Source of the DNA: Candidatus Bathyarchaeota archaeon
GTDB lineage: Archaea; Thermoproteota; Bathyarchaeia; Bathyarchaeales; Bathycorpusculaceae
DNA: 64,000 nucleotides
NCBI GenBank assembly: GCA_963832745.1
Contig: CAWHVC010000005.1
Location: 448,001-512,000, forward strand
Direction of reading: 5' to 3'
The position numbers and the translations under genes are program-made. Below the pieces are notes generated by a model that ran no database searches, had not been told where the DNA came from, and was given only the letters and a program-made list of their open reading frames with translations. This document shows, one piece after another, positions 1-64,000 of the stretch (the stretch's first letter is position 1; each line of letters begins with the position of its first letter).

Positions 1-330
1 GCACTCAATTGCTATCTTCAGTGTCTTAGAACTGACATCAATGAAGTAATTTTCAAATGCAATATCCGCTGCCCCTAATTTACAAAGTAGAACGCTGCCC
101 AACTTCTTCAGGGCGCGATGTGTCTCATTTTCACTTCCAGACTTATTCGGCAAGTCAACAAAAGATAATTCTTCTTTGATCTCTACCATTTCTATTTCTA
201 TACCTGCTTCTCTAAACTTTTTGAAGTCCTCTTCATCAGCTAGGTATGGAAAGTTTGTGTAAAGTACCAGACATGACCCCCCAGACTTGTATTAATAATA
301 TGACCTCTTATGCCTCTTTTGCTTTTCCAT
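1..330 (-). pseudogene. Partial ORF running off the window start, PD-(D/E)xK-like, with one in-frame TAA at 292-294
   Basis: Manual translation of the minus strand: MEKQKRHKRSYY*YKSGG...SENETHRALKKLGSVLLCKLGAADIAFENYFIDVSSKTLKIAIEC. The H..LK..G...L / FE / D / IAIEC pattern resembles restriction-endonuclease-like folds. It may instead be an intact shorter gene starting after the stop. Confidence 0.35.
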
Positions 331-407
331 GTAGTGCTTTTTAATGGCTATTCCATCGGGCGATTAGTTTGCATTCCGTTGGCAACATCGCTAATTCTGC
401 TAGATGC

Positions 408-1313
408 TTAAAACTTAACTGATTCATTTTTCTTCTCTCTTAGGTTTAGCTTGACTATACCCTTTTCACTTACCTCGCACTTGGCTCGTTCAATAGCTAT
501 TAATTCCACAAATTTTAGTGGATAAAGACGATCTAACCCTAATCTGATGAAAAGTGCTCCATTGTCACTATAAGATCTCGCTTGCCAACTTATAGTTTGT
601 TTGTTGAAGACAAAAGTCTCTTTAGGAAAACCACCTAATGGTGAAACTATTCCTAATTTGTATTTTCCAACATTGAGAACTGCTTCAATAGCGGGTGATT
701 TTGGCTGGGTATTATTCCACTCAAGTTTCATATCCTTTGAGCCCCGATGGAAATATAAGAAGTCAGGTATGGTGGGAAAAATAAGGTCAGGCAAGGCTCC
801 TGTTTCTGCCGCTTTTTCAATGGCTTCAACAATCTTTTCACTTGTGAACATTCCAGTAACAGTCGGAATTTGTGTTTTAGCGGAAACTTCCTTTCCAATA
901 ATACTTCGTTCTGCTAGGGCTATTTCATGACCAAGATCTCTAAAGAGAAAATCATTGCAGTATTGAGTTTGCCCTGGCTTAAACCACTCAATTGGAAGAC
1001 GCATGCTGTATCCTAAAGTCAGAAGGTTAGGTTCCTCTTGCTTTGTAATAACTTTTGTTTTGCATATGTCGGGAATAATCGTTTCATTTTGGAAAGTCTG
1101 ACTTATTAGAGAAATGCCTTCGTTGATTTGTTTCTCGTCTAGAGTCGCTGTCCCGAGTTTTGGAAGAACGTCTTCAACATCCTCAATTTCAGTTCCTCTG
1201 CCTCTTTTGTGAAATCTTGCCAAATCAATCGACAAATTTTCGCAATCTTTCTCGATTATTCGGCAATTCTGCAGAAAAACAGGGGGTACCAGGAGAGTAT
1301 CAGGTTTTTCCAA
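408..1313 (-). CDS. Hypothetical protein, possible diverged HK97-fold capsid/encapsulin-like protein
   Basis: 301-aa ORF. Motif order resembles HK97 MCP: spine helix (FRDLGHEIALAERSII), A-domain (SEKIVEAIEKAAETGALPDLIFPTIPDF) and C-terminal strands (VELIAIERAKCEVSEKGIVKLNL). Confidence 0.45.
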   Translation of the reverse strand: MEKPDTLLVPPVFLQNCRIIEKDCENLSIDLARFHKRGRGTEIEDVEDVLPKLGTATLDEKQINEGISLISQTFQNETIIPDICKTKVITKQEEPNLLTLGYSMRLPIEWFKPGQTQYCNDFLFRDLGHEIALAERSIIGKEVSAKTQIPTVTGMFTSEKIVEAIEKAAETGALPDLIFPTIPDFLYFHRGSKDMKLEWNNTQPKSPAIEAVLNVGKYKLGIVSPLGGFPKETFVFNKQTISWQARSYSDNGALFIRLGLDRLYPLKFVELIAIERAKCEVSEKGIVKLNLREKKNESVKF

Positions 1314-1436
1314 TTCTTCCTTGAATTTCTTCTGATTTTTGTTAGTTTTTAAACAATGTTTTTATTATAGTTTTAAATGATAGTATTATATCCTAAAATA
1401 AGAGATATATAGTATAATAGATTAAGGGAAAGAATA

Positions 1437-2513
1437 ATGGAAAAAATTGAAGCCCCAACTCATCGCATACTCGATACAATCTCTGCATTTTTAGGGGAAC
1501 CTTTGTCAATCAATCAATTGACTGAAAAAATTAAAGAGAAGTATGGAACCGCCCATTATTCTAATACTTATAAAAAAATTAAGGAATTAGAAACTATTGG
1601 CGCGCTAACTATTGATTCGTACGGAAATTCTTGCATAATTAAGCCCAACTTTGATAATGAAATAATAATTGACTTGCTTTCCCAGATTGAAATAGAAAGA
1701 AAAATATGTTTTCTAAAAGAAAAAAATGAGTTCTCAAACATCTTTTCAACTCTAAGAAAGCAAATTGACGATATCTGTTCTATAAAGTCAATTAGTTCTA
1801 TTGATTCTGAAAAAAACTCTGAGCTTAACAGGCTGGAATTACTTTTCTTAACAAGAGATCCTAAGGATCACAGGGAACATAGGGCTACAACTTGTGAGCT
1901 TTATAAGAGGACAAAAGAAATTCAAGAACAATATAATCTGCGGATAGATAGTTTAATCCTTAATGAAAGCGACTTTTCCTTTTTCATAAGCTCAAAAGAA
2001 ATCAACCCATTAAGAGAAGTCATCAGAAGAGAGATAACAATTTTCTGCCCACAAGCTTATTGGAGTAAAATTAAAGAGATATCTGAAAAATCTGAAATAT
2101 TGAGCATAAAAACAGAAACCACGCCCTATAACATTTTGGAAGATGATCTTACCTATAATCTAAATCGCTTTGGGTATAAGGAATTTGGCACTAAAATGTC
2201 TCAGGGGAAAAAATACTGTATTGAATATATCATAATCAGTTTGCTGCAGTCAAATGAAATTCGGCGATTGGAAGCAATTCCGATAATTCTATCAAAGAAT
2301 TCCTTCAAACCTAATTTGTTAACGTTCTTAGCCCAAAAATACAATGCATCAGCCAAACTTTTAGGGATACTGAGAACTTTACGAAATATAAGATCAAGTG
2401 ACATCATTGAAGAAACGTTCAACTTTATTGAAGCTTTGACTGATACGGAAGAAGCGTTAATTGATGAAGAGAGTACAATTAGAAATTTGAGGTTATACAA
2501 TGTCCTCCACTGA
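1437..2513 (+). CDS. wHTH plus nucleotidyltransferase-like-fold protein, putative antitoxin/regulator
   Basis: 358-aa ORF with an N-terminal wHTH (LSINQLTEKI...YSNTYKKIKELE..G). The central region looks like a degenerate MNT (RLELLFLT...RIDSLILNESDF). Overlaps the next gene. Confidence 0.6.
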   Translation: MEKIEAPTHRILDTISAFLGEPLSINQLTEKIKEKYGTAHYSNTYKKIKELETIGALTIDSYGNSCIIKPNFDNEIIIDLLSQIEIERKICFLKEKNEFSNIFSTLRKQIDDICSIKSISSIDSEKNSELNRLELLFLTRDPKDHREHRATTCELYKRTKEIQEQYNLRIDSLILNESDFSFFISSKEINPLREVIRREITIFCPQAYWSKIKEISEKSEILSIKTETTPYNILEDDLTYNLNRFGYKEFGTKMSQGKKYCIEYIIISLLQSNEIRRLEAIPIILSKNSFKPNLLTFLAQKYNASAKLLGILRTLRNIRSSDIIEETFNFIEALTDTEEALIDEESTIRNLRLYNVLH

Positions 2514-3042
2514 GTTGAATAAACAGGTCTTGTTTAACCTCTTGAAATATTTTGACCAAGAGGCTAAGCAGAAAATAACTTTGATAGCAGTTGGAGGAAC
2601 AGCAATGACACTTCTGGATTTGAAGGTCTCCACAATGGACATCGATTTTACGCTTCCAAGCAACGATAAAGCCGAATTTGATAGAGTTAGAAACGTAGTA
2701 CCTCATGGTTTCAAAATAGATGTGTATACTGATGGGGATGTTTTCTGCAATAGATTGCCAAACGATTATCTTGAGAGGAGCACAGAAATAGCTAACTTCA
2801 ATAAGATATCTCTAAGAGCGCTGTATCCTGTTGACATAGTGGTTACAAAAATAGGAAGACTAAACCCAAGAGACATACAAGACATCGAATCCTGTATCAG
2901 CCGATGCAAAATCAAGAAAGAAGACATACTGAAGCGAGCATCAGAGATGATATATGTCGGTCGAGAAGAAGATTATAAATATCATCTTCAGTGGACCACA
3001 CAAAAGTTCTATACAGGATCTTCTAAGACGAACACTAAATGA
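2500..3042 (+). CDS. DUF6036/AbiEii-like nucleotidyltransferase
   Basis: LIAVGGTAM...STMDIDF (GG and DxD motifs) and TKIGRLNPRDIQD (K..R..+D..D motif). Confidence 0.8.
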   Translation: MSSTELNKQVLFNLLKYFDQEAKQKITLIAVGGTAMTLLDLKVSTMDIDFTLPSNDKAEFDRVRNVVPHGFKIDVYTDGDVFCNRLPNDYLERSTEIANFNKISLRALYPVDIVVTKIGRLNPRDIQDIESCISRCKIKKEDILKRASEMIYVGREEDYKYHLQWTTQKFYTGSSKTNTK

Positions 3043-3169
3043 CTTCTAGAATAAAATCCCTGATGTCAAATATGCTATCAGGGAGTATAGCAATTTTTTT
3101 CTGTGCTATATGTTAAAGCATAAATGGTTACTCTATAGAATTGTAGAAAAATAGGAGGGGTACTCCAAC

Positions 3170-3295
3170 GTGAAGGCTGACTTGATTCGTCGACGTCGTC
3201 GCATGCTTACGCTTTTAGGGTTAGGTAACAGCCTACAGTCCGTAGTTTCGGCGCTTTCTAAAGAGTTCAATTGTAAGGAAGTCACCCTACGTCTG
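3170..3295 (+). pseudogene. Truncated HTH protein, possibly the N-terminus of a terminase small subunit
   Basis: Good SD (GGAGGGG), then MKADLIRRRRRMLTLLGLGNSLQSVVSALSKEFNCKEVTL, which is HTH-like. The rest of ORF 3170-3490 is antisense to another ORF and does not look like coding sequence. Confidence 0.35.
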
Positions 3296-3557
3296 TGCAG
3301 ATATCTATTGTTTCTCGATGGTGGAGTAGACCGCATTTGGGGCATATTTTATGTTTGGTTTTGTTTAGTGCTTGGAGTTGTAGGTATTGGCTGTCTAGCA
3401 TGTAGACTTCACCAAGTGGTTGGTGTCTGTATCCATAGATGGGTACGGGTGTTAGTATGGGTAGGAGTTCTTTGTCGGATAGGATGCTGAAGATTTTTGT
3501 TAGCAGTTCAGCGGCTTCCTCGCGGTTTAAGCCTAAGACTCTTTGTGACCAAATCAT
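3282..3557 (-). CDS. Small hypothetical protein with CPKCG Zn-finger motif, divergent from the integrase
   Basis: 91-aa ORF; N-terminal LNREEAAELL helix and C-terminal KICPKCGLLHH. Confidence 0.45.
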   Translation of the reverse strand: MIWSQRVLGLNREEAAELLTKIFSILSDKELLPILTPVPIYGYRHQPLGEVYMLDSQYLQLQALNKTKHKICPKCGLLHHRETIDICTDVG

Positions 3558-3717
3558 CAGTCGGCTTCTGGGCCGTAATAACGTTACCGTTAGCAGAGGT
3601 TTTAGTCGATTTCACCCATCCGCTAACGTTAACGTTGGGGCGCCCCTAAATGATCCTCAACTAAACGCAAACATAACCACACCCAAGGATAGCCAAGATA
3701 CCCACAGAGAAACTGTT

Positions 3718-5029
3718 CAATGCCCAGACTGCAGCAGCTTTAAGGTGTTTAAAAACGGCTTTGCCATAGCGATTTTGGCGTAAAAATTCAGCGCTACCTT
3801 TGCCGGTCATGTGGCCGCCGATTCTCAGACCCAAACGACCTAAAACAGGCTAAACAAGCTGCTGAAACCAATCTTTTGACGGTGAACTTAAAAGTCACAG
3901 GTGCTAATATCGAAAATAGCCAAGTATGCGTCTTAAAGGAAGAGGCGAAAAACTTGACCCGTGAAACGTCTGAACAATTCAGCGTTTCGCAGAGAGAAAA
4001 ACAAAACAAACCTTACAGTGAATGCATCGTTAAAGCGGACATAGACCTAGTGATCGCAGACTACAGGCAGTACATCCAGAAAGAACATCTCGTAAGCGAC
4101 ATTGCCCTAAGCAAATACGTTTTCAGACTCAGATGGCTATGCCAAAAAAATTGGAGTTAACCTCTTTGACCCTGAAGACTTCAAACGCAAACTAGCATTT
4201 GATCCAGAACTAAGCACTAAATCCAATTGCAACAAAAACAGCATCTGCAAAGCATACATCAGCTTCATAAAAAAATACCTGCAGATGGAAAACGTTAGGA
4301 TACCTCGCTTTGAATACAAAACCCCAGAGTATAACCTGCCGCTGACTGAACACATGGAAATACTCTACGCGGCATTAAGCTTTCAAATGCAAGTCTTCTG
4401 CTTTGTACTAATGGCAACTGCTGCAAGACCCATCGAAGCTTTAAGAATCGAATGGAAAGACATCGACTTCGCAAGAAAAACAATCGCCATAAACAAACCA
4501 GCTAAACACGGGCGAACAAGAACTAGTCCAACTAAAAGGCCGATTCGTCAAAGTCATCGACATGCTCTCAGAACTGAAAAACCGACAACTCAACATCGCT
4601 ACCTGCCGAAACCGAAAACAAAGAAACCTAAACCTTGTCTTCACATACAGCGGCGTAGATACAGCTGGACAAAACTTTAGGCGAGCAAGAGAAGCAGCAG
4701 CTAAACGTTTAGGCATACCAGAACTAGAAAAAATTACCTTTTATAGCAACCGACACTGGCGAGCAGTGCTTGAACGATACCTAAAAGGCAACTCGGACGC
4801 AGTCGCAAACCTACTAGGCGAAAACTCGGACAAATACGTCAAAGTTTACGCTCCAATATCTGAGCGACTCTATGGCAGCGACAAAGAATGGGAACCCATC
4901 GAAATCTGTGAAACCGATCCCGACTACAGCGAAAAGATGAGCCGCTACGGCGCTGAAGGCTACCAAGAATACAACTACAACCGAACAACAGGCAGGCACT
5001 ATTTACGCAAGGAGAAAAACGCATGGTAA
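3718..5029 (+). pseudogene. Tyrosine recombinase/integrase with N-terminal Zn ribbon, three frameshifts
   Basis: The frames join to give CPDCSSFKVFKNG/QRYLCRSCGRRFS ... ATAARPIEAL (R), KHGRTR (K), FYSNRHWRA (HxxR-like), LLGENSDKYVKVY (Y). Frameshifts near 3763, at the A7 run 4144-4150, and near 4526. Start codon uncertain. Confidence 0.85.
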
Positions 5030-5128
5030 TGCAAGCGACAGTTTGTAGTGGTTCCAGCCAAAAAAACAAAATAACCCATATTAGTCAGATGCGGAAATGT
5101 AAGTATTCCATCCAGAAAGTATGTAGAA

Positions 5129-5204
5129 GGGCTCGTAGCCTAGCACGGATTAAGGTGTCGGCCTTCGGAGCCGGAGATCGTGGGTTCAAATCCCACCGGG
5201 CCCG
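5129..5204 (+). tRNA. tRNA-Arg (anticodon TCG), no intron, CCA not encoded
   Basis: Acceptor stem GGGCTCG/CGGGCCC, anticodon arm TCGGC-CTTCGGA-GCCGG, T arm GTGGG-TTCAAAT-CCCAC, discriminator G. Confidence 0.96.
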
Positions 5205-5230
5205 CTCTCATATGTCCGAAAAGGTACTGA

Positions 5231-5258
5231 CTTTTTTTCTGTTTTAGCTTCTGTTTTT
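5231..5258 (+). terminator. Oligo-T terminator-like tract after the tRNA
   Basis: CTTTTTTTCTGTTTTAGCTTCTGTTTTT about 25 nt downstream of the tRNA. Confidence 0.45.
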
Positions 5259-6159
5259 CCGAGCGGACGCTCGATATACTTCTACACATACCTCGACAGT
5301 TCAAGATTGTAGAGACGGTGTTTTTGGGTGCAACGCTGTAGTGAGTCGACTTTGCCTCGCATGAAAACAATCAACCGCATAGCACTCTCCGCTGCATGTG
5401 AAAACTTTAGCTGATCCAGAGGCGCTAAATTTTGGCTGAACAACCGATATAAGTGTAACTTTGGGCATTTCAAAGTCCAAAATCAAATTTGATTTCACTA
5501 CCGTACCAACTGCGTCCCACCCATCCTCTAGGGCATTAAAGTCAAAATGTACCCTGCCATGATAGGGCGTCCGTGGCTGGAGCAAACAACATGTCGATTA
5601 CTATGTAAAAAAGATAGAAAAATAGGCCGAATACACAGATTAAAACGAAGTAACTTTGTCGATGACGAGTGTACCGAGAAAGGTGCAAAACGTTCTCAAA
5701 TCATGTGAAGACGTCCTCTTCAACAGCGGCGTCTTTCACTGCATGGTGTTTCTTCAATTTCCCAGTATTGCGAGAGGGTTCTACCCACTGGCTGATTTTA
5801 GGCGGATATAGATGAGTATTGGATGGCACTTTTGGGGTTGGAACAAGGTGTCAAAATGAGGTATACGATGACTTCTTGGATTGTTCATGTGGAAACGTTG
5901 GATGGTCGTAGTCCTGGGGAACTGGTGACGATGGGGTAGAATTTGGCTTTACCGGGTTGCTAATGGCGTACCCAATAAGTATGGTTGTGTGTTGGGTGAG
6001 GGGAGATTAACAAGGTCATGAATTGGAGTTTGATGACCCAGCGGCGAAATTTTGATCAACAATAAGGGCTTAACCAAATTGTAAAACTGATTTAAGCGTA
6101 ATTTAAAAAAATTTTAAATAGTTAATTATCAGAACTCTGCCTCAGGTTGGTTCCACGCT

Positions 6160-6966
6160 AAACTATAATCACGAAACGACGCAATCATTGCTGAAAATTG
6201 GTTTACAAAATAATTTTAGACTAAAATTTACTTGGCGAGTCTACAGGTGGCAAACTTGACCTAAAGGTTATTTCAAGCATATCCAAAATTGCAAAAGAAG
6301 AATGTTTATCGTTCGTTACCAACTTTGCAGAAATAGGTCTAATTACCAAATGGATTTGTTTTCCAGAATTATTTGAGGCAACTCCCCTAAAAAAGGGAGA
6401 ACGCAATTGTTAAGACTTAAAAAAAAAAAATGATCAGAATCAAGAGAAGAATCAGACGTTTTTTTAAAAAAATTCGATGAAAAAATAAACAATTATGGAA
6501 AAAACTTTGGCGAATATACAATTAAATTTCTTTCTAAAAGTAATTCTGCTGACGCGAATTTTACTAGGGATACTCAAAATTCTGTCTGATTTACAGCTAC
6601 ATACTAAATTTCGTTCATTTAGCAAATAATTTAAAGTATGAATTAATATGGCGAGAAATGTACTTGGCGCTCAAGAGAGGCGTAAAATACAAAATGCTTC
6701 TTGATCTACCAAAAAATAAACCCTTGTTAAAAGACGTGTCTTTTAATCTTAAATACCCCGCTAAAATAATTGGTCACTAGAATTTCGAATATCGATATAC
6801 AGCATTAATTCCTGGAGCAATATTTGCTTTGTATGATGAAAAGCATTCAGCAATATGGTCTATTTCGGAGCAGTTTTATTTAGAGCCTGTGATCTTGACG
6901 AATTATCCTTCGTTAATTAACTTGACTAAGGTCACTTTCTTTTCGCTTTGGGAAAATCACAGATGA
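6160..6966 (+). pseudogene. Degraded TrmB-family regulator
   Basis: Fragments QSLLKIGL/TKIYLA/KVISSISKIAKEECYR/GLITKWICFPELFEATPLK and the intact C-terminus YRYTALIPGAIFALYDEK...VILTNYPSLINLTKVTFFSLWENHR* align by eye with the TrmB paralogs at 29109-30952. Multiple stops and frameshifts. Confidence 0.75.
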
Positions 6967-7126
6967 CTTAATAGATTCATAAAAAAGGTCAAGGTATTTT
7001 TTCTTTTTTTGGGCCAATTTTAGTCCAGACATATTGAACTGTTTTTAGTGGTGGAACCCACCATCTACGCTCTTATATTAACCAAAAAAGCGCCTTGAAA
7101 GAGCATTCAAAAAATGGAGTTAACAT

Positions 7127-9661
7127 ATGAAAAAACATATATTATCCAAGTATGCCAAAACCAATTTCTTAGCAATTGCAATAATTCTGGTACTATCTAC
7201 ATCCTCAATGCTATCAATCATACCCTCCGTATCAGCGTATACTTCTGTACCCGACCGAGAAACCGGCACAACTGTTGGCATAAGTCCTACACACGTTGGC
7301 AAAGGACAACAAGTTATAATTCAAATCTTAACATACCCAGCACCAGCAGGACCAACAAACTATGCCCAAGACGTAACCGCAGGACTACTAGGCGGCTTTA
7401 GCAACATCACAGTATCAATCACCAAACCAGACGGTTCCACAGACACTTTCATGCCAGTTGACGAGACACTAAAAGCGGCAGGTGTAAACGTTCCAGGTCA
7501 AGCAGAAATTGTTGGCGCATTAATGTTCTATTATTACCCAGATCAAGTAGGTAACTACAGTGTAACGGCAAGTTTTCCAGGTAAAACATACACAACCGAC
7601 AACTCCTACAAAAGCCTCAACCTAAGCGTCTACTACAAACCCTCAAACACCAAACAAGCCACAACCTTCTCAGTACAAGAAGAACCAGTACTAGGAGGCA
7701 TACTCAACGGTTATCCATGGTCACCCTTGCCAGATAATTACTGGGAAAACCCCGTGCAAACAGACAACCGCGAATGGGCAGCAATTTCAGGCGACTGGGT
7801 ACAAGGCAACATTCTGGTTCAACAATACATCAGCTCATACAACGAATACAGCACAGCACCAAAAACAGACCACATACTCTGGGCTAACGAAGTAAGCATA
7901 GGCGGCATAATCGGCGGCGAATGGGGCAGTCTACCCTATGGCGGAGGAGGAGGAGACGCAAACATAATCTTGGAAGGAAAAATCTATCAAGCAAGCAGCA
8001 AAACCGGATACTTTGACTGCATTGACCAACTTACAGGCAAAACCTTATGGACAGCCCCAGGCAACCCAACACTTGCACACCGTTTAGACCCATTCTTCCA
8101 AACCGCTGCTCAAGCAAATGAAGGAGCAGTCAGCGTAGCCTTATGGCAAGCTTCAGGATCAAGCTGGAAAAAGTATGACCCATACGATGGCGATTTACTT
8201 CAGACAATCAATAACGCGCCCACAGACCTTGACACCGTTGCATTCAGTGATGGAAGCCCATACGTGATTATCACACAAAGCCCAGGAATAAACATGGGAG
8301 GTACAAACCCAGCTTTTAACAACACACGACCCTTAGGCTATGACTACACATACCTAATCAAGTGGGACATGAGCAAAGTCATTAACAACGACTGGAAAAC
8401 AGGCATAGTCTGGAATGTTTCAACAATAGATCCAACATTAGACATCTACAAAGGAGAGGTCAATGTTGGTGACAACGGCTTTTACGGTGTACGCGCTTTC
8501 CCCTTTGTCGGAGCTAACGTCATAATTGTAAGAACTCATAATGCAATGCAAATAATGGAAGGTTACGATTACACAACAGGCGAACGCCTATGGAGAAACA
8601 ACAACACAGTACTAGACATTGGAGTTAACGATGCAGACGGCGGAATAAACGGGCCACTAATAATGATTGACGGCGCCACTTCAGAATTTGTTGCTTACAA
8701 CGTTAAAACTGGCCAAGAGCAATGGCGGGCTTCTATGGGTGAAAAACCGTGGAGCATGATTCCAGACTACTGCTACGCCATCCATAATGATACATTCTAC
8801 ACTGGTAGCTATGACGGACATGTTTACGCATATAGCCTAGACGATGGCAAACTGGTTTGGCAAAGTGACTATTATGGAGATGAAGATGAATCACTGTACG
8901 GCACGCAACCATTCAACGGACGCATGGTTGGAGCAAACGGCATACTATACATTTCCACCGACACCGTTTACCAACTAATGCCAAGAACAAGATTCCACGC
9001 CTTAGTCGCAATAAACGAAACCACCGGCGAATTTCTCTGGAAACTGCCAATCGGCGCAAAACCCCGTTCAATAGCCAACGGTTACCTTGTGGCTACTGAT
9101 GGCGAAAACGGCATACAATACTGTATCGGCAAAGGCAAAACAGCAACATCCATAACGGCACCGACAACAGCGGTTGCTGCAGGAACAAGCGTACTAATTC
9201 AAGGAACAGTTCTTGATATGTCACCCGGAAACCCGGGCACTCCAGCAGTTTCAGATGCTGACATGAGCGAATGGATGGATTACCTGTATGGACAAAACGC
9301 AACAATGATAAATAGCCCGCCATCACCTGACGGAGTTCCAGTGAGGTTCCTTGCAATTGGTTCAGACGACAACCCTGTGTTGATTGGAACAGCAATGTCT
9401 GATTCAAGTGGTCAATACAGCTTCAAATGGACACCAACATCACCTGACATATACAAGATAACTGCAACCTTTGACGGCAGTGATTCATACTGGGGTTCAT
9501 GGGCAGAAACAGGATTAGCAATCGAAGCCGCGCCAGCAGGCACACCAACACAGACAGCATTAACAATGCCTCCATACGAAATGTACACTTTAGGTATGGG
9601 TATCGCCATCCTAATTGCAATAGCAGTCGTCGGCGTACTAATGCTTAGAAAAAGACCATAA
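7127..9661 (+). CDS. Secreted PQQ-like beta-propeller repeat protein with C-terminal membrane anchor
   Basis: Signal peptide; repeats such as AYNVKTGQEQW, GSYDGHVYAYSLDDGKLVW, AINETTGEFLW; Ig-like C-terminal domain; TM helix followed by RKRP. Confidence 0.88.
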   Translation: MKKHILSKYAKTNFLAIAIILVLSTSSMLSIIPSVSAYTSVPDRETGTTVGISPTHVGKGQQVIIQILTYPAPAGPTNYAQDVTAGLLGGFSNITVSITKPDGSTDTFMPVDETLKAAGVNVPGQAEIVGALMFYYYPDQVGNYSVTASFPGKTYTTDNSYKSLNLSVYYKPSNTKQATTFSVQEEPVLGGILNGYPWSPLPDNYWENPVQTDNREWAAISGDWVQGNILVQQYISSYNEYSTAPKTDHILWANEVSIGGIIGGEWGSLPYGGGGGDANIILEGKIYQASSKTGYFDCIDQLTGKTLWTAPGNPTLAHRLDPFFQTAAQANEGAVSVALWQASGSSWKKYDPYDGDLLQTINNAPTDLDTVAFSDGSPYVIITQSPGINMGGTNPAFNNTRPLGYDYTYLIKWDMSKVINNDWKTGIVWNVSTIDPTLDIYKGEVNVGDNGFYGVRAFPFVGANVIIVRTHNAMQIMEGYDYTTGERLWRNNNTVLDIGVNDADGGINGPLIMIDGATSEFVAYNVKTGQEQWRASMGEKPWSMIPDYCYAIHNDTFYTGSYDGHVYAYSLDDGKLVWQSDYYGDEDESLYGTQPFNGRMVGANGILYISTDTVYQLMPRTRFHALVAINETTGEFLWKLPIGAKPRSIANGYLVATDGENGIQYCIGKGKTATSITAPTTAVAAGTSVLIQGTVLDMSPGNPGTPAVSDADMSEWMDYLYGQNATMINSPPSPDGVPVRFLAIGSDDNPVLIGTAMSDSSGQYSFKWTPTSPDIYKITATFDGSDSYWGSWAETGLAIEAAPAGTPTQTALTMPPYEMYTLGMGIAILIAIAVVGVLMLRKRP

Positions 9662-9669
9662 ACTCCAAT

Positions 9670-9690
9670 CTTTTCCTTTTTATTTTTTTT
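9670..9690 (+). terminator. Oligo-T terminator
   Basis: CTTTTCCTTTTTATTTTTTTT directly after the stop codon. Confidence 0.55.
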
Positions 9691-9822
9691 AACCAAAAAA
9701 TTATTGTTCGAGAAATTGGCGTTTTTTGATGGATTGATATTGAAGGAAGAATGAATCAATGCTTGTCATGTTTGCAATATTATCGTGTTTAGGCTCTCAA
9801 GCCATTAATGTAGGGTGTTGGT

Positions 9823-10488
9823 ATGCCTTTGCTTATCGGTGGAGTTGCTATGGCTGCTGGAATGTCACGCAACTTTAACGTTTACACGCCAGATGAACTT
9901 TCGGTCTTTGCTGAAAAGATGGCTAACGCGCCAGTCTATATCGAACACGTTACCGCAGAAAACGCAGCTGGAAAAGTAACCAAATGCAACTACGATGCGG
10001 CTAGCCGAAGTTTGCTCTATGAGGCAGAGATTTACGACCAAGCCATAGCAGACAAAGTACGAAACGGCCTAATCCAACACGTTAGCGTCGGTGCAGATTA
10101 TAACTCACTTGACGTCATCGATGCTAAGGTGCCTCATGGGCTTTTTAATCCAGAGTTATCCCTTGTTGCAGTCCCTGGTATCCCAGAAACCAACATAAAG
10201 GTATTAGAAAAAGTCGAAGACAAGCAACTAAAAGAGAAACTAACCCAAACAGAAGGCAAGCTGTCTGAAGTAGAAAAAACAATCGAAAACCTGCGCAAAC
10301 AAGTGCCCGGCGGCGACCTACTCAAAAATTCGCCTAAAATGATGCAGGTAACAGAACATGTCACCGTTCTTGAAGGCCTCCTTCCGCCACTTGTTGTTGA
10401 ATGGTCAAGTATGGGCATGCAAAGACAAGCCCAAGCCGTTCGCGCCGCACTCTTTAAGGCAAAAGAGCGGCTAGCCGGAGGCCCATAG
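9823..10488 (+). CDS. Viral prohead protease with coiled-coil scaffold tail (provirus relic)
   Basis: GVAMAAGMSRNFNVYT..EL, PVYIEH (His), HVSVG (Ser) and ELSLVAVPG motifs of the HK97/assemblin-fold protease, followed by a coiled coil. Confidence 0.82.
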   Translation: MPLLIGGVAMAAGMSRNFNVYTPDELSVFAEKMANAPVYIEHVTAENAAGKVTKCNYDAASRSLLYEAEIYDQAIADKVRNGLIQHVSVGADYNSLDVIDAKVPHGLFNPELSLVAVPGIPETNIKVLEKVEDKQLKEKLTQTEGKLSEVEKTIENLRKQVPGGDLLKNSPKMMQVTEHVTVLEGLLPPLVVEWSSMGMQRQAQAVRAALFKAKERLAGGP

Positions 10489-10563
10489 TTTATGCTCACT
10501 TTTTGGGGCTAGTAAGCCAAGGACGAACTTGGCCCAACGCAAACAAGTTTTGGATTAAACTAA

Positions 10564-10820
10564 ATGACTGATAAAACAGACAAGCCTTGGATGGCTGCAG
10601 GAGAAACCGACGATCCAAACGCTATCATCGAGTCTTTTGAAGCTGCCAGAGGTGACCTCTGCACCGAACTAAACGTCGGACGCTATACCTACGCAAGGAC
10701 GGCGCCATAGGCTACTCACACCCAAACGGCACCCACGACGATGTCTTTTGGAGCGTTGCGCTTGCGGTATTTGCGACGGTGCAGATGGAGCCTGAACCCT
10801 TCTTAGCAGTCCTACACTAA
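10564..10820 (+). pseudogene. Chimeric viral remnant: head-gene N-terminus fused to terminase large subunit C-terminus
   Basis: MTDKTDKPWMAAGETDDPNAIIESFEAA-RGDLCTELNVGRY, then a frameshift near 10688 to LRKDGAIGYSHPNGTHDDVFWSVALAVFATVQMEPEPFLAVLH* (HDD..SxALA terminase nuclease motif). Confidence 0.72.
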
Positions 10821-11157
10821 CAGGTGGCGATCCGAAAGCCTCAGGTTTGGTCTTGTTAAAATCAGACATAATCGCGCTGGAACAACTAAAAGTCAAAGCT
10901 CAGATTTCACATAAAACCGTTGAATGGGTCTTAAATTCTCCACAACCTATAGGGAAGTTACGCTTTGACTTCCAATACCTGATTAGAGGTTTTTCTGTTA
11001 GACCGTTAACTACCAAAGCTTTTAGAGGGATAGCAAGCAATAGAGAGGTGACCCTCCAATGAGTGCTAACGATTGGAAAACCGATAAATGCGTTAAGAAT
11101 TGGTTTGAGCTTATCGGTAATGAAAGAACAATCAAAAACTATAGCAATGACTTTCCC

Positions 11158-11250
11158 AAGGGTTCTGTCAAGTCTGCATCGGATGGGTATAAATGAATCC
11201 CTTCTGTAAAAAATCATCGGATGTCGGGCGGGCTATCGGATTTCTGAACA
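11158..11250. repeat. Dispersed element A, copy 1: two TGT-anchored ATCGGA repeats followed by TGTCGGGCGGGC
   Basis: Matches 59094-59184 in two blocks (23/26 and 26/29 nt), including the exact 20-mer TCATCGGATGTCGGGCGGGC. Confidence 0.85.
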
Positions 11251-11424
11251 AATTGATGTGCCTTCCTAAATTTTTGCTCTTAAATTAAGTAAAATAGAAA
11301 AATCCTGTTTTACTTAACCCTGATTATGCTATTTTTATTATTTTTTCGATAATATGTCACCTAAAAATATTGGCGATAGTGAGCTTATGCCTTTGCATAT
11401 TTGTTGTGTTATTAGCGGTTCTTA

Positions 11425-12090
11425 CTAATCATTACGTTTTAAACGTAAAACAGCCTCAATGATTGGTTGCAACATAAGAAAGCTAAATCCAATAAGTATG
11501 TAAGTCAATTTAGTTGTAATCTCATTAAATTTCCAATTAAAAGTATCTTGACTCCCTGTTATTTGCATAACTGGAAGGTCAGGTTCATCGTCATTCGGAT
11601 TTCCCGGTATTTCTACTGCACCACTAAACAAATCCTTCTTGGGAAGCAAAAAAGTGTAAACGTCTGAATCTACATGCCAAATAAGCGTTGCTGAACCTAC
11701 ATATGTTCCATCAGAAGCTTTTTTTAAGAAAATATAACCAGGTTGTTCTCTTATTGCAGAAGAATATTGAGGGCTAGATGAATCAAAAACTGACTTAAAA
11801 AAGCCTAATCTATCATAATAATCTAAAAGATTACTTGTGTTTACATGTGTTATGCATACCGATATTGTTATTGGATTTTCGGCGCTGAATGAACCCTTTG
11901 CTGATACATTATAGTCTATGTATGCTCTTAAGGGTGGTATGTCTCTGTTTGGTGATTTGAAATTTCTATTTTCTCCATATGGTGAATAGTAAATGTTTTC
12001 GGTACTTACAAAAAATATTGCGTAAATTATTGTAAATAGCCATATAATGAGGAGAGCGCTAGCAATGATTTGCCTTGAATCTTTTTTCAG
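11425..12090 (-). CDS. Hypothetical membrane protein, about 221 aa, N- and C-terminal TM helices, probable CTG start
   Basis: The frame of track ORF 11425-11649 stays open upstream to 12108. GGTGA SD precedes CTG at 12090, followed by KKDSRQIIASALLIIWLFTIIYAIFFV. Confidence 0.72.
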   Translation of the reverse strand: MKKDSRQIIASALLIIWLFTIIYAIFFVSTENIYYSPYGENRNFKSPNRDIPPLRAYIDYNVSAKGSFSAENPITISVCITHVNTSNLLDYYDRLGFFKSVFDSSSPQYSSAIREQPGYIFLKKASDGTYVGSATLIWHVDSDVYTFLLPKKDLFSGAVEIPGNPNDDEPDLPVMQITGSQDTFNWKFNEITTKLTYILIGFSFLMLQPIIEAVLRLKRND

Positions 12091-12563
12091 GCTATGTTCA
12101 CCAATTTTTTACCTATTGGTATGTTTTTCTTTTTATGCTTTGCTTTAGAAAAATTTTTAATAAAATCGTTTTCAAATGGTGGGTTTGGTTAGGAGTGCCT
12201 GTGATGCGGTTGGCTTCTCCATTCTAGATGGTTTACAGGCTTCAATCGTTGAGAAGGAACAGACTTACCCCAAAAATTAGTTTCGACTACCACCGAGTAT
12301 TTCCTTTGTAATCATGTTCTTTTATTATGCTTGTGAAAATTAGAGTATTGTCAGCCGTTTGCCTACAGTACCTACAACGAAATAATCGCTGAAAACCATC
12401 CTCTCTGCATTCCTCACATATAATGAATACAAGTCTATCAGCATCGTTTATTCTGACTTTGCGACTACCTTTGTATTACGAAATTGCAAAAAACCGATAA
12501 GGCGCAGATGCTTTTGGTTGATTCTGAAATTTTTTATATTTGATCCGCTGATATGAGTCATGT

Positions 12564-13862
12564 TTGAGGGACAATAGATTGATTTTATTTTCAAGGTCTG
12601 CGTTAACAAAAATGATTGTGCTTTTAATTATGTCCATCATAGTCTGTGCAAGTTTGGTTTGTGTATATCTCCTGACAAAGCAATCTGATATTTTTCCCTC
12701 TATTTCCGATTCATCTTCCGAAACTCCAGTTGAGCTCCAAACTTGGGAAAAAGCATACTTTGGCTTCTCAGGTAACGATGTGACTAATGGGCTGTCTAAT
12801 CGTAGAGATGGTCGAGGCTATAGCATTATCCAATCTTCTGATGGTGGCTACGCAATGACTGGTTACGCAACTACTGATACAAGTTCAATGTGGGATATCT
12901 TATTAGTAAAAGTTGATTCCGAAGGAAACCTCCAATGGGAAAAAACTTATGGTTGCCCAAATGATGACTTCGGCTATTCTCTGATTCAATCGTCAGATAG
13001 CTGTTACGTTATAGCTGGATGGACAAATTCGCTCCGAGGGGTTGGCGGTCAAGTATATTTGATTAAAACTGATGCACAGGGAAACTTACTTTGGAATAAA
13101 ACTTATAATGGTCTTGTTGGAAATTCTATAGTAGAATCCTCAGACCACGGCTATGTAGTTGCCGGTTATACCTACTTACAAGAGACTGGCTATACAATTT
13201 ATCTTGTTAAAACTGATTCAAGCGGAAATGTTCAATGGACAAAAACGATAAAAGAAAATAACCTCAATGTTTTTGCTAATTGTATAATAAAATCATCAAA
13301 GGATGACAGCTATATTGTTGCGGGTTATACAAGCAATTCAACTCAAAAGGCATTGAATCCTTATTTAGCTAAGATTGATGGTTATGGAAACATTACGTGG
13401 AGTAAAAGATACACTGAAGCAGGTCACTTCCTCCTAAACTCTGTTGTTGAATCATCATCTGGTGATGGATATGTCTTGACGGGCGATTCTTCTTTAATCA
13501 AAACTGATGAGTTTGGAAAATTGTTATGGAACAAATCTTTGGGAAATGCCACTGAAATTCACGGGCACTCTATTGTTAGATCATCTGATGGTGGCTATCT
13601 CATAGCTGGCTACGCGACTGCACCACCTTTAGGACCCGTTAGTATTTATGGCGTCTACATGGTTAAGACTGATGAATCTGGGAATATCTTGTGGACAAAA
13701 ACATACGGGGGATGGGGGTATGATTTTTGTTATTCTGTAGTAAAAGCATTTGATGGCGGTTATGCTGCCGTCGGTTACACAACGTCTGACCCATACAGCA
13801 AAGGTGGCGAATCTTATGTTTATGTCGTTAAAACCGATGCGTCAGGTAACGTTCAATCTTAA
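12564..13862 (+). CDS. Membrane-anchored extracellular beta-propeller protein with SDGGY repeats
   Basis: N-terminal TM helix; about 7 repeats of SI..SSDGGY.IAG....YL.KTD..GN..W.KTY. Confidence 0.8.
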   Translation: MRDNRLILFSRSALTKMIVLLIMSIIVCASLVCVYLLTKQSDIFPSISDSSSETPVELQTWEKAYFGFSGNDVTNGLSNRRDGRGYSIIQSSDGGYAMTGYATTDTSSMWDILLVKVDSEGNLQWEKTYGCPNDDFGYSLIQSSDSCYVIAGWTNSLRGVGGQVYLIKTDAQGNLLWNKTYNGLVGNSIVESSDHGYVVAGYTYLQETGYTIYLVKTDSSGNVQWTKTIKENNLNVFANCIIKSSKDDSYIVAGYTSNSTQKALNPYLAKIDGYGNITWSKRYTEAGHFLLNSVVESSSGDGYVLTGDSSLIKTDEFGKLLWNKSLGNATEIHGHSIVRSSDGGYLIAGYATAPPLGPVSIYGVYMVKTDESGNILWTKTYGGWGYDFCYSVVKAFDGGYAAVGYTTSDPYSKGGESYVYVVKTDASGNVQS

Positions 13863-13939
13863 GGTATGTAATGAAGACCTAAGTTGAAGAGGTTTGAGTA
13901 TTCTTTATAGAGCATCATTTATTTTCCTATCAATTTCTT

Positions 13940-14233
13940 TTAAGTCACTGCTACTTTAGTGCGGTAATAATAGTCAACTATCCAGGTCTCGAAGCCTTTC
14001 TTACCTTTGTAGTCAGGGTCTTTGTGCCATATGCTTCTGTCTCTTGATTTCTTGATGAGTCCATAAGTACACATGCGCTCTAACACATCATACACACTTT
14101 TCTGTTCATCAACAGGTATTTTCGCTACTTCAATGAGTTGTTTAATTGAGAATGTCTCAGGTATGTCATCAAATTCATTAACTATTCTCTTGTCAATTAC
14201 TATCCTAAATGACTTATCACCGTTCTTTGTCAT
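13940..14233 (-). CDS. Small winged-helix-like protein
   Basis: FSIKQLIEVAKIP...KSVYDVLERMCTYGLIKK...WHK pattern; GGAG SD upstream. Confidence 0.6.
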   Translation of the reverse strand: MTKNGDKSFRIVIDKRIVNEFDDIPETFSIKQLIEVAKIPVDEQKSVYDVLERMCTYGLIKKSRDRSIWHKDPDYKGKKGFETWIVDYYYRTKVAVT

Positions 14234-14272
14234 CTTTAATCTCCGACCCCGTGTCTACTCCATCGATTCTTA

Positions 14273-14364
14273 AGTTCATCGGTGAATTACCTCTACTAGA
14301 AGAGAGTTATCCATAGAAGCTCAAATATTCAGGTAGTTAAGAGTGGAAATATACCGATGAAACT
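14273..14364. promoter_or_regulatory. Imperfect inverted repeat with TTCATCGGT/ACCGATGAA core upstream of the wHTH gene
   Basis: AGTTCATCGGTGAATTACCTCT (14273-14294) versus AGAGTGGAAATATACCGATGAAACT (14340-14364). Confidence 0.5.
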
Positions 14365-14689
14365 ATGAAAGAATGGATTTTTTGTTGTTTAGGCTTGGTG
14401 GCTGGGTGCATGTTAATTGAAAATAAGCGTTGTCGGGTTGTCGGAAAAATTCTGATGTAAGTTTGGATTATTTTGACGCGCACTTACTTTTTTCATTGTA
14501 TTTTCTATGTCTTGAGTCATTAGTTCATACTTAACTTGTGATTTTGATTCCGTTAGTGCCCGAGATAGTAGTCTTGTTACTGTTCTTCAATGAGGGTTTT
14601 TTAAATAGTATTATTTATTACAAAAATGCAAGCAAGAGTTACAAACGAGTCATCATATTAAAAGACTGGATGTTACTAAGCACTTTTTT

Positions 14690-14998
14690 ATGGCTTCAGG
14701 AAAAGGAATAGTGGGTCTAATAGTAACATTGGTTAGCATTTTCAGTCTCTTAGGTTACTTGTCGTATGCCACTGATATGATGCAGGGAGCTTCACGCTTA
14801 TCTCAAGGAGACCAAAACGCTCTCAACGATATGGCTAAGACTACAGTTGACTATGCAGTGGACGAATTATATTGGGGTTTAGGAATAGCTGTGGCAATAG
14901 CTATTTGCTCGGCTCTGGGTTTAGGTTTCTTGGTTAAAATCAAGGAAATTTTAGGTCCAACCTTAGAAGTTATTATTGAGGTGTCATTACCTACTTGA
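14690..14998 (+). CDS. Small two-TM membrane protein
   Basis: 102-aa ORF with two hydrophobic segments. Confidence 0.6.
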   Translation: MASGKGIVGLIVTLVSIFSLLGYLSYATDMMQGASRLSQGDQNALNDMAKTTVDYAVDELYWGLGIAVAIAICSALGLGFLVKIKEILGPTLEVIIEVSLPT

Positions 14999-15258
14999 CC
15001 AGAACACAACAATAGGAGCTTACCCGTATCCTATCCGTAAAATAACTAAAAACCAAAAATAAAGTGTAAGAGGTCTTCATAGTACGAACCTTTCTTTGTG
15101 TCATCATGATATCTGAAGGTCAAACTTTTTGTTCCAAAAGGACTTACTGGAAAACATCGCTATTTTGATTGCTAGTTTTATATTAGAATTATCGACTTTT
15201 GTTGCTTAGTATTTAGGAATTTTAAGGATTATTTTCTTCATTTCGAGAGGTTGGTCTC

Positions 15259-15602
15259 TTGTTCTATGCCACTTATGAGTCCACTTCCACTCTGTTGGTC
15301 TGGGGCAATGATTACCGCAAGATGTACAACAATCAGTTCTTATTTGCTCTAAGAGATTATCTAACTCAAAGCCGAAATATGAAACGCTCTTCTTTTCGCA
15401 GAACAGTATCTTCATACCTGTGGATAGTAATCCAACTGGTTCGAATATTGGAGACCATGAGGACCATACGGTGAACTATGTGAACCGCTTAGAAGAGAAC
15501 AATTGCCTAAAAACCGAAAGCGGTTTAACTGTAAAAACCCTAAATCAAAAAATAAATTCAGATATTAAGCGGTCACAGTGTATTTTCCCTATAGGGGGCT
15601 AA
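15259..15602 (+). pseudogene. Possible remnant of an integrase C-terminus
   Basis: SSFRRTVSSYLW (HxxR-like box) and GDHEDHTVNYVN (GH...T..Y-like box) in adjacent frames, immediately before the att-like repeat. Confidence 0.3.
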
Positions 15603-15604
15603 CT

Positions 15605-15622
15605 AATCCCTCTGGGCGCGCT
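15605..15622 (+). repeat. Degenerate copy of the tRNA 3' end (att-like)
   Basis: AATCCCTCTGGGCGCGCT versus tRNA 5189-5206 AATCCCACCGGGCCCGCT: 15/18 identical, same orientation. Confidence 0.5.
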
Positions 15623-15739
15623 CCAACCAGTTCCAGTTTTCATCAATAGATTGTCATTTTTCTATATAGAATCAACAAACTATCAAGACATCATTAATTG
15701 GCAACGCAACCCAAATGACTTTTGGAGAGCAATGCAAAA

Positions 15740-15943
15740 ATGAACAGAAACAAAACATTAACGTTTACTTGCCCAGGCTGCAAGGAAACATTCGAGTTTG
15801 ACCAAGTCGGCGAATACGAATTTGTCCCCTGCCCTATATGCGGCGCCAACTTTATGACTATCAAAAAAGACCACACTCTGATGTTGCAAGCCTTCAGGTT
15901 CACCCTGACCACTCCAATCGAAAACCCAGCAATAATAGCCTAA
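15740..15943 (+). CDS. Small Zn-ribbon protein, LysW-like fold
   Basis: FTCPGCKETFEF...EFVPCPICGANF; no C-terminal EDWGE. Confidence 0.7.
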   Translation: MNRNKTLTFTCPGCKETFEFDQVGEYEFVPCPICGANFMTIKKDHTLMLQAFRFTLTTPIENPAIIA

Positions 15944-15956
15944 AGGTGACCCGCCC

Positions 15957-16112
15957 TTGAAGGTAAAATGTGTAAGTTGCGAAAACAAATTCGACGTGCA
16001 CCCAGAAATTTTTGACAACTATGAAGTAGTCTTCTGCCCCATCTGCGGTCTCGATCATCAAGTCGTCAAACAACAAAGGCAAGTACACGTAAAAGCATTA
16101 CAAATCGCTTAA
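15957..16112 (+). CDS. Second small Zn-ribbon protein, 51 aa, LysW-like fold (not in the ORF track)
   Basis: AGGTGA SD, TTG start: MKVKCVSCENKFDVHPEIFDNYEVVFCPICGLDHQVVKQQRQVHVKALQIA*. Confidence 0.75.
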   Translation: MKVKCVSCENKFDVHPEIFDNYEVVFCPICGLDHQVVKQQRQVHVKALQIA

Positions 16113-16472
16113 AATCATCCTTCAATTTTTTGTGCCATTATCTTCATAGACCATAACCATTCCAGGTTACATTTTTGCGGCCTGCAAAACCGACAAACGC
16201 AGCCATTGCCAAACATGCATTAAAAAACCCTGCTGACCCAGTCTTTCATACCAAAGAATAAATTTCAAACAAACCCTAATTTAGCCTTGTTTTCTTTGCC
16301 AACTGGACTTCGCAAAGCCCAAAAAGGTTTTTGCAACATTTAGCAAGTACTCTTCTCAAAAATCCTTTTTTTAGATTAAGCTATTGATGGGGGAATTGAA
16401 TAACGCTACAAAGGCAATAAAACTGCAAGCATGTTTTGTGGTTAATACACAAGAAGAGAGTTAGAGGGTGAA

Positions 16473-17990
16473 CTGAAAATAGACTTCACATCGGCATTTG
16501 CACCATTAATAATGCTACTTACAGGCATAATCATAGGAACAATCATCAAGTTTACACCCCTAAAAAAGCAAAACAAAGCAGTAGCCACAGCCACCCTTGT
16601 AATTGCCACAATTTTTGCAAGCTACTTCCTATTACTATTCTATTTTAATGAACTTACTTCTAACAGTTATTTCCAAAATTTCGCATCCACGTTAAATTCG
16701 ACAGTGATTGCAGACTTTTTTGCGGGTTCAGCCAGTTTGGCGGCGGCAGTTTTACTAATTGGCCTTTTCGAAGTATGCTTAATTGCTAGTTTTGCCATTG
16801 AAGAAACTGTCGACGACTATTTTAGAAAACGAAAAAATGTAAAAGAAATGTTGGCTGAAACTTTTGAAGAAGCTCCAGTAGAACCCTGTCAAATTATTCA
16901 AAGCCCCGAAACAGTAGCAGAGGCGCAACCGATAAACGCTGTTTCACAAGAAGAAACCATAGCTGCCAAAGCGCAGGGACTAAAGAAGGATGAGCAAAGC
17001 ATAATGGAGCTTTTCCTTTACGAAAAAATCGCCCAAATCACACCTAACCTTAACGCTATGCAGCCAGAAGGCTACAGTTTTGAAGGCTTACCCCAGCTGG
17101 ATTGGGACATAAAACGTATAAGACAAACCCTTGACGCGTTAGTCCGCAAAGGCTTTTTGAAGTCTGAACTTGTAGACAAAGTAATAACCTGCACTGCATG
17201 CGGTTCAGCAAACGTACGAATAAAAAAATTATGCCCCGAATGTAACTCGTTACGGTTAAGAAAAGAAGTGCTTATCGAGCATTTAACTTGTGGCACTATT
17301 GATCGGCAGACAGCGTTTGAAACTTCAAACGGCGACTTAGTTTGTCCTAAATGTAACGTTAAAATGAAAATCATAGAGGAAGATTACCGGTTGCTGCCGT
17401 CGTCTTATGTATGCTTGAACTGTAACGTTAGAAGTAGTGAACCGCTTTTAGCGGCTAAATGTGACAACTGCAGCACAACCGCTGAACTTGACGAAGAACC
17501 AGAAGTTTACCTCTACAAATACACTGCTACTTCAGAAATGCCGCTTCAAGACATGCAACAAATTAAGCCTATAGAGGTCTGCACTAAATTTTTCAGGGCT
17601 TTAGGTTACAAGGTTATTGCACCTGCCTACGTGAACGGCAAGTCTGGAACTAAACATCTTTTTGACATGCTGGTTCTAGGCAAAGTCGGCGTGGTTGGAG
17701 CAGGTAACCAAATGCCGCAAAAAGAAGCTGTTTGCGCATGCAAGGGTCATGAGAATACGGTGATTGAGCTTTTAATTGCTAACAAAAAAGTAGATTTAGA
17801 GGAAATTACCCGAATCTATGGTATGATTAATGATGTTGACTGTGAAGCTTTGATTTTTGTTATTCCGGGTATGACTGAGAATGCACGCAATTATGCTTTA
17901 GCGTATAAGATGAAGATTTGTGAGGGCAAAACTATAGAGGAAGCGTTGGTTAACTGGGTTATTCCTAAGGCTCTTGATACAACTGCCTAA
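16473..17990 (+). CDS. Membrane protein with TackOD1-like multi-Zn-ribbon domain and C-terminal restriction-endonuclease-like domain
   Basis: Three TM helices; wHTH followed by CTACGS/CPECNS/EHLTCG/CPKC/CLNC/CDNC; GKSGTKHLFDM at the start of the last domain. GGGTGA SD before an in-frame CTG at 16473 (track start 16512). Confidence 0.75.
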   Translation: MKIDFTSAFAPLIMLLTGIIIGTIIKFTPLKKQNKAVATATLVIATIFASYFLLLFYFNELTSNSYFQNFASTLNSTVIADFFAGSASLAAAVLLIGLFEVCLIASFAIEETVDDYFRKRKNVKEMLAETFEEAPVEPCQIIQSPETVAEAQPINAVSQEETIAAKAQGLKKDEQSIMELFLYEKIAQITPNLNAMQPEGYSFEGLPQLDWDIKRIRQTLDALVRKGFLKSELVDKVITCTACGSANVRIKKLCPECNSLRLRKEVLIEHLTCGTIDRQTAFETSNGDLVCPKCNVKMKIIEEDYRLLPSSYVCLNCNVRSSEPLLAAKCDNCSTTAELDEEPEVYLYKYTATSEMPLQDMQQIKPIEVCTKFFRALGYKVIAPAYVNGKSGTKHLFDMLVLGKVGVVGAGNQMPQKEAVCACKGHENTVIELLIANKKVDLEEITRIYGMINDVDCEALIFVIPGMTENARNYALAYKMKICEGKTIEEALVNWVIPKALDTTA

Positions 17991-18104
17991 ATTAGGCTAA
18001 ACGGTTGTGCCTCTTTTCATAAACTGTAATACAATTGTAACACAGGCGATAATGCTTTTATTCAAACAGCCAACAATTCAACCAAAACACAGGACTAAAC
18101 TAAC

Positions 18105-18731
18105 ATGAACAGCCCCCGAAAAACAACCAACGCAAAACAAGCATCCATAATGGCCATGACCGCAGCACTCTACGCAGTATTCTTTGCAGTTTCATACTCA
18201 ATAGCAATGCCAAACTTTGCGCTACTCTACCTCCCAATCATATTACTAGGCGTTTTCCCGATATGGTTCGGCTGGAGCGGCTTAGTAGGCAGCATGATAG
18301 GCGCATACATCGGCGGCGTCTTCGTCGAAGGCTTACCATTGCACTTTGCATTTGCCGAATCAATCTGTGCACTAATCATCTTCGGCTTAAATTGGCTACT
18401 AATTCCAAAATTTGCAACAGAAGCAAAAACAGCAAAAAGTATGATAACCCTTGCATTAATCTACGCTGCAACACTTCTAGCCGGCACAAGCTACATTGTT
18501 TGGCAGTTATCATACTTTGGCGTGTTCCCAGTTGAAGTTGCCCTTCTTGTCTTGCCACCAACCTACGCGTTAAACCTGCCAATAGTAATCATTATCTGCA
18601 TTGCACTTTTACGTGCGATAACTCCAAGAATAAAAAACTGGGGAATCTACACAGGCAGCTTTAGCGAGTGGCTTCAAAACAGAAAAACTAAGCCGACAGC
18701 AAAAACAGCCCCAAATCAGCAAACAAATTAA
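18105..18731 (+). CDS. ECF transporter S component, QueT-like
   Basis: AMTAALYAV (AxxxA motif), PIWFGWSGLVGSMIG, six TM segments. Confidence 0.65.
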   Translation: MNSPRKTTNAKQASIMAMTAALYAVFFAVSYSIAMPNFALLYLPIILLGVFPIWFGWSGLVGSMIGAYIGGVFVEGLPLHFAFAESICALIIFGLNWLLIPKFATEAKTAKSMITLALIYAATLLAGTSYIVWQLSYFGVFPVEVALLVLPPTYALNLPIVIIICIALLRAITPRIKNWGIYTGSFSEWLQNRKTKPTAKTAPNQQTN

Positions 18732-19281
18732 CAAACCACCTAATTTTACCATTTTTTCTTATAAAAGCCGAATCATCAATTTCGAAACCACGTTTCTTAC
18801 AGTAACTTTCGAAGTCGGCTATCCCCAGAAAATGCAAGTTAGGCGTATCATACCATTCGTAAGGCAAAGCGTTAGTTACTGGTACACGTCCTTTAAAGAA
18901 AATCTGTAACCGAGCAGACAGGTCTACAAAGTTAGGAAACCCCACAATAACTTTTCTGCCCACTCGGAGGGCTTCTTTTAGGGCAAAATCTGGTTTTTTT
19001 ACTTGCTGAAACGTCTGATTCAAAATAACGTAATCAAAACTTTTGTCAGCATACTCGGATAAGCCAGTGTCGATGTCTTGCTGGAAAACGTTAAGCCCCT
19101 CTGCAACGCATTTTTGTACTGCTTGGTCGCTAAGTTCTATGCCTTGAGCATGGACAACTTTTTCGTTGACGAGTTGGCTTAAGAGTTCACCGTCGCCGCA
19201 GCCTAAATCAAGAACAGATGCTCCGCTGTTTATCCAGTCCTTGATAATTTGGTGTTCCAGTCTCCTGTTTTTTTGACTCAT
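18688..19281 (-). CDS. metW: Methionine biosynthesis protein MetW
   Basis: [31 protein letters not shown]; downstream of metX. Confidence 0.93.
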
Positions 19282-20390
19282 AGATGGGTGCCTCCGTTTC
19301 CGTTTGCTTTTTCTACGCCATAAAGAAAAATTGAAATTAGTTCGGTTTCCCGTTCAATTTCGAGCAAAAATGCGTCATGCCCGTATGTGCTGGTGATTTC
19401 ACAGTAGCTTGCTTCTACGCCGGCAAGTTTACAGGCTTTCACGATTTCCTGGGACTGATACGCTGGGTACAACCAGTCTGATTTGAAGCTTAAGACGAGC
19501 ACTTTGGCTTTCAAGCCCCTAAAAACTTCGCTGACATTGTTTCCGTTAAGCAAATTAAAGTAATCAATTGCCTTAGTGAGGTATAGGTAGCTGTTGGCGT
19601 CGAAACGTTTTACGAAGCTGTCCCCGCGGTGACGCAGGTAACCTTCGACTTCAAAGTCTGCACCAAACCTGAAAGGATTCTTTTCAGTCTTAGTTTTTCT
19701 GCCGAACTTTTCAGCCATTGACGTGTCACTCATGTAAGTGATGTGACCAATCATTCTTGCTACTGCTAAGCCTTTGGCGGGGGGTGCTGCTTCATAGTAG
19801 TTGCCGTTTCGCCAGTCAGGGTCAGCCATTACAGCTTGGCGTCCAACTTCGTTGAAGGCGATTTGTTGAGGCGAATGTTTTAATGCCGTGGCTATGGGCA
19901 CTGCTGAACGGATTCGGTGTGGATAGCAAGCCATCCATTGTAGAACTTGCATGCCGCCCATTGAGCCCCCGATTACAGCAAGCAGTTTGTCGATTTCTAA
20001 ATGGTCAATCAGGTGGCGTTGGGCGTGGACTATGTCGCTGATTGTTATTGTTGGAAAGCTTAGACCATACGGTTTGCCAGTCTCCGGGTTGACTGACGAT
20101 GGCCCGGTTGAGCCTTTACATCCACCAAGCACGTTGCTGCAGATTACAAAGTACCTGTCTGTGTCTATGCCTTTGCCGGGACCAACGAGGTCACTCCACC
20201 ATCCGCCTTCGCCTGCCACGTGAGAGTCACCTGAAAAAGCATGCAAGATTAGGATGGCGTTGGATTTTTCAGCATTTAGTTTACCATAGGTTTCATACGC
20301 AAGAGTGATTGGCCCGAGTTTTTCGCCGGATTCTAAGGTAAACTCGTCTGGCGGTTTGGCAAAACTGTAGCGCCTGGTTTGGTTAGTCAT
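19278..20390 (-). CDS. metX: Homoserine O-acetyltransferase
   Basis: [15 protein letters not shown] nucleophile elbow, SDWLYP, YGHDAFL. Confidence 0.95.
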
Positions 20391-20420
20391 CGTTGTAGCG
20401 TCCTCCGTTAGAAAAGGGTG

Positions 20421-21719
20421 TTAGGGTTTTGCTGAGGCTTTTAATGCTTGGTCAAGGTCCTTGATGATGTCGTCTGGGTCTTCGATGCCGATGGAGAGGC
20501 GGATGTAGTCTTCGGTTACGCCTGTTGCTTCCTGCTCATCCCTGGTTAACTGCTGATGAGTGGTTGAGGCGGGGTGCACGATTAGGCTTTTTGTGTCACC
20601 AATGTTTGCCAAGTGCGAGAACAGCTTTACGGATTCGATTAGTTTGCGTCCTGCTTCTTTGCCGCCTTTGATGCCAAAACCGACTAGACCGCCATAGTTA
20701 CCTTGCAGGTACTTTTCTGCTGTTTTGTGGTTAGGGTTATCGGGTAAGCCAGGGTAAACCACCCAGTTGACGAGTGGGTGCTGTTTTAGGAACTGGGCAA
20801 CTTTAAAGGCGTTTTCGGAGTGTTTGCGTTGGCGTAGGGGCAGGGTTTCTAAGCCTTGCAGGAAAAGCCAAGAATGGAAAGGGCTTAACGATGGACCAAG
20901 GTCACGAAGCAATTGCACACGCGCCTTGAATACGAATGCGACGTTTCCAAGCCCAGGGAAATCGCCAAAGGTTTCCCAGTATTTGACTCCGTGATAGCTG
21001 GGGTCTGGCTCAGTGAAATCAGGGAATTTACCGTTGGTATAGTCGAATTTGCCGCTGTCAACGATTACGCCGCCGATGCTTGTGCCATGACCGCCAATGT
21101 ATTTGGTCGCTGAAGCCACGGTGATGTCTGCGCCATAATCTATTGGACGCACAATGCCAATACCGACAGTGTTATCTACCACAAACGGAATACCTGCTTC
21201 ATGGGCGATTTTTGCGAGTGATTCAAAGTCGGGTACGTCGAGTTTGGGGTTGCCGATTGTTTCTGCATAGATGGCGCGGGTTTTTGGGGTTATTGCTTTT
21301 TTGAATTCCGCGGGGTTTTGCGAATTTACAAAAACTGTTTTGCGTCCAAGCTTAGCAAAGGTGTAGTGTAGTAGGCTGTAGGTTCCGCCGTAGAGGTTGT
21401 TGGCTGCAACGATTTCGTCTCCTACATCAGTGATTGTTAATAATGCAAGGGAAATGGCTGCTTGTCCTGACGCAACAGCCAAAGCGCCAGTGCCGCCCTC
21501 AATGGCTGCAACGCGTTTCTCGAAAACATCATTTGTTGGGTTAGTCATTCTTGTGTAAATATTGCCCAATTCTTTTAGGGCGAACAGGTTTGCCGCTTGT
21601 TCAGTGCTTTTGAAGACGTATGAGGTTGTTTGGTAGATTGGGACGGCTCGTGAACCTGTTGTGGGGTCGGGCGCTTCTTGGCCGGCGTGTACGGCTAATG
21701 TGTCAAGTTTTTTTGCCAT
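20421..21719 (-). CDS. metY: O-acetylhomoserine sulfhydrylase
   Basis: [29 protein letters not shown] (PLP lysine), [10 protein letters not shown]. True start is likely MAKKL at 21719, with GGAG SD. Confidence 0.95.
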
Positions 21720-21817
21720 TTTGTTTTGCTCCTTGTGTTTGTTGAAGCGTTGATGGATAACGGCGTTATATTGGTTCTTGACAAAAATATTCCAAAAAGA
21801 ATAAAAGGCAAGTTTAG

Positions 21818-21939
21818 TTACGAGACCTACCCCTATAGGTTTCTGCATACCATTTCTAACAGGCAGCAAATAGGTTGGTGACGAGCTACCCCCTCTACCG
21901 TTCCCGCATACAGTGGATATTAGGAACCAAATATACCGG
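21818..21939 (-). repeat. Dispersed element B, two tandem degenerate units
   Basis: Units begin TTACGAGACCTACCCC (21818) and TGACGAGCTACCCCC (21879). The reverse complement of 21830-21847 equals 41974-41991 exactly (18 nt). Confidence 0.8.
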
Positions 21940-21940
21940 C

Positions 21941-22597
21941 TTAGTTTTGTTGAGTGCCTGTTAAGTTAAGGGCAAACTTTACCATGTTTATGTCAGTTAA
22001 TGTATACTTGACGTTGATGCTTTCTTGTTCAGCGTTGATTAGTCCTGCCTTTTTTAGGTGATTCATCTGCCAAGTTAATGCTTGTGACGATATCCCCAAG
22101 CTTGCGGCGATGTCTCGGTGAAGCGTTGAAGGATTATGTGACAGAAATGCCAGAATTTGAGCTGCGGTTTGGTGTCTTGTAAGCGAAATTAGCGCCATCT
22201 CTTGCCCAGTGAAGACGCCTACTTGGAAGAAACGTTTGTTTTGACCATCATTGTAGCTTGTGATTAAGCCGTTGCGTTCAAGCACTTGAATTTGGTACTG
22301 CACGACGCCAACGGATAATTTTAAGCCGTCACATATTCCTCTGAAATGGATACCTGGAGTATTTTTGATGTAATTGTAAATTTCCAGTCGTGTTGGCTGA
22401 TCAAGTGGATGTGACGAATTGTTACATATGCCAGTTGCAGCTATAAGTGGAATTGAAGTAGTCAACCTTTCTAACTTGCCTGCATGTTGTACATCAAGTA
22501 ATGTTGGCGACATGTTTGAGGCGGAAGCTACTGAAGCAAAAGCAACAGACAAAGCCAGCGTTATAAGCAAAATGGTTAAGGCAGTTTTATGATTCAC
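21941..22597 (-). CDS. Double winged-helix regulator with N-terminal hydrophobic signal/anchor
   Basis: [31 protein letters not shown] and a second [22 protein letters not shown]. Confidence 0.85.
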
Positions 22598-22619
22598 TAT
22601 CTATCCCTGCAAACGTTTG

Positions 22620-22649
22620 GTTTACAGTTATTTATTATATTCTGTAAAC
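22620..22649. promoter_or_regulatory. Inverted repeat GTTTACAG...CTGTAAAC flanking a TATA-like core
   Basis: Perfect 8-bp arms around TTATTTATTATATT, between divergent genes. Confidence 0.5.
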
Positions 22650-22728
22650 GGGTGTACTAATGGTAAAATCTTGTACCATAAACCCTTTCTTAAAGAAGCG
22701 CTTAATACAAAAGAGGAGAAAAAGCAAT

Positions 22729-23097
22729 TTGTCTGAAACTCAGATCCAAAAGAAAAAACGCAAAAAACAACAACTCACATTGCTACAACAAGTAGAGGAA
22801 GAAACGGCAGTTCAAAACGCACAAGAAGTCATGGAAGCACTTGACGAACTGAAAAAACAGGGAAAACTTGCTGAAATCCAAGTTTGCCTTAAATGCAAAA
22901 GTCCCCGCATTGGAAGGGCAAAAAGTACAAGTGGAGACATGTGGGGGAACATGGGAATGCAACCGCCAAGCTATGAATGTCCAGACTGCGGCTGTCAAGA
23001 ACGCATCGTAATAAAAGCAACCAACAAGCCATTGACGGTAAAAGAAGTTGAGTTAATTAGGGAAGCCATGGATGAAGAAAACGAGGTGACAGAATAA
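22729..23097 (+). CDS. Hypothetical Zn-ribbon protein
   Basis: CLKCKS...YECPDCG; GAGGAG SD before TTG at 22729 (track start 22660). Confidence 0.7.
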   Translation: MSETQIQKKKRKKQQLTLLQQVEEETAVQNAQEVMEALDELKKQGKLAEIQVCLKCKSPRIGRAKSTSGDMWGNMGMQPPSYECPDCGCQERIVIKATNKPLTVKEVELIREAMDEENEVTE

Positions 23098-23116
23098 TCG
23101 CCCTTTTGGTTTCCGA

Positions 23117-23788
23117 TTAAACCTCGTATTGTGTTGGGTCTGTTATTCCTGCTTCCTTGAAGGCTTTTTTGCGGTTCACACAGGATTCGCATCTTCCGCA
23201 GTGTTTTTCACCGTCAAGGTAGCATGACCAAGTCAACTCTAAGGGTACACCAAATTCTGCGCCAGCTTGAAGTACCTCAGATTTTTTCTTGCCGCTAAAG
23301 GGTGCTAAAATTGTAATTTCTTGGTCAGTTCCTAGTTGAGCGGCTTTTTCAAAGGCTTGATAGAATTCACGTCGACAGTCTGGATAGAAAGGTTCGTCTG
23401 AACCATGTGCGCCATAAAAAATTTTGTTTGCGCCAACGGTGACTGCATAGGCTACGGCTGCAGATAGGAAAATGGCGTTACGGAAGGGTACGATTATTGG
23501 TGCAGTGAATTCGCTGGTTAAGGGGATGTCTCGGTTTATAAGTGCGGCTGTTCCGCTAAAGATGTCTTTTAATGCTGAAAGGTCGATGATTTTTGTGTTG
23601 GTGCCGAGTTTTTCTGCGATTTTTTGGGCTGCTTGAGTTTCTTTGACGGCGATTTGTCCGTACTTGAAGGTGATTGGGTAGATTTGGTAACCTTGAGTTT
23701 TTGCCCAGTAAGCAACCACGGCGGAGTCTGGTCCACCACTAAGAACAACTATGCATTTTTTAGTTTCGTTCATACAGTTTTGCCTCAC
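23117..23788 (-). CDS. queC: 7-cyano-7-deazaguanine (preQ0) synthase
   Basis: LSGGPDS PP-loop, VPFRNAIFL, YPDCR, TWSCY...CGRCESC. Confidence 0.96.
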   Translation of the reverse strand: MRQNCMNETKKCIVVLSGGPDSAVVAYWAKTQGYQIYPITFKYGQIAVKETQAAQKIAEKLGTNTKIIDLSALKDIFSGTAALINRDIPLTSEFTAPIIVPFRNAIFLSAAVAYAVTVGANKIFYGAHGSDEPFYPDCRREFYQAFEKAAQLGTDQEITILAPFSGKKKSEVLQAGAEFGVPLELTWSCYLDGEKHCGRCESCVNRKKAFKEAGITDPTQYEV

Positions 23789-24293
23789 TATTTTTTGTTT
23801 CTAACCCTATCCAATGTTGGATACCTGCTTTCTTTAGCAGTTTAAACAGTGGCCAACCGATTAGCACGCTTGCAACAATGTTTCCAAGGGCAATGTACAC
23901 TATAGTTTCAAGAAGTGGGTAACCGTACAGGAAAGACAGCATCCACCCCACGGTTGTACCAAGAACGGCTGAGTAAGCGATGCAGGTTCCGATAACTGTG
24001 TAGTCATTGTTGGTTTTTTTGTAAATGTAGTATACTGCAAACGCCATCACAAAAGAGGGTATGGTGTTTAGCAAATCGATAAGGCCAGCTGGTGAAAAAA
24101 GGTTGGCGATAAAGACTCCCAAGGTGTGCCCCATGACGCCTGCAATTCCGAGCAGTGGCACTGCGGCAACAAGTGAGTCTGCTACTCGGACTTGAAGGGG
24201 TCCATAGGATAATCCTGGAAGAAAAAGTACTAACGCAGCATAAAGTGCGGCGTATACCGATATTAAAGCTAATGTTTTGGTTTTGTTTTGCAA
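23760..24293 (-). CDS. queT: QueT family 7-deazaguanine precursor transporter (ECF S component)
   Basis: AALYAAL...LSYGPLQVRVAD, GVFIANLFSP.GLID; overlaps queC. Confidence 0.9.
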   Translation of the reverse strand: MQNKTKTLALISVYAALYAALVLFLPGLSYGPLQVRVADSLVAAVPLLGIAGVMGHTLGVFIANLFSPAGLIDLLNTIPSFVMAFAVYYIYKKTNNDYTVIGTCIAYSAVLGTTVGWMLSFLYGYPLLETIVYIALGNIVASVLIGWPLFKLLKKAGIQHWIGLETKNSEAKLYERN

Positions 24294-24300
24294 TCGAAAT

Positions 24301-24358
24301 CCTCCCTACCCCGGGTTTTATACTTGGCGGAACGGGTGGGAGATTACTCACCCGCCAA
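24301..24358 (-). ncRNA. Candidate riboswitch (preQ0/preQ1-type translational pseudoknot) in the queT-queC leader
   Basis: UUGGCGG/CCGCCAA stem; loop UCUCCCACCC complementary to GGGUAGGGAGG (the SD region); A-rich linker UAUAAAA; competing hairpin CGGGUG/CACCCG. Confidence 0.6.
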
Positions 24359-24582
24359 TTGCAGACAGAAATCGTTGGGTTTCATAAAAAGGTTTGCCGG
24401 GGAAGTCGAGATTGGAATATTTCGGTTTCGGAAATACCACTTATAACTAAATTCGGTCATATTAAGAATCAAGAAGCGGCTTAGATAGAAAGGGGCTAAG
24501 CGGCAAAAGAGAAAGGGGAAGAAAAAGCTCGAGGGAGAGGGGAAGGCTTCCAAGAGGGAAGGAGAAAAGGAGAAGGCAAAAC

Positions 24583-24681
24583 ATGAAATGCCCATCGTGT
24601 GACTCAAAAATCAGTGTAGACATGAAAACCAAAGAATGCAGTTGCCACCAATGTGGCTGGCATAAAACTTTTGGCAAGTAA
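24583..24681 (+). CDS. 32-aa Zn-ribbon microprotein (not in the ORF track)
   Basis: MKCPSCDSKISVDMKTKECSCHQCGWHKTFGK*, with an AGGAG SD-like sequence upstream. Confidence 0.7.
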   Translation: MKCPSCDSKISVDMKTKECSCHQCGWHKTFGK

Positions 24682-24722
24682 GTCTACCCTTTTGGATTTT
24701 TTAATTAAATTTTTAAGTATCT

Positions 24723-25175
24723 TTGCGTTCACTGCTTTTGGTGAATATTTTGCAGTTTGAAGATTGCGTAAAATTTGCAAACGAGAACCCCTCAAGTTAT
24801 ATAGCTACTACGGAAGGCGACCAGCCAAGAGTACGCGGCATGCTAATGTGGTATGCAGACAAAACAGGCTTCTACTATAACACTGGAGCAGAAAAAGACC
24901 TCTACAAGCAACTCCAAGTTAACCCAAAAGTTGAGCTCTGCTTTTTTGACCCTAAAAGCCAAAATCTGCGTATGATGCGGGTTACTGGAAAAGTAGAGTT
25001 AGTAAGCGACCTTGCTGTTAAAAAGCGGCTTATCGAGGAGAGACCGTTTCTTAAACAGATGGGTTTAACCGCTGAAAGCCCCAGCCTAATTGTGTTACAT
25101 GTACCTAAAGGTGAAGCTTACTTCTGGACCATGGACACAAACATGCAGCCAAAAAATAAGATAACGTTTGGCTAA
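24723..25175 (+). CDS. Pyridoxamine 5'-phosphate oxidase-like FMN-binding protein
   Basis: YIATTEGDQPRVR, KDLYKQLQVNPKVELCF; true start is probably about 9 codons downstream. Confidence 0.88.
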   Translation: MRSLLLVNILQFEDCVKFANENPSSYIATTEGDQPRVRGMLMWYADKTGFYYNTGAEKDLYKQLQVNPKVELCFFDPKSQNLRMMRVTGKVELVSDLAVKKRLIEERPFLKQMGLTAESPSLIVLHVPKGEAYFWTMDTNMQPKNKITFG

Positions 25176-25693
25176 AACGTTTCTTGATGCACAAACTCGC
25201 TAACCTGTCTTCTTGGACGTTGAGCTGGCGATTCAGCAGGATACCCCACTGGAATCATCACAACTGGACGCATATCCTGAGGTGCATTAACCACTTTTTT
25301 AACATCATCTTCCTTGAAGGCACCAATCCAGCATGTGCCTAAGCCCAAACTACACGCGGTTAACAAGATGTTTTCGGTTACTGCTGCTGTGTCCTGAATG
25401 CAGTATAGGCTGCGTCCACGCTCAGCGTAGCTTTCCTGTGCTTTTTTGAGATCTGCACAAACAACAAAAACTATTGATGCTGTTTGCAGTTGTTTTTGAC
25501 CATAAGCCGCCTTGGACAAACGCTGTTTTTGCGCCTCTTGCCTGACAATAACCAGTTGGTACGATTGGGCGTTTCCAGCTGTAGGCGCCATGCGGGCGGC
25601 GTCAACAAGTTTTTCAACCATTTCTTCTGAGATAGCTTGGTTTGTGAATTGACGTATGCTTCTTCGGTTTTTAATCGCTTCAAAAAGTTCCAA
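25172..25693 (-). CDS. Nitroreductase family protein
   Basis: RRSIRQF, APTAGNAQ, LGLGTCWIG, PVGYP. Confidence 0.93.
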   Translation of the reverse strand: MELFEAIKNRRSIRQFTNQAISEEMVEKLVDAARMAPTAGNAQSYQLVIVRQEAQKQRLSKAAYGQKQLQTASIVFVVCADLKKAQESYAERGRSLYCIQDTAAVTENILLTACSLGLGTCWIGAFKEDDVKKVVNAPQDMRPVVMIPVGYPAESPAQRPRRQVSEFVHQETF

Positions 25694-25760
25694 CTTTTAA
25701 AACCCCTATTTTTATTGTATAGTTCGCCCGTAAAAGACTTATCTTCATACTGCACTTATT

Positions 25761-25837
25761 CATGCTTGGATGATGAGCCTAGAGTCACTGAGCAAAAAGC
25801 TGTGATATTGACTCGACGGGCGAACTGACAAAGCATG
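25761..25837 (+). ncRNA. Box C/D guide sRNA, predicted target 16S rRNA C1402-equivalent
   Basis: 7-bp terminal stem CATGCTT/AAGCATG; C box ATGATGA 25770-25776; D' CTGA 25788-25791; degenerate C' near 25802-25811; D CTGA 25825-25828; guide CGACGGGCG complementary to 16S CGCCCGUC(G). Confidence 0.85.
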
Positions 25838-25941
25838 CTGTTTGCGAGTTGGTAGCGGAAAATTTATCAGTGCAGCAGACATGAACAAGAGAGCTTAAAC
25901 ACGCAAAAATTGCGACGCCAGACAATCGAGGTGAAACATAT

Positions 25942-26226
25942 ATGGTTGAAATGAAAATTGACGCTAACGAAATCAAAGGCAAAAACGGTATGGTTCAAAA
26001 ATACGCTGACTTCCTTAAAGAAAAAACCAGCGCAGACGTAAGCACCGACTCAAACACTATCACAGTCAAAGGTGAAGGACCAGCAGTAGCTAAAAAATAT
26101 CTACGCATCCTGACTAAAAAGTTCCTACACAAATACGAATTAATCGACACTTACCGTGTAATTGCTGATGAAGGCGAAAACGCTCTACAAATTAAAGAAC
26201 GCAAACTATACGAAGAAGAAGATTAA
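25942..26226 (+). CDS. rpl22e: Ribosomal protein eL22 (L22e) homolog
   Basis: ADFLKEK...AKKYLRILTKKFLHKYELIDTYRVIA matches the eL22 signature KRYLKYLTKKYLKK..LRD.LRVVA; acidic tail; GAGGTGA SD. Confidence 0.88.
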   Translation: MVEMKIDANEIKGKNGMVQKYADFLKEKTSADVSTDSNTITVKGEGPAVAKKYLRILTKKFLHKYELIDTYRVIADEGENALQIKERKLYEEED

Positions 26227-26282
26227 ACACTTCTTTACCCTTTTAATACATTTTATAAAATTGAAACATTTTCCACATACCA

Positions 26283-27314
26283 TTAAAGTAGTGTTTGGAA
26301 AAGGTTCAACGGATACGTTGGCAAGGCGGGTCCAAGAAAAATTTCAGTGTCCTCAACACCATTAATTTTACGCATGTTTTCTTTAAATTTAAAAAGCTCT
26401 TGAAATTCCTGCAGGCTCAAAATTAAAGCCAAATCGTAAGGTCCAATTAGCCGCGTTGCAGCAAGCATGTTTGGCATGCACAAGACTTGATTGTAGATTT
26501 CTTGCACCTTACTTTTGTTGGCAACTTTTACAAAAGCAAAAGCGTGCGCGTTGTAACCCAACTTTTTAAGGTTAACAGTTACCGTTGAAAGCGTTAACAC
26601 GGTTCCCCTCAAACGCCTGTATCGTTGAATCACGTTTTTAGTCGAAATCCCAGTTTGTTCAGCAATTTTACGAAAAGTAGTTCTTGAATGCTGGGATAAT
26701 ATTTTCGCTATTTTGCGGTCCAATTCGTCCATTTCAACAGGAAGTTTAGTAGCGGGCACATTGTGTGGGGTGCTGGTTTGCTTTTTTTCGACGCCGTTGT
26801 TAAAGTTGATTACCAAGTTTTCTGGGTGGTCTGTGTTTGCAACTTCAGCCCAAATCATGGCGTCAACCTGCTTGATTAACTCGTTAGACTCTAAATCCTC
26901 CAAGATAGCGGCAAGTTCCTGCATGTCAACTAATGCCACTTTTGCCCTGATGTTATATTTTCCATAAACCCTGATTACATATTGAATGTATGTTCTGCTT
27001 TCAAGAAAAGACAATACTTTTTTTTCATCTTCAATGTTTGACAAAATTCCTATGTCACTTATGCATTTGTAGCCTAAGCTCTGAGGATTAACCTGCATTA
27101 TTTCACCGTTGATTACCCCTATCCGCCATAGTTTTTTGTACCGCATTCTAACGGCACCGACGGTGATGTTGCAGATTTTGGACAAATCTGTAAAGCTTGT
27201 CCTTGATTCCTTTAAAAGCTGGCGCAGGATCTTTGCGTCAGTTTCATCTATTCTAAGCCTCTCAGTCAAATTAATTACCTTTAAATTGTATTTCTTTGGG
27301 GCTTTTTGGAACAA
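26283..27314 (-). CDS. Tandem double Lrp/AsnC regulator
   Basis: Two D..D.KI...L....R..F HTH modules, each followed by a RAM domain (YGKYNI, IGPYDL). Confidence 0.9.
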   Translation of the reverse strand: MFQKAPKKYNLKVINLTERLRIDETDAKILRQLLKESRTSFTDLSKICNITVGAVRMRYKKLWRIGVINGEIMQVNPQSLGYKCISDIGILSNIEDEKKVLSFLESRTYIQYVIRVYGKYNIRAKVALVDMQELAAILEDLESNELIKQVDAMIWAEVANTDHPENLVINFNNGVEKKQTSTPHNVPATKLPVEMDELDRKIAKILSQHSRTTFRKIAEQTGISTKNVIQRYRRLRGTVLTLSTVTVNLKKLGYNAHAFAFVKVANKSKVQEIYNQVLCMPNMLAATRLIGPYDLALILSLQEFQELFKFKENMRKINGVEDTEIFLGPALPTYPLNLFQTLL

Positions 27315-27515
27315 CTGATTATTGTTCCATTATTACTTTTTATTTAAACAACTATCTACTGTTACTGTTTTTAAAACTTGCTAAAAGGTTATATGGCGAT
27401 TATTAAAAAAGCGACAAAAACCCTTTTTTATGTACATGGTGTAGACAGAAAAGCAAGAAAAAATAAAATAATTATCAAATTAGCGAATATTTTATATTAA
27501 AAAAATAGATGCCGC

Positions 27516-28502
27516 TTAAAGAAGCGGATAAAAGACATTCAAAGGTTGCGCCTTAAACACTGGACTGATATAAGTGTCAACGCTTTCTATGTACTGAATT
27601 TTACGCATCTGGTCCATAAGATTAAACTCGTCATTAAAGTCTTCTAAAACATTGATAATCATCAAGTCATAAACTCCAATCAACCGGATAAGCACAATCG
27701 TGTTAGGCAATTTAAGAATCTGTGAATAAACCTCAGGCATCTTACTGCGATTAGACACTTTAATGAAATTATGCACCATAGCAGTATATCCAAGTTTAGT
27801 TAAATCCAAAGTGATGGTGGAAAGCCCCAGAAGATTCCCTTCAAGCTTTTTGAACCGTTGAATAGTGTTTTTAGTGGAAATACCCAACTGTTCAGCTATT
27901 TTCTTAAAAGGCATCCGTGAATTACCGGAAAGTATCTTGGCTATTTGACGGTCTCGCTCATCAAGAACTACTTCCTCATTGCTGATGGGAGGCATTTTTT
28001 TGAAGAGTATACTGTCTTCAGTAACGTTTGGCATAGGCTTGATAATTAGGTTTTCGCAGTGATCCATGTCGTTGGCGTTAGCCCAAATCATAGGGTCAAC
28101 ATGTTTAATGTAAATGTTTGATTCTAAGTCTTCGATTATTGTGGTTAAATCTTTGAGGTCTTTTAAGGCAACTTTTATTGCAATATTATATTTGCCGAAC
28201 ATTCCAAAGGTATGCATGATGTAAGGTCGAGTTTTTAAGAATTCAATTACGGTTTTCTCGTTTTCTATAGCAGTTAGGATGCCTATGTCGGCTATACACT
28301 TGTAACCTAAACTATTGGGGTTTACTTGCATTATTTGGCCGTTGATTATGCCGGCTTTTATCATGTTTTTGTAACGCATTCGGACGGCGCCGATAGTGAT
28401 TTTACATTCTTTAGCTATGTCTGTGAAACTTGTCCGTGAGTTCATTAGCAAAATTTTGAGTATTTTCGAGTCAATTTGGTCTATTTTTTTTCGAGGCTGC
28501 AT
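27516..28502 (-). CDS. Tandem double Lrp/AsnC regulator (paralog of the previous gene)
   Basis: Same architecture; shares GAVRMRYK, MQVNP.SLGYKCI.DIGIL and GISTKN.IQR. Confidence 0.9.
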   Translation of the reverse strand: MQPRKKIDQIDSKILKILLMNSRTSFTDIAKECKITIGAVRMRYKNMIKAGIINGQIMQVNPNSLGYKCIADIGILTAIENEKTVIEFLKTRPYIMHTFGMFGKYNIAIKVALKDLKDLTTIIEDLESNIYIKHVDPMIWANANDMDHCENLIIKPMPNVTEDSILFKKMPPISNEEVVLDERDRQIAKILSGNSRMPFKKIAEQLGISTKNTIQRFKKLEGNLLGLSTITLDLTKLGYTAMVHNFIKVSNRSKMPEVYSQILKLPNTIVLIRLIGVYDLMIINVLEDFNDEFNLMDQMRKIQYIESVDTYISPVFKAQPLNVFYPLL

Positions 28503-29108
28503 TAACCAACTCTTGACATACTCCTTTATTAATTTAACACTTTCTCAACCCATCATATCGGAAACACATTATACAATCAATAATCAATATTTTTCATAAA
28601 AAGTACCTGAGCAGCATTAACTTGAAAAAAATTAGGCCTAAGCTCTCACAACCCCCTTTTTGTAAAAAAAGAAATAGTTAAAAAAACAAAAAATAATTAA
28701 CAAAAACAAATCAAATAAAACATAACAACATAACAAATTCACCATAAATACTAACTCCGCCATTTTTCTGGATTGATAATGCAAGCACATACCATCTGAC
28801 CAAACCTAAAAGCCCGATTCACCAGCAACCAATCTAACCCAAATACTCATCAAAGTTTACTATGCAGCCTCAACAGTTCCCACCACATTGCAGCAGCAGT
28901 TAAGTCTACGCTTAGAAGACATCTACGATTTGGGAAAAAATACATATCTAACCTTTCTTTTTTGGGTTGCTGGAAACAGGCTGAATAGGCTCGAACGATA
29001 CTGCTTAAGCGATTGTAGTAGCGTACGTAAAATTGCAATCTCTCCTTAATTTACCAAGCCTCAGCAAACTCTTTCCAAAACCATCTTCAAATATTTTTTC
29101 TTATCAAC

Positions 29109-29936
29109 CTATAATGGTTGCTCAGACGCTTTTTTCCATAAATTTTCAAAATAAATTTTGCCCATCAAAATAATTGAATCATTACTTGACCACAACATTG
29201 GTGAACCAGATGGCCCCATATCAGGAGACGTTAATAGAAGCACTTCACGGTCATCATAAAGACTCATTAAAGCTGAAGACCCCGCCGGTATGTACTTGAA
29301 CTCTGAGCCGTTGTGATCCAGAATTTTTAGGGCTTCTTGATGTTCAGGAGGCAATTTTACGTTTTTTGGCGTCTCAACAATTAATCGATACTTCACGTTT
29401 CTGTCAACAGCTTTTTTTGTGTGAGTATTGAAATTGGATTTTAACAGGAACTTGTAGTGTTGCCATGAACTTATAACGTCAATGCTGACTTGTGCTTTTT
29501 GAATTAATTCTTTTCTTTTCTGCAGGGCTATTTCGGTTGCTGGAATCAAGAAAATGCTAGATTCTGCTTCAGGAAATTTTGTGTTAAAAGAGTGACTTTG
29601 TTCTACTTTATGAATCCATTTTTCTGTCTTTTCAGGGGCTTGTTTTGCTTTTTGTTCCGTCAGCAAAGAGATTGATTTCTTTAGTGGAATTGCCTCGAAA
29701 ATTTCTGGGTTTGTTAAGGTTTTTTTGATAATCTTTAATTTTTGAAAATCTGCTAATATACTTTTAACATCTGTGGAAGAAACGTTTGAGTGCTTAGCTA
29801 ATGTTTTAGCGTCTAAGCTTCCAAACTTGATTAACGTAAGGTAAACTCTTGCTTCGATAGGGCTGAAACCCAGTAGTCTCAAAGTTTCCTCGAGTAGCAC
29901 CATCATTTTTCTCCTATGCAGGAACAAAATAGTCAC
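29109..29936 (-). CDS. TrmB-family regulator
   Basis: LGFSPIEARVYLTL HTH plus a PLD-like effector domain (SLYDDREVLL, YFENLW). Confidence 0.88.
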   Translation of the reverse strand: MTILFLHRRKMMVLLEETLRLLGFSPIEARVYLTLIKFGSLDAKTLAKHSNVSSTDVKSILADFQKLKIIKKTLTNPEIFEAIPLKKSISLLTEQKAKQAPEKTEKWIHKVEQSHSFNTKFPEAESSIFLIPATEIALQKRKELIQKAQVSIDVISSWQHYKFLLKSNFNTHTKKAVDRNVKYRLIVETPKNVKLPPEHQEALKILDHNGSEFKYIPAGSSALMSLYDDREVLLLTSPDMGPSGSPMLWSSNDSIILMGKIYFENLWKKASEQPL

Positions 29937-30130
29937 GTTAAAAAGCTTTTAAGCCTTACTATAAACAGAATCAAGCCAACAACTTGTAAAATGTTTCTTT
30001 TACGATTAAATTTTAATCAAAACTAAAAACAGTTATTAATTAAAAGCAAGTGTACGGGAATGGACAAGGCTTTGATTTTTTGCTTTTATCCGCTATACTC
30101 GGATCTGGGAAATTAACTTTTTAAAATTTT

Positions 30131-30952
30131 TTAGGGTGGCTGAATGTACGCTGTTTTCCAAAGACTGTCAAAGTAACTGTTGCCAATTGAAACAATAGAA
30201 TCATTATTTGACCACAAAACTGGTGAGACAAACGGGCCCTCATTAGGAGACATCATTAAAAGCATTTCACGGTTATCATATAGGCTCATTATCGCCGAGG
30301 GTTCAGCCAATGTATATCTTAAAGTCGAGTTGTTTTTTTCCAAAATTTTCAGTGCCTCATGATGTTCACAGGGCAGTCTTGCTTTTTTTGGAGTTTCAAG
30401 AATTATCCTGTATTTTACGTTTCTTTTAATTGCGATTTTTGTCTGCTCATTAAAATTTGAGTTTAGCAAATACTTGTAATGTTGCCATGAGCTAATAACA
30501 TCAATTTTGAATTGAGCTTTCTGGATTAGTTCCTTTCGTTTTTCAAGTGCTGCCTTAGTGGCTGGAATTAGGAACAGGTTATTTTGAGTTTCTGGAAAGT
30601 TAGTGTTCAAATATTGTTTTTGTTGTAATTCCATGATGAGTATTTTGGTTTTTTTCTGGGTCTGTTTTACTTCTTTTACTTTATGCTCCATCAGTGTGGA
30701 GAGTGAATGTTTTATTGGAGTGGCCTCAAACATTACGGGATTTGTTATTATTTTTTGGGCTATTCCTAACTTTTGAAAGTTGTTCATGATTCTATAAATG
30801 TCTGGCCGGGCAACGTTTGAGTATTTTGCCAAGGTTTTAGCGCTTAATCTACCCGATTTAACCAGAGTTAGGTAGACGCGTGCTTGGATAGGACTGAATC
30901 CCAGTAGCTTTAAGGTTTGCTCTTTTTCCTGTGCCACTGTTGATTTCTCCAT
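30131..30952 (-). CDS. TrmB-family regulator (paralog of the previous gene)
   Basis: LGFSPIQARVYLTL, ARPDIYR, IDVISSWQHYK shared with its neighbour, YFDSLW. Confidence 0.9.
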   Translation of the reverse strand: MEKSTVAQEKEQTLKLLGFSPIQARVYLTLVKSGRLSAKTLAKYSNVARPDIYRIMNNFQKLGIAQKIITNPVMFEATPIKHSLSTLMEHKVKEVKQTQKKTKILIMELQQKQYLNTNFPETQNNLFLIPATKAALEKRKELIQKAQFKIDVISSWQHYKYLLNSNFNEQTKIAIKRNVKYRIILETPKKARLPCEHHEALKILEKNNSTLRYTLAEPSAIMSLYDNREMLLMMSPNEGPFVSPVLWSNNDSIVSIGNSYFDSLWKTAYIQPP

Positions 30953-31076
30953 TTTGAACAGTTTTTATTTAGTTTTGAAATACTTTTAAGCTTTTCTTGT
31001 AAGTGGAGCAATCACTAACAACTTTTTATATAATTTTTTCAAACATTAAGAAGTCACACAATCAGGAGAAACAAAA

Positions 31077-33511
31077 ATGAACAAAACAATGATAAAAAAC
31101 AAAACCACCGCAATCTTCTTTGCAATTCTTATGATTACTTCGACAATATTACTTACAAATACACCCGCAAACGCTCAATCACAACCCACTCAACCAGTAA
31201 CAGGATCATTACCCAACGGAATCACCCCTGACGCGACAGCTAACGTCAGAGCATTTCTCAGTTTTAGACCAAATCCAGTCGGCGTTGGTCAAACAATCCT
31301 TATCAATATGTGGACTTCCGTAGCGGTCGGAGCTGGAAGAATGCATCATGACTACACATTAACAATCACAGACCCAAATGGTGCTCAGGAGATAAAAAAA
31401 TTTGATACTTACCCTAACGATGGAACTGCATGGTACGAAATGACAGTAGACACACCTGGAACATGGAAATTCAAGTTTGATTTCATTGGAACCTATTTCC
31501 CTGCGGGCTATTATATTGATGGCTACATGGTTAACGCTACCACGGGCGGCACAAACTATTCAGAATCCTGCTATTACCCTCCGGCATCAACTCAGGAACA
31601 AACACTTACTGTGCAAGAAGACATTGTTGCTTCTTGGCCTCCGGCACAGCTACCAACCGATTATTGGACAAGACCAGTATCCATGATGAACAGAGAATGG
31701 TGGCCAATTTTAGGCAATTACCCATGGCCATATGGAAACGATAACTATGACTACGCAGGTCCTTATGTTATTTCACCCAACACTGCACACGTTGCATGGA
31801 AAAGACAAGGCGGAATCTATGGCTTAATCGGCGGTGATTTAGGCACAATGTCTAGCTATCAGGGAGGCATCGGAGGAGTCGCTGCTGGGTCACCAACAAT
31901 TATCTATATGGGTCGAGGTTACCAGACATTTAGCAAACCTGGCGTAGGCTCATTAGCACAGTGTTATGATATACGTACAGGCGAGATATTCTACGAAATA
32001 CCTATTGCAGAAGGTGGTGTGACACCAACAATTCTTTCATACCCGCCAGTAAGTTCACAAGGTACCTCTAATCCAGAGCTATTGACTATAAGCAGTAATA
32101 GGCTAATCAAAATTGATCCATGGACAGGACTGGTGACAGCAAATGTTACAGCAATGTCAGGTACTTTCCACAGTGGAGCCTATGTCCTTTCAACACAAAA
32201 CACCGCATCTGGTCCACGTCTAATCAACTGGACTACAGTTGGAACGAGCACGAACTTTACCAGCCGCATACAAAGCAACATATCAATTCCAATAACAAGC
32301 ATAAGCCTTTATGACTTTAACAGCGGTAACGGATTTCAAGTAACAGGCATCTCTAAAGGAGGTTCTTTTACCCAGCAAAGGATAATCGGCATAAACTTGG
32401 AGACAGGCGCACTTCTGTGGAACATAACAATTGATGAACCAAACTACAGCGGCAGCTGCAACGTCGCAGACAACGGCAAAGTCGCAATCCTATCTGAAGG
32501 CGGATACTTTGTAGCTTTTGACCAAACAACAGGCAATAAAGTGTGGAAAAGTGATGAAATGATGTATCCTTGGGATGCACCAGCATTCGGCGCATATGAT
32601 ATTGCCTCCGCTTACGGCTTAATAATACGGTCCGCTTACTCGGGAACTTATGCTTTTGATTGGAATACTGGAAAAATAGTTTGGAAATATGAAGCGCCAG
32701 CTAACGCGTATGAAACGCCATACACTAACGAGAATGGCACAACAGTTTATTCATGGAACGGAGGCATTCTTGTTTCAGACGGAAAAGTCTACAATTACAA
32801 TGCTGAACACTCACCAACAATGCCAATTACCAGAGGCTGGAGACTACACTGCATAAACGCATCAACCGGTCAAGGCATTTGGAACATAACAGGCTTTTCA
32901 GCTTCAAGAAACTTCCAAGGTGCAACAGCGGACGGTTACTTAGCCTTCGACAACTTTTATGACGGTTTCTTATACGTGTTTGGTAAAGGTGAAAGCGAAA
33001 CAACAGTTGCAGTGCCTCAAACAGCGGTAACACAGGGCCAAAGCGTGATTATCTCAGGAACAGTTCTAGACCAGTCACCAGGACAACCTGGAACACCATG
33101 TGTTAGCAAAGAATCGATGACCGCTTGGATGGAATACTTGCACATGCAGACACAAATATCCAATGGACGTTAAAGGCGTTCCAGTCTCTATTGACGCTAC
33201 TGACCCTAACGGAAACCTCGCTCATATTGGCGACGCAGTAACAGACATGAGCGGAACCTTTGGATTCACTTGGACACCAGAAATTGCTGGGGAATACAAA
33301 GTTACAGCAACCTTTGCAGGTGATGACTCTTATGGTAGCTCTTGGGCACAAACATATGCAACAGTAGTCGAGGCAACTTCAACGCCATCAACTCAGTCAG
33401 AAATAAGCTTTGATTCAATTAACAGCACAGTAACCACAACCATGATCAGTGGAGTAGTCGCAATATCATCCAATCGCAATTGTCGGCCTTTTAATGCTAA
33501 GAAAACATTAG
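31077..33511 (+). pseudogene. PQQ-like beta-propeller surface protein, frameshifted near the C-terminus
   Basis: Paralog of 7127-9661. Frameshift near 33156 (HMQTQ / YPMDVKGVPV) and near 33467, after which IAIVGLLMLRKH* (the TM anchor) ends at 33511. Confidence 0.82.
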
Positions 33512-33633
33512 AAACTCATAAACCCACTTTTCCTTTTTTAGATTTCCAAAAAGAGCTACATTACCTCTAACTTTACATAAGGCTACAGTTGCTTTTAGAA
33601 AAAAGCTAAAATGTTCCAGCACACTTCTTTTTA

Positions 33634-34698
33634 ATGTCCGGAGCCACTTTTATGGCATATAACGAGTTACGGAAAGATTATCTTCTCAACCGTTGGGTAG
33701 TAATCGCTACAGAACGCGGCAGACGACCAACAGATTTCGCCAAACCCCGCAATGAACCAGCAAAAAACAGCAATTGCCCAATGTGCGTCGGCAACGAACA
33801 TATGACGCCACCAGCAAGCATGCTTTACCTTAAAGAAAACGGTCAAATCAAACACGCCGTTGACCCCGCTACGGGTGAACGCCCAAAAAACTGGCTTATA
33901 CGCAGCTTTCCAAATCTTTATCCCGCTTTTGCTCCACCTAAAAACACTCAAGACGAAGCCGACGCCGAAGTTTTGGGACGTTACGGTTATGGTTTTGCCA
34001 TTGGAGAACATGAGGTTTTAGCTGAATCACCCAACCACAGTGAAAGCCCAGCGGATGCTGAGTTGCCTCAGTTGGAATTGTTGATTAAAGCGTACATTGA
34101 CAGGCTTACCCAGTTCAGCGTTAAACCCTTTGTTAAGTATGTACAGATTTTCCGTAATTATGGACATGAAGCAGGCGCCTCATTATCTCATGCACACAGC
34201 CAAATCATTGCAACACCAATTATTCCTTCAATAGTTGCTGATGAACAAGCTGCAAGCAAAACCTATTTTGAACAGAACAAGAAATGCTTTTTCTGCGATT
34301 TAGCTGAAAAAGAAGCTAAAAGTCCACGCTTGATTCTGGAAAATGAGCATTTTCTGGTTTTTGCACCGTACTCAAGCATTACCCCTATGGAGTTCTGGAT
34401 ACTGCCTAAACGCCACTCCCCAAACATGCTTGACTTGTCAGAAACTGAAATCACATCTTTTGCTAAAACACTTAAAACCAGCCTAAAAGCCCTAAAAACC
34501 CTCGTAAATGACCCTCCATACAATTACGGTTTCCACCTCGCAATTAACAAGGATGCCCAAAACAGTTACCACTGGCACTTAGAGGTTTATCCAAAATTGT
34601 CGATTTGGGCAGGCTTTGAGTTAAGCACAGGAATCTACATCAACACCGTAACGCCGGAAAACGCTGCCTCAGAACTTAAAAAGGTTATAGACTCTTAG
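33634..34698 (+). CDS. galT: Galactose-1-phosphate uridylyltransferase family protein
   Basis: ELRKD...WVVIATERGRRP, CPMCVGNE, PNLYPA, AGASLSHAHSQ, YHWHLE. Confidence 0.92.
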   Translation: MSGATFMAYNELRKDYLLNRWVVIATERGRRPTDFAKPRNEPAKNSNCPMCVGNEHMTPPASMLYLKENGQIKHAVDPATGERPKNWLIRSFPNLYPAFAPPKNTQDEADAEVLGRYGYGFAIGEHEVLAESPNHSESPADAELPQLELLIKAYIDRLTQFSVKPFVKYVQIFRNYGHEAGASLSHAHSQIIATPIIPSIVADEQAASKTYFEQNKKCFFCDLAEKEAKSPRLILENEHFLVFAPYSSITPMEFWILPKRHSPNMLDLSETEITSFAKTLKTSLKALKTLVNDPPYNYGFHLAINKDAQNSYHWHLEVYPKLSIWAGFELSTGIYINTVTPENAASELKKVIDS

Positions 34699-36763
34699 TT
34701 TTAACTGTTTCAAGTGTTGGCTCAATGCCCAGCACATCTTCCACGTAAGCGCGTAACAGTTCAGCAACACTCCAAGCCTGCGCGACACAGCCCCGTGGTT
34801 CATTAGGCGGGTCACAATCAAAAATTTCGTTAATCGACCCCAAGCAGCCATGATGAATCGTTTGACCAAGCAGCGGCAACACAAAATTTTGCAGCGCCAA
34901 CTTGTGTGGTTCAGAATCAGCACCGTAAATTTTCAGGTATGCCGTAATGAATGGCCCAAGTAGCCATGGCCAGATTGTGCCGTTATGATAAGCGGTGTCT
35001 CGGCTTCTTCTGTTCCCTTCGCATTTTCCGACAAATTTAGGGTCATCAAGCGACAAAGTGCGCAGGCCATAAGGCGTAACAAGTTCACTATTCACTAAAT
35101 CAACGACGTGTTTGCCTTTAAGTTGGTCAAGCATACAGTAATCTAAAGAAACCGCCAAAATCTGGTTTGGACGAATTGTCGCGTCAGCTCCAGAGGTGTC
35201 TATTACGTCGTAGAGGCAGGCTTTGTTGGAGTTCCAGAATTTCTGGTTAAAACTTATACTGGCTTTCTCTGCAATGTCGGCGTAGTGAGTGGCTAAATCG
35301 TTTTCTTCAAACTCGCTTGCCAGAAGTTGCATAGTTTTTAGGGCGTTGTACCATAGGGCTTGGATTTCTACGGCTTTACCTTTTCGTGGAGTAACGTCTT
35401 CGCCATCCACATACGCGTCCATCCATGTAAGTCTTGAACCGTGGGCAAGCAAACTATCAGTGTCAAGATGAATGTTAAACAGGGTGCCTTTTTCGTGGTT
35501 GGCAATTATAGATTTTAGTGCTTCCCAAAGGTTCTGTTTTATGTAGTCATAGTTGCGGGTGTATTTTATGTACTGCAAGACTGCGTTAATGTACCAAAGT
35601 GTGCCGTCAACAGTGTTGTAGGAAGGTTGAGCAGATTTATCAGTGATGTAATTGGGAATAAGCCCGTCACTGCAGTATTGAATAAAATTTGAAAAGATGT
35701 CTTCGGCGTCACTATATCTACCGGTTACAAGCATTAAGCCCGGCAGCGAGATGAAGGTGTCTCTACCCCATGGTTCAAACCAGTGGTAACCGGCAATGAT
35801 AGATTTGCGTCTTTGTGAGTTTTGAACTATAAAGGCGTCGGCTGCTTGCAGTATCCAGTTTAACCAGTCAGTCATAGGCACCTCAGTTTGCAACTGGTAA
35901 AAATCCATAAGTAAACTACTCAGATGTGCCAACTCGTGATTGTAAGCTTCCATTGTTTGGTCCATTTGCGAGCCAATTGAATCAATGATTAACCGGTTTT
36001 CTTGAGCATCTCTGCTTGCAGCCGTTGTCAACGCAAACGTGCTTTCGCTCTCTGCGGGAACGGTGACTTCAAAAGTTCCTGGTTGATAGCAATCGTCGTT
36101 GCTTGATTCACCGCGGAATTCTTCGTCACGATAAAGTAACCGGTCTACCCAGTTGCCCTTTTCTTTGAAGACTCCGCTTGTTGTGCGACAGGTGATGGTT
36201 GCGTTTTGTTCTGGGAAGGTAAGTTCGACTTCTTTGCTGCTTTGTTGCTGAGTAAAGTGCAATGGAGCTTTTTGCTGGTCAGTTATGTTGTGGTAGTAAC
36301 GGCAGTTAACCATTGGATAAATTGCCAATTTAGCATCTAATTTGCTTTGGTTTGATATTTTGTACAAGGCACAAACGGCGTTTTTGAGTTTAGGCATGAA
36401 AATTGTCTTGTTTACTTCTAACGTGTTTAAACTGTAAGTGTAAGTGGGAAATGGACTAATCGAGAACTGTTTGATTAACTTATAACCTTGCGGATAAATA
36501 GTGTCATTAAACTCGTTACTGCCAAGCCTAAATGTTCCATCTCCAAAGGATAAGTCTTCATCCAGCTTTGAAAGGCAAACCATGCGGTCGCCAGGGGGAT
36601 TCAACGCTGCAACAAGCAGTCCATGATATTTTCGTGTATTTATGCCTAAAACTGTGCTGGAAGCATAGCCGCCGATGCCGTTGGTTATCAGCCATTCCTT
36701 CTTGATTAAGTCCTTAAAGTTACTAAGAGCTTGCTGGTTGAAGGTTATGGCTGGCAGCTTCAT
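34685..36763 (-). CDS. Amylo-alpha-1,6-glucosidase (glycogen debranching enzyme)
   Basis: EWLITNGIGGYAS, IAGYHWF..WGRDT, LTWMDA, YHNGTIWPWL, AQAWSVAE. Confidence 0.94.
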   Translation of the reverse strand: MKLPAITFNQQALSNFKDLIKKEWLITNGIGGYASSTVLGINTRKYHGLLVAALNPPGDRMVCLSKLDEDLSFGDGTFRLGSNEFNDTIYPQGYKLIKQFSISPFPTYTYSLNTLEVNKTIFMPKLKNAVCALYKISNQSKLDAKLAIYPMVNCRYYHNITDQQKAPLHFTQQQSSKEVELTFPEQNATITCRTTSGVFKEKGNWVDRLLYRDEEFRGESSNDDCYQPGTFEVTVPAESESTFALTTAASRDAQENRLIIDSIGSQMDQTMEAYNHELAHLSSLLMDFYQLQTEVPMTDWLNWILQAADAFIVQNSQRRKSIIAGYHWFEPWGRDTFISLPGLMLVTGRYSDAEDIFSNFIQYCSDGLIPNYITDKSAQPSYNTVDGTLWYINAVLQYIKYTRNYDYIKQNLWEALKSIIANHEKGTLFNIHLDTDSLLAHGSRLTWMDAYVDGEDVTPRKGKAVEIQALWYNALKTMQLLASEFEENDLATHYADIAEKASISFNQKFWNSNKACLYDVIDTSGADATIRPNQILAVSLDYCMLDQLKGKHVVDLVNSELVTPYGLRTLSLDDPKFVGKCEGNRRSRDTAYHNGTIWPWLLGPFITAYLKIYGADSEPHKLALQNFVLPLLGQTIHHGCLGSINEIFDCDPPNEPRGCVAQAWSVAELLRAYVEDVLGIEPTLETVKTKSL

Positions 36764-36764
36764 A

Positions 36765-37646
36765 CTAGGTCATCAACTTTGCAATGTTCTTGTCTCTTGG
36801 AACACAGAAATAGTTTGCTACCGGAACACATTTAGTCCTAAACAAGTGCAGGTGCGGTTTAGTGTACTTGTACTCGGTTAATGTTTCCGCGTAACCCATA
36901 CCTTTGGCGATGACTAGTTTGGCTTCGTCGTAAACTTTCAGAAAATCAGGTGAAACCTCTTTTTTCAGAAGTCCCACAGCGTCGGTTCCAGTAGTTATGA
37001 TTTCGTCGGCAAGCTTATCCATATTCGAAATCTCCACATCCTCCAAGGTAGCGTCATTAATCACTGGAGCACCTTTAACAACATAGGTAACTTTTAAGCC
37101 CATGTTTTTCAGTTGCTCAACAAGCAACGTGTCAAAGACGATTTCGCCAGCGTTATCTGCAAGGTACAGAACGCTGTCAGTTTTTTTGGTTAGCTCATAA
37201 GCTTTGTCAATGTCGTCGATAACTAAGTCTTTGGCGGCTTCCTTAAGAGTTTTCGATAAATCTTTCAAAGTAAATTTGTGACCAGGAATGTCAAATTCCA
37301 TAATGTTACCAACAATGGCGCATAAGCAAGCCTTTTTGAATCTTTCTTGCTGAGTGTAACCTGCATGAACGAACTTTTTGGCCTGCGGCAACAGTTTTAG
37401 GGCTTTTTCGTTAGCTGCTTTCTTGCTCATCTTGTAAGGATCAGGATTGCTGGTTAATTGCCGGATAATGCGGTCTCTTGTTGTGCCGATGTCGGCAGCG
37501 ACAGTGGATGGTTTGAAGTCACGGTTAATTAGTTTAACAACTTCAGCCATGCATCTAAACCGCAATGCGGGGTTTGTGGTGGCTTGATATATTTGGGTTT
37601 GTGCCCGTGAAAGCAGGCATGAGGCGCATTCAGGTTCAACTTTCAA
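36765..37646 (-). CDS. DUF89/ARMT1-like metal-dependent phosphatase
   Basis: ECASC, DPYK..K, DNAGEIVFD, INDAT, KGMGYAE. Confidence 0.92.
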   Translation of the reverse strand: MKVEPECASCLLSRAQTQIYQATTNPALRFRCMAEVVKLINRDFKPSTVAADIGTTRDRIIRQLTSNPDPYKMSKKAANEKALKLLPQAKKFVHAGYTQQERFKKACLCAIVGNIMEFDIPGHKFTLKDLSKTLKEAAKDLVIDDIDKAYELTKKTDSVLYLADNAGEIVFDTLLVEQLKNMGLKVTYVVKGAPVINDATLEDVEISNMDKLADEIITTGTDAVGLLKKEVSPDFLKVYDEAKLVIAKGMGYAETLTEYKYTKPHLHLFRTKCVPVANYFCVPRDKNIAKLMT

Positions 37647-37663
37647 ATTTGGTCACATGCAAT

Positions 37664-38356
<693 letters not shown>

Positions 38357-38416
38357 TTAGCCTTAGAGCTAACCGCTTTTATTATTTACCATACAAAAAA
38401 TATAGACAGGATGGCT

Positions 38417-40108
38417 TTAGGCTACTGGTGCAGGCGCAGTCTGGACTGGCAAAGCAACTTTTCTTGCGGTTTCCTCAGTTAGCATGCCTACCAGTTGTCC
38501 GTTTTTGACCATAGCCGCACGTTTCATGCCTTTCTCCCGCATAATCTTCATTGCATTAATCATTGATTCAGCTTTATCAAGAATAATCAGCGGCGTGTAA
38601 CTGAGGTCTTTTGCAAGGGTTTTAGCTGGGTCTTTGTGATTTTCAATTATGTCTCTTAAGATGTCTCTGTCGCTTATTACCCCGATTTGTCGGTTATGCT
38701 CAGTTATAAGCACAGAGTTTACGCTGTTCTGAAGCATCAAACCAACAAGTGCCGAAATGGTTTCGGTAATTGGTACTTCTATTTGGGGTAGTTTCATGCC
38801 GGCTTGGCTGCTGATTTCAGAAATGTCGATTCCACGTTTCCAGATGTCGTTTAGCATTTCGCTTGTGCGTTCGATTTGGCTGGGGTCACTGGAGTAGAAA
38901 GTGTCTGGTAGGTAAAAGGCTGACTCGCTTGTCCAGTCACCTAACGGCGGCATTTTAAACATGAAAAGATGTTTGTTATCAACCAGCATCATGGTCATGT
39001 AACTGATCGGAACATGCTTAATTTCATAACGTGCGAAAAGTTTCTGTGCAGGCTCCAAGTTGTCAAGGTCAATTGAAGCCATAATGCGGACTTTGAGGTC
39101 TTTTTTTAGGAACTTTATTAATGGGTCATCTTCGGCGAGGCGGTTGATGCTTTGTGAAGTGGTAATTATAACAACATCGTCTTTGGCGTTTTCAACCACT
39201 TTAGTAACTTTTTCCCATGCTTCATCTGCACTTTTAATAACCACGGTTTCACCGATTGGAATACCGCTTTTCAGTTCATCAACACGTCTTGTTGCTTCCA
39301 CACCGATTGACCACATCTGCTCAAAGAACGCTTTCAAAACGGAAATGAACATTTTATCGTTAATCCATAAACCCTCGTCTTCAAGGTTCAAAACCGAGGT
39401 TTCGTTGCCAAATGGCGCGTAAAGGATGGCTTCTTCCTCATCCTTAATTAAGAAACGTGGGAAAAACTTTGAATTCATACTCATATGACGCAGTTTAATA
39501 TTAAGCCGGTCTTCGATTATGTTGCGTTCTATGCGTTCCACAATTTTGAGGTTGTCAGTTGATATATCCGTTATTATTTGAAAGTTTACGTTCCGGTTTT
39601 TAGAGGGGTCAAATGCAGAGTCAAAAATTCCGGCAATATCTTCCTGAATAAGCCCCAAACCGGTGGTTAAAAAGAGAACATGTTTGTTGGATTCCTCAAT
39701 CATGCTTATCATTTTTGAATGAATCTTTTTCTTGCCAGTTATGATTGAAAATTTAGCAACTGGATACTCGGATTCTGGAGTGCTGATTGACTTCCAAGCG
39801 ACCAGCAGATTCTGTTTTTGCTCGTTTAGGTTTACAACTTCATTCTTTTTTGCATTAATGAAGGTGTCAACAAGATTTTCAAACGGGACAATCGTGAAAC
39901 GGGTTGGCCTTTCAAGTGTTGCTTCGATAAAGCCTTTTTCTTGTAGTTTTTTGAAGGTGCGGTAGGCTTGAACGCGTTCCATTTTCAGGCGTTTAGCTAC
40001 GAAACTTGTAGACTGCACGCCGCTTTTAGCAAGGAACATGTAGACTTGGATTTCGCGTTTTGAGAGTCCCAGAATTTGCAGAAAACGTGTTATATCCTTT
40101 TCACTCAA
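38417..40108 (-). CDS. TrmB-type regulator with two PLD-like domains and a C-terminal CBS pair
   Basis: GLSKREIQVYMFL HTH; FLIKDEEE and MMLVDNKH domains; IGVISDRDI and LVGMLTE CBS motifs. Confidence 0.87.
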   Translation of the reverse strand: MSEKDITRFLQILGLSKREIQVYMFLAKSGVQSTSFVAKRLKMERVQAYRTFKKLQEKGFIEATLERPTRFTIVPFENLVDTFINAKKNEVVNLNEQKQNLLVAWKSISTPESEYPVAKFSIITGKKKIHSKMISMIEESNKHVLFLTTGLGLIQEDIAGIFDSAFDPSKNRNVNFQIITDISTDNLKIVERIERNIIEDRLNIKLRHMSMNSKFFPRFLIKDEEEAILYAPFGNETSVLNLEDEGLWINDKMFISVLKAFFEQMWSIGVEATRRVDELKSGIPIGETVVIKSADEAWEKVTKVVENAKDDVVIITTSQSINRLAEDDPLIKFLKKDLKVRIMASIDLDNLEPAQKLFARYEIKHVPISYMTMMLVDNKHLFMFKMPPLGDWTSESAFYLPDTFYSSDPSQIERTSEMLNDIWKRGIDISEISSQAGMKLPQIEVPITETISALVGLMLQNSVNSVLITEHNRQIGVISDRDILRDIIENHKDPAKTLAKDLSYTPLIILDKAESMINAMKIMREKGMKRAAMVKNGQLVGMLTEETARKVALPVQTAPAPVA

Positions 40109-40419
40109 GGTATAGTAAGCCGCCTAACGATAAAATCCAGTGTTTCCATTAGTTTTAATGTTTACGCATTTATATAAAGGATAGCATGTTTGTCAAGCTT
40201 AACATTTAAACAAAAAACTTCGTTTTAAAGCGTTAGGATAGCGTTTATTAATCTGAAAAAGCATTGGTAAAATTATCGAAAGATGAAACTTCGTGCTATG
40301 CTGATGCATCAAATCGAAAGCGGAATCTGGTCTGGTTTGTTGCTGCGCCCGTTAACGATTTGGGCCTTGCAAGTGTAGCATGATTGCGGATGATTACGTT
40401 AATCTGAGGAGACTTAGAA

Positions 40420-40815
40420 ATGTCTGAAAACAAAAAAACCATACTCGTTGTTGACGATGACAAATCAATTCTTAGGACATTCACAAGGATTCTTCAAAAA
40501 AGCGGGTACGAAATAGATGTTGCTGAAACTGGTAAAGAAGCAATTGAAAAAGCTGACAGCCACCACTACGACCTTGCACTGGTCGACATAAGGCTCCCTG
40601 ACATGGATGGAACGGAACTGCTTGCTAAACTTAAAGTACAGCTGCAAAGTACAGTAAAAATCATGATTACAGGTTTTCCATCTCTTGAAACAGGCGTTAA
40701 AGCCCTTGATGAAGGCGCCGATGCTTATCTTGTTAAACCAGTGAAACCTCAGGAGCTTCTTGTACTGCTTGAAGAAAAACTAAAGCATCATGAAGAGCAA
40801 GTGGCAAAAGCATAA
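40420..40815 (+). CDS. Stand-alone response regulator receiver
   Basis: ILVVDDD, DIRLPDMDG, MITG, YLVKP. Confidence 0.95.
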   Translation: MSENKKTILVVDDDKSILRTFTRILQKSGYEIDVAETGKEAIEKADSHHYDLALVDIRLPDMDGTELLAKLKVQLQSTVKIMITGFPSLETGVKALDEGADAYLVKPVKPQELLVLLEEKLKHHEEQVAKA

Positions 40816-41005
40816 ACCACACCGTTTTAGGTGCCTCTTCGTTTGTTTCTTCAATACCCTGTTAAGTTAACAGTTATTCCCATGACGTTAGTTTTTTAGG
40901 TAGCTAAAGGCTTAGATAACAGTTTGACAGTTTCACAGACTGTTGAATTTCAGGCAGATACTGATTTTTTTGTAGAGAAAGCTTAAGAATGGTGATTTTG
41001 GTTAC

Positions 41006-41908
41006 GTGAATATGATTCAAGGTTTGAAGGGCTTTGCCCAATTTATTTCTGTTGAACGCGGTTTAATGCTTTTCATGATTTCTGTCGGCGCAACCTTCCT
41101 TACAGGAGGCGCGATTGCTTGGGCTCCAGCACTGTTGTTGGGTGTTATCGTGTTTTGCATTTGGAGCGCTGTCGACGGAATGAACAACTTATGTGATGTT
41201 GAATTAGACGTGTTATCTGACCCGTTGCGTTCGCAATTCACAAAAAGACTTGGCAAAATAGGCTTATTCATCACCTTAGGTTTTACAGGTTTATCATTAG
41301 CGTTGGGCGCGGCGACTTTGATGCCTTACGTGCTGCTTTTCGTTGGTGTAGGCATCCTCTTTGGAGTCTTGTACTCGGTGCCGCCTTTCCGTCTGCGGAA
41401 AACCGCGTACAAACCTTTAGTCAACTTCACTGTCGGAGCAGTTCCAGTAATGATTGTCGCGGCATTCTTCAATTCGTTCTCAGCCAGCGTAGTCGCGTTA
41501 ATCGTACTCATCGGCGTGACCACTGCAATAAACAGCCTCTGGGAAGACCTCGCAGACTTTGCGTCTGACTTCCACAGCGGTTCCCGAACAATCCCTATCA
41601 TTATGGGTTTTAGAAATGGCTTATTCTTCACGGTCGTGATGGGTTACGCTATGCTTCCTTTGATGGTGCTGGTGGGCATGCTTTTCCAGCTTCCAACAGT
41701 CTGGTATGGCGCGTTAGCAATCCTTGCAGGCTTCATAACCTTCCGGTTAATCCAGAAACGCAATACACTCTTCAAACAAAACAATGCAGACAACACAGAA
41801 CTCTTCAAACTCGGAGAAACCTTATCCAAAGACTTCGTAATAATCGCCATAGTATTTACGCTAAGCCTAATGATAAGCAGCCTACTAAAAATCAACCCAA
41901 TATTCTAA
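41006..41908 (+). CDS. UbiA family prenyltransferase
   Basis: NNLCDVELD, YSVPPFRLR, EDLADFASD...G.RTIP; multiple TM helices. Confidence 0.9.
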   Translation: MNMIQGLKGFAQFISVERGLMLFMISVGATFLTGGAIAWAPALLLGVIVFCIWSAVDGMNNLCDVELDVLSDPLRSQFTKRLGKIGLFITLGFTGLSLALGAATLMPYVLLFVGVGILFGVLYSVPPFRLRKTAYKPLVNFTVGAVPVMIVAAFFNSFSASVVALIVLIGVTTAINSLWEDLADFASDFHSGSRTIPIIMGFRNGLFFTVVMGYAMLPLMVLVGMLFQLPTVWYGALAILAGFITFRLIQKRNTLFKQNNADNTELFKLGETLSKDFVIIAIVFTLSLMISSLLKINPIF

Positions 41909-41928
41909 AAAACACTGGTACAAGCCGC

Positions 41929-42003
41929 CTGCCAACCTATTTACCGTCTATTAGGAGCCTAATAGTGGTTCATTGCAGAAACCTATAGGGGGTAGGCGGT
42001 AAT
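41929..42003 (+). repeat. Dispersed element B, copy 2
   Basis: CTGCCAACCTATT...CTATTAGGAGCCTAATAG...TGCAGAAACCTATAGGGGGTAGG. Confidence 0.8.
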
Positions 42004-42130
42004 AGCGCTTTTCAAACACAAAAACAGGCGTTTACCAATTTAAACGTAAATAAAGCCACTTTTCCCTTACGTGTTAGGGTCAAGTTTTATTTGGAATCAA
42101 CGCAACTTGATATGCAGGTGACAAGTAACG

Positions 42131-42585
42131 GTGAAAGTGCTCATTTTTTATGACTCAAAATATGGCAACACCAAGCTGGCTGCAGAAAAGATTGCTGAGG
42201 GACTCAAAAGTGAGGGGGTAGACGCTGACTTGAGCTATGTGAAAGAAGCGGCACTTAAGGGCACAATATTAGCTGACGCGTTAATTTTGGGTGCACCAAA
42301 CCATATGGGCAGACCCGCCCACACTATGAAGGCTTTCATTGACCGTTTAGCGAACGTTGACTTGAAAACGAAAAAGGTGGCGGTTTTCGGCACTTACGCA
42401 GGCAAAGAAAGACAGCAAGACAGGGCTGAGAGGAAACTAGAAAACTAGTTGCGGAAAAGTTGCCCCGTTTAAAGCAGGTTGTGCCGGGATTATCGGTTAG
42501 AGTGAATGGTGTATCGGGTCCTGTAGTTGAAGGAGAACTGCCTAAATGTATAGAATTCGGCAGGACAATTGCCTCTCAACTTTGA
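42131..42585 (+). pseudogene. Flavodoxin, frameshifted at the A run near 42441
   Basis: YDSKYGNT and LGAPNH motifs; the shifted frame continues LVAEKLPRLKQVVPGLSVRVNGVSGPVVEGELPKCIEFGRTIASQL*. Confidence 0.85.
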
Positions 42586-42652
42586 AACCACTGACAGAAT
42601 TCACAACAGCAATGGAACTCAGAAAACACAACATAATTTCAAATTAAGCACA

Positions 42653-42772
42653 GCAGACAACATAAAAACGCTGAAAGGTGGCGAACTATTAGCCAAAGAC
42701 GGCGTAATAATCGCAATCGTGTTCACATTAAGCCTAATGATAAGCAACCCATTTAAAACCAACATATATTGA
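42653..42772 (+). repeat. Diverged duplicate of the 3' end of the UbiA gene
   Basis: ADNIKTLKGGELLAKDGVIIAIVFTLSLMISN versus UbiA ADNTELFKLGETLSKDFVIIAIVFTLSLMISS; DNA shares TAAGCCTAATGATAAGCA. Confidence 0.85.
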
Positions 42773-42798
42773 ACATTTTTTGGTTTTAGTAGCCATAT

Positions 42799-43191
42799 TT
42801 AATTTCTAGCCAAATAAATTGTAACGATAACTATTGCTAATATCCCGATGAGACCTATCCAAACATCTACAGATAGTAAAATTGCGGACAACGAAATAAG
42901 TAATGAAAGAAATCCAATTTTAAAAATTTTGTAAGCTGGCAAAGCACCTAGATTAAATTCACGTTCATTTTCGCTAGAGCAAACACCAGCAAAACGTATT
43001 GCAGAGAAAATGAAAGTTATTGCGCTTAAAACCAATGGAATGGCTATAAAGTAAAAGGCTGTCAGAATACCATTAAAGTATCCAAAAAAATCGATAGAAA
43101 GAACTTGAACATCAAGACTACTTCTTGTGTCGATTAACAACAGAGTGGCAGTAAAAAAAATTCCGCCTAAAAAAGAAGAAACCGCTGACAT
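42799..43191 (-). CDS. Hypothetical membrane protein
   Basis: 130-aa AT-rich ORF with 3-4 TM segments. Confidence 0.55.
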   Translation of the reverse strand: MSAVSSFLGGIFFTATLLLIDTRSSLDVQVLSIDFFGYFNGILTAFYFIAIPLVLSAITFIFSAIRFAGVCSSENEREFNLGALPAYKIFKIGFLSLLISLSAILLSVDVWIGLIGILAIVIVTIYLARN

Positions 43192-43346
43192 AACTGTACA
43201 GCTATCTTTGTTCCATTTTATGCTTCGCGTAATAAATGCTCCATTTAACTTAATTACTTACTTATTTGCTGAATTTATCGGTTAAATGTTTTGTGATAGA
43301 TTTTTTAGCAAGTATTTTATATATTTTAAGCAAAGGGTGAAGGCGC

Positions 43347-44270
43347 ATGGGTCTCTCCGATAGCACTTATAACACTGAAAAGAATTTCAGCGATGTTGTC
43401 AATGTGAACTATGAAATCGCCATAATTCTGCCTACCTATAATGAAGGAAATACTATAGGTCACTTGATTGCTAAACTTGAAAGTTTGAACCTTAATCTAT
43501 ACATAATTGTTGTTGATGATTCAAGCTCTGATGGTACTCAAAATATTGTAAAAGACTTAAAGTTGACTTACTCTAACATAGAATTGATAAGTAGATCATC
43601 AAAAAATGGAAAGGCCTCAGCAATCAGAGAAGGCTTTAATTTTATCCTTTCTAAGCCAAACGCGTCTGATTTCATTATCACAATGGATACAGACTTTTCT
43701 CATAACCCAAACGATATTCCTCGGTTATTATCCGCAGCTAAAAATAACGATATAGTTATTGGAAGCAGGTACTGTAAAGGTGGAGGTGTAATTAACTGGA
43801 GTCTGCTTCGGGTATTATTCAGCCGTACAGCCAATTTAATGACTTCAGCACTGATAGAGTCCCATGTTCACGATTATAGAAGTAGGTTTCGTTGCTATTC
43901 AAGAGCATTTGTGAAAGCGATTCAAAGCAGTTTACCTGAGGAATCAAATGGAATACAAGAAGAAACAATAAGAATAGCTTCTATGAACGGTTTCAAAATT
44001 AAAGAGGTCCCAATAATTTCGATAAAAAGATCGGGTTCATCTAAAACAAGCTTTGCCGAGCTTAACGAATTTTTGTCTTATGCATTTAGTCTTCTAGTAT
44101 CCCGAGACCCATCAAATTCAAGAAATACCTCTGAAACAGGTTTTAAAAACACGTTCCAGTCAGTTAATAATTCGATTGAAGAAATACTAGACCATATTAT
44201 AATTGGAAAAAGAATTGTTGTTCTAATTCGAAAAAGGCTTCAATTTTTTTCAACTCTTTTTAGAAATTGA
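43347..44270 (+). CDS. GT2 glycosyltransferase, polyprenol-phosphate mannose synthase (DPM1)-like
   Basis: ILPTYNE, VVDDSSSDGT, MDTDFSH, VIGSRY. The usual SGFR reads SRFR, suggesting divergence. Confidence 0.87.
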   Translation: MGLSDSTYNTEKNFSDVVNVNYEIAIILPTYNEGNTIGHLIAKLESLNLNLYIIVVDDSSSDGTQNIVKDLKLTYSNIELISRSSKNGKASAIREGFNFILSKPNASDFIITMDTDFSHNPNDIPRLLSAAKNNDIVIGSRYCKGGGVINWSLLRVLFSRTANLMTSALIESHVHDYRSRFRCYSRAFVKAIQSSLPEESNGIQEETIRIASMNGFKIKEVPIISIKRSGSSKTSFAELNEFLSYAFSLLVSRDPSNSRNTSETGFKNTFQSVNNSIEEILDHIIIGKRIVVLIRKRLQFFSTLFRN

Positions 44271-44336
44271 TTTTTTACTAACACCTACAGTTAATTTTTT
44301 TATAAATGTGGAAAATCTAATTTTTCAACTCATACG

Positions 44337-47171
44337 TTATTGGTAGGGTTTTATTAGTCCTCTTTTTTCTTTGATGCTTGCCTGCGCCGCCGCTAAGCGT
44401 GCCACTGGAACCCTGTACGGTGAGCAACTTACGTAGTCAAGGTTGATTCTGTGACAAAACTCGACACTGCTGGGTTCGCCTCCGTGTTCACCGCAGATGC
44501 CGATTTTTAGGTCTGGGCGGCTTTTGCGTCCCCACTCCACTGTGATGGCCATCAACCGACCGACACCTTTTACATCCAAAATTTCAAACGGGTTATCCTG
44601 CAAAATCTTTTGTTCTGTGTAGAATGGTAGGAACTTGTTTTCGGCGTCTTCCCGCGAGAAGCTAAAAGTGGCTTGTGTGAGGTCATTGGTGCCGAAACTG
44701 AAAAACGACACCATATCCGCAAGGGTGCCGGCTCTCATGCATGCTCTGACAACTTCAATCATAGTGCCAAGCGCGTACGGGACCGTTTTGCCACTGTGTT
44801 CTTTTACGCGGTGTTCTACACGTTTAATTAGGCTTTGAACACGTTTGAGTTCTTGGCTTGTGCAGACTTGCGGAATCATGATTTCCACATGCACGGGCAC
44901 GGTTTCTTTGATTAATTCGCCGGCAGCTTCAAGAATCGCTTCTACCTGCATTTCATAGATTTCAGGGTAAGTCAAACCGAGGCGAACTCCCCGGTGACCA
45001 AGCATTGGGTTAACTTCACGAAGCAGACGGATTTTGCGTAGGGTGTCGCGTTTGCGGTCCAACTCCTGGACTTGGAATTCGGAAATGTTGTTTAGCATGT
45101 GTTCGCCTTCGGTTAGCATTAACTGGATTTTTTCGTCGCCGTTAGGCATCATATCAGACAGTTCACACACGTTTTTGATAGCTTGCTGACATTTCTCAAG
45201 TTTAGCTATTTCGTGCTCCAAAACTTCTTCGTTAGGCAAGAACTCATGAAGCGGCGGATCCAACAAGCGAATAGTAACAGGTAAGCCCTGCATGACCCGC
45301 AAAATATCCGTGAAGTCCTGCTTCTGCAAAGGCAAAAGCTGATGAAGTGACTTTAGCCGTTCTTCATACGAGTCAGCGAGGATCATTTCTTGAAAAAGGC
45401 CTATACGGTCGGAAGCGTTAAACATGCGTTCCGTGCGGCATAACCCGATGCCTTCAGCTCCAAACTTTAACGCTTTCTCAGCATCAACTGGAGTGTCCGC
45501 GTTTGTCCTTACTCCAAGGCGGCGGAACTCGTCAGCCCAACTGAGAATTGTGCTCATGTTACCAGAGATTTCTGGTTCAACCATCGCAACTTCGCCTATC
45601 CACACGTTGCCTGAAGTGCCATCAATAGTTATGATGGTGCCGGGCAGAATTTTTTGGTCTCCGACAAAAGCGTTTCTTTCTGTATGATTAATTTTTATGT
45701 CAGCAGCGCCGGAAACGCAAGGTTTTCCCATTCCTCGGGCTACTACGGCAGCGTGACTGGTTTTCCCGCCAATCGACGTCAAAATTCCTTGGGATGCAAA
45801 GAAGCCGTGAATATCTTCGGGTTTTGTTTGTTCACGGACAAGGATAACTTTTTTGCCTGCTTTTCCCTGTTTTTCTGCTTCGTCCGCTGTGAAAACTGCC
45901 TCGCCACTGGCAGCGCCGGGAGAAGCGCCTAATCCGACTGCAACGGGGGGTATCTTGTTGTTTGGATCGATTTGACTATACATTAATTGGGTTAACTGGT
46001 TTGGGTCTATTCTTAGCAAAGCTTCTTCTTTAGTGATTAAACCTTCCTTGGTCATTTCCACAGATGCACGAAGATTTGCGGCAGCATTCATTTTTGCGTT
46101 GCGGGTTTGAAGCATGTACAGTTTGCCTTCTTCAATCGTGAACTCCATGTCTTGGGGTTCTTTGAAGTGCCGCTCCAATGTTTCTCGTACATCCATTAGG
46201 GCGTGGTACATTTTTGGCATGGACTGCCGCATTTCAGCAATCGATTTAGGAGTACGGATACCTGCAACTATATCTTCACCTTGTGCACGGTCAAGATAAT
46301 CGCCGAAAAGCACGTTTTCGCCTGTGCCAGGGTCACGGGTGAATGCTACACCGGTTGCGGATTCCTTGCCCATGTTACCAAAAACCATTGCTTGCACGTT
46401 TGCTGCGGTGCCGTTGGCAACTTTGGTTGAGATTTTAAACTCTTTACGGTAATCCGTTGCACGTTTGCCGTTCCAAGAAGCAAATACTGCTTCTATAGCC
46501 ATGAAGAGTTGCTCATACGGGTTTTGGGGGAGGGGTTTTCCAGTGTTTTCCTCGATTATGTGTTTGTAGGTTTCTACCAAAGTTTTCATGTCTTGCGTGT
46601 TAAGTTCAATATCGTTTTTTGCGCCCTGCTTGATTTTGAGGTCATTCATTGCTTGATTAAAAATTTCGCCGTCAATGTTAAGCACTATTGCGCCGAACAG
46701 GGAAATGAAGCGTCTGTAGGAATCCCAACTGAAGCGTTCATCCCTACTGCGTTTGATTAAACCTTTAACTGTTTCATCATTAATCCCCAAATTTAGAACT
46801 GTATCCATCATTCCAGGCATAGAAACTGCGGCGCCACTTCGCACTGAAACCAGAAGGGGCAAATTCACGTCTCCAAAACCAAGCCCCATAGCTTTCTCAA
46901 TTTGCTCCACTGCAGAGTGAACTTGCTCATGTAATCCTTCTGGAAGCTTAAAACCGTCTTTAAAATATTGCAGGCACGCTTGAGTTGTTATTACAAATCC
47001 AGGTGGAACAGGTAAACCAATCTGGGTCATCTCACATAATCCGGCGCCTTTGCCACCTAGGAGCCGCTTGTTTTTGCCGTCACCCTCGCTGAAAAGGTAA
47101 ACCCATTTGTCCTCGGGTTCTTCAAAATTAAGTTCAGATTCGATATAGCTTTGGCTAGTTTGCCTATTCAA
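44337..47171 (-). CDS. ppdK: Pyruvate, phosphate dikinase
   Basis: LGGKGA, SVRSGA..SMPGMMDT, GGKTSHAAVVARG, GIGLCRTE, FSFGTNDLTQ, ICGEHGG. Confidence 0.97.
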   Translation of the reverse strand: MNRQTSQSYIESELNFEEPEDKWVYLFSEGDGKNKRLLGGKGAGLCEMTQIGLPVPPGFVITTQACLQYFKDGFKLPEGLHEQVHSAVEQIEKAMGLGFGDVNLPLLVSVRSGAAVSMPGMMDTVLNLGINDETVKGLIKRSRDERFSWDSYRRFISLFGAIVLNIDGEIFNQAMNDLKIKQGAKNDIELNTQDMKTLVETYKHIIEENTGKPLPQNPYEQLFMAIEAVFASWNGKRATDYRKEFKISTKVANGTAANVQAMVFGNMGKESATGVAFTRDPGTGENVLFGDYLDRAQGEDIVAGIRTPKSIAEMRQSMPKMYHALMDVRETLERHFKEPQDMEFTIEEGKLYMLQTRNAKMNAAANLRASVEMTKEGLITKEEALLRIDPNQLTQLMYSQIDPNNKIPPVAVGLGASPGAASGEAVFTADEAEKQGKAGKKVILVREQTKPEDIHGFFASQGILTSIGGKTSHAAVVARGMGKPCVSGAADIKINHTERNAFVGDQKILPGTIITIDGTSGNVWIGEVAMVEPEISGNMSTILSWADEFRRLGVRTNADTPVDAEKALKFGAEGIGLCRTERMFNASDRIGLFQEMILADSYEERLKSLHQLLPLQKQDFTDILRVMQGLPVTIRLLDPPLHEFLPNEEVLEHEIAKLEKCQQAIKNVCELSDMMPNGDEKIQLMLTEGEHMLNNISEFQVQELDRKRDTLRKIRLLREVNPMLGHRGVRLGLTYPEIYEMQVEAILEAAGELIKETVPVHVEIMIPQVCTSQELKRVQSLIKRVEHRVKEHSGKTVPYALGTMIEVVRACMRAGTLADMVSFFSFGTNDLTQATFSFSREDAENKFLPFYTEQKILQDNPFEILDVKGVGRLMAITVEWGRKSRPDLKIGICGEHGGEPSSVEFCHRINLDYVSCSPYRVPVARLAAAQASIKEKRGLIKPYQ

Positions 47172-47377
47172 AAAACAATCCTCATGCTAACTTTGGTGTC
47201 CTTGAAAAAATAAAGGTATGTGGCTATCGAAAAGCTACAACAACAGGGTTTGCGGTTTAACGTTGCAGAAATCTTTTGCAGCAAAAATTTAGCGTTGCTT
47301 GTTGTTGCCAGAGTTAACAACAAAGGCTGAAATAGGCTTTTGCCTCGTCTATCCATGAAAGGTTTGAGGCATTTTTT

Positions 47378-48520
47378 GTGGCTGAACCCCCAAAGCCAGT
47401 CCCCGTAGCCGTAAGAAAAATTGTACTAGTTTCAGCAATCATAGGGTATGCTGCACTTATTCTTTACTTGATATTTTTTGTTGGATTGTTTGACCTTTTT
47501 GCGATTTTAGAAAAAATAAACGTGGGCGTTTACGTGTTAGCAATTGCAGCGGTGATGCTTTCAATATTTTTTCACACAGTCGTTTGGTATAAGCTTCTGC
47601 ATTATTTGTCGATTAAGCTGAGTTTTCGTAAAACGTTTAGTCTCTACTGGGTAGGAATATTTGTTGACAGCATCGTTCCTGGCGGATGGTCCGGCGACCT
47701 TTTCAAAGCATACTTACTTTCCCGGCAACCCAACATTGAGGGAGGCAAAGCAGTTGCGTCTGTAGTTGCCAAAAACATGTATGAAGCCATCTTTAACTTG
47801 GGAAACATGGTACTGGGGCTTGTCCTGCTTATTTTGAATTACAGTTATGAAAGCGCCATCCTGTTTTCGATCGGCATCGTTATGGTACTGTTAACTTTGC
47901 CGCTTGTGGTTTTACTGGTTATCAGTTTTCGGCCTGAGGGAGCAAAAAAAGTGGTAGCTGCATGCATACGGGGAATTACTGTGTTAAGCCGTAACCGTTG
48001 GAACCTTAAAAAGTTTGAAGTTGAAGTTGACAAGTTGCTTGATGATTACCATCTAGGCATGAAGATTCTTTTGAATAAACCAAAAATGCTTACGCAACCA
48101 ATGTTTTTCTCTTTTTTTGCTTGGCTATTTGAAATTGCCGCGTTGTTTCTGGTTTTTGCAGCTTTAGGTTTTCTTGTTTTTCCTGACCAAGTCATTATTG
48201 TACATTCAATAGCTGGAAATATTGAATCTCAGGGTTACGGGTTTGCTGGTTACGCCCAAATCGTTGCAACTTCACTGTATACGACTTTGGGAATCCAGCA
48301 GGCACTTGCAGCGTCAGCGGCGCTTTTAGGTGGCGTAATCATTTTTTGGCTAAAAATGGGTTTAGCTTATGTAGCGTTCTATTTTGTTGTGCTTGTTAAC
48401 TACGGCAAGAATATTCCTGTTAAGGTGCCTGAGACTGAAAAACCGCTTGAACAGCTTGAAGTTGTAAAGGTTGTTGAGCAAGATTTGTCTGTAATAGAGG
48501 AGGCAAATGATAACGGTTAA
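47378..48520 (+). CDS. Lysylphosphatidylglycerol-synthase TM / flippase-like membrane protein (UPF0104)
   Basis: About 8 TM helices; GIFVDSIVPGGWSGDLFKAYLL motif. Confidence 0.85.
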   Translation: MAEPPKPVPVAVRKIVLVSAIIGYAALILYLIFFVGLFDLFAILEKINVGVYVLAIAAVMLSIFFHTVVWYKLLHYLSIKLSFRKTFSLYWVGIFVDSIVPGGWSGDLFKAYLLSRQPNIEGGKAVASVVAKNMYEAIFNLGNMVLGLVLLILNYSYESAILFSIGIVMVLLTLPLVVLLVISFRPEGAKKVVAACIRGITVLSRNRWNLKKFEVEVDKLLDDYHLGMKILLNKPKMLTQPMFFSFFAWLFEIAALFLVFAALGFLVFPDQVIIVHSIAGNIESQGYGFAGYAQIVATSLYTTLGIQQALAASAALLGGVIIFWLKMGLAYVAFYFVVLVNYGKNIPVKVPETEKPLEQLEVVKVVEQDLSVIEEANDNG

Positions 48521-48546
48521 AGAGGGAAAGAAGATGATTTGTGTAT

Positions 48547-48810
48547 TTAGAGGTTTTTTGTTCGCTTGCGAAGAAATATAACGGTTATTAATGCAACAAT
48601 TACGGCTATTACTGCAATATAGATTGCCCATTGCAAATTCACGGGCTGAAAGGGTTGTTTTGGGTGTCAGGTTGGTGTTACACTAGTTTCAGTGTCATTA
48701 TGGGAGTGCTTGTTGGTTAGGGAGTTACTGTCGGAGTTGGAGTTGGTGAGGGGACTGGGTGAAGGTGGGTATTGAAGTAGGTGCCGCTGTTTGTGTGGCT
48801 GTTGGCTCAT
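48547..48810 (-). pseudogene. Remnant C-terminus of a surface protein (Pro/Thr linker plus TM anchor)
   Basis: Minus-strand fragments EPTATQTAAPTS, PSPTPTPTVTP and NLQWAIYIAVIAVIVALITVIFLRKRTKNL* in broken frames. Confidence 0.6.
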
Positions 48811-48993
48811 ACAAAACCTTGCTCTTTTAAAATTTTATTATACCCCGAAATATTGCCTTAAACATTAAAAATGCAGTAAATGCCAAGCATCAAAAGGTTA
48901 ATCTAATAACTAATCAACCTTCTGAAAGATAACTTTGATTAACAACACTTATCTTGATGAGTACCTTCAAACGTAAAGCAAGGGTCAAAAATT

Positions 48994-49965
48994 ATGGGAA
49001 ATCTCACTGTAGCCGTCTTAGGCAGTTTAAATTATGCAAACAACCTTGGCAAAAAAGGAACCTCAACAGACATCACTTTTTATAACCTCAAAAAAGGCGA
49101 AGACACAATCACCTTCATTGAACCAACACGCTACCCCGAACGGTTAGCACCACTTTACTACGCGGTTTCACTCGCAAAAAAAGCCGTCATAGCAGTTGAC
49201 GAAGTAAACGCGCAACTGGGCGAATGCATCGTTATGCTACAGGTTGCAGGCATAGAAAGTGGCTACTTTGTACTACGCAACTATATCCCAAAAGAGAAAA
49301 TCTTGCCCTTAATCAAAGGAACAAGCCTAGAAAAATTCGAAATAGTCAACGACGACCCTATCCAAATTAGAGAACAATTACTTGCAGAAGCAGCAAAACA
49401 AGCAACCCCTGAACTTCCAGCAGGACAGCAAGCAGTTGGAACAGTTCCTGTTGACCACGCTTTTAACGTTAAAGGCGTCGGCGTTGTTGTACTCGGTGTC
49501 GTTGCTAACGGGTTTGTTCAAAAACATGCAAACCTCAAAGTGCTGCCTGGAGCAAAAACTGCTCAAGTCCGTTCCATCCAGAAGCACGATGAAGAATACG
49601 ACCTTTCCGGTGAAGGCGACCGAGTTGGTTTAGCACTAAAAAACATTGATGTTGAAGACCTTGATAGGGGTGCAGTTTTAACCAATGACCCTTCGGTTAA
49701 GACAGGTAACACTTTGAAGTGTGAAGCGCAACTGGTGAAATATTGGCCTTCACCGCTTAAGCAGGGCATGGTTATGCATGTTGGCCACTGGACACAATTC
49801 TTAACCGCAAAAGTGGAAGAAGTTACAGACGAAGCAGATTTTAGAAAAACAAAACTTACTTTGTCGTTGGACAAGCCTCTTGTTTACAGGCAAGACGATA
49901 AGGCTGTGCTTATGTATTTGGAAGGCGCCAAACTGCGTATTGCAGGTACACTCACTTTAACCTAA
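48994..49965 (+). CDS. SelB-like/EF-Tu-related factor with degenerate G domain
   Basis: LGKKGTSTDIT N-terminus lacking an intact P-loop; domain II VDHAFNVKGVGVVVLG, VRSIQKHD, GDRVGLALK. Confidence 0.85.
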   Translation: MGNLTVAVLGSLNYANNLGKKGTSTDITFYNLKKGEDTITFIEPTRYPERLAPLYYAVSLAKKAVIAVDEVNAQLGECIVMLQVAGIESGYFVLRNYIPKEKILPLIKGTSLEKFEIVNDDPIQIREQLLAEAAKQATPELPAGQQAVGTVPVDHAFNVKGVGVVVLGVVANGFVQKHANLKVLPGAKTAQVRSIQKHDEEYDLSGEGDRVGLALKNIDVEDLDRGAVLTNDPSVKTGNTLKCEAQLVKYWPSPLKQGMVMHVGHWTQFLTAKVEEVTDEADFRKTKLTLSLDKPLVYRQDDKAVLMYLEGAKLRIAGTLTLT

Positions 49966-49977
49966 TTCTTCTTTTTG

Positions 49978-50010
49978 TTTGACTAATGTTTGGTAAATTG
50001 ATTAGTCAAA
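49978..50010. promoter_or_regulatory. Perfect 10-bp inverted repeat upstream of the ArsR-like gene
   Basis: TTTGACTAAT-N13-ATTAGTCAAA just upstream of TATA-like sequences. Confidence 0.5.
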
Positions 50011-50055
50011 TAGGCTTAAATTTTATAATCTCTTGATGAACTTCATTCGGAAAGA

Positions 50056-50844
50056 ATGGGGAATATCAAATTGGCGGTTGACTTTGAATCTTTCAATGAG
50101 GTACTTAAACATCCGATTAGGCGAAAAGTAATCCGTGCATTAGGTGAAAAACAAAGCCTAAGCTATGTGGAACTGCTAAACATTACAGAAGCTGCAAACA
50201 CTGGAAAATTTAATTATCACCTTAAAGTTCTCGGAGACCTCATAGAAAAAGACGCCAACGGAAAATACATTCTAACAGAAAAAGGACAACTTGCTTTACA
50301 GTTTTTACTGAAATTCCCTGAGAAAAAACCTGAGCCAACAACAAATTTGCACATGGCAGATGCGGCACTGATTGGTCTTGCAGGCGTATTTTTGATAATT
50401 GCTAATCCGACGCTTTGGATTGGATTATGGATTAGTGTGAACAAGTTTACAGTTCCAGTGTTTACTTTACCGTTTTTTGGACTTGGCACGCTGTTTTATG
50501 GTTTGTTGGTTCCAAGCTTTGTAATGCGTTTTCTTTCTATTAGACGTGCTCATTCCCATGAAATGTACAGCCTGTTTAGGGCGCCACTTGTTGCCTTCCT
50601 AATTCTGCTTGGGCTAATGGCAGCTATGGTTCTCACTGGTTCAGTAAACAGTTTTAATGCAATGATTGAAACGCCAACTGTTATGGTTGCACAGGGACCT
50701 AACTGGACTCACTCAACATATAGCGGGACAGGAGTCAGTTTGTTCATCAATATAATGCAGGGTTTGGTTTTCTCTTTTCTTGGGGTAGCAGTAATCGAAT
50801 TTGCAGGTCGGGCAAGAAAAAAACTGAAAGAGACTAAGCCTTAA
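50056..50844 (+). CDS. ArsR-like wHTH fused to a 4-TM membrane domain
   Basis: LKHPIRRKVI, NTGKFNYHLKVLGDLI, YILTEKG, then TM helices. Confidence 0.85.
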   Translation: MGNIKLAVDFESFNEVLKHPIRRKVIRALGEKQSLSYVELLNITEAANTGKFNYHLKVLGDLIEKDANGKYILTEKGQLALQFLLKFPEKKPEPTTNLHMADAALIGLAGVFLIIANPTLWIGLWISVNKFTVPVFTLPFFGLGTLFYGLLVPSFVMRFLSIRRAHSHEMYSLFRAPLVAFLILLGLMAAMVLTGSVNSFNAMIETPTVMVAQGPNWTHSTYSGTGVSLFINIMQGLVFSFLGVAVIEFAGRARKKLKETKP

Positions 50845-51068
50845 CTGCTTTTTCTTTTGATGGCAGCTAAAACAACGCTTGCAAGAATCAGCACTAATAA
50901 CGTTGCCCCAAAAACGATTAAGGGAATCCTAAAGGCAGGTTCCATGTGCAGCACGTTTGTTCTTGGCAACCCAGCCATGTAAGCGGCAAGAAATATGGCG
51001 ACAAAAACTGCGCCGACACCTTGTGTTGCAAACAGGACTCGGTTAACGTGTTTTTGGGTTAGGTGCAA
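50841..51068 (-). CDS. Small two-TM membrane protein
   Basis: 75-aa ORF with two hydrophobic helices and a basic C-terminus. Confidence 0.65.
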   Translation of the reverse strand: MHLTQKHVNRVLFATQGVGAVFVAIFLAAYMAGLPRTNVLHMEPAFRIPLIVFGATLLVLILASVVLAAIKRKSS

Positions 51069-51279
51069 TGATTGATGCCGCCCTATCTGCCTTTTATTAT
51101 TCGCCTTTTCTTATTAAAATTAATCGCTCTTATTAAGAAAAATTTGAAGATAATATAATCCGTGAAAAATGCATTATACATGCTAAAAAATTGTAAAACA
51201 AAAATTTTATCTTTTAAGTTGATTTTTTCATAAATCTTATAAATGACCTATTTTTAAACTAAATTTAGGTGAAAAATAA

Positions 51280-52291
51280 GTGAAAAAGGAAAATTTAGTT
51301 TTTTCACTTTTTGCGATACTTTTGCTTTTAGCCTCTCTTATGTTTATTCCTTTGGTAAATGCAAGTTGGTGTGGGTTTAGCGATGCAATATGGCGCTTTA
51401 AACCAAGCTGAGGAATTTTACAGTATAAACGAAAGTGGTAACGAGACAAATGCGTGTGCACTCATTAGCTGGTATTATGCTCGTTATCCCTCAGGCTGCA
51501 TACCCTTTAACAATTACTGGTATTTTACAGACGCTGAAGATGTGCGAATATGTCTTGAGGCCCAAGCAACAGGTGAATATGCTGATTGGGTAATTAACTT
51601 TTGGGTTGGAGATTTTCGACCTTCTGATGTATTAGACCCAGCCCCATATGGACATTTATGGTTATACGGTAAGTATGAAAACGAAAGAGAGTTGGATATA
51701 AGCGATAATTTAGTTTTTACTCATAGTACTGTTGGCGGTACGCAAGCGAGTTATGAAAATGTTAATTTTATCTGGACCTGTTGTAATGGTGGTCGATATT
51801 GGACCAGCCCAGGGGTATCCAATGAAATCAACGGAATTACTATTTCTTACATACCTGATAATTTATCGCAACCAACTTTTACGCCTGTAAATACAAATAC
51901 TATGTATGGCTTCATAGATAATGATGGCACCGAGGTAGGAATGCCCTTTGCTTGGACAGGTTGTACGGATTTAAGTCTAAATGGCTATAGTTCCTCAGAC
52001 AACTCGAATTATTGCTATATTGGATTTGAAGGACCTTCACCTGGTTTATCATATACTCTTCCAAATAGTCAGCAATTAGGCTATGATTTTGCTAATTCTT
52101 TCTACTATTATGCAATTACCAATTTACTCAGCGTACACGATGCTCTTAACTCTGCTTCACTATACTGTTATGGAACTGCGAACTTTGCCTCAACCCCATT
52201 GTACCAAGGCTGGTGGTGGACTGCAAATGGATTCTGGTGGTTTACTACTATGCGTGTCTTAGGCGATTCGTTATATTGTTCCCCTGGATAA
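51280..52291 (+). pseudogene. Secreted protein whose signal peptide is frameshifted from the body
   Basis: AGGTGA SD plus GTG 51280 gives MKKENLVFSLFAILLLLASLMFIPLVNA in a different frame from ORF 51359-52291 (FIWTCCNG, GMPFAWT, YIGFEGPSP motifs). Confidence 0.65.
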
Positions 52292-52305
52292 AAGGAGATA
52301 AATTG

Positions 52306-53508
52306 ATGAAAAAAATTTTAAAACTTTTTTTAATAGCCCCAATAATTTGCTCTTTGGTAGTTGGAGCCATTAACTTTACAAATGCAAACAGTACTCAATC
52401 TAATCTTGACAAGACAAATGCGTTCTTATCTGATGTTCTAGGACTTGATATGGCAAAATACTCCCTAATTGACCCTCCATTCAAGCAAAACATCACTCAT
52501 ATAACAAACATTGCCTCAACGCCCAATGAAACATCTCCGGATACAAATCCAAACGAAAGGATTGGTATTGACCTCGAAACACCAAGTTACTATTTTAAGT
52601 CTAAAAGTGGTACAATCGACGTTATGAGCTGCTTTTATGACGGAAAATTATCTTCAGTAAATATCAACCCTCTAGAAAACGAATGCAAATATATCTATGC
52701 AAACTCACCAGGTACCGATTTAAAGACCCAGACAAACTCAATTCTATCAAAATACGCAACCCTCTTATCAAAACAAGCAACTGAAGCTTCATTCCTAACA
52801 CCAATGAATAGCATGTTAAGCACTATAGATTTTCAAAAACCCACTAATTTGACTATTGGCAACATAAATTTCCAATTAACAATTGATGGAAACAAAACCA
52901 ATTTACAATGGTTTTACACTGAGAACACCCCAATTACAAATTACAAACGTGTTGAATTGGATTTCAATAATGGACAACTTGAGTCTTTTGCTGATAGTTG
53001 GAGTCTATACAAGATAAGTAGTTTGAATACCCTTACCGAAAAACAAGCAAGGGCGATAGCGTTGGATGCTGCACAAAAAATCACTCTCAAATTTGAAAAT
53101 GCGAAAGGCGAAACCCTGAAGGTAGATGCCCCTGATCTAACAAGTGCACCACTTCAGATTCAGCTCGGCATGTTTCCCATCTATAATCTTCGCTCAAACC
53201 TACCTGACGGTGCATTTATAGACCCTTATGCACTCTATCCAGTTTGGAGTTTCAGTTTTAGCTTTAATGAAACTATTATCGATGTAGACGGCATTCAAGG
53301 CGGTATTTTAGGTGATACGTCACAGGTTCTCTATGTGCAGCCTTATGGTCATTTAGGCATATTACCCTCAAATTCTGCCGTTGAACCCACGGATACAACC
53401 AACTCGGTCAATTCTTCAGGTATTTGGATAGGCATAGTGATTATTGTCACTTTAGTGTTAATCATTTGTGTTCCTATAGCTTTTCGCAAAAAAATTCATA
53501 GAAGTTAA
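52306..53508 (+). CDS. Secreted membrane-anchored hypothetical protein
   Basis: AGGAG SD, signal peptide MKKILKLFLIAPII..., LTEKQARAIA and LYPVW (PepSY-like) motifs, C-terminal TM plus RKK. Confidence 0.78.
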   Translation: MKKILKLFLIAPIICSLVVGAINFTNANSTQSNLDKTNAFLSDVLGLDMAKYSLIDPPFKQNITHITNIASTPNETSPDTNPNERIGIDLETPSYYFKSKSGTIDVMSCFYDGKLSSVNINPLENECKYIYANSPGTDLKTQTNSILSKYATLLSKQATEASFLTPMNSMLSTIDFQKPTNLTIGNINFQLTIDGNKTNLQWFYTENTPITNYKRVELDFNNGQLESFADSWSLYKISSLNTLTEKQARAIALDAAQKITLKFENAKGETLKVDAPDLTSAPLQIQLGMFPIYNLRSNLPDGAFIDPYALYPVWSFSFSFNETIIDVDGIQGGILGDTSQVLYVQPYGHLGILPSNSAVEPTDTTNSVNSSGIWIGIVIIVTLVLIICVPIAFRKKIHRS

Positions 53509-53650
53509 CCGTCTTTTTTTCTTTTATTTATCGTTAATAGTTAGTTTTAGCATAATTAGGCATTTAATTTTAAGTTTCGTTAAGCCATTTTTACGAAAAC
53601 ATTTTATTCAAAGCGCGCGCATGATTTTGTTAACGCATAGTTGAAACTTT

Positions 53651-54565
53651 ATGGCTAATAAAAAATTCTATACACCAATTAAAATTGGCTTGCTAATTGT
53701 TACAGTCGCGTATTTCCTTTTTAATCTGCACACGATGGCTACGATTGAATGGATTGGTGAATGGGCAAGAACTCCCGGGTCATTTAACACTATCCAGTTA
53801 ATTGAAGACATGAATGCTACAGTAGGCAACGCTTTCAGAATGGCAGGCAGCGTAATAGCCCTTACAGCTATACTGTACTTTTTTGTTAAGAAAAGCTTCT
53901 CAGAAAAAAGAAGCTACTTTATAGTCAAATTTGTTTTGGCTTGTGAGGGAATCTACTGGTTTGGTCTTTTAGCTTCGGGCATATCAGGCGTTTATAGAGT
54001 TCTTTTTTTAGGTTTAAACAATTCAACGTACAGTTTGGGTTACGTTTTACCAGCAGTCTTTGAATCCACAATAGTTCCCATAGTTATTTTGGTTTTTGCG
54101 TTCAAGTTAAGCCCAAACAAGCCAATCAAAAACACAATAAATTGGGGATTGATTGCGGGAACAGTACTGATTGTGGCCTACTGGCTGCTTAACACCGGCA
54201 TATGGGCGCTAACTATCCCAGTTAAGGGCACAGAATACTTGACCCAGTACCCACAACTCATGGTTGCGTTTCTTTCTACAGCTGTCGGCTTACTGGCATT
54301 AAGCATATACGCAGTTTACGCTACAAAGAAACTATCAGGAACTCAAAGCCTGGAAAGCTTGAACCTTAAACCAGTAGGCGTCATTGTAACAGGTTTAGGC
54401 GTCTGGTACCTCTGGAATTACCTCACGTGGATATTTTTCGGCGGCAACTACATGTGGAGCGACTGGTATGCTTGGCTATTGGGACACAATATGGACTTGT
54501 GGATGCTATCTCTGCCTTTGGCGGGTTTGCCCCTGCTTTTTATGAGCCTTAACAAAGAAAAGTAA
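53651..54565 (+). CDS. Hypothetical multi-pass membrane protein
   Basis: 304 aa, about 8 TM segments. Confidence 0.75.
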   Translation: MANKKFYTPIKIGLLIVTVAYFLFNLHTMATIEWIGEWARTPGSFNTIQLIEDMNATVGNAFRMAGSVIALTAILYFFVKKSFSEKRSYFIVKFVLACEGIYWFGLLASGISGVYRVLFLGLNNSTYSLGYVLPAVFESTIVPIVILVFAFKLSPNKPIKNTINWGLIAGTVLIVAYWLLNTGIWALTIPVKGTEYLTQYPQLMVAFLSTAVGLLALSIYAVYATKKLSGTQSLESLNLKPVGVIVTGLGVWYLWNYLTWIFFGGNYMWSDWYAWLLGHNMDLWMLSLPLAGLPLLFMSLNKEK

Positions 54566-54729
54566 ATTTAGACAATAAACTAAAGTGGGCAGCCAAACTT
54601 GCACAGTTAACAAGAAAAGTGTTACAAAAAGTACCAATTTTTTTGTTAACTCTAAAATTTTCATCTATTTGTTGTTCAATTTACCCAAGATTATTTAAGG
54701 ATAAACATTAGAATTAACATAACCTATTT

Positions 54730-57660
54730 GTGGCGGGGAGAAGGATGATTAGAGGTAACGCTTTGTCAATTAAAATCTTGCATGTAGAAGATGACGTTCA
54801 TTTCGCACAAATTTCAAAAACGATTTTAGAGGCTGAAAATAATTTCGAAATAGAAATTGCTTCTTCCGTCAAAGAAGCCTACGAAAAAATGGAAAAAACC
54901 CATTATGACGTTGTAATTTCAGATTTTGAATTGCCACTTCAGGACGGTTTGTCTTTTCTTGAAGAACTTGCCAAAACTGAAAAAGAGTTGCCGTTTATTT
55001 TATTTACAGGGAAAGGCCGAGAAGAAGTAGCCATTAAAGCATTAAATCTTGGCGCCTGCGGCTACGTGAACAAGCTGGGTAACCCTGAAACAGTTTTCGG
55101 GGAGCTGGCTTACTACATTGTTCAAGCGGTAGAGCAAAAAAGACAAAAAAGGTTAGCCCAAACCCTCCTGGACACTTTGCCTTGTGTAGCCTTGCTGCTT
55201 AAACCCAACACTAGAGAAATTGTTGCCTCAAACAAGGCAGCTATCGAAGCAGGCGCGGTACCGGGAAAAACATGTTATGCAGCATGGGGTAAACGTGAAA
55301 GTCCTTGCTTGTGGTGTTTAGCGCCTAAGATGTGGTTAACTAATCAGCCGCAACATTTAGAGGTAGAAGATGGAGACGTAATTTGGGATGCATATTGGGT
55401 TCCAGTAGAAAAAGACTTGTATCTTCACTACGCGTTTGATGTTACGGCGTTAAGACAAAAAGAAAAGAAGCTAACCGAAAGCGAAAACAAATTTCGCACC
55501 GTTGCAGACTTCATGTTCGACTGGGAATACTGGGTATCCCCCGACAACAAGTTACTGTTTGTTTCGCCTTCAAGTAAAAGATTGACAGGTTACAGCGCTG
55601 AAGAATTCATCAAAAACCCCAACTTACTATACGAAATCATTCATCCAGACGACAAACCCAGCCTAATAGACCATTTCACCAAAATAACAAAAGAGGCCGC
55701 ACATTTTCGTGACTTTCGCATAATCACCAAAAACGGTGAAACCCGTTGGCTTGCACACGCTTGCCAACCAGTGTTTGACGAAAACGGAGTTTTTCTGGGA
55801 CGCAGAACAAGCAACCGTGAAGTTACTGAACGTAAAAAAGCTGAACAAGCACTAAATGAAAGTGAAAAACGTTGGGAAGCAACCCTTTCAAGCATCGGAG
55901 ACGCGGTAATAGCGACTGATACAGCTTCCAAAATCACTTTTATGAATAAGACAGCTAAAGAAGCTACAGGATGGCCTTTAAATGAAGCTAAAGGTAAACC
56001 TCTTGGACAAGTTTTTAACATTATAAACGAACACACGCGATTGCCGGTTGAGAATCCAGTTAAAAAAGTGCTTGAAAAAGGCGCCGTCGTGGGTTTGGCT
56101 AACCACACTATTTTGGTACGTAAAGACGGTGCTACTTTACCGATTGATGACAGTGGAGCACCTATTAAAGATGAAAATGGAAAAATTACTGGTGCCGTTC
56201 TGGTGTTTCGAGATATTGCTGAACGTAAAAAAGCAGAGGCAGCACTTGAAGCCAGCGAAAAACGGTATCATCAACTTTTTACTTCAATGACGGAGCAGTT
56301 TCAACTTTTTGAGTTAGTGTTTGACGGAAAAGGGTGTCCGGTTGATTACCGGATTTTGGATGTTAACCCCGCTTTTGAGGCGCTTGTTGGAAAAGCAAGA
56401 GAACAACTGGTGGATAAACTGGTTGTTAGGGATCTTTGGCCGGTTGAACAGTACTGGCTGGAAATGTTTAATGAAGTGTTTAAAACTGGCAGGGCGAAAC
56501 ATTACGAAAATTATGGCGACGCGTTTGGAAGATACTATGACTTGTGTATTTTCAAGGTAAATGAAAGTCAGTTAGCTTCAATAGCTACAGATATTACCGA
56601 ACGTAAAAAAGCTGAGCAAGAAATAGCTGATTTAGCCAGGTTTCCTTCTGAAAACCCTAATCCTGTGCTTCGTATTTCTGGAGAGGGAAAAATATTGTTC
56701 CATAATAATGCCGCGAAAGTTTTTGTGGACAAAGAAGGTTTAGCTGTGTTGCCCACGATTGTTCGGCATGCTAAAGGGGTTTTGAAGACCAACCGGAAAA
56801 AAGACTTTGAAATCGCTGTTAACAAGCGGGTTTTCCTGTTTTCTTTTGCGCCAATCACGAGTTCTGGCTACACGAACATGTATGGCATGGATATTACTGA
56901 AAAGAAGATGATGGAGGCTAAACTTGCTAAGTATTCTAAGGATTTGGAAGGTTTAGTTAAGGAACGGTCGAGTCAGCTTAACTTGGCGGAGCAGCAATTA
57001 GTGAAGTCGGAGCGGCTTGCCGCGATTGGTGAATTAGCGGGCATGATTGGGCATGACTTGCGTAATCCTTTAACGGGTATTAAAACTTCGATTTATTACT
57101 TGAAAAAGACCAAGTTTGCTGAATCGGGAACTCAAGCTAAAGAAATGATTGAGATAATAGAGAAATGTATTGACCATTCTAACAAAATAATTAACGATTT
57201 GCTTGAGTATTCAAAAGAGGTGCAGTTGGAACCGCAGCCAAGCACGCCTAAAGCGTTGATTCTTGAAACCATCGCTATGATGAAGACGCCAAGCAGTATA
57301 ACAATAAACAACAATGTTTTGGATGAAGCTTGCTTAACTGTTGATTTAGATAAGATGAAACGTGTATTTTCTAACCTTATCAAAAATGCTGTTGAAGCAA
57401 TGCCAAACGGTGGTGTTTTGACAATCTGTTGCAATCAAGGGGATGGCTGTTTTGAGTTTTCTTTTGCTGATACTGGACCGGGGATTCCTCCGAAGGTTAT
57501 GCAGAAAATCTTTTCGCCGTTGGTTACGACTAAGGCGCAGGGGATGGGTTTTGGTTTGGCAATTTGCAAACGGGTTGTTGAGGCTCATGGGGGCACGATA
57601 CACGTGGAGACTTCGTCTAGGGGTACAGAATTCACGATTAAGGTTCCGACAAAACGTTAA
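54730..57660 (+). CDS. Hybrid sensor kinase REC-PAS(n)-HisKA-HATPase
   Basis: ILHVEDD...FILFTGKGREE receiver, several PAS/PAC repeats (DITERKKAE), GHDLRNPL, NLIKNA, DTGPG, GMGFGL. Confidence 0.95.
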   Translation: MAGRRMIRGNALSIKILHVEDDVHFAQISKTILEAENNFEIEIASSVKEAYEKMEKTHYDVVISDFELPLQDGLSFLEELAKTEKELPFILFTGKGREEVAIKALNLGACGYVNKLGNPETVFGELAYYIVQAVEQKRQKRLAQTLLDTLPCVALLLKPNTREIVASNKAAIEAGAVPGKTCYAAWGKRESPCLWCLAPKMWLTNQPQHLEVEDGDVIWDAYWVPVEKDLYLHYAFDVTALRQKEKKLTESENKFRTVADFMFDWEYWVSPDNKLLFVSPSSKRLTGYSAEEFIKNPNLLYEIIHPDDKPSLIDHFTKITKEAAHFRDFRIITKNGETRWLAHACQPVFDENGVFLGRRTSNREVTERKKAEQALNESEKRWEATLSSIGDAVIATDTASKITFMNKTAKEATGWPLNEAKGKPLGQVFNIINEHTRLPVENPVKKVLEKGAVVGLANHTILVRKDGATLPIDDSGAPIKDENGKITGAVLVFRDIAERKKAEAALEASEKRYHQLFTSMTEQFQLFELVFDGKGCPVDYRILDVNPAFEALVGKAREQLVDKLVVRDLWPVEQYWLEMFNEVFKTGRAKHYENYGDAFGRYYDLCIFKVNESQLASIATDITERKKAEQEIADLARFPSENPNPVLRISGEGKILFHNNAAKVFVDKEGLAVLPTIVRHAKGVLKTNRKKDFEIAVNKRVFLFSFAPITSSGYTNMYGMDITEKKMMEAKLAKYSKDLEGLVKERSSQLNLAEQQLVKSERLAAIGELAGMIGHDLRNPLTGIKTSIYYLKKTKFAESGTQAKEMIEIIEKCIDHSNKIINDLLEYSKEVQLEPQPSTPKALILETIAMMKTPSSITINNNVLDEACLTVDLDKMKRVFSNLIKNAVEAMPNGGVLTICCNQGDGCFEFSFADTGPGIPPKVMQKIFSPLVTTKAQGMGFGLAICKRVVEAHGGTIHVETSSRGTEFTIKVPTKR

Positions 57661-57783
57661 AACCGTTACTCTAGGCAAGACAGGATGAAGAATAAACTGT
57701 TAGTGGTAGTGTTCACCCTGTAACAACAATTTTTATGCTCCCACCCGAACTGTATATTCAGTATTTTTTGGAGACACTATAAA

Positions 57784-58323
57784 ATGAGTTCATCTTCTGG
57801 AGCCTATCGAGCAATAGAAATCATTTTGGGCATAATTGCTTTGGCAGCAGGTATCTTGGCACTGTTTTTCCCTACCGCCGTCGTTGTTACTTTGGTCGTG
57901 TTTTTCGGCATTGCACTTTTGGCTATTGGCATCTTGAGAATTGCTTCTGCGGTTTCAACAAGTCGCATGTATGGGTCAACTCGGGGAACAAACGCGGTCA
58001 TCGGTATAATAATGTTAATCGTTGGTGCTTTGATTCTGTTTTTCCCAGCTATTGCAACCGCGACAATCGTTATTTTGATTGGTTTTGCTATTTTGATTTA
58101 CGGTTTAGGTAGACTGGTTGTGGGTGGAGCAGCACGCAATCTCAGTGGAGGATTACGCGCGGCATTAATAGTCTTAGGCGTACTGTTGGCAATCTTTGGA
58201 ATAATTATTATTCTGTTTCCAGTAGTCGGCGTTTACACGTACGCGTTCTTCGTTGCTTTGGCGTTGATGCTAATTGGCATAGATGCGATAGCGTCAGGTT
58301 CAATCGGCATACCCCTCACTTAA
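57784..58323 (+). CDS. HdeD/DUF308 membrane protein
   Basis: Three repeats of the G...I.G...LF.P hairpin motif. Confidence 0.85.
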   Translation: MSSSSGAYRAIEIILGIIALAAGILALFFPTAVVVTLVVFFGIALLAIGILRIASAVSTSRMYGSTRGTNAVIGIIMLIVGALILFFPAIATATIVILIGFAILIYGLGRLVVGGAARNLSGGLRAALIVLGVLLAIFGIIIILFPVVGVYTYAFFVALALMLIGIDAIASGSIGIPLT

Positions 58324-58342
58324 ACCCCTTCTTTTTGGCGGT

Positions 58343-58999
58343 TTAAGTCCAAACGATGTAGGATACTACAAGAAACATTACAGCTAAAGAGCCCAAGATT
58401 AAGCCTAGCAGCCAACGGTACTTACCTACGGCTTTGCCAAGCTGCACGCCATACCATGTGACCCAAGCAACCCCCAAAATGTTAGAGATAAACCAAGCAG
58501 TCAACTTGTCAGGCAACAAAAGAAACGGCAACGCCATCAAAAAACCCACAGTTAAATAAATTCCCAGAATCGAGGCGCCACCCAAAAACTCGTCACGAGT
58601 CAACACTTTGTTTGTGCCAATATCCGCGTCCTTCACGTACACAATGAGGTCTTTAGCAACCGCCCGTTTACCCTCCAAAGTGAAACCTTCAAGAAAAGTG
58701 CCATCAAAATTCTTCACAGCTGCATCCACAGAAACCTTGCATTCAGCGCAGTCTCTAAGGATTATGAGTTTTTTGCGGATGTTGTTGCGTTCGATTGAAC
58801 TGGAAACCGCATAAATCAATCCATCAATTAGGCCCCAACCAAAACATGCACCCAAATTCACCGCCACAATGTAACCGAAGCCGTTGTTTAAGTCAGAAAG
58901 GGCAACGTAACCGTTAATGATTATGACCATCAGGACGGCAAAAGCAATTTCCCCAGTACGGTCACTATAAGACAAATAACGCTTAGCCACAAAAACCAC
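58343..58999 (-). CDS. VIT1/CCC1-like membrane protein
   Basis: DRTGEIAFAVLM, NLGACFGWGLIDG, ALPFLL; five TM helices. Confidence 0.6.
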   Translation of the reverse strand: MVFVAKRYLSYSDRTGEIAFAVLMVIIINGYVALSDLNNGFGYIVAVNLGACFGWGLIDGLIYAVSSSIERNNIRKKLIILRDCAECKVSVDAAVKNFDGTFLEGFTLEGKRAVAKDLIVYVKDADIGTNKVLTRDEFLGGASILGIYLTVGFLMALPFLLLPDKLTAWFISNILGVAWVTWYGVQLGKAVGKYRWLLGLILGSLAVMFLVVSYIVWT

Positions 59000-59093
59000 T
59001 ACCTAACAAGTAAGAAAAAAGCAACAAATAAACAATTACGAAAAAATAGCCCCGTGAAAGTGGCCATATTTGTATCCTATATAAGAGTCTCAA

Positions 59094-59200
59094 AAGGGTT
59101 CTGTAAAGTCTTTATCGGAACTCTCCAAAAATTTGTCCATGTAAAGTTTCATCGGATGTCGGGCGGGCATATGAGTTCTGGACAGCCGATAACACTTCTA
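59094..59200. repeat. Dispersed element A, copy 2 (plus inverted half-site CCGATAACAC)
   Basis: Matches 11158-11250. Confidence 0.85.
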
Positions 59201-59348
59201 TCGTAAATCTTACGAGTAAAAGGGGCTTGATAAGGGCTAGTGAAGCCATGCAACTGAGGGTTTTATAGAGGTTGGAAAATCTTGGTTGCATATTGCTCTG
59301 GATAATTGTTATATATTTAATATACCAAATATTGTTTTTGAAAAAAAA

Positions 59349-59813
59349 ATGGCAACCAAGGGAAGTATTGTTTATACGGCTATATTGGCATGGACAACAA
59401 CCTTAACCGCATTTTTTACGACTGGCAGTTTTTTTAGTCCTTATGGCGTTATTATTTTTTTGATTTGTTCTATTGCAATAACTTTTGGTGGCGTTTACTA
59501 TTATAAAACTACAATTTTAAAACGGGAAAACCAGTATCCAAAACCTTTCAAACCCATAACTTCTAAAATGGTTAAAACGAAAAGGGTTTTTTTTACATTA
59601 TTTACCAGTATTGAGAGTTTTGAGGGAATTTTATCTCTTTTAGTTGTTTATTTTGGTTTTCAATTTCTGATAGATATACCTGCGAATCTGATTGATGCCA
59701 CTGTTTTATCACAACTTCAAATATCTTTCACTATATTGGCAATAGTGGGTATTTTACTATTGATTGATGGGGTGAGGCGTTTTTGGAAGGAAGTTATAAA
59801 GACACGCTATTAG
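59349..59813 (+). CDS. Hypothetical four-TM membrane protein
   Basis: ATG at 59349 follows a TATA-like TATATTTAA; AT-rich; track start is 59286. Confidence 0.6.
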   Translation: MATKGSIVYTAILAWTTTLTAFFTTGSFFSPYGVIIFLICSIAITFGGVYYYKTTILKRENQYPKPFKPITSKMVKTKRVFFTLFTSIESFEGILSLLVVYFGFQFLIDIPANLIDATVLSQLQISFTILAIVGILLLIDGVRRFWKEVIKTRY

Positions 59814-59920
59814 TCTTTGGTTTACTTGCGTTTTGAATTAAAGTTATCCACTTATTTTTGCCTTCGATTTGTATTCCGCATGCGCTAGCTGGGGTTTGTA
59901 CGTCTATTTTCCTTTTTAGC

Positions 59921-60361
59921 TCATTCTTTATGGAAAACTGAGGTAAACATCATTTGTTCTATTGCACCACTTTTGCCTGTTAGCCATACTTCGTTGAATA
60001 GTTCTGTGGCTTTTTCGGCTTGTTTGTCAGTGTTTGTTGGGAAAACGGCGATTAGGTAGCTGTTGGGTGGCAAACAACCGTGCAGTAGTTCTGCCCGTTT
60101 ACGTAGCCTGTCAATTCTGACTGTGGAAGCGCATTCAACGCCAAACGTGACGCCTTCTTCGTTTTTGGCCAGAACCTTCACAAAAACCGTTTTGTCGCCA
60201 AAAGTCAAGGGTACTTCAAATTGTATGTCTCTAAAACTTCGGTCGTGCCAAAGCTTCAATGCTGCCGCAACTTTCAAACTTTCGATATCAGGGGAGCTTT
60301 TTTGGCTTGTTTTGTAGATTGCCTGTAGTTCTTTGGGCAATTTCTCAAAATGGTTAATCAT
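59921..60361 (-). CDS. Hypothetical protein with degenerate PD-(D/E)xK-like fold
   Basis: SLKVAAA...IQFEVP...VKVLA...GVECAS...EVWL pattern. Confidence 0.55.
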   Translation of the reverse strand: MINHFEKLPKELQAIYKTSQKSSPDIESLKVAAALKLWHDRSFRDIQFEVPLTFGDKTVFVKVLAKNEEGVTFGVECASTVRIDRLRKRAELLHGCLPPNSYLIAVFPTNTDKQAEKATELFNEVWLTGKSGAIEQMMFTSVFHKE

Positions 60362-60466
60362 TGCTTAATCACCTTTCATTGCACACTATTATAACAGATA
60401 TAATGTGTTCGTATATAAGCCATTATTTATCTAATTCTGCAGCTGCATTATAGCCATTGAAATCTA

Positions 60467-60658
60467 GTGATTCTAATGGTCAGAGCATACATACTATCCG
60501 AACGAGAACGAGAAATCCTCAAAAGATTCACAGAAACGGGAGAAAAACTAAACGGCTTTGACATACTAATCCATTACATCAACAAGTACAAGCCACAGCT
60601 TATCAACGACTTTGACTTAATCGAGGCTGCGCTTAAACAGAAAAACGCCAACAAATAG
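60467..60658 (+). CDS. Small hypothetical DNA-binding-like protein
   Basis: MVRAYILSEREREILKRF; divergent from the previous gene. Confidence 0.6.
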   Translation: MILMVRAYILSEREREILKRFTETGEKLNGFDILIHYINKYKPQLINDFDLIEAALKQKNANK

Positions 60659-60841
60659 CTTTTCTTTAATGCAGTTCCGTTAGGGCTTTTTTTGTTTGGT
60701 TTTTTGTTTGCCAAAATTGCTTATATGGGCTGTTGAGGGTTGGCTGTGTGGGCGGAAAAGCTCAAGAATGGGCCATGATAGTTGCCCGACTGCATTTTGC
60801 TGTTCAACGCTTTTCATTGCTTTCTTTGAAGTTCTATGTCG

Positions 60842-60950
60842 CTGCCAACCTATTAGCAGCCTATTAGAATCCAAATAGCAGCTCTATGCTGGAACCTAAG
60901 ACACTTTTCCAACCTCAAAACTGCAAATCACTAAGGGGGGTAGGTGCTAA
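60842..60950 (+). repeat. Dispersed element B, copy 3
   Basis: CTGCCAACCTATTAGCAGCCTATTAGAATCCAAATAG ... AGGGGGGTAGG, similar to 41929-41996. Confidence 0.7.
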
Positions 60951-60993
60951 TGGCGCAGAAAGCGCTCAAAAGTATGTTGAAATTGAGTAGTCA

Positions 60994-61998
60994 TTACAGT
61001 TTTGTGCTAATGTCTGCATAGATTTGGGCGCAACAAAACGGTGAAAACGAAACAGTCCAACCCTGATTTTCCGCAAAATCAATTGCCGCCTGACTTGGAA
61101 AAGCCACTGCATCTACACCTGCTTTCAACGCCAAAACGTCAATGTCAGCGCGTAGTTTGCCTTTAGGACGCATACAACCCAAAACCAAGGGCGTGTCTGG
61201 AAACATGACCCGTGCAGAAGCAGTAACTCGTGCAATATCAAGCGGCGGGGGCGGTTCAACCTTTGCCATTTCTGTTCCAGGAATAGGCATAAACGCGATG
61301 ATAACCACGGCGGAAGGCTTTGTTTGCGAAATCATTTGCAGCGCCACCAGTTCGCCATCCAATTTTCCATCGTTTAACCCAACAATAACGTGAGGAACAA
61401 AGTTTAAACCAGCCTCTTGCAGCGCCTTAAGCGAGTCAGCATAATCTTGAACCGATACGTTAAACCCGTAAACCTTATCGATTGTTTCCTGCGAACCGAT
61501 AACATCAATCAACGCAGCATCAACCCCCGCCTGCTTAAGCAAAACAGCCGTATCCAAATCAACAATACCCGTATGAACAAAAACAGTCAAACCCAACTCC
61601 CGCTTAACCCGCTCAATCACCGACGCAAACACCCTAAGAGGAACAGACCCGTCAGGCAAACACCCCCCACTAATCAAGCAACCCAACGCCCCATCCTCCT
61701 TCAACTTAGAACACAACACAAACAACCGTTCAGGAGTAACAGCCGGCTGCATTGTAGCCAACACTTTACCACCACAATGCCTACAATTCAAAGCACAACC
61801 TAACCCAGTCACCGAAACAGTCGGAAAAACCGTTGATTTCGAACAGAAAAGACTACTTTTATAATAAGCGAAACCTGGCGCGTAGAAACGGATTTGACGC
61901 CTCTTTTGCATAAACACCCCTGAATCCAAGAAACCAAAAAGTTCTTGCAGAGTTAAATGCCAAATTTCTTCCGAAGAAAACTGCCGCATACCTTTCAT
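60994..61998 (-). CDS. Radical SAM protein, biotin-synthase-related (archaeal LipS1/S2-like family)
   Basis: SVTG..CALNCRHC, LISGG, HTG, VPHVIVGL, LGCMRP, C-terminal CCA. Confidence 0.85.
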   Translation of the reverse strand: MKGMRQFSSEEIWHLTLQELFGFLDSGVFMQKRRQIRFYAPGFAYYKSSLFCSKSTVFPTVSVTGLGCALNCRHCGGKVLATMQPAVTPERLFVLCSKLKEDGALGCLISGGCLPDGSVPLRVFASVIERVKRELGLTVFVHTGIVDLDTAVLLKQAGVDAALIDVIGSQETIDKVYGFNVSVQDYADSLKALQEAGLNFVPHVIVGLNDGKLDGELVALQMISQTKPSAVVIIAFMPIPGTEMAKVEPPPPLDIARVTASARVMFPDTPLVLGCMRPKGKLRADIDVLALKAGVDAVAFPSQAAIDFAENQGWTVSFSPFCCAQIYADISTKL

Positions 61999-62035
61999 AC
62001 TAATTTTTGAACAGGGCTTCTTAAGAATTTATTTG

Positions 62036-62398
62036 TTAAAGCTTACGTTTTGCCCTCCAAGCATCCCCTTGAAAAGCTTGAACCGGTTGAGCCTCAACAT
62101 TCACATTAGCAATATCCGCCTGCAACTTCGCCAAACGTTTCGTAAGCGTCAAAGTCTTAAAGATTGCACCACCACGATAAGTCAAATTATAAAGGACCTT
62201 ACCCTTACATTTCACTTGCTCAACAAGCCCATATTCAATCAAGTAATCAATTTTTTTATGCAGCAGCATGCAATCCATGTTGCCTTCAAAGGCGATAGCG
62301 TCAAGCGTCAAAGGCTTGACTGAGAGAATCTTAAGCACATCCTCATAAAGTTCTAATTTTGATTTTGTCATGCAAAGCACGCTCTTGTAAGATAACAT
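62036..62398 (-). CDS. Winged-helix protein
   Basis: SKLELYEDVL...LTLDAIAF..NM...IDYLIEYGLVE...YNLTYRG; likely start at MTKSK. Confidence 0.8.
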   Translation of the reverse strand: MLSYKSVLCMTKSKLELYEDVLKILSVKPLTLDAIAFEGNMDCMLLHKKIDYLIEYGLVEQVKCKGKVLYNLTYRGGAIFKTLTLTKRLAKLQADIANVNVEAQPVQAFQGDAWRAKRKL

Positions 62399-62504
62399 TC
62401 CACGTTTTTTAATAAAGAATTTATGAATTTTGAATCTTTAATAAAAAGTAGTCGCTGCAAAAAACCAAAAAAGCCGATGTCAAACTGTTTTTTTGCCATA
62501 CAAG

Positions 62505-62930
62505 TTACAGTTTAGCGTCTTGGCGATCTTTAAGGTAAGCATCATGTTTCTCAAGAAGGCTACGGATTTGATGATTTATGAAGTCATCTGCACTTAGATA
62601 ACCAGTGTCTAAATCTTTTATTGCCTGTTGCAGCCGTTCATAATCTGTCTTTTGTATTTCAATGTAGGTGCAGTCGTCTTTTGCGAAACGGAGTTGTGTG
62701 CGTATGGCGTCTCGTATGAATTCTTCGCGGCTGGTGTATCCGAGGTTGCGGTTGGTTTCTATGAAGGTTTGGGTTTCGTTTAGTAGTTGTGGGGGGAGGT
62801 TGACGCTTGTGGAGAGGAGGTTTTCGATGGCGTCGGTGTAGGTTTGCATTTTCATGGTTTGTGCGGTTATTTCGCCTAGCATTGCGGTTAGTTTTTGGTG
62901 GGCGTCGTCGGATATGCGCAGAGTTTTCAT
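62505..62930 (-). CDS. Multi-RHH (CopG-like) protein
   Basis: MKTLRISDDAHQKL; SVNLP..L....GYTSREEFIRDAIR; a third repeat GYLSADDFI. Confidence 0.8.
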   Translation of the reverse strand: MKTLRISDDAHQKLTAMLGEITAQTMKMQTYTDAIENLLSTSVNLPPQLLNETQTFIETNRNLGYTSREEFIRDAIRTQLRFAKDDCTYIEIQKTDYERLQQAIKDLDTGYLSADDFINHQIRSLLEKHDAYLKDRQDAKL

Positions 62931-62977
62931 GGAGTTTACCATGTGTATTTGTGATAGGAAAGCTAATAAGGCTTTTC

Positions 62978-63012
62978 TGTATACTTGGTATACAAGGTGT
63001 AAGAGGTTTACA
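62978..63012. promoter_or_regulatory. Two palindromes between divergent RHH genes
   Basis: TGTATAC-TTG-GTATACA and TGTAA-GAGGT-TTACA. Confidence 0.5.
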
Positions 63013-63014
63013 AA

Positions 63015-63224
63015 ATGAAGCACAACATCAGCATAACAATGGACCAAAAACTCTTCAGAGAACTAGAAAACATCCGCGGCAGAGAAAAACGCAGCAACTT
63101 CATCGAATACCTAATCATCGAAGGCCTAAAAACCCACCTAACCAACCAACAAAACACAAAACAAACGCTACCAATCATACCATTTATCGAAATTAACAAA
63201 AGAAAAAAAGAGTATATTGGTTGA
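63015..63224 (+). CDS. Small RHH protein
   Basis: MKHNISITMD..L...L...RG...RS.FIE.LI. Confidence 0.75.
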   Translation: MKHNISITMDQKLFRELENIRGREKRSNFIEYLIIEGLKTHLTNQQNTKQTLPIIPFIEINKRKKEYIG

Positions 63225-63228
63225 AGGT

Positions 63229-63612
63229 TTATTCGATCTTCCATTTCTTGGCAACTTTAACTACAATGAAAGCGATGAAAGCCACGATAATGAACGTAAT
63301 CAATGCAGATATGAATGCGCCATACAGGAATAGTTGTCCATTGACTTCAAAGGATGCTTCTGCCAAGTTGCCCATTTCCGACGGAAGAGCTAAACCGATC
63401 AAAGGCATGACAAAACCTGTGACCAGTGACTGAACAAGTGTGCCAAGATAGATACCTAAGACGAAAGCTATGGCGAGCCCAAGAATCTTGTATTTTGACA
63501 GGAAGTCTTTGAATTCATTCCATAAGCCTTTTGGTGGTGGGGGTGGTGGCGCCTTTTCTAATGATTCGCGGATTTTCCGTAATTCTGCTAACATTTCATC
63601 TTCTTTTGACAA
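63229..63612 (-). CDS. mscL: Large-conductance mechanosensitive channel
   Basis: EFKDFL....LGLAIAFVLG, LVQSLV...MP, YGAFISALITFII; GAGG SD before TTG at 63612. Confidence 0.92.
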   Translation of the reverse strand: MSKEDEMLAELRKIRESLEKAPPPPPPKGLWNEFKDFLSKYKILGLAIAFVLGIYLGTLVQSLVTGFVMPLIGLALPSEMGNLAEASFEVNGQLFLYGAFISALITFIIVAFIAFIVVKVAKKWKIE

Positions 63613-63775
63613 TAAAGCAACCTCAAAATATTCTGCATATATTGGGCTAATAAGATTATCCATTAACGATACAACCGCTAATGTGGCAAGTATTCACTTT
63701 TTAGGTGGGGGTAAAGATTATAGGCAAAAAGCTTCATATGCACACATAATCTCGCTGTCAATGAGAAGGATACAT

Positions 63776-64000
63776 ATGGGTTTAGCTGAACTGGATGATT
63801 TAGACAAAAGCATCCTAAAACTGCTTCAAAAGGATGCCAGACTCTCGTTTGCCGAAATCGGGCGCAGTTTAGACATTGCGGAAACTACCGTTCGCTTCCG
63901 GGTCAACCGCCTTGTTGAAAGTGGCGTTATAACACGTTTTGCTGCCCTGCTTGACCCAGAAAAAGTCGGGTTAACCGTCGGTGGCGCCATTCTGCTTAAG
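63776..64000 (+). CDS. Lrp/AsnC regulator, partial
   Basis: LDDLDKSILKLLQKDARLSFAEIGRSLDIAETTVRFRVNRLVESGVI; runs off the window end. Confidence 0.92.
   Translation, partial: MGLAELDDLDKSILKLLQKDARLSFAEIGRSLDIAETTVRFRVNRLVESGVITRFAALLDPEKVGLTVGGAILLK

Follow-up and report, generated by a model that had tools for sequence, protein, structure and literature searches.

The closest described systems are the preQ1 riboswitches, of which three classes are described, all from bacteria as far as the available text of PMC11625349 goes. According to the same text, the ligand of these pseudoknot classes sits at a helix junction. The preQ1-I class carries a strictly conserved specificity cytosine in L2, beside the 3' strand of P1. 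The preQ1-II class is a four-helix HLout pseudoknot in which a P4 hairpin precedes the SD strand; its control is translational only, and it is reported from Bacillota alone. The preQ1-III class is about 100 nt long and has five helices and a platform that is distant from the pocket (PMC11625349 for all three classes, in the portion available). Bacterial preQ1 riboswitches, in the available portions of PMC11625349 and PMC5372724, control the same gene set as the archaeal motif described here. For archaea, the accessible part of PMC5473149 reports few riboswitch classes, mainly the TPP and fluoride riboswitches, which are the commonest ones reported there and are shared with bacteria.

The leader analysed in this study precedes queT and queC in Candidatus Bathyarchaeota archaeon, within the window, which is the whole stretch of 64,000 nt of DNA that was analysed. 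The motif to which it belongs is filed as a new structural class within a known kind of regulator. We consider it probable that this candidate class is an SD-sequestering H-type pseudoknot riboswitch that acts as a translational OFF switch, with preQ0 as the probable ligand.

The queT-queC leader

The element spanned positions 24358-24301 of the minus strand, ahead of queT and then queC, and the loop of its P1 paired with the SD region of queT. The minus-strand RNA that an earlier, sequence-only reading had written out for this locus was confirmed from the window sequence, with P1, the loop, the SD and TTTTTAT in place. The features of the locus were as follows.

24396-24391, minus strand: BRE-like A-rich stretch, from the sequence and the upstream alignment
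24390-24384, minus strand: TATA-like TTTTTAT, about 30 nt upstream of the element
24359..24364, minus strand: zone of the predicted transcription start, 1-6 nt ahead of P1, from the TATA distance
Directly before P1, minus strand: 5' flank of P1, GCAA
24352..24358, minus strand: 5' strand of P1, UUGGCGG
24344..24351, minus strand: L1, GUGAGUAA, 8 nt
24333..24343, minus strand: 5' strand of P2 (anti-SD), UCUCCCACCCG
24331..24332, minus strand: L2, UU
24324..24330, minus strand: 3' strand of P1, CCGCCAA
24314..24323, minus strand: L3, A-rich linker, GUAUAAAACC
24301..24313, minus strand: 3' strand of P2 including the SD, CGGGGUAGGGAGG, to which the loop UCUCCCACCCG is complementary
24305-24301, minus strand: SD GGAGG, matching the 16S 3' end CCUCCU
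24291..24293, minus strand: UUG start codon of queT, 7 nt past the SD, after the spacer AUUUCGA
23760..24293, minus strand: queT, 177 aa, predicted S-component of a 7-deazaguanine-precursor transporter (Pfam PF06177, 8.6e-23)
23117..23788, minus strand: queC, 7-cyano-7-deazaguanine synthase (Pfam PF06508, 4.6e-63)

The alignment to the covariance model placed two bulges, G24310 and A24307, in the 3' strand of P2. GGAGG at 24305-24301 was taken as the true SD because the host 16S rRNA ends in ...GGAUCACCUCCU. Additionally, the 5' flank GCAAUUG (24362-24356, minus strand) was complementary to CGAUUGC (24296-24290, minus strand), which spans the UUG start codon. This pairing was present in the window and its closest relatives, and it was used by the nested minimum-energy fold.

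Both of the genes that had been placed behind the leader from the sequence were identified by Pfam, and QueC also exceeded the cut-off of NCBIfam TIGR00364 (196.7 bits, cut-off 150.3). Since queC overlaps the end of queT, the two genes were read as one operon. TGT was present in the host genome (99% complete), in which QueD and QueF had no match; a single QueE query retrieved no ortholog there, its only matches being two weak radical-SAM ones. The TGT match (G000:C5:301057-302028, outside the window) contained one in-frame TAG. A host with QueT, QueC and TGT in which QueD, a QueE ortholog and QueF were not found apparently needs to import a 7-deazaguanine precursor, which suggests that its route to archaeosine is salvage-only. 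The compound imported by the host is possibly CDG and not preQ0.

The predicted transcript start was examined by aligning 248 unique upstream regions at the G of GCGGG. In these regions, positions -39..-37 contained 52-53% A and positions -33..-30 contained 82-90% A+T, so that an A-rich stretch and then a T/A box occupied a fixed place at -39..-29 from the P1 core, as they did in the genus set. The TTTTTAT of the window fell exactly at -35..-29 of the anchored alignment. Archaeal TATA boxes lie at a usual spacing from the start, and this value, applied to the fixed distance of the box, placed the start a few nucleotides before P1. Transcription is therefore predicted to begin a few bases 5' of P1, with the element at the 5' end of the mRNA. 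The earlier proposal of a TATA-like box that sets the start at the 5' end of the element agreed with these data, the box being at a conserved, fixed distance and the start being predicted from it.

Comparison with known riboswitch classes

The motif had the strand order of preQ1-I, P1-L1-P2-L2-P1'-L3-P2', with an A-rich L3 directly 3' of P1. The L1 of preQ1-I is very short, whereas the L1 of the motif had at least 8 nt, was longer in most relatives and carried the anti-SD. The core of the motif (55-75 nt) was about twice as long as the Rfam PreQ1 model, which has 45 positions. Its P2 of about 12 bp with conserved bulges and its occurrence in archaea also set it apart from preQ1-I, and its L2 was UU (97% and 100%), with no cytosine beside the 3' strand of P1. 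The two are alike in having the SD in or next to P2, in their association with queT and que biosynthesis genes, and in a presumed pocket at the junction (PMC11625349, in its available text). The same text describes preQ1-II, like the motif, as lying before queT and burying the complete SD in a pseudoknot helix below the presumed pocket. Unlike preQ1-II, the motif had an L3 that ran straight into the 3' strand of P2 with no P4, and it had no upstream P1 hairpin. The position before queT and the anti-SD/SD pairing were shared with preQ1-III, but the motif was smaller and its platform was inside the pseudoknot. TPP and fluoride riboswitches are bacterial classes that archaea share, whereas the motif was archaeal only among the model-confirmed matches listed (77/77).

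The sequence-only reading had seen no match to the bacterial preQ1 consensus by eye, and the Infernal comparison with preQ1-I, -II and -III likewise gave none. In the whole genome, 0 matches at E <= 1 were obtained for preQ1-I (RF00522, gathering score 39 bits), preQ1-II (RF01054, 47 bits) and preQ1-III (RF02680, 63 bits), with positive controls in Bacillus subtilis, Lactococcus lactis and a control genome, respectively. No Rfam family matched the RNA strand of the window at E <= 10, and none reached the gathering score in 16 diverse copies of the motif. Weak matches to an L2-Alphaproteobacteria leader (14.8 bits), Acido-1, HOTAIRM1_3, mir-1228 and Fibrobacter-1 were on the wrong strand or unrelated and far under the gathering scores, and were taken as chance. 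The literature searched, in its main text, contained no description of such a motif, and a mention elsewhere is possible.

A second, smaller conserved leader was observed before QueT paralogs (about 32% identity to the window QueT) in sister genomes (L028:1449-1497; L029, L345-L348, L350). It consisted of a 5-bp GGUAG/CUACC helix with the loop UUUCCGUAUAUAAC, followed by UUAAAAAACC(C)GG, located about 12-15 nt upstream of the ATG, and had no Rfam match. Its short L1, the C just before the 3' strand of P1 and its A-rich tail were similar to those of preQ1-I. The exact pattern of this small leader was found in 2 of 201 genomes of the order, one of them from a genus that had given no match to the main motif. 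The tail ...AAAACCCGG was common to the small, class-I-like leader and the main motif, and for this reason the main motif may have arisen by expansion from an ancestor similar to preQ1-I.

Distribution of the motif

The QueT search covered 61 related genomes, with matches in 50 of them (30/36 in the same genus). At all 25 same-genus queT orthologs, which had 60-80% protein identity, the leader was almost unchanged, and the same was found at two queT loci in other families of the order; the leader was far better conserved than the QueT protein downstream. Because MAFFT misaligned the two out-of-genus leaders, the first covariance model (R1) was limited to the 25 leaders of the genus, and its sole structure was P1. 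R1 matched 114 of the 151 genomes of the order sample, or 83 of the 105 high-quality ones, and had matches in 12 of 12 families of the order, nearly always with one copy per genome. Model R2, which was rebuilt from 100 matches, matched 93 of 151 genomes in the class sample, 28 of 151 in the phylum sample and 26 of 151 in the Asgard sample (the phylum of a Hodarchaeota-labelled genome). The R2 matches outside the class came from four families (9/15, 3/3, 2/2 and one more).

A scan of one genome per prokaryote species with a degenerate pattern gave at least 118 stretches, 80 of which were listed. Among these 80, 77 passed the model and all 77 were archaeal records. The labels of the model-confirmed matches listed were mostly Bathyarchaeia or Bathyarchaeota, and the others were Methanomethylicota, Nitrososphaerota, Promethearchaeota and Hodarchaeota. 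Three bacterial records among the listed pattern matches failed the covariance model, and a scan of viral contigs gave 4 stretches, 0 of which passed it. The range of the motif extended beyond Bathyarchaeia to other Thermoproteota lineages and to Asgard genomes. The collection of leaders from Bathyarchaeia and other archaea, which the sequence-only reading had proposed, showed a leader conserved in two phyla.

Covariation of the pseudoknot

Folding of the single sequence was uninformative as a test, since the pseudoknot is invisible to nested folding (z = -1.06; 29 of 200 shuffles folded as well). Pairing was analysed in 93 representatives that differed from one another by at least 7 edits and were aligned with model R3, whose structure is P2. 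The results showed that 91.1% of the cells of P1 and P2 held standard pairs, compared with 81.6 +/- 0.5 in shuffled alignments, and that 15 of the 19 pairs had changes on both sides. Double-change cells numbered 168, against 58.4 +/- 5.6 in shuffled alignments (0 of 500 shuffles reached 168) and at most 47 in slid controls, in an alignment that is fitted to P2, where some double changes come from the short-loop subclass being shifted in register by one base and where the kinship of the 93 sequences makes the shuffle tests overstate significance. P1 covaried although it lies outside the structure of R3. Its closing pair, 9-40, was GC in 84 sequences and CG in 9, and its pair 5-44 was GC in 62, AU in 20, GU in 4, UA in 2 and CG in 1. 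When the alignment was made with the P1-only model, in which the three P2b pairs are fixed by the search pattern, there were 51 double-change cells compared with 16.8 +/- 3.0 in shuffled alignments.

An alignment-free comparison revealed that 81 of 93 loops paired better with the tail of the same sequence than with tails taken from the other representatives, the mean loop-tail energy being -16.6 kcal/mol for the own tail, -14.2 for others and -11.4 for the shuffled own tail. RNAalifold recovered P1 independently and added a pair between the first G of L1 and the second U of L2, which was GU in 92 of 93 sequences. P2 was also found in replaced form, with CCUCC/GGAGG changed to UUUCCGA/UCGGAA, and in the further variants GUCUCAUG/CAAAGAGAC, CCACC/GGUGG, CCUUCC/GGAAGG, CAUCUCC/GGAGAUG and CCUCGCA/UGCGAGG. 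In 8 of 12 cases, a C-to-U change in the middle strand was matched by a G-to-A change in the tail. Across the copies, P1 had 5-7 bp, and P2 had about 12 bp with conserved bulges and the whole SD inside. These analyses confirmed the element as a genuine RNA pseudoknot, which covaries, is widespread and blocks the SD in front of 7-deazaguanine genes. The OFF fold that had been drawn from the single locus, P1 with an SD-burying H-type pseudoknot, is the fold in which the compensatory changes were found, and the covariation among orthologs by which it was to be checked was present.

Seven unique copies (L176, L177, L179, L181, L163, L121 and L027) formed a subtype with the tail AAACCCC-AAAA-GGGAGG, without the CGG partner of the lower P2. 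The subtype retained P1, GU, CCG-UU (or CU/AU) and AAACCCC.

Competing folds

In the window, the predicted energies were -9.9 kcal/mol for P1 alone, -17.2 kcal/mol for the loop-tail P2 duplex and -10.0 kcal/mol for the SD with the 16S tail. The predicted P2 duplex was stronger than the SD-16S duplex, and because P2 is predicted to be stable alone, a dependence on ligand was not evident from the energetics.

The sequence-only reading had proposed the hairpin CGGGUG/CACCCG as the ON state of the switch. This hairpin had an energy of -9.4 kcal/mol in the window and was formable in 94.5% of cells, yet it showed no covariation beyond shuffles in the 93 representatives and lost one pair in the 9 sequences in which the P1 pair changed from G-C to C-G. 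It was rejected as a conserved element. A helix in which the GUGG of L1 pairs with CCAC from the centre of the anti-SD strand (alignment A10, columns 15-18 with 29-33) was paired in 93.4% of cells. It had 7 double-change cells compared with 1.6 +/- 1.2, and in 4 sequences a U-A pair had become C-G. This helix excludes the middle of P2, which itself covaries, and two mutually exclusive helices that both covary are the pattern expected of a switch. GUGG/CCAC appears to be a better competitor than the proposed ON hairpin, with modest support from the alignment. GUGG was present in the L1 of most relatives and has been lost from the window subclade, whose L1 is GUGAGUAA (24351-24344), so that the competitor helix cannot form there.

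Near-invariant bases at the junction

Several unpaired bases were close to invariant in the 93 representatives. The first two bases of L1 were G and U (99% and 100%), the two bases of L2 before the 3' strand of P1 were U and U (97% and 100%), and the L3 positions A..A.AA.CC were 97-100% conserved, with A58, A61, A63 and A64 being 97-100% A. The flanking pairs of P1 (GCG/CGC) and the lower pairs of P2 (CCG/CGG) were also near-fixed. The invariant bases (GU, CCG-UU and A.AA.CC) clustered at the point where P1 and P2 meet, and this was the case in two archaeal phyla.

Genes downstream of the motif

After removal of duplicates, 275 model matches gave 254 unique copies. The counts do not include five secondary or partial cmsearch rows, of which L120 was partial and L132, L115, L135 and L203 were matches on the antisense strand or second matches; the representative sets do not include L164, which is cut off by a contig end. 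Pfam analysis of 97 first downstream ORFs identified QueT in 96 and QueC in 1; L049, L053 and L085, which had short ORF calls, were outside this set and inside the three-frame HMM counts. In the latter, QueT was downstream of 238 of the 254 unique copies, and QueC was within 1.5 kb in 78 of those. A QueE-like radical-SAM gene followed 4 copies, QueC-QueT followed 1 and a membrane protein without family assignment followed 6, while 5 lay at a contig end. Overall, the gene downstream could be read at 249 copies, and at 243 of these it was a 7-deazaguanine gene. QueT was also behind all 13 newly fetched loci of the Asgard sample.

The five best NCBIfam matches of the QueE-like genes were all QueE families, under the curated cut-offs. 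At the two loci scanned further downstream (L227 and L277), the ORF after the QueE-like gene was QueC or a GATase-QueC fusion. The fusion (L277:3726-5192), located behind the motif-controlled queE-like gene, is a protein of 489 aa with a glutamine amidotransferase domain and QueC, and we take it to resemble the crenarchaeal GAT-QueC proteins that have been linked to the formation of archaeosine. The motif occurred three times in one genome (G433; L337, L338 and L339): one copy headed queE-queC, another a second queE-like gene, and a third queT followed by a QueC-like gene. The second queE-like gene of this genome had an in-frame stop just upstream of its putative start.

The membrane protein without family assignment had about 230-277 aa (L131:1570-2271, L133/L269, L270:3871-4566, L258:863-1549, L218 and L244:5727-6557) and matched no Pfam or NCBIfam family. 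Its identification as a QueT was rejected, as hhalign gave only a weak profile similarity to QueT, with probabilities of 24.9% (to the N-terminus of QueT) and 8.8%. We regard the protein as a candidate for a new transporter of 7-deazaguanines. In five of its loci it was followed by a conserved ORF of 66-69 aa, which at L131, the one scanned, had only sub-threshold zinc-ribbon Pfam matches.

Discussion

One general feature of riboswitches, a conserved and covarying structure in the 5' leaders of the genes of one pathway, was found for this motif. Of the new 7-deazaguanine riboswitch class that had been proposed from the single locus, the covarying pseudoknot, the burial of the SD, the tie to the genes and the lack of a preQ1 match, all as expected of such a class, were supported, and the ON fold was not. 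Among the possible signals preQ0 is the most likely, because it is the last free base, and so the end product, of the regulated steps.

In the mechanism that we propose, the motif would head the 5' end of the queT, queT-queC and queE-queC mRNAs, and its invariant junction would be the pocket that receives a 7-deazaguanine in free form, preQ0 being the likeliest. The bound ligand would stabilise P2 stacked on P1, and the stabilised P2 would keep the 30S subunit off the SD. When the base is plentiful, its import (QueT) and synthesis (QueC and QueE) would be shut off together. Without ligand, P2 would open. In most lineages the opening would be aided by the helix of the L1 GUGG with the CCAC of the anti-SD strand, and in the window subclade, which is without this competitor, the switch would work by plain opening and closing of the pseudoknot. 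The absence of a cytosine at the class-I specificity position speaks against preQ0 and bears on both the recognition and the ligand. The loss of the only covariation-supported competitor helix from the window subclade speaks against a switch.

The identity of the ligand is where a different riboswitch could be considered, with CDG, 7-amido-7-deazaguanine, the archaeosine base, queuine or a purine with another Watson-Crick face in the place of preQ0. An invariant U is present where class I has its specificity cytosine, and the closing pair of P1 changed from G-C to C-G in 9 of 93 sequences. Also, the host, without QueD and QueE, keeps QueC behind QueT, and its import may be of CDG. Such a ligand is nevertheless unlikely, since end-product feedback by preQ0 is the simplest control for queT, queC and queE jointly and since only one membrane family without assignment is associated with the motif outside 7-deazaguanine metabolism.

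It is quite improbable that the pseudoknot is read by a trans factor, such as an RNA-binding protein of the archaeosine pathway (ArcTGT, or a partner to which the leader would be a tRNA-like substrate) or an uncharged or unmodified tRNA. The invariant unpaired bases would fit a protein or RNA partner equally well, but in a core of 55-75 nt kept over two phyla they are placed at the junction, which is the usual site of a metabolite pocket (PMC11625349, in the text available). TGT is encoded in the host genome, but no recurring regulator gene was noticed beside the motif in an informal look at the loci examined. Archaea have very few validated riboswitch classes according to the available part of PMC5473149, but the gene set of the motif mirrors that of the bacterial preQ1 riboswitches. 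A ligand-independent pseudoknot that masks the SD, for low constitutive translation or in response to temperature or Mg2+, would be consistent with a P2 predicted to be stable without ligand (-17.2 kcal/mol) and with a window subclade that has no supported alternative fold, but it is highly improbable because masking needs no unpaired bases of L1, L2 and L3 that are 97-100% conserved across phyla, because it leaves the 7-deazaguanine genes at 243 of 249 readable copies unexplained (the other 6 being one membrane family), and because the conserved bulges and the competing helix of most lineages point to a tuned, switchable P2.

A preQ0-responsive pseudoknot is the reading that we prefer. Whether it is also the first riboswitch class native to archaea and a fourth solution to the sensing of 7-deazaguanines, one that responds to preQ0 and not to preQ1 and in which an invariant junction of the G.U/U.U type replaces the cytosine of all three bacterial classes, is a question on which we find the balance to be even. 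The motif was present in about two-thirds of the sampled Bathyarchaeia genomes and about one-sixth of the Asgard sample, and it would be a substantial addition if this is true. An enrichment culture of a motif carrier exists among the named records, and the prediction could be tested there. As a genomic marker of 7-deazaguanine genes, the motif flags the membrane family as a candidate transporter and exposes salvage-only lifestyles, of which the window host appears to be an example. If the reading holds, the supply of the archaeosine precursor in these archaea would be under feedback from a metabolite through RNA, and a new small pseudoknot pocket would be available for structural work.
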